DNA from: Neptuniibacter sp. QD29_5
GTDB lineage: Bacteria > Pseudomonadota > Gammaproteobacteria > Pseudomonadales > Balneatricaceae
Reading direction: 5' to 3'
DNA length: 16,000 bases
NCBI RefSeq assembly: GCF_047778125.1
Contig: NZ_CP180556.1
Coordinates: 2,373,231 to 2,389,230, forward strand
A program made the translations under genes and the position numbers. This document shows positions 1 to 16,000 of this stretch, piece by piece (positions within the stretch are counted from its first letter, which is position 1; every line of letters begins with the position of its first letter). Below the pieces are notes generated by a model that made no database searches, was not told where the DNA came from, and was given only the letters and a program-made list of their open reading frames with translations.

Positions 1-647
1 GCTTAAAGCGCCTGTCACAGCAGATTCACCCCATTTTAATCTCTGATCACGCTTGCTTTACTTGGAGTCATTTAAATGGGAAATCAGTGCACGCAGGAGA
101 TCTTTTACCGCTTGAGTTTACGCAAGCAAGCCTAAAGGTTATGGCGGATAATATTGATCAAATACAACAACTACTCGGTCGGCAAATCCTAGTAGAAAAC
201 TTGTCCGCATATATTACTTTTCCACATTCACAAATGAGCGAAACGGAATTTCTCTCACAATTAGTACACTTGACCGGTTGTGGGCTGTTATTGGATCTGA
301 ATAACTTACTTGTTAATGCTCATAATTTCAGTGAACACCCCGCTTTAACTAATGCTGAAGACTGGATAGCTCAAATTCCCATAAACGCCGTAGGTGAAAT
401 TCACCTAGCAGGCTATACCTCGATTAAGCAAGGTGAATTGATCATTGATGATCATAGCCAGCCCGTATCAGACGAATGTTGGGCGTTATACCAAAGCACA
501 TTGCAATTAACAGGTCCGGTTACAACCTTGATTGAATGGGATAACGATCTACCCTCCTGGCATGCACTATTAGCACAAGCAGAATACGCAAAATCAATCA
601 TGCAAAATATCACTCTTCCAAAAGAGGAGTTTGCCCATGCTATCTGA
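1..647 (+). CDS. DUF692 / MNIO-family (MbnB/BufB-like) non-heme iron enzyme, 5'-truncated by the window edge
   Basis: The frame is open from base 3 (LKRLSQQIHPILISDHACFTWSH...), so the track's Met at 87 is internal. Motifs ISDH.C, VENLS, IHLAGY, IDDH and IEWDND fit the TIM-barrel DUF692 family. It is followed by DUF2063 and DoxX genes, the usual partners. Confidence 0.85.
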   Translation, partial: LKRLSQQIHPILISDHACFTWSHLNGKSVHAGDLLPLEFTQASLKVMADNIDQIQQLLGRQILVENLSAYITFPHSQMSETEFLSQLVHLTGCGLLLDLNNLLVNAHNFSEHPALTNAEDWIAQIPINAVGEIHLAGYTSIKQGELIIDDHSQPVSDECWALYQSTLQLTGPVTTLIEWDNDLPSWHALLAQAEYAKSIMQNITLPKEEFAHAI

Positions 648-1419
648 ACGCACTGCTTTAGATAACCGCCAAGCAGCACTTATCAATATGATATTCAGCG
701 GCATTCAGTCTTCCACCGAACATCCATTCCACCCTGAGGAACAAGGAATTCAAATCTATAGGAACAACCTATTAATTACCGCAACCAGAGCCCTGTGTAT
801 GAACTATCCAGTAATTGAAAAAATGCTTGGACCTAAGACCATGGGGCTTTTAACTCAGCAGCTTCTAGAGATAGAACTACCTAACAGCGGTGACTGGGCG
901 GACTTTGGTAAAAGCTTACCAGCTCTAATAAATAAAGGCCCTTTGCATCAAGAACATCCTTATTTGGAAACAACCGCAAAGCTTGAATGGCATTTAAAGC
1001 AAGCGGCAAGAAGCACAGTAACAAATCTTGATATTGCTTCACTTTCTCACCTCTCCGACACCGACTTAGGCACTGTTTATATCCAACTAGGAGAAAATAT
1101 AAACCTGCTTACAAGTGCCATTAGAGTTGATGAGCTTTGGCGACTCCATCAGCCAGGCAGAAATAAAGACTTACTTAACAGTGAAAACCTATTAACTGTT
1201 CTCATACCTCAAGATAAACCGTACTGGTTTGTGATCTACCAAAAAGACCATCTTCCCTGCATCAAATCAATCTCTGAAGCAGAGTATCGATGGTTCTCAG
1301 CCATACAATCTGGCCACAGCCTTTCTGATCTTCTAGAGCAATTCCATCAGTTTGACTTTAGCCAATGGTTATCTGAAGCCATTGAACAACAATGGCTAAA
1401 AAAACTCAGCAAACGATAA
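631..1419 (+). CDS. DUF2063 domain protein (BufC-like partner of MNIO enzymes)
   Basis: The N-terminal motif IQIYRNNLLITATRALCMNYPVIEKMLG...PNSGDW matches the DUF2063 signature (VYRNN...YPV...LG...SGD). The track start at 631 is a TTG one base after the SD AGGAG (625-629). ATG at 637 has 7-nt spacing and is the more likely start. Either start overlaps the upstream stop (645-647), suggesting translational coupling. Confidence 0.8.
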   Translation: MPMLSERTALDNRQAALINMIFSGIQSSTEHPFHPEEQGIQIYRNNLLITATRALCMNYPVIEKMLGPKTMGLLTQQLLEIELPNSGDWADFGKSLPALINKGPLHQEHPYLETTAKLEWHLKQAARSTVTNLDIASLSHLSDTDLGTVYIQLGENINLLTSAIRVDELWRLHQPGRNKDLLNSENLLTVLIPQDKPYWFVIYQKDHLPCIKSISEAEYRWFSAIQSGHSLSDLLEQFHQFDFSQWLSEAIEQQWLKKLSKR

Positions 1420-1434
1420 GATAAGGAGCTCACA

Positions 1435-1914
1435 ATGATTCACTGGATTAGAAGCACATACCAAAATTATTTAGACCACGAAAAAGTACTCAATAAAGTT
1501 CATATAGTGGCATCTATATTTTCTCGGTTTTACATAGCCCAAATATTTTTCAATGCGGGTTTAACCAAAATACAGGATTGGGACACTACGCTATTTCTTT
1601 TTGAAGAGGAATATCAAGTACCTTTCCTGTCATTTGAACTAGCTGCTGTTCTTGGAACCATGAGCGAGCTAATTCTTCCCATCTTATTATTTACAGGATT
1701 ATTAACTCGCGTTGCAGCCATAGGACTATTTATCGTAAACCTTGTCGCTGTCATTAGCCTGATCGAAATAGCGCCAGCCGCACTTTATTTGCACTACATT
1801 TGGGGCCTTCTTCTAACTCACATCATCATTTACGGTTCCGGCCCTATTGCACTCGACAATGTGGTCCGAAGAATAAATCCGAAAATGCACATGAATAAAG
1901 AAATACTCACCTAG
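1435..1914 (+). CDS. DoxX-family integral membrane protein
   Basis: It has about four hydrophobic helices. The motif RFYIAQIFFNAGLTKIQDW...ELILPILLFTGLLTRVAAIGL is typical of DoxX. SD AAGGAG lies at 1423-1428, 6 nt before the ATG. It is the third gene of the DUF692-DUF2063-DoxX set. Confidence 0.8.
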   Translation: MIHWIRSTYQNYLDHEKVLNKVHIVASIFSRFYIAQIFFNAGLTKIQDWDTTLFLFEEEYQVPFLSFELAAVLGTMSELILPILLFTGLLTRVAAIGLFIVNLVAVISLIEIAPAALYLHYIWGLLLTHIIIYGSGPIALDNVVRRINPKMHMNKEILT

Positions 1915-1928
1915 AACAAGCTAGGCTC

Positions 1929-1956
1929 AGAGGAAGTCAAATTTTAGGCTTCCTCT
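1929..1956 (+). terminator. Hairpin after DoxX gene, putative operon terminator
   Basis: agaggaagtc / ggcttcctct form a 10-bp stem (one G-U pair) with an 8-nt loop (aaatttta). The following T-tract is weak (cttatat). Confidence 0.45.
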
Positions 1957-1999
1957 TATATCCCTACCCAGAACTAATCCATTAGACAGGTAAAAAATT

Positions 2000-2332
2000 A
2001 TGCCGATAGACAGTAGGAGTAACTTTAAAAGTGTAGCCCCTTTCGACAACAGTAAGTTGGCTATAATGAGTCCAAATCAACAACAAAGACTACGGGATTT
2101 ACAAATAAATGTTGGGCAAAAATTAGTAATTAAAAATGGTTTGGAGATCATCGCTTCTTTCAGTACAAATGGCTGGCGCCACTTTAGAAATGCTGATGAT
2201 GTAAAGCACAGCTATTCTTTAATGACCGATCTAGAGTTAGTCGAAAAGCTAAAAGAAAAATACGGTAATTCACTCTCTATTTTTGAATACCCAAGGAATG
2301 AAAGACCGACGCTCGCCGAGGTTTACAAATAG
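2000..2332 (+). CDS. Hypothetical protein, 110 aa, no recognised family
   Basis: The call rests on an open frame with codon usage similar to its neighbours. The SD is weak and an internal ATG at 2066 is an alternative start. I recognise no motif. Confidence 0.45.
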   Translation: MPIDSRSNFKSVAPFDNSKLAIMSPNQQQRLRDLQINVGQKLVIKNGLEIIASFSTNGWRHFRNADDVKHSYSLMTDLELVEKLKEKYGNSLSIFEYPRNERPTLAEVYK

Positions 2333-2359
2333 TACGTAATCTCTATTTATTAGGGCTAC

Positions 2360-3583
2360 CTATGTATCTACTCGAACCTGATTTCGGCCTTCTGACTTCG
2401 CAATATATAAGGCCTTATCAGCTCGGCATAAAAACGCTTGGCTATCCTCACCCGAAATATATTCTGCAACACCAAAACTTGCTGTAATCACTAAATTCGG
2501 TTCACCTTCATATGCTCCTATATCCAGTCTGATCTTTTCTGCTAGAACTGTAGCTCCTTGTTGATCAGAGTGAGGGCAGATAATAAGGAACTCCTCCCCA
2601 CCCCAACGACCGACAATATCACTCGCACGTACTCCCTTTTTAATTAAATGAGCGGTAGCAACAATGACATCATCTCCTGTTTTATGCCCGTATGTGTCAT
2701 TTATCATTTTGAAATGATCCAAATCGCACATAATTACAGACAATGGTTTTTGATAGCGTTTTACACGCTCTATTTCAAAAAGCATTGCATCATCTAGCTT
2801 CCTTCGATTATGTAAACCTGTCAGTTGGTCAGTAACTGCTAACTTACTGATCTCATCAGTCGCCTCTAAAATCCTTTTTTGCATACGTCCAAACTCTACA
2901 AAGAGTTCACCGATTTCATCATCTCTCACTACATTGGGAATTAGATCATTTCTCACCTTTTCTAAGTTAGAAAAATTTTTCAGCCGTTCTTCAAGTTTTA
3001 GTATCGGATTCAAAACTAACCACCACAGCACAGCCATGGTGCTTAAAGTCACGAAGGCTGAAATGATAAGAACCAACCCCGCAATACGAAACACATACAT
3101 TCGTAATTCAGTATTTATAAACTCTACATCTAACCTCATGGTGATCTGACGACTGCCAACTTCCGGAACGTCTAAAAGCCATTGAATATCTAATTTCATA
3201 TTCTCTCGCTGGTAATAACTAGAACGACGTAAAGTTAAATTTGAAATCGAGTCCCCCTCCTCTAAGTCACCAAAATTAATCTTTGACTGTTCGTTCTCTT
3301 CAAGTCTAAAACCAAGAATATTATCCATGGAGAGAGAAGCGGTTAGCTGTTCAATTGAGCTCAGATCGAAAGGAATAGACCGTTGAGAAAAAATATTATT
3401 GACGACAAGATCAGCCAACTGCTCTTGCTTATAAACCAGCTCACTTTCACGTTTAAGGTAGGATGGGACAAGAACAAGGATTTCTATGACAATAAGAGAT
3501 AAGAAAACAAAAAAGGCTATTTTTCGGGCAAGTTTAGATTGTAAGGCCGCAAGCAAGGACGCTACAAAACTATTCCTTTCCAT
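2360..3583 (-). CDS. Membrane-bound diguanylate cyclase (GGDEF domain) with an uncharacterised periplasmic sensor region
   Basis: Two TM segments (about aa 20-42 and 165-190) flank a loop of about 120 aa, followed by a coiled linker. The GGDEF domain carries DQLTGLHNRR, an intact GGEEF active site, and an RxxD I-site (RASD) five residues upstream of GGEEF. Confidence 0.9.
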   Translation of the reverse strand: MERNSFVASLLAALQSKLARKIAFFVFLSLIVIEILVLVPSYLKRESELVYKQEQLADLVVNNIFSQRSIPFDLSSIEQLTASLSMDNILGFRLEENEQSKINFGDLEEGDSISNLTLRRSSYYQRENMKLDIQWLLDVPEVGSRQITMRLDVEFINTELRMYVFRIAGLVLIISAFVTLSTMAVLWWLVLNPILKLEERLKNFSNLEKVRNDLIPNVVRDDEIGELFVEFGRMQKRILEATDEISKLAVTDQLTGLHNRRKLDDAMLFEIERVKRYQKPLSVIMCDLDHFKMINDTYGHKTGDDVIVATAHLIKKGVRASDIVGRWGGEEFLIICPHSDQQGATVLAEKIRLDIGAYEGEPNLVITASFGVAEYISGEDSQAFLCRADKALYIAKSEGRNQVRVDT

Positions 3584-3732
3584 TTACAAGTGCCCTCTAC
3601 AGATGCCTACAGTGGGTGTTATAAATCTATGATATTCAGACGGTTAGTATAGTCTATTCAGCTGTTGTGCTATGATTTTCTAGATCCTGATATCTAACCA
3701 TTAACACTATAACCAATTTAACACTTACCTCA

Positions 3733-4536
3733 TCAATGCGGGCCAAGTCTACGAGTAAGCGTATTTAATAATGGGTAATATTCTGGGTCGGATGAGATAT
3801 TATTGTGCCCAGCATGATCAAACTCATAGATAGTCGCTACATCATCGGAAAAACTGCTGAATAATTTCATCGTACTCTCTTCAGGTATCACAGCGTCCTC
3901 CCCTGCAAGTAGAATAGCGGTTTTTGATTTGACCGCAGGAGCATAGTGCCAAGATAAGTATTTATCTTTGAGTAACAACGATACAGGGAGTCCCCAATAG
4001 CGCTCACTCGCTACGTCCTCAATGCTACTGTAAGGCGTTATCAAGATAAGTTGCTTAGGAAATTTTTCAGCTGCCAATCGTGTAGCGATACCTGTTCCTA
4101 AGCTTCTCCCCATCAGCACCATTTCAGTATTACCCTTGGCAACGTGTTCATACAACACTAGAGCATCTTGATAAATGGGCTCTTCTCGTGGATAACCATC
4201 ACTACCATACCCCCTGTAATGCATGAGATATAAAGAGTGTTCAGGGAAAGTTTGCTTAAACTTAACTAGGCGTTGCGAAACATCTTCAGCATTACCCCCA
4301 AAATAGATAAGCGCTTTATCACTGTTCCTCTTTTCAAAAGTCACAACAGTATGACCCACTTCTGTCGGGATCAGCAGAGTATGCTCTTCACTATTAATTT
4401 TCCGTTCTTGAGGGAAATAGAGGAGGTTTTCTTGATTAAAGTAAAGAACTGCGCAAATCAGTATGTAACCAAAGCCACCTAAAAATAATAATTTTAAGAC
4501 TGCTTTTTTCATATTTTTAAACTCGTAATACGACAT
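3733..4536 (-). CDS. Alpha/beta hydrolase (BEM46/ABHD13-like), N-terminal membrane anchor
   Basis: It has an N-terminal TM helix, a LLYFPQ motif, the nucleophile elbow GRSLG, and a C-terminal DHAGHNN carrying the catalytic His. Neither ATG 4536 nor the internal ATG at 4512 (MKKAVLKLL...) has a clear SD, so the start is uncertain. Confidence 0.8.
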   Translation of the reverse strand: MSYYEFKNMKKAVLKLLFLGGFGYILICAVLYFNQENLLYFPQERKINSEEHTLLIPTEVGHTVVTFEKRNSDKALIYFGGNAEDVSQRLVKFKQTFPEHSLYLMHYRGYGSDGYPREEPIYQDALVLYEHVAKGNTEMVLMGRSLGTGIATRLAAEKFPKQLILITPYSSIEDVASERYWGLPVSLLLKDKYLSWHYAPAVKSKTAILLAGEDAVIPEESTMKLFSSFSDDVATIYEFDHAGHNNISSDPEYYPLLNTLTRRLGPH

Positions 4537-4693
4537 CCAAGCAGATTATGTAGCAAATTCTAAGATGGCTGTTTCAATCAACCTAACATTTTCTGCCAAT
4601 ACACCACTGCCTAATACCAATAATCTCTGGGGTCCCATATTCAACTTCTCGCCTACTGTAGTTTACTCTACACCTATATCTTCAAGCTCACTA

Positions 4694-4984
4694 TCAAGCT
4701 ATTCGTTGCCTTGAAGCCCACTCTATATGACGTTGTATTTTCGTTGCACCTAATAAAAGCTCCAACGTATAAAACTCTTTAGCCAAAGTCATCTCATCAA
4801 ATGATCGATGTACCGCATCATGACAGCAACGGCAAATATGAATACCAAGATTCAATTCCTTGCGACTATAACGCTTCGAGAAATAGGAACGTCTATGCAT
4901 CTTTTTTGGAATCAGATGATGGAACGTTAACGACAATGTTCGTTTACATAAAGGGCATTCAGCCACAAGACTCTTCACTAACAC
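4694..4984 (-). CDS. Small HNH-nuclease-like / zinc-ribbon protein (YisB-like)
   Basis: The motif CPLC...FHHLIPK...CRCCHDAVH gives a CxxC...HH...CxxCH..H arrangement. The track start at 4984 is a GTG fused to the SD. The GTG at 4978 sits 5 nt after AGGAG and is the more likely start (94 aa). Confidence 0.65.
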   Translation of the reverse strand: MLVKSLVAECPLCKRTLSLTFHHLIPKKMHRRSYFSKRYSRKELNLGIHICRCCHDAVHRSFDEMTLAKEFYTLELLLGATKIQRHIEWASRQRIA

Positions 4985-5100
4985 TCCTCACTTATCTATA
5001 GCGTTTCTACTTTTACCACTTTTTCAGCAAGACAGATCAATTCTAAAAAGATCTGCCTCTACAGCCCCCGCGTAAGATCAGTAATACAAAAAGGTGATCT

Positions 5101-6303
5101 ATGAATGATTTTACTAATTTGAAGCTGCAACCAAGTATTAACAATATATCTGAAGCAACCGCATTGGATATTTACAGTCAGCAGCTTGCGCAATTTGATC
5201 TGTTATCCATTGAGGGTGAAAGATCATTAGGTAAAAAAATCAATGCTGAGATGGCTAAAATCATTTCTGAAATTTGCCATCTCCCTCAAGGGCTTGAACG
5301 ACTTTCTGAAGTATTAGAAAACTATCTACATATTTATCAAGGTGCTGACGGTAAAGCGACTAAACGTTGGAAGTACGATCCTGAGCCTAGCTACATAGCT
5401 AACATCACATCAACATTAATCGACACGCTTGAAGTGATGTTATTTTTAAATGAAAAATCAAAGGAAAGAGCACATATCCAAAGTAACTTAATTGCCCTTT
5501 TACAAAGTCTTTCACTTGGCAGGCAACAAATCATAGAAATAGCTGAGCAGTTTGCAGGTCAGCAAAAAAACCTTAAAGGACATATTCAAAATTACTTGAA
5601 GCTTAGATGTGAGCTTGTAGAAAAAAATTTACGCTTGGTTTACACCGTTGCAGGACGATTCAACAGTAGCGGTGTTAGTTATGATGACCTAATACAAGAA
5701 GGTAATGTAGGCCTGCTTAAAGCCGCTGATCGGTTTAATTTCAATAAAGCTTTTCGATTCTCAACTTATGCATTCTGGTGCATACAGAATGTTTTAAAAA
5801 CTGCGTTGCAAAAGCGTTATCACACCATTTCAAGACCCAGTTACCTCCAAGAAAAGCTCAGTATTATCAAAAAGGCTAGAGCCAAATTTGTCAGTAAACA
5901 TGAACGACAACCCACACTAAAGGAGCTTGCATCTTTAAGCGGCATCCCAGTAACAACTTTAGCGAAGATAAACACATTTCCTACTGAACCCCTATCGCTT
6001 AATCAAGGAATAGGTACAGAAAGCGACAGTACTCTATTAGAAGAGATCGTAGCTGACACCACAAAAGAAACTGACCTGTTTTCTGAGCAACAACTAAAGC
6101 GCAAACTTTTAGATCGTATCTGTAGAAAACTCACAATACGTGAGTACCTCGTACTCAAACTTCGCTTTGGTATAGATGCTCGACGAGAACACACTCTGGA
6201 AGAGATCTCACACCAGTTAAATGTAAGCGTGGAGCGAGTCAGACAAATGCAAAAAAATGCTCTAGTAAAACTACAAAATCACGAAGAACTAAATACCCAG
6301 TGA
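5101..6303 (+). CDS. Sigma-70-family RNA polymerase sigma factor, atypical 400-aa form with a region 1.2-like segment, a long insert, and regions 2-4
   Basis: Region 2 is NLRLVYTVAGRF...DLIQEGNVGLLKAADRFNFNKAFRFSTYAFWCIQ. Region 3 is around PTLKELASLSGIP. The region 4.2 HTH is HTLEEISHQLNVSVERVRQMQKNALVKLQ. SD AAGGTGA lies upstream of the ATG. Confidence 0.9.
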   Translation: MNDFTNLKLQPSINNISEATALDIYSQQLAQFDLLSIEGERSLGKKINAEMAKIISEICHLPQGLERLSEVLENYLHIYQGADGKATKRWKYDPEPSYIANITSTLIDTLEVMLFLNEKSKERAHIQSNLIALLQSLSLGRQQIIEIAEQFAGQQKNLKGHIQNYLKLRCELVEKNLRLVYTVAGRFNSSGVSYDDLIQEGNVGLLKAADRFNFNKAFRFSTYAFWCIQNVLKTALQKRYHTISRPSYLQEKLSIIKKARAKFVSKHERQPTLKELASLSGIPVTTLAKINTFPTEPLSLNQGIGTESDSTLLEEIVADTTKETDLFSEQQLKRKLLDRICRKLTIREYLVLKLRFGIDARREHTLEEISHQLNVSVERVRQMQKNALVKLQNHEELNTQ

Positions 6304-6323
6304 GTCTTATGAAAACCACATCA

Positions 6324-6740
6324 CTAAAATAGGCCACTGATGATAAGAGAAGTGCCCGCAACAATAGAAAGATGGGATCTTAATTTCCAGAATATCTTGG
6401 GATAGATGCTAACTAAACTTCTCATCTCATATAACCAGAGCACAAAGAAAGATACACCGGCCACAAAAAGCGTATGTGGTAAGGGATAGACTAACCAGCT
6501 CCATGCCCACAACATAGCCATAATCGCTACCCATGTTTGATGTTTAGCAGTGCCAATAGCCATGGAAGCAAACCAGATCACTCCACCAAGAAATGAATAA
6601 ATGAGCGCAGCATAACTTAACAGCCATTCATCAAATGGAGCTCCCTTTTCAACAGAGAGGATTGCTAATCCAACAAATGGTATTAATCCGAAATAGCCAA
6701 ACAATCGGTGAGTATTTGAAAGAGTAAAGCTTATAGACAT
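6324..6740 (-). CDS. Small integral membrane protein, DUF3429-like
   Basis: It has four predicted TM helices. GLIPF...YAALIYSFLGGVIW resembles the DUF3429 signature. The family call is from memory of that motif only. Confidence 0.55.
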   Translation of the reverse strand: MSISFTLSNTHRLFGYFGLIPFVGLAILSVEKGAPFDEWLLSYAALIYSFLGGVIWFASMAIGTAKHQTWVAIMAMLWAWSWLVYPLPHTLFVAGVSFFVLWLYEMRSLVSIYPKIFWKLRSHLSIVAGTSLIISGLF

Positions 6741-6890
6741 AGTAAATAGATCCCAAAATGCAATGATGTGATAGATAATTAATCAACGTAAGGGGCTTAC
6801 TGAATCTACGTAGCGAACATACTAACCGATCAATATAGGACTGCGCTAAGCCGCTATAAACTGGATTATTATGTTACGGCTATGGTGTAA

Positions 6891-6925
6891 CAAAAACGAA
6901 AAAAGGGAGATCACAGCGATCTCCC
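6891..6925 (-). terminator. Rho-independent terminator, read on the minus strand
   Basis: The minus strand reads gggagatc-gctgt-gatctccc followed by ttttttcgtttttg. It lies 187 nt downstream of the hmp stop and is the only convincing terminator between hmp and the next gene. Confidence 0.7.
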
Positions 6926-7111
6926 GAAACACGCTAAGAAGAACCTTAGCCTGAGGTGGGGATGAATAAAAATACCCGCCAGTTAACCCGCTCTACTTGA
7001 GGGAGATAGAGCGAGTTTCAGTTTTAACCGATCATGCTGATGCAAAGCGATGTGACATCATCAACACGACCGACTGGCAGCAAAACCCTGGCGAGCAGAA
7101 CTTTTTAGCTA

Positions 7112-8317
7112 TTACAGAGTTGAGCTTGGTCCAAACACTTCGTAGTGAAGCTGCTCTTCAGGAACATTTAAACCTGTTAACTGTTGATGGATAGCATGCA
7201 TAAATGGCAGTGGTCCACAGAAGAAGAAATCTGCATCAAGTGAACAGTACTGCTTAATTTTGTCAGCAGTAATATAGCCATGATGGTCATAATCTTTGCC
7301 TTTTTCTGCACCGTAAATATCTTCATAGAAAGTAGCAGTAGAAAGATTCGACAGATCATTTTTCAGCATGTTGATATGTCCACCAAATGCATGCACATCT
7401 TTGGAACGGGTACCGTGCAACCAGCTAATTTTTCGAGAATCTCGTTTTAAAATAAGCTCATTAAGCATACCTAATACGGGCGTGATACCCACACCTCCGC
7501 TAATCAGTACAACAGGCCTGTCATTGTCTTTTACAAAGAACTCACCACCAGGCATATGAACAGGAACGATATCCCCCTCTTCGACTTTGCTATGTAGATG
7601 ATTAGACACCAAACCATCCGGCGTATTTTCATCACCACTGGTTTCTGCTTTTACCGAAATGCGATACACATCTTCACTATGAGCGTCAGATAAACTGTAC
7701 TGACGGATCTCGGTAAACTCTAAATCGGGATCATTAATCTTCACGCTGATAAACTGACCCGCTTTATATTTAGGTAACGGCTTGTCATCTAAAGGGGCCA
7801 GATAGAAAGAGGTGATTTCGCTACTCTCTTTTACCTTCTTCACTACACTAAAGTTTTTAAATCCTAACCAGCCTTGGTTATCTTGCGAGCTGTCATACAG
7901 ATTAGCTTCCGCACCGATTAAGATACTGGCTAATAACTCATAAGCTTCAGCCCAAGCGTCGATCACTTCATTAGTGGCGATGTCCTCACCTAAGACTTCA
8001 CGAATCGCTTTTAGTAGATTCCGACCTACGATCGGGTAATGTTCTGGCTGAACATCCAAACTAAAGTGTTTAGCCGCAATACGGTGAACTTCTGGCCCAA
8101 TGGCTTCCAATTTATCTATATGCGCTGCATAAGAGAGAATCGATGATGCTAGCGTTGATTGCTGGCGACCGTTGGCTTGGCTCACCATGTTAAAAACATT
8201 TTTAAGCTCCGGATTTTCTTCAAATAACAGACCATAAAAGTGCTTGGTCAGGTCAGTACCTACTTCTTGAATAAGCGGAACAGTTGATTTCACGATGGCT
8301 ATTGATGTTGGGTTCAC
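7112..8317 (-). CDS. hmp: Flavohemoglobin / nitric oxide dioxygenase
   Basis: The protein is collinear with E. coli Hmp. The globin N-terminus is VKSTVPLIQEVG..LTKHFY...NPELKNVFNM. The FAD/NAD reductase half carries RQYSLS, LISGGVGITP and a C-terminal HYEVFGP. The start is GTG at 8317, 8 nt after SD AAGAGG. Confidence 0.95.
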   Translation of the reverse strand: MNPTSIAIVKSTVPLIQEVGTDLTKHFYGLLFEENPELKNVFNMVSQANGRQQSTLASSILSYAAHIDKLEAIGPEVHRIAAKHFSLDVQPEHYPIVGRNLLKAIREVLGEDIATNEVIDAWAEAYELLASILIGAEANLYDSSQDNQGWLGFKNFSVVKKVKESSEITSFYLAPLDDKPLPKYKAGQFISVKINDPDLEFTEIRQYSLSDAHSEDVYRISVKAETSGDENTPDGLVSNHLHSKVEEGDIVPVHMPGGEFFVKDNDRPVVLISGGVGITPVLGMLNELILKRDSRKISWLHGTRSKDVHAFGGHINMLKNDLSNLSTATFYEDIYGAEKGKDYDHHGYITADKIKQYCSLDADFFFCGPLPFMHAIHQQLTGLNVPEEQLHYEVFGPSSTL

Positions 8318-8342
8318 AACTAATACCTCTTTGCCGTCTCTT

Positions 8343-8365
8343 TAAATGTATTTTTAAAACATCTT
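8343..8365. promoter_or_regulatory. NsrR-type operator candidate (box 1), proximal to hmp
   Basis: The minus strand reads AAGATGTTTTA-A-AAATACATTTA. That matches 18/22 of the gammaproteobacterial NsrR 11-1-11 inverted repeat as I remember it (AAGATGyATTT-N-AAATrCATCTT). It lies 26-48 bp upstream of the hmp start and overlaps a candidate -10 (TAAGAT, 8361-8366 on the minus strand). Confidence 0.6.
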
Positions 8366-8379
8366 ATAGACGGATCATT

Positions 8380-8402
8380 AAGATGTAAATATGATACATG
8401 TT
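8380..8402. promoter_or_regulatory. NsrR-type operator candidate (box 2), distal to hmp
   Basis: AAGATGTAAAT-A-TGATACATGTT matches 17/22 of the same consensus. The ATGTA/TACAT cores are palindromic. It overlaps a candidate hmp -35 (TTTACA, 8384-8389 on the minus strand). Confidence 0.55.
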
Positions 8403-8599
8403 ATAAATTCAGGACGACTACAGACTTTATAGATAAAGATCTTTTAGATCAGATAGTTAACTGGATTATTTTTTTAACTTTAATAGTTCAAACACCCTAA
8501 GCATCTAAAGGCAAAGACTAAAAAAGGACAAATTTATCTACGGATGGAGCAGAAATCTCTTGCTCGAAAGAACATTACATTAACGAAGAGGATAGATTC

Positions 8600-9685
8600 T
8601 TGGATAATGACAACTGGGTTAAACCCACCCTTATAAGATCATCCATCATTGCCATTGTTGTAGGCACGCTACTCAACCTAATTAATCAGGGCGATCAATT
8701 CTTTGCTGGATACTATGTTAATTGGCTCAAAGTGAGCCTGACCTACTGCGTTCCCTTCTCGGTATCGCTATTTAGCAGCTGGTTAATCATCCGTAGTCGG
8801 CCAGAACTAAAATCTTGCCCAGAGGTAATAAACCATCAACACTTAGTTGGGAATGAACTGAACTCATTAACCGACTTTGCCCAAAAAGTGCTAAGCAACG
8901 CGACCAAGGTAAATAAAGCCTCCACTGAGCGACTCGCATTTTTACAGTCACTCTCCACCAGCATTAATTCCTCTATAAAAGAATTAAACGGTATCGGCCA
9001 AACGCTAGAAGGGAGTGAAAATGACCTTGGGGGGATTCAATCTAATTTCGGAAAACTGATGGATCAAACCTCACTACTCGGTAACGAAATCCATCAATTT
9101 TCCAATGCCTCGCAATCGCTAAAACATGAGATCGCGCAATTTTTAGCGTCCTTTGAAGGTATCTCCTCGCTGGCGTCTGCAATTACAACCACCTCAGAGC
9201 AAACTAACCTGCTTGCCCTGAATGCTGCTATTGAAGCAGCTCGAGCAGGAGAAGCAGGTAAAGGCTTTGCCGTAGTAGCTGATGAAGTAAAAGCGCTGGC
9301 ACAGCATTCGCGCGAAAATGCACAGGATATCGATCAGAATCTAGAAAACCTGAAACAACATGAGATCCGTCTTAAAGCTCAACTAGAACTGATCGAGCGC
9401 ACAGTAAATAACTCATTAAAAACCGTGAGTACAGGTACAGAGAATGGCATGTCTTCTTTAACCGATGAAACGCTATCTAAAATCGATACGTTGTTCAGCC
9501 ATATTCAAGCAATCAATGAACGCACCTCAGAAGAGCTAGAAAACTTCCAGGAGATCTCTCAACAATTTGAAGCGGTAATAGGCGATGCGCAAAAAGCAAT
9601 TGATGGCTCAGCAGCCAATATTACGTTTGGGGCATCGATGGTGGATCTGAGTTCGACGATGTCATCTAAGCTCAAGATCGCTTAG
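8600..9685 (+). CDS. Methyl-accepting chemotaxis protein with an NrtS-like (nitrate/nitrite transporter family) 2-TM N-terminal module
   Basis: The C-terminal two thirds is a canonical MCP signalling hairpin ([40 protein letters not shown]). The N-terminal 65 aa ([20 protein letters not shown]...[20 protein letters not shown]) resembles NrtS. There is no in-frame ATG near the 5' end. The start is TTG at 8600, 7 nt after SD GAGGA. Confidence 0.85.
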
Positions 9686-9698
9686 ATTGAAAGATAAC

Positions 9699-9741
9699 TT
9701 AATCTGACAGCGCACATAGAAGTTAGCGGCTGTCAGATTAA
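9699..9741. terminator. Hairpin between convergent MCP and cytochrome b562 genes, putative bidirectional terminator
   Basis: A perfect 13-bp inverted repeat, ttaatctgacagc (9699-9711) / gctgtcagattaa (9729-9741), has a 17-nt loop. The flanking T-tracts are poor. Confidence 0.5.
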
Positions 9742-9760
9742 ATTGGGGAGAAAATCAGCC

Positions 9761-10180
9761 TTAGTCGAAGATGCTAAGGAACAACTCCCACTTACTTGGC
9801 TTCGCCTTCTTATGATATTCCTTACGTAGCTCATCCACTGCTTCAAGCTGCTTCTGCACCTGCTTTAGGTTATCAGCCGTCGCAACTGGAATCCCATTTA
9901 CCAGTTGTTCTACTTTTTTCAGACCTTCAAGAGAGATCACTTTGCGCTCAGGTGAAAAGTCATAAGCCTGCGCGTTTTTCAGATGATCTTTGAAGATATC
10001 CATTCGTTGGTTAAAGCCCTCAGCCGAGCTACTCACCATCGCTTCTTTATACTGCAGACGCATCTCTTTCATAGTCTGTTTTAAAGTTAGCGGGTTACCT
10101 GCACTTACATACCCACTTGTTGTGAACATCACAGCAACTAACAAAGAACTAAATAACGTTTTAAAAGCAGAGAACTTCAT
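9761..10180 (-). CDS. cybC: Periplasmic cytochrome b562-family four-helix-bundle protein
   Basis: It has a Sec signal peptide (…TSGYVSA/GNP). The mature N-terminus LKQTMKEM parallels the E. coli b562 Met ligand region (DNMETL). The C-terminus LRKEYHKK parallels TRNAYHQKYR (His ligand). Length and helical character fit the family. Confidence 0.65.
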   Translation of the reverse strand: MKFSAFKTLFSSLLVAVMFTTSGYVSAGNPLTLKQTMKEMRLQYKEAMVSSSAEGFNQRMDIFKDHLKNAQAYDFSPERKVISLEGLKKVEQLVNGIPVATADNLKQVQKQLEAVDELRKEYHKKAKPSKWELFLSIFD

Positions 10181-10342
10181 AAAAAAATCAACCTACATAA
10201 CATCAAGATATTTACCGAGCAGGTAATATATCAGATCTGACGATTAGGCTGAATCAAAGCGTAGTCATGTTAAAGACGCTTAGAGATAGTGGGGCTTGAA
10301 TTGGATAAGAAAAATCCTGCGCCCATGCAAATATTATCTGGT

Positions 10343-10972
10343 TTAGTACAAGGTATTTTTAACCCTATCTTCGATGATCTCCTCTACCTTTTTTACCTCT
10401 TCGGCTGATTTAGACGGATCAATCTGTGCCATTAGAATCTTACCCAAGCTTGGCATGATATTCCGATCAACTATCGATTCTGGCTCCCATAATTTAGAAC
10501 GCGTAATCGCTTTAGCGCAGTGAAAGTAGATCTCTTTGATAGAGATAACGATAGCGGATTTCGGCAACTTACCTTGATACTCACAGCGCTCTAAAACAGA
10601 AGCATTCGTAATAATTTTGGCCGTGCCATTAACTCGAAGACATTCACTGAACCCCGGCACTAACACCAAAAGTCCAACATGAGGGTTCTGAATAATATTA
10701 CTTAAGCTATCTAAGCGATTGTTGCCGGGGCGATCTGGGAGAATAATCGTACTGTCATCCCAAATTTGAATAAAACCAGCATGATCTCCCCTCGGCGAGC
10801 AATCCATATTGCCTTGATTATCCGATGTAGCCAGCAACATAAAAGGCGATAACTCTATGAATTTCTGACTAAATTTATCGAGCTGAGTCTTTTGCTTTTT
10901 AATCACTAGCTCCATCGGAAGACCATATAACTCTCTAAGTTTTTCTACCGAATCGATCTGTTCTAATTCCAT
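10343..10972 (-). CDS. Pyridoxamine 5'-phosphate oxidase (PPOX)-class FMN-binding flavoprotein, MSMEG_1061-like subfamily
   Basis: The motifs SPFMLLATSD..G..DCSPRGD..GF, LPDRPGNNRLDSL.NI..NPHVGLL.LVPG and ECLRVNG.AKI are characteristic of this subfamily. A strong SD GGAGGG lies 5 nt before the ATG. Confidence 0.8.
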   Translation of the reverse strand: MELEQIDSVEKLRELYGLPMELVIKKQKTQLDKFSQKFIELSPFMLLATSDNQGNMDCSPRGDHAGFIQIWDDSTIILPDRPGNNRLDSLSNIIQNPHVGLLVLVPGFSECLRVNGTAKIITNASVLERCEYQGKLPKSAIVISIKEIYFHCAKAITRSKLWEPESIVDRNIMPSLGKILMAQIDPSKSAEEVKKVEEIIEDRVKNTLY

Positions 10973-11032
10973 AATTCCCTCCCCTTAATATCTGATTCAA
11001 ACAAGATAAACCGCTCATCTGCATCTTGATAG

Positions 11033-11061
11033 TTGACTAGAATACTATGGGATCATAACAT
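11033..11061 (+). promoter_or_regulatory. Candidate sigma-70 promoter for the CCGSCS micro-ORF
   Basis: TTGACT (11033-11038), a 17-nt spacer, then TAACAT (11056-11061). This is a by-eye match only. Confidence 0.3.
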
Positions 11062-11079
11062 GTAAAATAAATACATCTA
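11057..11079. promoter_or_regulatory. NsrR-type operator candidate (box 3), between the PPOX gene and the CCGSCS micro-ORF
   Basis: The minus strand reads TAGATGTATTT-A-TTTTACATGTT, matching 17/22 of the remembered NsrR consensus and 18/23 of box 2 at 8380-8402. It overlaps the candidate -10 and ends 21 nt before the micro-ORF ATG. Confidence 0.5.
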
Positions 11080-11100
11080 ATATTATATAAAGGTATTCCT

Positions 11101-11277
11101 ATGTCTTCTCTACTAAAAAGCTTGTTCAAGAAAGATAAAGACGTTGCTGAAACTGCAACAACAAAAGAAGCATCCGCTGTAGAAGTAGCAGCAAAAGGAG
11201 ATGGTAACAGTAAAGAATCGAATGAGAAGAAAGGTAAACACGGTCAACCAGGCGTATGCTGCGGATCATGCTCTTAA
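11101..11277 (+). CDS. 58-aa small protein with C-terminal HGxPGxCCGSCS motif (CCGSCS-motif family); absent from the ORF track
   Basis: My own translation is MSSLLKSLFKKDKDVAETATTKEASAVEVAAKGDGNSKESNEKKGKHGQPGVCCGSCS*. The ATG follows AAGG by 7 nt. The stop is followed 12 nt later by a perfect 12-bp hairpin. The ORF lies in an otherwise empty divergent intergenic region. Confidence 0.65.
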   Translation: MSSLLKSLFKKDKDVAETATTKEASAVEVAAKGDGNSKESNEKKGKHGQPGVCCGSCS

Positions 11278-11289
11278 CACTATGATAAC

Positions 11290-11322
11290 CTGTAACCTCG
11301 GTCCCCTTAGCCGAGGTTACAG
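11290..11322 (+). terminator. Perfect 12-bp hairpin after the micro-ORF, putative terminator without a U-tract
   Basis: ctgtaacctcgg (11290-11301) / ccgaggttacag (11311-11322) with a 9-nt loop. A second 9-bp hairpin follows at 11327-11358. Confidence 0.4.
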
Positions 11323-11453
11323 CCTACTCAGTGACATACTGCTTCTAAGGTCACTGAGCAAAAAATCACAATTACAAGGACGATGCTATTGCCCTCTAAC
11401 CTAAACAAGAGGGATTTGTATACAGGTAGCAGCGCTGTAAACCTTGCTTTACC

Positions 11454-12305
11454 TCAGCCTCCCAACAACACGCGAGTTAAGATCGATTTACGATAAAGGT
11501 GTTCTGGAATTTGATGCTCAATCTTAGCATGCAGTTCCGGTAGCCTTGACCAGTGAACCCCCTGCTTGTGATGGTGAGCGGTATGGTAACCAAGGTTACC
11601 AGTCAAGCGGTTAAACAGTGGATTCAAATTATTATAGGAAGCTTCAAACTCATTCTCTGTATCTAAACCAGAGTGATGTTCATAAGTCACATAGGAGGTA
11701 AACAGCAAGCTTGTAATCATAGGCAATACAAACAACAGCAACCCTGCAACAGGATTAAACCAAACCAATACAGCAACGATTGCGAAGGTAATTGCTGTAT
11801 AGGTTAAAAAGGTAGACAGCTGCTTAGGGTGCTTTTTGCCCACCTGGTAACCGCGACTATAGGCCGTTAAAGCAACATTTAATGTGTACTCAATAGCCCC
11901 CATCTGCTTACCATCTTTACGCTTCCAACGACTTTCATCTTTCTCTTGATCAAGGAAGTTAAGGTGATGGCCTAGGACATGGTGCAAACGCCATAAATGC
12001 GTCGTTACCCCAGTATGCAAAGCATAAACAAATTCTAATACGCGATTTAGAAAGTTATTTCTAAAAGTGAAAAGATGCTGGTGGTGATGATTCCACGCAC
12101 AGATCACTCCTTTTGGAATGATCATCAATAGATAATAAAGCGTCAGTACAACAGGGTCACTCACTGTAAAGTAAAGTACAAAATCAACTACAGTAAGGCT
12201 CAAGATAATCAACACTGGCAAACAGTCTTCTTTATACCTAAACCCGAGTAAACCACCATCTTTCATGAGAGATATCGCACCGAACAAAAATTGGCTGACA
12301 AACAT
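11454..12305 (-). CDS. Membrane fatty-acid desaturase/hydroxylase superfamily protein (di-iron, three His boxes)
   Basis: His boxes are HHHQH (HxxxH), HRLHH (HxxHH, followed by GHH) and HTAHHH (HxxHH). They are arranged around about four TM helices. No SD precedes ATG 12305, so the start is uncertain. Confidence 0.75.
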   Translation of the reverse strand: MFVSQFLFGAISLMKDGGLLGFRYKEDCLPVLIILSLTVVDFVLYFTVSDPVVLTLYYLLMIIPKGVICAWNHHHQHLFTFRNNFLNRVLEFVYALHTGVTTHLWRLHHVLGHHLNFLDQEKDESRWKRKDGKQMGAIEYTLNVALTAYSRGYQVGKKHPKQLSTFLTYTAITFAIVAVLVWFNPVAGLLLFVLPMITSLLFTSYVTYEHHSGLDTENEFEASYNNLNPLFNRLTGNLGYHTAHHHKQGVHWSRLPELHAKIEHQIPEHLYRKSILTRVLLGG

Positions 12306-12396
12306 AAAGGAAACGGCGTTGGCTGTATATAAGAAATACTAACAACGCAGCGGAAAAAGCACAGTTATTGATCTAAGTAACTATCCAACTATTTAG

Positions 12397-13245
12397 TCAA
12401 AACTGTTCTTCTAACCACTGAGCAAAGATACGTACTTGGTGGGTATCCCCAGTGAAAGGCGATGCTCGGTAAGAATAGTTATAACCTGTAAGCCGTGGCA
12501 TCCCCTTATCCTCCACTAACCAGCCTCGCTGACAGGTACTTTCAACCAGCACATCACTCATCAGCGCATACCCTTGCCCTGCAAGCGCTGCTTGTAATGC
12601 AAACTGCTCCTGATTAAAGCTACGAGCGGTATAAGTTAAATCATCGAAATAGGGTCGCCATGTGATATTGGCGAGAACATCATCTTCCCACTCCGTAACA
12701 AATAGGTTGGGATTCTCTTCCAATTGATCTAAGAAATCCGGTCTGGCATAACAAGACAACTGTTCTTGAGCTAACAGCTTTTCTTCGGGATCATCACTCT
12801 CCAAACCATAACGTATTGCTATATCTATTCTCCGATCATGCTCAAGCTCCACCAGCGTATTGCTAGCGCAAATTTCTACCTCAATATCAGGGTATCTCAA
12901 ATTAAATTCGGTAAGGCGTGGAGCCAGCCATAAGCTCGCAAATGAGGTACAGCAAGAGATCGTCACCCTGTTACTCGGTGTTTTTATCTCCTCTAAACAC
13001 ATGTGCAATTGATTCAGTACAGAGAGCGATGTCTCAGCTAACTTCTCCCCCTCAGGAGTGAGCTCGATGCTCCGCACCTTACGTTCAAACAGCGTTACAT
13101 TTAACTGTGCTTCTAAACTTCGAATCTGATGTGACACCGCAGTGGGCGTGACATTCAATACCTTAGCCGCTTGTTTAAAGCTCAAATATTGCGCAGCAAT
13201 GGCAAAGGTTTTGATGGCATTTAACGGTGGCAGCTGACCTAGCAT
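12397..13245 (-). CDS. LysR-family transcriptional regulator (GcvA-like subgroup)
   Basis: The N-terminal wHTH is LPPLNAIKTFAIAAQYLSFKQAAKVLNVTPTAVSHQIRSLEAQL, followed by a substrate-binding domain. It is divergent from the reductase gene at 13362. Confidence 0.9.
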   Translation of the reverse strand: MLGQLPPLNAIKTFAIAAQYLSFKQAAKVLNVTPTAVSHQIRSLEAQLNVTLFERKVRSIELTPEGEKLAETSLSVLNQLHMCLEEIKTPSNRVTISCCTSFASLWLAPRLTEFNLRYPDIEVEICASNTLVELEHDRRIDIAIRYGLESDDPEEKLLAQEQLSCYARPDFLDQLEENPNLFVTEWEDDVLANITWRPYFDDLTYTARSFNQEQFALQAALAGQGYALMSDVLVESTCQRGWLVEDKGMPRLTGYNYSYRASPFTGDTHQVRIFAQWLEEQF

Positions 13246-13361
13246 GATCTAAACCCGAACCCATAGATGAATAAAACTTACTTATAAGCAGCAACTATTC
13301 GTTTGTCAATCTAGCGACTGGAGCGAGAAAATCAACCAAATAAAAAATCACGGAGCTCCAA

Positions 13362-14039
13362 ATGCCAACCATCCTACATCTAGATGCCAGCGCACGTGGC
13401 TGGCAGCCAAACGGCGAGAAACATCAATCTATTTCACGCTATATAGCCCATCTTGCGGTAACCACTTTTAAAAAGATGATCCCTGATTGTGATGTTATTT
13501 ATCGGGATTTAGCTAAGAAACCACCAGGATTTATCAACGAACAGTGGATTGCAGCATGTTTCTCCGAATCACCTACAGCTGAGCAGAACAAAGCCCTCGC
13601 GCAATCCGACCAATATATAGCGGAGATAGAACAAGCAGATATCATTGTGCTCTCATCACCTATGTATAACTACGGTATGCCCGCGGTATTGAAAGCATGG
13701 TTTGATCAAATCATACGCATAAATAAAACTTTCTCATTCGATCTAGCTAGGGGTGATTATCCACTTGAACCTATCCTCAGTGGGAAAAAACTAATCTTAT
13801 GCACATCTTGGGGGGAGTTTGATTTTGCAAAAGGTAAGGAGCGAGCTCATCTCAACCATCTATCACCTCATATAGAGCAGCTCAGCCCTTATCTAGGCGC
13901 AGAAGAGTTCTATGAGATCAGCAGTGAATATCAGGAGTTCTCGGATCAACGACATAAAGCGTCACTAGAAGCAGCGCAACTCAAATCAGTCGAACTTGCA
14001 CAGTCCATAGCCGAAACCTATTCAACGGCTGTAGCTTAG
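13362..14039 (+). CDS. FMN-dependent NADH azoreductase/quinone reductase family (AzoR-like flavodoxin fold)
   Basis: ILHLDAS..G..S.SR and PMYNYGMPAVLKAWFDQIIRINKTF parallel E. coli AzoR [27 protein letters not shown] GGAG lies 6 nt before the ATG. Confidence 0.8.
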   Translation: MPTILHLDASARGWQPNGEKHQSISRYIAHLAVTTFKKMIPDCDVIYRDLAKKPPGFINEQWIAACFSESPTAEQNKALAQSDQYIAEIEQADIIVLSSPMYNYGMPAVLKAWFDQIIRINKTFSFDLARGDYPLEPILSGKKLILCTSWGEFDFAKGKERAHLNHLSPHIEQLSPYLGAEEFYEISSEYQEFSDQRHKASLEAAQLKSVELAQSIAETYSTAVA

Positions 14040-14055
14040 AGTTTTTTCGAAATAG

Positions 14056-14496
14056 TTACACCTGATTTCGACCAGCGCCTTTAAACAAGGCGCTTTTTAG
14101 GAACAGATATACAGCAACAACTAAATCAAACGAAATACACATAACAGCATACCACTCAGGTGCGAAGTGACCTCCTGCTCCAACTAAATGTAAACCTACA
14201 TCCCAAACTGGATGTAACAGCCAACCCAGCGCTAAGAAATGAAGTCCAGAACGTTTGGACAATAGATAGAAACAGCCGTATACCAGCACGCCAACGGTTT
14301 CGATCATTAACCACGTCGAACTCGCACCATAGAGCACAGCAAAACCAATATAAATCAGCGCAGCAATAACTAGTGCTATACCAAAGATATTAATCTGCTC
14401 TTGCTCTGCTCTACCCTTTGCGAACTTAATTAAGAGTCCACCGCCTGCTAAACCGAATAGTAGCCACAGAATCGTATCGAAATGCTCCATAAACAC
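14056..14496 (-). CDS. Small integral membrane protein (4 TM), family uncertain, possibly DUF6010-like
   Basis: The protein is hydrophobic throughout and carries a conserved-looking GWLLHPVWDVGLH motif. The start is either GTG 14496 or ATG 14490. Confidence 0.5.
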   Translation of the reverse strand: MFMEHFDTILWLLFGLAGGGLLIKFAKGRAEQEQINIFGIALVIAALIYIGFAVLYGASSTWLMIETVGVLVYGCFYLLSKRSGLHFLALGWLLHPVWDVGLHLVGAGGHFAPEWYAVMCISFDLVVAVYLFLKSALFKGAGRNQV

Positions 14497-14531
14497 CCAT
14501 CATTAAACGAAGCTCTAATATGGAAGCTAGG

Positions 14532-15113
14532 TTATAACTTTGCCTTTATCTTTTTAACAAACGCTTCAACCCGAGATTTAGATGGGTTTTCACTTTTATA
14601 AAAAGATAACATCTGGAATTTACAGCCTTTGGTACACGCACCTAACAGAGCTATTTTGAGGACCTTCTTAACCGGCTGGCGTAAGATGAACAGATCGACC
14701 CACCAAGGAGATCCCAAAGTGGTAACTACTTTAACCTCTTTAAGCTTATTCAAGCGCGGCTGAATAGCCCCAAGGTCTTTGGCATGATCGTAAGCGAAAC
14801 CCGGCGCCCAAACCCGATCAAACCAGCCTTTTAACATTGCCGGAAAACCAAACCACCAAGTTGGAAAGATCAGTACGAGGGATTCGGCTTCTTGCAGTTG
14901 TTGTATATCTGCTTTCAGTCGTGAGTCATCAAACTGATCAGCGTAGTAGCTCTGGCGTTCGCCCTCTTTAAGCGCGGGTTCAAAGCCCGATTCGTAAAGG
15001 TTGAGTAGCGCAATATCATAGCCCTTTGCAGCTAAATGTTTAACCGTTTCATCACAAAAATGATGACACAAACTATCCTTTAAAGGATGGGTAAAGACTA
15101 CCAAACACTTCAC
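14532..15113 (-). CDS. NAD(P)H dehydrogenase (quinone), Flavodoxin_2 / NQO-KefF-like
   Basis: The motifs are MKCLVVFTHP...S and FPTWWFGFPAMLKGWFDRVWAPGFAY. The GTG start at 15113 is preceded by a strong SD AAGGAG. Confidence 0.85.
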   Translation of the reverse strand: MKCLVVFTHPLKDSLCHHFCDETVKHLAAKGYDIALLNLYESGFEPALKEGERQSYYADQFDDSRLKADIQQLQEAESLVLIFPTWWFGFPAMLKGWFDRVWAPGFAYDHAKDLGAIQPRLNKLKEVKVVTTLGSPWWVDLFILRQPVKKVLKIALLGACTKGCKFQMLSFYKSENPSKSRVEAFVKKIKAKL

Positions 15114-15274
15114 GTGACTCTCCTTAACTTATTACAACGATGCGCAAATCCTAGAGCGATCTGGATGTTATTTACAGTCGTTAAAGCACAAGAAAAGCGT
15201 TAGAAATAGTGACGGGTAGAGGGGAAATAAGAAAAGAGATATTCGGTGAGAATAGTGACTTCCAAGAAGGCATT

Positions 15275-15315
15275 AAAAAACCTTACATTCGGTAATACAA
15301 CCGAATGTAAGGTTT
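15275..15315 (-). terminator. Rho-independent terminator of the thiolase gene
   Basis: The minus strand reads aaaccttacattcgg-ttgtatta-ccgaatgtaaggttt followed by ttt, giving a run of six T. It starts 18 nt after the thiolase stop. Confidence 0.8.
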
Positions 15316-15332
15316 CGCTATTTAATCAAAGA

Positions 15333-16000
15333 TTAAACGCGTTCAAAGATTACTGCGATACCCTGACCGCCACCAATACACATAGTTACCAGCGCGTACT
15401 TGCCTTCGATACGCTCCAGCTCATAGATAGCCTTAGTTGCAATGAATGCACCAGAACAACCTACAGGGTGACCTAATGCAATTGCACCGCCATTCGGGTT
15501 AGTTTTCTGCATATCCAAACCAAGACCTTTAGCTACCGCAATCGCCTGAGCTGCAAAGGCTTCGTTAGACTCGATCACATCCATATCATCTAAGCTCAAA
15601 CCGGCTTTTTCCAAAGCTAGTTTAGTTGCAGGGATTGGGCCTTCACCCATAATCTCGTTAGATACACCCGCAACTGCGTAAGACTTAATCTTAGCGATCG
15701 GCTTTTGACCCGCAGCTTCAGCCGCTTCTGCAGAAGCTAGTACGAAGAATGCAGCACCATCGTTAATGCCCGATGCATTACCCGCCGTTACTGTACCGTC
15801 TTTCTTAAATGCAGGGCGCATGCCTGCCAGTTTTTCAGCAGTAGTACCTGGCTTACCGTGCTCATCAGTATCGAAAACAACTTCGCCTTTACGTGTCTTC
15901 TGCACGATAGGTACGATCTGAGACTTAAAACGACCTTCTTCAATTGCAACAGCCGCACGACGTTGAGATTCAGCAGCTAGCTCATCTTGATCTTCACGGC
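15333..16000 (-). CDS. Acetyl-CoA C-acetyl/acyltransferase (thiolase), C-terminal part; the 5' end lies beyond the window
   Basis: The C-terminal signatures are NEAFAAQ, NPNGGAIALGHPVGCSGA and CIGGGQGIAVIFERV. The track's Met at 15905 is an internal GTG. The frame stays open to base 16000 (…REDQDELAAESQRRAAVAIEEGRFKSQIVPIVQK…). Confidence 0.95.
   Translation of the reverse strand, partial: REDQDELAAESQRRAAVAIEEGRFKSQIVPIVQKTRKGEVVFDTDEHGKPGTTAEKLAGMRPAFKKDGTVTAGNASGINDGAAFFVLASAEAAEAAGQKPIAKIKSYAVAGVSNEIMGEGPIPATKLALEKAGLSLDDMDVIESNEAFAAQAIAVAKGLGLDMQKTNPNGGAIALGHPVGCSGAFIATKAIYELERIEGKYALVTMCIGGGQGIAVIFERV

Follow-up and report, generated by a model that had tools for sequence, protein, structure and literature searches.

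Small NsrR-controlled proteins of obscure function are found in enterobacteria, such as YgbA and the YoaG protein of the yeaR-yoaG operon, and hmp of Escherichia coli has a single NsrR site. The gammaproteobacterial NsrR regulon was described by comparative genomics (Rodionov et al. 2005, PMC1274295), with hmp, nnrS, dnrN/ytfE, and hcp-hcr as its core and with lineage-specific members such as aox in Vibrio fischeri, tehB, and glbN in Legionella; its operator consensus is gATGyAT-N5-ATrCATc, and Bacillus subtilis hmp has tandem NsrR sites (PMC1274295). The candidate regulon analyzed here resembles that regulon in its consensus, in its hmp and nnrS targets, in its lineage-specific recruits, and in the position of its sites 30-130 bp upstream of start codons. 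On the other hand, the published sites of Vibrio, Photobacterium, and Shewanella (PMC1274295) include none at CCGSCS, PPOX, b562, cytochrome P460, or hemerythrin genes, whereas the CCGSCS gene seems to be a constant member here.

The window, a stretch of 16,000 nucleotides, comes from the 3.5-Mb genome of a Neptuniibacter species. The original prediction had placed five genes in it and had proposed that they form a compact nitrosative-stress locus delimited by the same operator motif at both ends; profile matches agree with the position and identity of all five (hmp, NrtS-MCP, b562-like, PPOX, and CCGSCS). As it had also stated, the five-gene stretch contains just two divergent intergenic regions, and these hold the three boxes. 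In our reading, which we hold at a probability of roughly 75% from sequence comparisons, these regions represent two separate NsrR-controlled promoter regions, one of hmp and one of a CCGSCS unit ancestral to the TIGR04101 family, and not a single delimited module.

Table 1. Genes, predicted regulatory elements, and hairpins of the locus (positions counted from the first nucleotide of the window)
Feature	Position	Strand	Score or sequence
hmp, NO-inducible flavohemoprotein	7112-8317	-	NF009805 506 bits (cut-off 432)
NsrR box 1 (predicted operator)	8343-8365		25.0-27.5 bits
hmp -10 (predicted)	8361-8366	-	TAAGAT
NsrR box 2 (predicted operator)	8380-8402		24.1-26.1 bits
hmp -35 (predicted)	8384-8389	-	TTTACA
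NrtS-like membrane module fused to MCP signalling domain	8600-9685	+	PF00015 101.7 bits; NF038050 28.4 bits
Hairpin between convergent MCP and b562 genes	9700-9740		-24.6 and -26.6 kcal/mol; z-scores -3.7 and -5.7
Cytochrome b562-like periplasmic protein	9761-10180	-	PF07361 47.6 bits (cut-off 30)
Extended -10 element of the b562 gene's own promoter (predicted)	10225-10233	-	TGATATATT
PPOX-type split-barrel protein	10343-10972	-	TIGR04025 261 bits (cut-off 170)
CCGSCS promoter (predicted)	11033-11061	+	-35 TTGACT (11033-11038), 17-nt spacer, -10 TAACAT (11056-11061)
NsrR box 3 (predicted operator)	11057-11079		26.2 bits (matrix from the nine sites outside the window only)
PPOX -35 (weak, predicted)	11061-11066	-	TTTACA
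CCGSCS motif micro-protein, 58 aa	11101-11277	+	TIGR04101 50.4 bits (cut-off 28)
Hairpin 3' of CCGSCS gene	11290-11322	+	-25.3 kcal/mol; z-score -6.25

All three boxes are 23-bp palindromes of 11-1-11 design, and a scan of the rest of the window for weaker boxes gave none above 8.2 bits. A matrix built from the three boxes retrieved nine more sites from the 3.5-Mb genome, every one of them intergenic and scoring 21.9 bits or more; with a matrix from all 12 sites, these 12 score 25 bits or higher, and the match that follows them in the genome has 19.7. The consensus of these 12 genome sites, AAGATGTATTTAAAATACATCTT, equals the published NsrR motif. The sites adjoin hmp, nnrS (PF05940, 367 bits), cytochrome P460, and three HHE/hemerythrin genes, and further ones adjoin a cyt c-CuA-COX1-like (heme-copper-oxidase-like) operon and an FNR-like reductase gene. 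These sequence data support the motif as a genuine NsrR-type operator of an NO-related regulon of roughly ten operons, of which box 3, by the same kind of evidence, is a real member site. From the sequence of the boxes, their genome-wide specificity, their conservation, and the promoter geometry, we infer NsrR binding and NO induction at these positions; the literature searched contained no report on NsrR targets of Neptuniibacter or Marinobacter.

At hmp, whose product contains Globin, FAD_binding_6, and NAD_binding_1 domains according to a profile search, box 2 overlaps the predicted -35 element and box 1 overlaps both the predicted -10 element and the predicted start site. This promoter (TTTACA-17-TAAGAT), like the other promoters and start sites given here, is a consensus prediction, and such matches occur in this DNA at chance frequency (8 found, 7.2 expected). 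For box 1, a good -35 element at 16-18 nt is present only in the direction of hmp, and both boxes, whose centres are 37 bp apart, are kept in five sister genomes, box 1 inside the best-conserved part of the intergenic region. hmp would be controlled by tandem NsrR operators extending across its -35 and -10/start-site regions, similar to the tandem sites of B. subtilis hmp, and with the promoter taken as predicted, this is the classical layout of steric repression. Other Neptuniibacter species have hmp genes (59% identity) that are arranged differently, in an operon with a 127-aa ORF and with one weaker box.

The third operator appears to belong mainly to the CCGSCS gene. The centre of box 3 lies 33 bp upstream of the CCGSCS start codon, the predicted -10 hexamer runs into the left edge of the box, and a good -35 element at 16-18 nt is present only in the CCGSCS direction. 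The gene would be read from a sigma-70 promoter (TTGACT-17-TAACAT), and since the -10 element is fused to the left half-site, bound NsrR would block RNA polymerase until damage of its [4Fe-4S] cluster by NO releases it.

The same design recurs well outside Neptuniibacter. In Marinobacter, 28 of 30 loci have their best match to the Neptuniibacter matrix directly upstream of the CCGSCS gene, a count that overstates independence because these loci are related to one another. Sites upstream of CCGSCS genes score 24.0 bits in Photobacterium, 21.7 in Aliivibrio, 16.7 in Billgrantia, 15.8 in Vibrio, 12.1 in Shewanella (22.2 with a Marinobacter matrix), and 11.8 in Halomonas (20.2 with the latter matrix), and in each of these six genera the site is the top match of a 5-6-kb locus. 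At least nine genera have operator-bearing CCGSCS genes, among them also Neptuniibacter, Marinobacter, and a sister genus of Marinobacter. The arrangement TTGAC-17-TAAsAT is shared by 26 Marinobacter loci and by Billgrantia, Halomonas, Shewanella, and Aliivibrio, and in an operator-anchored alignment of 27 unique sequences, information peaks solely at TTGAC and at the -10/operator. The site lies farther from the CCGSCS start codon in Photobacterium and Vibrio, where its centre is 79-92 nt away and not about 35 nt. In the reverse direction, a matrix made only from Marinobacter CCGSCS sites places box 3 and the operators of the Neptuniibacter NO genes within the top 13 genome positions, and in Marinobacter it also matches ahead of the main nnrS copy.

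The genes flanking CCGSCS differ in every genus compared, and none of the CCGSCS loci of other genera lies beside a PPOX gene. This distribution suggests a promoter-operator-gene unit that is ancestral to the family and recurs beside unrelated neighbours; judged from sequence, wherever the family occurs, its micro-gene acts like a fixed member of the NsrR regulon. No operator was found at one member (G578) that scores above the TIGR04101 cut-off and has a different tail ending in CCGACGGR, or at two sub-threshold CCGSCS-like peptides of other Neptuniibacter species.

The peptide ends in KHGQPGVCCGSCS, followed by the stop codon, and the TIGR04101 alignment consists of an N-terminal LKxLFKKD-like segment, a variable acidic middle, and an invariant KHG...CCGxC tail. 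Searches of the literature found no mention of the family. Similar to YgbA and YoaG, it comprises short uncharacterized products for which membership in the NsrR regulon is the sole functional lead, but its invariant C-terminal KHG...CCG(S/G)CS tail and LFKKD-like N-terminus set it apart. Our best guess is that the cysteine tail serves as a thiol- or metal-based buffer of nitrosative damage.

Among the alternatives, the one that survives best, although it is improbable, is the reading of all five genes from hmp to CCGSCS as one compact NsrR-controlled nitrosative-stress locus. The block 6890-11326, all three boxes included, has been inherited as a unit in five sister species (approximately 94% identity); the hairpin downstream of CCGSCS forms the right edge of the block kept in sister genomes, where DNA matches stop at 11326. 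In addition, the NsrR site at the P460 gene is likewise divergent from an MCP gene, a promoter-like match on the plus strand overlaps box 2, and scans for hairpins and promoter regions found no strong terminator between PPOX and b562, so that read-through into b562 is possible. Against this reading, the five-gene array was found only in six near-identical species (approximately 94% nucleotide identity), and since the original prediction itself had named a lack of conserved gene order as evidence against it, this restriction speaks in part against the proposed module. In other species and genera, the orthologues of PPOX, b562, MCP, and hmp are dispersed and, except for hmp, without a box, and those of the first three are never beside hmp. 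The stretch is therefore not supported as one module delimited by operators, and the cytochrome and chemoreceptor genes between the boxes are probably bystanders.

At the cytochrome gene, the element CAGATCTGgTATATT is present at the same distance (about 47 nt upstream of the start codon) in 11 of 11 b562 loci despite differing upstream genes, and the extended -10 element is invariant across the six-species clade; because it is shared by all b562 loci, the gene is predicted to have its own promoter. In 10 other Neptuniibacter species the orthologues (57-72% identity) reside in other gene contexts without boxes. It appears to be a resident, genus-wide gene whose membership in the regulon is improbable, and the searches revealed no connection between b562 and NO or NsrR. 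A signal peptide is visible in the translated protein, the histidine of its C-terminal YHKK is aligned to the heme-ligating part of a b562 of solved structure (4ER9), and its methionine ligand is assigned solely from the coordinates of the Pfam profile. It is similar to E. coli cytochrome b562 (CybC) in that it matches PF07361 over the whole domain; it differs in scoring 21.9 bits against the NCBIfam equivalog model, far short of the cut-off of 130.

As for the chemoreceptor, boxes 1 and 2 lie 209-246 bp upstream of the NrtS-MCP start, and the hairpin that separates the converging MCP and b562 genes is likely a bidirectional terminator. Orthologues in two other genera (44-58% identity) have neither a box (at most 7.5 bits) nor hmp, and MCP genes number 34 in this genome, with several clustering close to the locus. 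The gene lacks a proximal operator, and its regulon membership seems rather unlikely on these sequence grounds. The regulon proposed originally thus extends beyond hmp to the Cys-cluster peptide, for which the promoter-operator unit conserved in at least nine genera provides the evidence, and at best in one clade to PPOX; b562 with its own promoter and the chemoreceptor with its box-free orthologues probably drop out.

Instead of NsrR, a different regulator could bind the palindromes, either another Rrf2-type or an unrelated repressor, responding to a signal other than NO. The candidate regulator is an NsrR-like Rrf2 protein encoded outside the window (L010:2754-3185, minus strand), whose best PDB match is ScNsrR (5N07). 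It scores 125 bits against the NCBIfam NsrR equivalog model (cut-off 182) and 102 bits against the RirA model; NsrR-like Rrf2 proteins were found in all five other genomes tested (four Marinobacter and one sister genus), also below the equivalog cut-off (136-143 bits), and the Marinobacter half-sites are ATTCAT, not ATGyAT. However, ATTCAT is a published Neisseria variant of the NsrR site, the Neptuniibacter consensus is identical to the published motif, and the targets include hallmark NO genes (hmp, nnrS, P460, and hemerythrins). Moreover, all three cluster cysteines of the candidate align with those of ScNsrR, and the only other strong Rrf2 gene in the genome encodes IscR and lies beside iscS. 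Overall, a non-NsrR regulator is slightly less probable still than a single compact locus.

As to which gene box 3 serves, the distance of 85-107 bp between the box and the PPOX start codon, as originally given, was confirmed. PPOX passes the cut-off of TIGR04025 (MSMEG_1061/DR2398 PPOX-type), and its product was modelled as a split barrel (pLDDT 84.8). A sequence search of PDB gave no relative; in Foldseek, the best matches of the model were HupZ and FMN-binding split barrels (E 1e-9 to 1e-6), with heme-binding HupZ standing alongside FMN and F420 binders. The weak predicted promoter of the gene (TTTACA-16-TATTCT, 9/12 match) has its -35 element inside box 3, so that co-repression through this box is possible, at a little under even odds. 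Both this promoter and the box-to-start distance of 96 bp, which is in the range of other targets in the genome, might suggest that box 3 chiefly controls PPOX and that CCGSCS is incidental. This is very unlikely, as none of the 12 PPOX loci outside the clade has a box, CCGSCS genes never adjoin PPOX and have kept the operator across nine genera or more, and the promoter with an operator-embedded -10 element points to CCGSCS alone. PPOX orthologues in Amphritea, Neptunomonas, Marinagarivorans, and metagenome-assembled genomes (62-75% identity) also lack nearby NO genes. Since the orthologues elsewhere are box-free, PPOX would be at most a clade-specific co-target of box 3, probably a mobile gene that landed back-to-back with the CCGSCS promoter in one Neptuniibacter clade.

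Finally, the idea that box 3 is a functionless chance palindrome, to which the AT-rich spacer and uninformative conservation among sister genomes might lend some credit, can be set aside as having a negligible probability, considering that only 0.0016 chance matches as good as its 26.2 bits are expected across all intergenic DNA, that a first-order Markov genome of the same size gave zero matches of at least 18 bits, and that the same operator-promoter unit lies ahead of CCGSCS genes in eight other genera. The PPOX-CCGSCS spacer is 95% identical throughout in the sister-genome alignments, a level at which a footprint is not resolvable. Box 3 is present in the five sister genomes, and in one of them (QD57_21) the right half-site reads TGCAT instead of TACAT, still within the consensus TrCAT.

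The source genome is 3.5 Mb in size with a GC content of 44%, and its closest named relatives are Neptuniibacter sp. QD57_21, QD48_55, PT8_73, QD37_6 and SY11_33. ORF listing and profile searches detected all five genes named in the original prediction, which had read the stretch from hmp to a CCGSCS micro-gene as one compact nitrosative-stress locus that also included a chemoreceptor gene (NrtS-MCP), a cytochrome b562-like gene (b562) and a PPOX-type split-barrel protein gene (PPOX). No Rfam family was matched in 8000-11600, even at E-values up to 1.

Coordinates of the features discussed (bare numbers are window positions; G000:C1 is the window's own genome and contig, L-numbers are loci cut from genomes)
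Feature	Position	Strand	Details
Window	G000:C1:2373231-2389230		
Sigma-factor/DUF3429 segment	4549-6895		orphan sigma-70-family gene and DUF3429 gene
Inherited block	6890-11326		edges are the hmp and CCGSCS terminator hairpins
hmp	7112-8317	-	NF009805, 506 bits (cut-off 432)
Box 1	8343-8365		23-bp 11-1-11 palindrome
Box 2	8380-8402		23-bp 11-1-11 palindrome
NrtS-MCP	8600-9685	+	MCP signalling domain behind NrtS-like two-helix N-terminus (profile search)
b562	9761-10180	-	signal peptide; PF07361, 47.6 bits
PPOX-b562 spacer	10181-10300	-	long hairpin, -28.2 kcal/mol, z -3.4, ending in U7 right before b562 ATG
b562 extended -10	10225-10233	-	kept in 11 upstream regions
PPOX	10343-10972	-	TIGR04025, 261 bits (cut-off 170)
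Box 3	11057-11079		23-bp 11-1-11 palindrome
CCGSCS motif protein	11101-11277	+	58 aa; TIGR04101, 50.4 bits (cut-off 28)
c-type cytochrome/CuA/COX1-like operon	G000:C1:150144-152629 (L005:645-3130)		outside the window
NsrR-like Rrf2 gene and hemerythrin gene	G000:C1:1709202-1710244 (L010:2203-3245)		convergent, 4-bp overlap
Cytochrome P460 gene	G000:C1:2356029 (L007:3030)		PF16694; ~17 kb left of the window

The three boxes had been described as NsrR-like, and they proved genuine. A first matrix, built solely from these boxes in both orientations and scanned over the whole genome, yielded a sharply separated top class with nine further sites at 21.9 bits or more, all nine intergenic. With the matrix rebuilt from these 12 sites, all 12 reached 25 bits or more against 19.7 for the next candidate, leave-one-out scores ranged from 21 to 30 bits, and a first-order Markov genome of equal size contained no match at or above 18 bits. 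Box 3 reached 26.2 bits on a matrix derived from the nine out-of-window sites, a score for which 0.0016 matches are expected in all intergenic DNA. The site consensus, AAGATGTATTTAAAATACATCTT, is the published NsrR consensus gATGyAT-N5-ATrCATc (Rodionov et al. 2005, PMC1274295). Two strong Rrf2 genes are present in the genome, one being IscR beside iscS and the other NsrR-like; the product of the latter scores 125 bits on the NsrR model, under the equivalog cut-off of 182, its closest solved relative is Streptomyces NsrR, and the three cluster cysteines are all aligned. NsrR-type operator is thus the right name for the sites, subject to the sub-threshold score of the regulator. The NsrR-like gene converges on an HHE/hemerythrin-domain gene that carries two NsrR boxes, and none was seen upstream of the Rrf2 gene itself.

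The genes at the other sites represent a NO-stress set, including nnrS (PF05940, 367 bits), a cytochrome P460 gene, three HHE/hemerythrin-type protein genes (one followed by an EAL phosphodiesterase gene), a cytochrome c-CuA-COX1-like operon with two sites, an FNR-like reductase gene and a LysR regulator gene. The make-up of the Neptuniibacter NO regulon is now outlined: hmp, nnrS, cytochrome P460, hemerythrins and the heme-copper-oxidase-like operon. This operon, which encodes a c-type cytochrome (105 aa), a 172-aa protein resembling a CuA-type subunit II and a highly divergent 484-aa subunit of the COX1 family (PF00115 177 bits, CtaD only 64 bits) behind two top-scoring boxes, is a candidate non-canonical heme-copper NO reductase. 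The P460 gene has a 28.5-bit box 57 nt upstream and is divergent from a 664-aa MCP gene, the second MCP opposite an NsrR target. An enrichment of MCP genes beside NsrR sites (2 of ~10 regions) was rejected, since there are 34 MCP genes in the genome and they cluster in this chromosomal region; the distance of more than 200 bp between boxes and MCP start in both cases also disfavours it.

Box 3 lies between two divergent genes, with 33 nt separating its centre from the start codon of the CCGSCS gene and 96 nt from that of PPOX. In a predicted plus-strand promoter (TTGACT-17-TAACAT), the -10 merges with the left edge of the box, and a weaker minus-strand match (TTTACA-16-TATTCT) has its predicted -35 within the box, although such promoter scans match at chance frequency and are weak taken alone. 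Across the 12 sites, a good -35 located 16-18 nt from an operator-embedded -10 occurs only toward the NO-related gene, which is hmp for box 1 and the CCGSCS gene for box 3. The five sister genomes were uninformative for footprinting of box 3, as their spacer is 95% identical throughout.

A wider view came from the CCGSCS family. Among 400 genomes sampled across the class there was no family match, a single-sequence word search returned near relatives only, and phmmer against 1.84 billion representatives gave 7 matches; one Marinobacter match in an order-wide sample opened up the family, and a profile search then reached 184 clusters, adding Photobacterium, Aliivibrio, Vibrio, Shewanella, Halomonas and Billgrantia. 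The gene is present in 31 of 129 sampled Marinobacter genomes and also in a sister genus. In 28 of 30 Marinobacter loci, the best locus-wide match to the Neptuniibacter matrix is found ~36-50 nt upstream of the CCGSCS start. An operator-anchored alignment of 27 unique sequences has information peaks only at a TTGAC(T/C) -35, at a (T)AAsAT element that is both -10 and left half-site, and at the right half-site, with random flanks. The neighbours of these genes differ (GGDEF, MFS, PhyH-like, flavin reductase, PCuAC), and no PPOX gene is among them. In the six further genera, each represented by one locus of 5-6 kb scored with the Neptuniibacter and Marinobacter matrices, the best site of the locus was directly upstream of the micro-gene in every case, and the TTGAC/TTGAT-17-TAAsAT design was observed in four (Billgrantia, Halomonas, Shewanella and Aliivibrio).

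Best operator site upstream of the CCGSCS gene in six genera (scores in bits; next-best score from the Neptuniibacter matrix)
Genus	Neptuniibacter matrix	Marinobacter matrix	Next-best	Centre to ATG (nt)
Photobacterium	24.0	25.0	4.3	79
Billgrantia	16.7	21.8	-6.9	40
Shewanella	12.1	22.2	3.2 (overlapping register)	38
Vibrio	15.8	21.4	12.5 (overlapping register)	92
Aliivibrio	21.7	29.4	1.0	33
Halomonas	11.8	20.2	-3.4	38

A matrix built only from Marinobacter CCGSCS sites placed the Neptuniibacter operators of the heme-copper-oxidase-like operon, P460, hemerythrin, nnrS and hmp genes, together with box 3, within the genome top 13; in the Marinobacter genomes examined, it also picked out sites ahead of the main nnrS copy. 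An NsrR-like Rrf2 protein is encoded in each of five genomes tested (four Marinobacter and one of the sister genus), and hmp is absent from all five. The half-site ATTCAT in Marinobacter and sister-genus genomes is a variant published for Neisseria NsrR (PMC1274295). These comparisons point to the CCGSCS gene as the operator's constant partner: in the nine genera examined, from five families of Gammaproteobacteria, an NsrR-type operator is built into its predicted promoter. Because the operator is kept while the surroundings change, NO-inducible expression is a directly testable prediction.

Several observations concern particular branches of the family. A GGDEF diguanylate cyclase gene adjoins the CCG(G/S)CS gene in 14 Marinobacter loci (among L109-L117, L121, L122, L124, L128, L131 and L132) and is divergent where checked; the operator might also touch c-di-GMP signalling there. 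Two other Neptuniibacter species (L080 in G012 and L081 in G015) encode shorter peptides ending in ...ERP(S/T)VCCGSCS, under the TIGR04101 cut-off and adjoining a PEP-utilising-enzyme-like gene, and L079 (G578) has a member over the cut-off with the tail CCGACGGR. The operator is absent at all three, so these peptides may be distinct subfamilies.

CCGSCS genes encode 53-62 aa. In the family alignment, the LKxLFKKD-like N-terminus is conserved and the KHG...CCG(S/G)CS end invariant, while the acidic, Ala/Glu/Lys-rich middle varies. By inference, we propose that the peptide takes part in thiol- or metal-based buffering of nitrosative damage. In its full form, this tentative reading, with a probability of roughly 30%, holds that the family is a dedicated NsrR-derepressed NO-stress effector whose invariant KHG...CCGSCS tail serves as a ligand for iron-nitrosyl species, iron-sulfur fragments or Cu(I), or as an acceptor of nitrosyl groups, and thereby buffers or repairs nitrosative damage. 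If so, Marinobacter, Shewanella, Vibrionaceae and Neptuniibacter lacking the gene should be sensitive to NO or impaired in Fe-S repair, and the hosts Shewanella, Vibrio and Marinobacter are easy to handle. What the analysis shows is confined to sequence, specificity, conservation and geometry. In the inferred mechanism, holo-NsrR would sit on boxes 1 and 2 over the -10 and -35 of hmp, and on box 3 over the -10/start site of the CCGSCS gene and possibly also the -35 of PPOX; NO would nitrosylate the NsrR cluster, NsrR would leave and transcription would start. Our literature search found no paper mentioning CCGSCS and none tying NsrR to PPOX, b562, or Neptuniibacter or Marinobacter targets, and the 2005 table of NsrR sites lists no CCGSCS, PPOX or b562 gene for Vibrio, Photobacterium or Shewanella (PMC1274295). 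What is new is a functional lead for an uncharacterised family, in which a tiny Cys-tailed peptide becomes a candidate player in nitrosative-stress chemistry; the NsrR regulon itself was already known.

Thus, of the two genes assigned to box 3 in the original prediction, the CCGSCS gene keeps its operator across genera, whereas PPOX orthologues elsewhere lack the box. Those with 62-75% identity were found in Amphritea atlantica, a Neptunomonas MAG, two Pseudomonadales MAGs, Marinagarivorans and metagenomic contigs, and more distant ones in three other genomes. Outside the clade formed by the window genome and its five sisters, their neighbours are unrelated in all cases and no site exceeds 5.6 bits with the 12-site matrix or 10.6 with the three-box matrix. 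A conserved PPOX-NsrR or PPOX-hmp link was rejected, none being detected in 12 loci from other genera. PPOX therefore appears to be a clade-specific divergent neighbour of box 3 that may be co-repressed, and as a secondary option the clade could possibly have wired a mobile split-barrel protein into this operator as well. The orthologues of L050-L053 (Amphritea atlantica, the Neptunomonas MAG and the two Pseudomonadales MAGs) sit among many small ORFs, between attC-like repeats whose ends read G(C/T)GTTATG(G/C)C and which are ~700 bp apart in L053; this integron gene cassette pattern would explain the patchy PPOX distribution. No PDB relative of the sequence was found at E-values up to 1e-3. 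The predicted structure (pLDDT 84.8) is an FMN-type split barrel with extra helices, and a fold search gave a generic split barrel only, the best structural neighbours including HupZ, which binds heme, along with proteins that bind FMN or F420; the cofactor may accordingly be any of these.

The two genes in the middle, b562 and NrtS-MCP, had also been proposed as regulon members, which was not borne out. Orthologues of b562 (57-72% identity) are present in at least 10 other Neptuniibacter species in other neighbourhoods, and at these loci no site exceeds 10.4 bits, the highest-scoring ones checked falling within b562 coding sequence. An extended -10, CAGATCTGgTATATT (TGnTATATT), located ~47 nt before the ATG, is common to all 11 b562 upstream regions; it is kept although the DNA further upstream differs, which argues that b562 has its own promoter, without an operator. 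A homologue of the window gene at 3733-4536 is found near two orthologue loci, and two loci are close to homologues of the LysR/flavodoxin-like pair in the window; this retention of neighbours suggests that b562 was the original resident gene at this place. The 5′ arm of the hairpin in the PPOX-b562 spacer contains the extended -10; a regulatory leader was rejected because this arm owes its conservation to being promoter DNA, and the fold itself is not kept outside the clade. At most, the hairpin may terminate PPOX transcripts while overlapping the promoter of b562. As for NrtS-MCP, boxes 1 and 2 are 37 and 74 nt from the hmp start and 209-246 nt from the MCP start, and among the sister genomes the box-proximal half of the spacer is conserved and the MCP-proximal half poorly so. 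Around full-length orthologues (44-58% identity) from two further genera of this family, hmp is absent within 1.5 kb and sites score 7.5 bits at most.

Since NsrR regulons are familiar and can be expected to gain lineage-specific members, the array from hmp to the CCGSCS gene is ordinary, largely an accident of gene neighbourhood and not a conserved functional module. While the boxes are real and the CCGSCS gene joins hmp, a single compact locus with b562 and NrtS-MCP did not hold up: the gene order occurs only in the sister species of the clade, and orthologues elsewhere are in other contexts. In the sister species, DNA comparison indicates that the array was inherited as a block with ~94% identity, whose flanks are variable. 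The array is thus a young clade-specific juxtaposition of an hmp-MCP pair, resident b562 and a PPOX/CCGSCS pair. Within Neptuniibacter, hmp is patchy (10 of 23 genomes), and copies beyond the clade share just 59% identity and belong to a different single-box operon: in three species (L065-L067 in G009, G004 and G006), a 127-aa ORF of unknown family precedes hmp, with a single NsrR-like box of 13.6-16.9 bits upstream of the ORF. One sister genome (G017) lacks the sigma-factor/DUF3429 segment beside the block and has ~280 bp in its place, and a second (G016) has the segment rearranged, which marks it as a variable insertion.

What the first reader, a model, noticed from the sequence alone, without database searches (positions are those of the whole stretch)
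11057..11277. Untracked 58-aa ORF ending in HGQPGVCCGSCS, preceded by an hmp-like operator
The six-frame track omits this ORF, presumably because it falls below a length cut-off. It has an ATG with an upstream AAGG, a disordered Lys/Glu/Ala-rich middle, and a terminal Cys cluster (CCGSCS) directly at the stop. A perfect hairpin follows it. I recall 'CCGSCS motif protein' as a named small-protein family with no assigned function. New here is a 23-bp inverted repeat (11057-11079) overlapping its candidate -10. That repeat is 18/23 identical to one of the two boxes in front of hmp. A three-Cys C-terminal knuckle preceded by His could bind metal or an Fe-S/dinitrosyl-iron species, or be a target of S-nitrosylation. 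It could also be a RiPP-like core. All of these functional ideas are inference.
Basis: partly seen in the sequence, partly recalled or inferred. Interest (0 to 1): 0.75.

Follow-up and report, generated by a model that had tools for sequence, protein, structure and literature searches.

The report
NO-regulated small cysteine peptide gene
A real 58-residue protein of the uncharacterised "CCGSCS motif" family sits behind a promoter whose -10 is covered by an NsrR-type (nitric-oxide repressor) binding site; that site recurs in front of this gene family in most marine gammaproteobacterial lineages sampled, giving the family its first functional clue.

Summary
ORF 11101-11277 (+) encodes a 58-aa protein that matches NCBIfam TIGR04101 "CCGSCS motif protein" full length (50.4 bits, cut-off 28). 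It is under strong purifying selection: pN/pS is 0.024 in the last 16 codons. The window comes from a Neptuniibacter species.

The box at 11057-11079 is 18/23 identical to the reverse complement of one of two boxes upstream of hmp (8343-8365 and 8380-8402). It fits the published NsrR consensus gATGyAT-N5-ATrCATc.

The new result is that the box belongs to the whole family. In 39 of 45 distinct CCGSCS loci (Neptuniibacter, Photobacterium, Vibrio, Aliivibrio, Shewanella, Halomonas/Billgrantia, Marinobacter), with unrelated neighbouring genes, the layout is the same: TTGACn, 17 nt, TAA[C/G]AT, with the box overlapping the -10. In 235 kb of background, the only sites of equal score were the hmp boxes. 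The six loci without a box form two clades, and four of them carry an FNR/DNR-type box (TTGAT-N4-[A/G]TCAA) instead.

The gene is therefore most likely an NsrR-repressed, NO-induced, monocistronic unit. The conserved C-terminal H-x5-CC-x2-C suggests a thiol or metal (Fe/DNIC) ligand site, but this is inference only. A RiPP role is disfavoured because no neighbouring gene recurs. I could not locate the nsrR gene, and nothing here was tested experimentally.

The parts
11033..11038 (+). -35 hexamer TTGACT of the CCGSCS promoter
   Evidence: promoter scan. A hexamer at the same fixed distance from the box is TTGACn in 35 of 39 box-bearing loci, with 1.4-2.0 bits per position across 28 non-redundant promoters.
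11056..11061 (+). -10 hexamer TAACAT, 17 nt after the -35; its last 5 bases are the first 5 bases of the operator
   Evidence: It is TAACAT in 20 and TAAGAT in 19 of 39 loci.
11057..11079 (.). NsrR-type operator AACATGTAAAATAAATACATCTA (11-1-11 format; cores ATGTA-N7-TACAT)
   Evidence: 18/23 and 17/23 to the hmp boxes. It scores 16/18 on the degenerate consensus AAsATGyAT-N5-ATrCATsTT and is reached by 0 of 500 dinucleotide shuffles of its own upstream region. The consensus comes from PMC1274295 and PMC8175989.
11090..11093 (+). Shine-Dalgarno-like AAGG, 7 nt before the ATG
   Evidence: Read directly from the sequence. Purine-rich SD-like sequences sit at the same position in other genera.
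11101..11277 (+). CCGSCS motif protein gene (58 aa plus stop)
   Evidence: TIGR04101, 50.4 bits against a cut-off of 28. There are 255 homologues at E<=1e-3. pN/pS is 0.17 (N-terminal 12 codons), 0.41 (middle) and 0.024 (C-terminal 16 codons). An independent assembly calls it as a gene.
11230..11274 (+). Codons for the conserved C-terminal module KGKHGQPGVCCGSCS (His47, Cys53, Cys54, Cys57)
   Evidence: CCGxC is present in 186 of 187 members and His in 185 of 187. The last Cys is 1-2 residues from the C-terminus. Window against SY11_33: 9 synonymous and 0 nonsynonymous changes.
11290..11322 (+). 13-bp stem-loop after the stop codon (no U-tract)
   Evidence: It is conserved in L003 and L004 with a loop substitution. 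A hairpin of dG <= -10 kcal/mol lies within 90 nt of the stop in 40 of 43 family loci.
11327..11358 (+). Second stem-loop (9-bp stem)
8343..8402 (.). Two tandem NsrR-type boxes upstream of hmp (8343-8365 and 8380-8402); the reference operators in the same genome
   Evidence: hmp is 7112-8317 (-), matching NF009805 at E 7e-152.
10343..10972 (-). Divergent PPOX-type FMN flavoprotein gene (TIGR04025), possibly co-repressed through the same box
   Evidence: A candidate minus-strand promoter has its -35 (TTTACA, 11066-11061) inside the box. Co-regulation is inferred, not tested.

Best explanation
The locus is a self-contained transcription unit in a Neptuniibacter genome. It has a near-consensus sigma-70 promoter (TTGACT, 17 nt, TAACAT). 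An NsrR-type operator covers the -10 and the start-site region. A short leader with an AAGG ribosome-binding site precedes a 58-codon gene of the CCGSCS motif family (TIGR04101), which is followed by a stem-loop.

Shown here:
- The ORF is translated and under selection.
- The promoter-operator layout is conserved across the family in most lineages sampled.

Inferred from established NsrR biology:
- Holo-NsrR, which carries an Fe-S cluster, binds the box and blocks RNA polymerase.
- NO nitrosylates the cluster, NsrR leaves the DNA, and the peptide is made together with Hmp.

Inferred from sequence only:
- The working part is the nearly invariant C-terminal K-H-G-x-P-G-x-C-C-G-S-C-S. One His and three thiolates lie within 11 residues at the free C-terminus.
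- This end is joined by a variable acidic disordered linker to a conserved basic, weakly amphipathic N-terminus (M..LK.LFKK).
- I propose that this end acts stoichiometrically as a thiol or metal ligand site during nitrosative stress. It could capture iron or dinitrosyl-iron species released from damaged Fe-S clusters, or take up nitrosating equivalents.
- The strong promoter and very small product suit an abundant buffer better than an enzyme.

In two clades (Alcanivoracaceae-like and Marinicella-like) the NsrR box is absent. Four of those six loci carry an FNR/DNR-type box instead.
For: Real protein:
- TIGR04101 full-length hit above the cut-off.
- 255 homologues.
- pN/pS of 0.024 in the C-terminal 16 codons over 59 pairs.
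- CCGxC invariant in 186 of 187 members.

Operator:
- The box is 17-18/23 identical to the two hmp boxes of the same genome.
- It fits gATGyAT-N5-ATrCATc (PMC1274295) and the 11-1-11 AAxATGCATTT site (PMC8175989).
- It resembles validated or predicted E. coli sites listed in PMC5320621.

Family-wide conservation:
- 39 of 45 distinct loci have a box scoring at least 14/18 within 200 nt upstream, most starting 44-51 nt before the ATG.
- In 235 kb of background, the only sites scoring at least 15 are the hmp boxes.
- At most 0.8% of dinucleotide shuffles reach each box score, including in GC-rich Halomonas upstream regions.
- The -35, 17-nt spacer and -10 have a fixed geometry with the -10 overlapping the box in 39 of 39 loci.
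- Information content is confined to the -35, the -10 junction and the two box arms.

Independence of the loci:
- Neighbouring genes differ in every genus.

Regulator switching:
- Five of the six exact TTGAT-N4-[AG]TCAA sites in 245 kb lie within 150 nt upstream of CCGSCS genes, four of them in loci without an NsrR box.
- PMC1274295 describes the same behaviour for core NO-regulon genes.

Monocistronic unit:
- Hairpins follow the stop codon in 40 of 43 loci.

NsrR is documented in Halomonas (PMC8014003) and in Vibrionales and Shewanella (PMC1274295).
Against: - No nsrR (Rrf2) gene lies in the window or within 10 kb of either end. I could not scan the rest of the genome, so the regulator is identified from its motif alone.
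- There are no expression, binding or peptide-detection data. No paper mentions the family.
- The window's box is among the weaker ones. Its half-sites match the E. coli half-site at 6/10 and 8/10, and its arms are self-complementary at 6/11.
- In the Marinobacter clades, position 6 of the box is T, A or C rather than G. No canonical NsrR target from those genomes was available for comparison.
- The biochemical role has no direct support. Pfam, PDB and Rfam give no hits. The AlphaFold model has low confidence (pLDDT 57). The N-terminal amphipathicity is weak (z about 0.7).
- Only a tri-thiolate/His site is evident. The metal or ligand cannot be deduced from sequence.
Confidence: 0.7

Rival explanations
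1. The peptide is a metal-handling protein (a Zn, Cu(I), Cd/Hg or As(III) buffer or chaperone, like a minimal metallothionein or an ArsD/MerA-type vicinal-cysteine site). NO control reflects metal release during nitrosative stress rather than direct NO, DNIC or S-nitrosothiol chemistry.
For: The conserved site is H-x5-CC-x2-C at a flexible C-terminus. From general knowledge, such a site suits trigonal or tetrahedral thiolate coordination. In Marinobacter the gene lies next to a PCuAC/LpqE-like copper chaperone gene.
Against: No metal-responsive operator (Fur, Zur, CueR or ArsR type) was seen. The only conserved upstream element is the NsrR-type box. The copper-chaperone neighbour appears in one genus only. 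With only three Cys, buffering capacity would be small.
Confidence: 0.2
2. The peptide is a small regulatory or accessory subunit. Its N-terminal helix and C-terminal knuckle would dock onto a larger partner, such as a membrane respiratory complex, NnrS, Hmp or NsrR itself, and modulate that partner under NO stress.
For: Both ends are conserved and the linker is not, which is typical of a two-point tether. The N-terminus is basic and weakly amphipathic and is predicted helical. Small NsrR-controlled proteins of unknown role exist in E. coli: YoaG, c5065 and YgbA (PMC5320621).
Against: No partner gene recurs in the neighbourhood. The structure model is of low confidence. The amphipathicity is not significant.
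Confidence: 0.15
3. In this Neptuniibacter locus the box mainly controls the divergent PPOX-type flavoprotein gene (possibly with the cytochrome b562-like gene), and the small ORF is only a bystander.
For: The box lies in a 128-bp divergent intergenic region. A candidate minus-strand promoter has its -35 inside the box. The genes form an hmp-linked cluster conserved in SY11_33. V. vulnificus has a precedent in which one NsrR site controls divergent promoters (PMC8175989).
Against: In other genera the box goes with the CCGSCS gene, whatever its neighbours, and keeps a fixed register to the CCGSCS -35 and -10. No PPOX gene lies next to CCGSCS elsewhere. Co-repression of both genes is compatible with the main explanation. 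Only the exclusive 'bystander' version is a rival.
Confidence: 0.05
4. The ORF is a RiPP precursor: an N-terminal leader and a C-terminal CCGSCS core that a maturase modifies.
For: The product is small, with a conserved N-terminus and a Cys-rich extreme C-terminus. An MNIO/bufferin operon lies in the same window.
Against: No maturase, protease or exporter recurs beside the gene in 11 genomic contexts. The bufferin operon is 9 kb away, has its own BufA1 precursor and is absent from other CCGSCS loci. The gene has its own promoter and terminator-like hairpin.
Confidence: 0.04
5. The box is bound by a regulator other than NsrR, such as another Rrf2 paralogue or an unrelated factor with a similar AT-rich palindrome, so the signal is not NO.
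For: The nsrR gene was not located. The Marinobacter-type boxes depart from ATGCAT at position 6.
Against: The same motif lies in tandem upstream of hmp, the most conserved NsrR target (PMC1274295), in the same genome. It matches the experimentally defined 11-1-11 site (PMC8175989, PMC5320621). In the loci without the box, the replacement is another regulator class that PMC1274295 places in the nitrogen-oxide network.
Confidence: 0.08

Closest known systems
TIGR04101 / NCBIfam 'CCGSCS motif protein'
   Same: Full-length HMM match above the curated cut-off, the same length class (51-66 aa), and the same C-terminal CCGSCS. NCBI annotates the identical sequence under this name in Neptuniibacter.
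   Different: None; it is a member. The family name records only the motif. No function or regulation is attached to it in the sources I could search.
NsrR regulon genes for NO protection (hmp, nnrS, ytfE/dnrN, hcp) as reconstructed by Rodionov et al. 2005 (PMC1274295)
   Same: The same operator consensus. The operator overlaps the promoter. The site is conserved upstream of orthologues across genera. The regulator is replaced by another nitrogen-oxide or FNR-family regulator in some lineages.
   Different: The product is a roughly 58-aa peptide with no recognisable domain. That paper's text does not list it. The curated RegPrecise database could not be consulted here.
Small NsrR-controlled proteins of unknown role in E. 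coli: YoaG (yeaR-yoaG), YgbA, c5065 (PMC5320621)
   Same: They are small, strongly NO- or nitrate-induced, preceded by NsrR sites, and of unknown function.
   Different: No sequence similarity was detected. Pfam gave no hit for the CCGSCS protein. YoaG and c5065 sit in operons, whereas CCGSCS is monocistronic.
Vicinal-cysteine metal sites (ArsD Cys12-Cys13-Cys18; the MerA C-terminal Cys pair; metallothioneins). This comparison rests on my own knowledge and was not tested.
   Same: A CC pair plus a third nearby Cys on a flexible terminus, a geometry used to bind and hand over soft metals.
   Different: No homology. One His is conserved. The control signal here is NO rather than a metal. No metal binding has been shown.
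Bufferin/MNIO RiPP precursors (BufA1), encoded at the start of the same window
   Same: Small Cys-containing peptides linked to metal stress.
   Different: BufA1 precursors are encoded next to their MNIO maturase. CCGSCS genes have no such neighbour in any genus examined.

Membership tests
TIGR04101 CCGSCS motif protein | Score above the curated NCBIfam cut-off over the full model | tested here: met
   50.4 bits against 28, residues 1-58 on model positions 1-59 of 59.
TIGR04101 CCGSCS motif protein | Small size (about 50-65 aa) with CCG[SG]C[SQH] at the extreme C-terminus | tested here: met
   58 aa ending in CCGSCS followed by the stop.
NsrR regulon | Upstream site matching the NsrR consensus (gATGyAT-N5-ATrCATc; 11-1-11 AAxATGCATTT) | tested here: met
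   16/18 on the degenerate consensus. Half-sites match at 6/10 and 8/10. 0 of 500 shuffles reach this score.
NsrR regulon | The same motif upstream of hmp, the canonical target, in the same genome | tested here: met
   Two boxes at 8343-8365 and 8380-8402 score 15 and 17 of 18 and are 17-18/23 identical to the CCGSCS box.
NsrR regulon | The site is conserved upstream of orthologues in diverged genomes (phylogenetic footprint) | tested here: met
   39 of 45 loci from at least 7 genera with unrelated flanks. Information content is confined to the -35, the -10 junction and the box arms.
NsrR regulon | The operator is placed to repress, overlapping the -10 or the transcription start | tested here: met
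   The -10 TAA[C/G]AT overlaps box positions 1-5 in 39 of 39 loci. The promoter was identified by consensus only, and no start site was mapped.
NsrR regulon | An nsrR (Rrf2-family) gene is present in the genome | not testable with these tools
   None in the 16-kb window or within 10 kb of either end. NsrR is documented in Halomonas, Vibrionales and Shewanella (PMC8014003, PMC1274295).
NsrR regulon | NsrR binding, and NO- or NsrR-dependent expression | not testable with these tools
   This needs EMSA or ChIP, and reporter or RNA measurements.
RiPP precursor peptide | Encoded beside a conserved maturase, protease or exporter | tested here: not met
   The neighbours differ in every genus and none is a known RiPP enzyme.
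Metal-binding Cys peptide (metallothionein or metallochaperone-like) | A conserved cluster of metal-ligand residues | tested here: met
   H-x5(4)-CC-x2-C is nearly invariant in 187 members.
Metal-binding Cys peptide (metallothionein or metallochaperone-like) | Demonstrated metal binding | not testable with these tools
   This needs purified peptide and spectroscopy.
FNR/DNR-type regulon (loci without the NsrR box only) | A TTGAT-N4-[AG]TCAA box upstream of the gene | tested here: inconclusive
   Present in L015, L056, L059 and L014 but not in L039 or L040. Five of the six exact sites in 245 kb lie upstream of CCGSCS genes. The spacing to a promoter is not convincing.

The most novel reading that the evidence does not exclude
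CCGSCS peptides would be a previously unrecognised class of NO-stress effector. On this reading they are abundant, NsrR- or DNR-controlled tri-thiolate/His peptides. They might be held at the membrane surface by the basic N-terminal helix, where NO and its nitrosating products concentrate. They would act as a sacrificial sink or hand-off point for dinitrosyl-iron or nitrosonium equivalents. That would add a peptide-based buffering arm of nitrosative-stress defence in marine Gammaproteobacteria, alongside enzymatic detoxification by Hmp.
Probability: 0.2. Interest if true: 0.75.

Novelty: new member of a known kind. Interest (0 to 1): 0.58.

Why it matters
The CCGSCS motif family is a conserved small-protein family named only for its motif. 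I found 255 homologues across several orders of marine Gammaproteobacteria. Placing it under a conserved NsrR-type operator gives it a first testable physiological context, the nitric-oxide stress response, in organisms that include tractable models such as Marinobacter nauticus, Aliivibrio and Photobacterium.

It also adds a candidate core member to the NsrR regulon. Small proteins are easily missed by annotation and by regulon reconstruction. The result points to a minimal His/Cys3 site whose chemistry can be probed with a synthetic peptide: iron-nitrosyl capture, S-nitrosation or metal hand-off. The apparent swap from an NsrR box to an FNR/DNR-type box in two clades is a further example of regulator replacement in the nitrogen-oxide network.

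Tried and rejected
It returned only four Neptuniibacter loci and exhausted the cap, so no whole-genome search for nsrR or for other boxes was possible.
- The file held as Table S4 of Rodionov 2005 contains the DNR sheet, not the NsrR sites, so it was uninformative.
- In the V. vulnificus nsrR-deletion transcriptome, the third most derepressed gene is an unnamed hypothetical protein, VVMO6_RS23435. V. vulnificus is not among the named holders of the family, so I dropped this lead.
- Literature searches for 'CCGSCS', 'swp_0610' and NsrR plus small cysteine-rich proteins found nothing relevant.
- Pfam (E<=1), a PDB profile search (E<=10) and Rfam (E<=1) gave no hits.
- The AlphaFold model built from a 52-sequence alignment has pLDDT 57 and pTM 0.18. 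I did not run a fold search because matches to such a model would be meaningless.
- The N-terminus as a MinD-like amphipathic membrane-targeting helix: mean hydrophobic moment 0.39, z about 0.7 against shuffles. This is too weak to claim and is kept only as speculation.
- Extending 10 kb beyond each end of the window found no Rrf2 gene.
- The FNR-like box in Vibrio L012 coincides with the -35 and is not conserved in L051, so it is probably chance.
Full report
**1. What is in the sequence**

The ORF at 11101-11277 (+) exists as described. It starts with ATG and encodes 58 aa, MSSLLKSLFKKDKDVAETATTKEASAVEVAAKGDGNSKESNEKKGKHGQPGVCCGSCS, with the stop directly after CCGSCS. AAGG lies 7 nt before the ATG.

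A perfect 12-13 bp stem-loop follows at 11290-11322, and a second one at 11327-11358. Together they score z = -6.4 against shuffles. Neither has a U-tract.

The box AACATGTAAAATAAATACATCTA at 11057-11079 overlaps the -10 of a sigma-70-like promoter: TTGACT at 11033-11038, a 17-nt spacer, then TAACAT at 11056-11061.

hmp is at 7112-8317 (-), matching NF009805 at E 7e-152. Two boxes lie upstream of it:
- 8343-8365, TAAATGTATTTTTAAAACATCTT
- 8380-8402, AAGATGTAAATATGATACATGTT

The CCGSCS box is 18/23 identical to the reverse complement of the second hmp box and 17/23 to that of the first. The two hmp boxes match each other at only 15/23. As a palindrome the CCGSCS box is imperfect: its arms are complementary at 6 of 11 positions, with perfect 5-bp cores ATGTA/TACAT. 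ATGTA-N7-TACAT with at most 1 mismatch occurs 4 times in the window against 0.69 expected, and three of the four are these boxes.

**2. The ORF is a real, known protein family**

The protein matches NCBIfam TIGR04101 "CCGSCS motif protein" over its full length (E 3.3e-13, 50.4 bits, cut-off 28). There is no hit in Pfam, among PDB sequences or in Rfam for this region. The identical protein is annotated under this name in Neptuniibacter strains, which identifies the organism.

An exhaustive HMMER scan and two profile searches found 255 relatives at E<=1e-3. They occur in Photobacterium, Vibrio, Aliivibrio, Shewanella, Halomonas/Billgrantia, Marinobacter, Alcanivoracaceae and Marinicella.

The family has three regions:
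- a conserved basic N-terminus, M..[LF]K.[LI]FKK;
- a variable Ala/Glu/Gln/Thr-rich acidic middle, with net charge about -4;
- a nearly invariant C-terminus, K-H-G-[ED]-[PD]-G-[VF]-C-C-G-[SG]-C-[SQH].

Among 187 members, CCGxC is present in 186 and the His in 185. One subclade has H-x4-CC instead of H-x5-CC. The last Cys is 1-2 residues from the C-terminus.

Codon-level comparison of 59 pairs gives these pN/pS values:

| Region | pN/pS | Detail |
|---|---|---|
| C-terminal 16 codons | 0.024 | 242 synonymous, 20 nonsynonymous differences |
| N-terminal 12 codons | 0.17 | |
| Middle | 0.41 | |

Between the window and strain SY11_33, the C-terminal module shows 9 synonymous and 0 nonsynonymous changes. 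This rules out a spurious ORF and conservation at the nucleotide level only. AlphaFold with a 52-sequence alignment gives no confident fold: pLDDT 57, pTM 0.18, a helix at residues 3-32 of modest confidence and disorder beyond.

**3. The operator belongs to the family, not just to this locus**

I fetched genomic context for members from nine further genera or clades and 41 metagenomic loci. The neighbouring genes differ in every genus. They include fatty-acid oxidation genes, EF-G and a phosphopantetheinyl transferase, a GGDEF protein and a PCuAC-like gene, a catalase, and a lipase chaperone with a flavin monooxygenase. The loci are therefore independent samples.

I scored a degenerate consensus taken from the literature and the hmp boxes, AAsATGyAT-N5-ATrCATsTT (18 specified positions):
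- 39 of 45 distinct loci have a site scoring at least 14/18 within 200 nt upstream of the start. Most sites begin 44-51 nt before the ATG.
- In the remaining 235 kb of these loci, the only sites scoring at least 15 are the ten copies of the two hmp boxes in the five Neptuniibacter sequences.
- Dinucleotide-preserving shuffles of each upstream region reach the observed score in at most 0.8% of trials for all 39 loci. This includes Halomonas upstream regions with only 41-46% A+T.

Anchoring on the box shows one fixed layout in 39 of 39 loci. A -35-like hexamer (TTGACn in 35 loci) is followed by a 17-nt spacer and then TAACAT (20 loci) or TAAGAT (19 loci), whose last five bases are box positions 1-5. 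Across 28 non-redundant promoters, information content is high only in three places: the -35, the -10 junction and the two box arms. The spacer, the five central box positions and the leader are near zero bits. That is the footprint expected of a dimeric repressor site on a sigma-70 promoter. Marinobacter nauticus carries a perfect palindrome, AACATTCAT-AAAAA-ATGAATGTT, in the same register.

**4. Which regulator**

The motif equals the NsrR consensus gATGyAT-N5-ATrCATc derived by Rodionov et al. (PMC1274295). It also equals the 11-1-11 AAxATGCATTT site, footprinted in V. vulnificus at positions -2 to +18 of hmpA (PMC8175989). It resembles E. coli CFT073 sites such as AAGATATATGTTATATGAATGTT (PMC5320621).

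hmp is the most conserved NsrR target (PMC1274295), and in this genome it carries the same motif in tandem. Inferred mechanism: holo-NsrR occludes the -10 and start site, and NO-driven nitrosylation of its Fe-S cluster releases it (PMC8175989).

I could not find the nsrR gene. NsrR is documented in Halomonas (PMC8014003) and in Vibrionales and Shewanella (PMC1274295).

**5. The exceptions are informative**

The six loci without a box form two clades:
- Alcanivoracaceae-like: L015, L056, L059
- Marinicella-like: L014, L039, L040

Exact TTGAT-N4-[AG]TCAA, the FNR/DNR-type consensus (PMC1274295), occurs six times in 245 kb. Five of these lie within 150 nt upstream of a CCGSCS gene: L015 at -90, L056 at -90, L059 at -93, L014 at -147 and L012 at -126. 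One lies inside a gene. The L012 site coincides with the -35 and is not conserved in L051, so it is probably chance.

This looks like the regulator replacement that Rodionov et al. describe for core nitrogen-oxide-response genes. The evidence is thinner, and I could not identify a convincing promoter spacing.

**6. What it probably does**

Each locus looks like a monocistronic unit. The gene has its own promoter, and a stable hairpin follows the stop codon in 40 of 43 loci, in several cases a canonical terminator.

A strong promoter driving a 58-aa product that has no fold but one invariant H-x5-CC-x2-C site suggests a stoichiometric thiol or metal ligand function induced by NO. Candidates are capture of iron or dinitrosyl-iron released from damaged Fe-S clusters, uptake of nitrosating equivalents, or metal hand-off. 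This is inference from sequence and regulon context only.

The basic N-terminus reminded me of amphipathic membrane-targeting helices. The hydrophobic-moment test was weak (z about 0.7), so this stays speculative.

A RiPP role is disfavoured. No maturase or exporter recurs beside the gene. The bufferin/MNIO operon at the start of the window has its own BufA1 precursor and is absent from other CCGSCS loci.

In Neptuniibacter the box may also repress the divergent PPOX-type flavoprotein gene at 10343-10972, since a candidate minus-strand -35 lies inside the box. That would add to control of the small gene rather than replace it.

**7. Comparison with what is known, and novelty**

- The ORF is a member of an already named family, so the ORF itself is not new.
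- The link between this family and the NsrR-type operator is absent from the searchable literature. I could not consult RegPrecise.
- The closest analogues are the small NsrR-controlled proteins of unknown role in E. coli: YoaG, YgbA and c5065 (PMC5320621). I detected no homology to them.
- I rate this as a new member of a known kind, namely a conserved and previously unlisted member of the NsrR nitrosative-stress regulon.

**8. Confidence**

| Claim | Confidence |
|---|---|
| The ORF is a real translated protein of TIGR04101 | about 0.97 |
| It is under NsrR-type, NO-responsive control | about 0.85 |
| It acts as a thiol/metal or DNIC-type ligand | about 0.4 |

Noticed in passing
window 1-1914 (extended upstream in L061 7987-10480): The window begins inside a bufferin-type RiPP operon: BufA1 precursor (95 aa, PF10048), an MbnB/MNIO maturase (the window's 87-647 is its C-terminal part), an HvfC/DUF2063 protein (631-1419) and a DoxX/HvfX-like protein (1435-1914).
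   Followed up: partly
window 8343-8402 and 8600-9685: hmp has two tandem NsrR-type boxes 37 bp apart. Divergent from it is an MCP-signalling protein whose N-terminus resembles the nitrate/nitrite transporter NrtS (NF038050, E 1e-6). This could be an NO- or nitrite-linked chemoreceptor sharing the hmp control region.
   Followed up: no
window 9761-10972: A PPOX-type FMN flavoprotein gene (TIGR04025, 10343-10972, -) and a cytochrome b562-like gene (9761-10180, -) lie between hmp and the CCGSCS gene. The flavoprotein's candidate -35 sits inside the CCGSCS box. The gene order hmp, MCP, cyt b562, PPOX, CCGSCS is conserved in strain SY11_33 (L004), suggesting a local NO-response island.
   Followed up: partly
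L015 3911-3924, L056 833-846, L059 2285-2298, L014 3854-3867: CCGSCS genes that lack the NsrR box carry an exact FNR/DNR-type box, TTGAT-N4-[AG]TCAA, 90-147 nt upstream. The Marinicella-like loci L039 and L040 have neither box.
   Followed up: partly
L010 7191-8177 and L017 2777-5253: In Marinobacter and in Aliivibrio, a GFA-family gene (glutathione-dependent formaldehyde-activating, PF04828) and a glutathione S-transferase gene lie within a few kb of the CCGSCS gene. This is a possible thiol or S-nitrosoglutathione theme, seen in only two contexts, and may be chance.
   Followed up: no
family-wide (proteins P0141-P0187; P0028/P0063, P0029/P0047, P0137/P0139): A subclade has one residue fewer between His and the Cys pair (KHGEDFCCGSCS). 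Several names appear on two distinct family members (Halomonas sp. BC04, Photobacterium sanguinicancri, Aliivibrio logei); whether these are paralogues within one genome was not checked.
   Followed up: no
window 4694-6740: An extra RpoD-like sigma-70 factor (5101-6303, 400 aa) has its best sub-threshold resemblance to the MZA anti-phage sigma MzaA. It is flanked by an HNH/HlpB-like ORF (4694-4984) and a DUF3429 membrane protein (6324-6740) just downstream of hmp.
   Followed up: no
PMC8175989 Supplementary Table 1: In the V. vulnificus nsrR-deletion transcriptome, the third most derepressed gene after hmpA and nnrS is an unnamed hypothetical protein, VVMO6_RS23435. V. vulnificus was not among the named CCGSCS holders, so it is probably a different small NsrR target.
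   Followed up: partly
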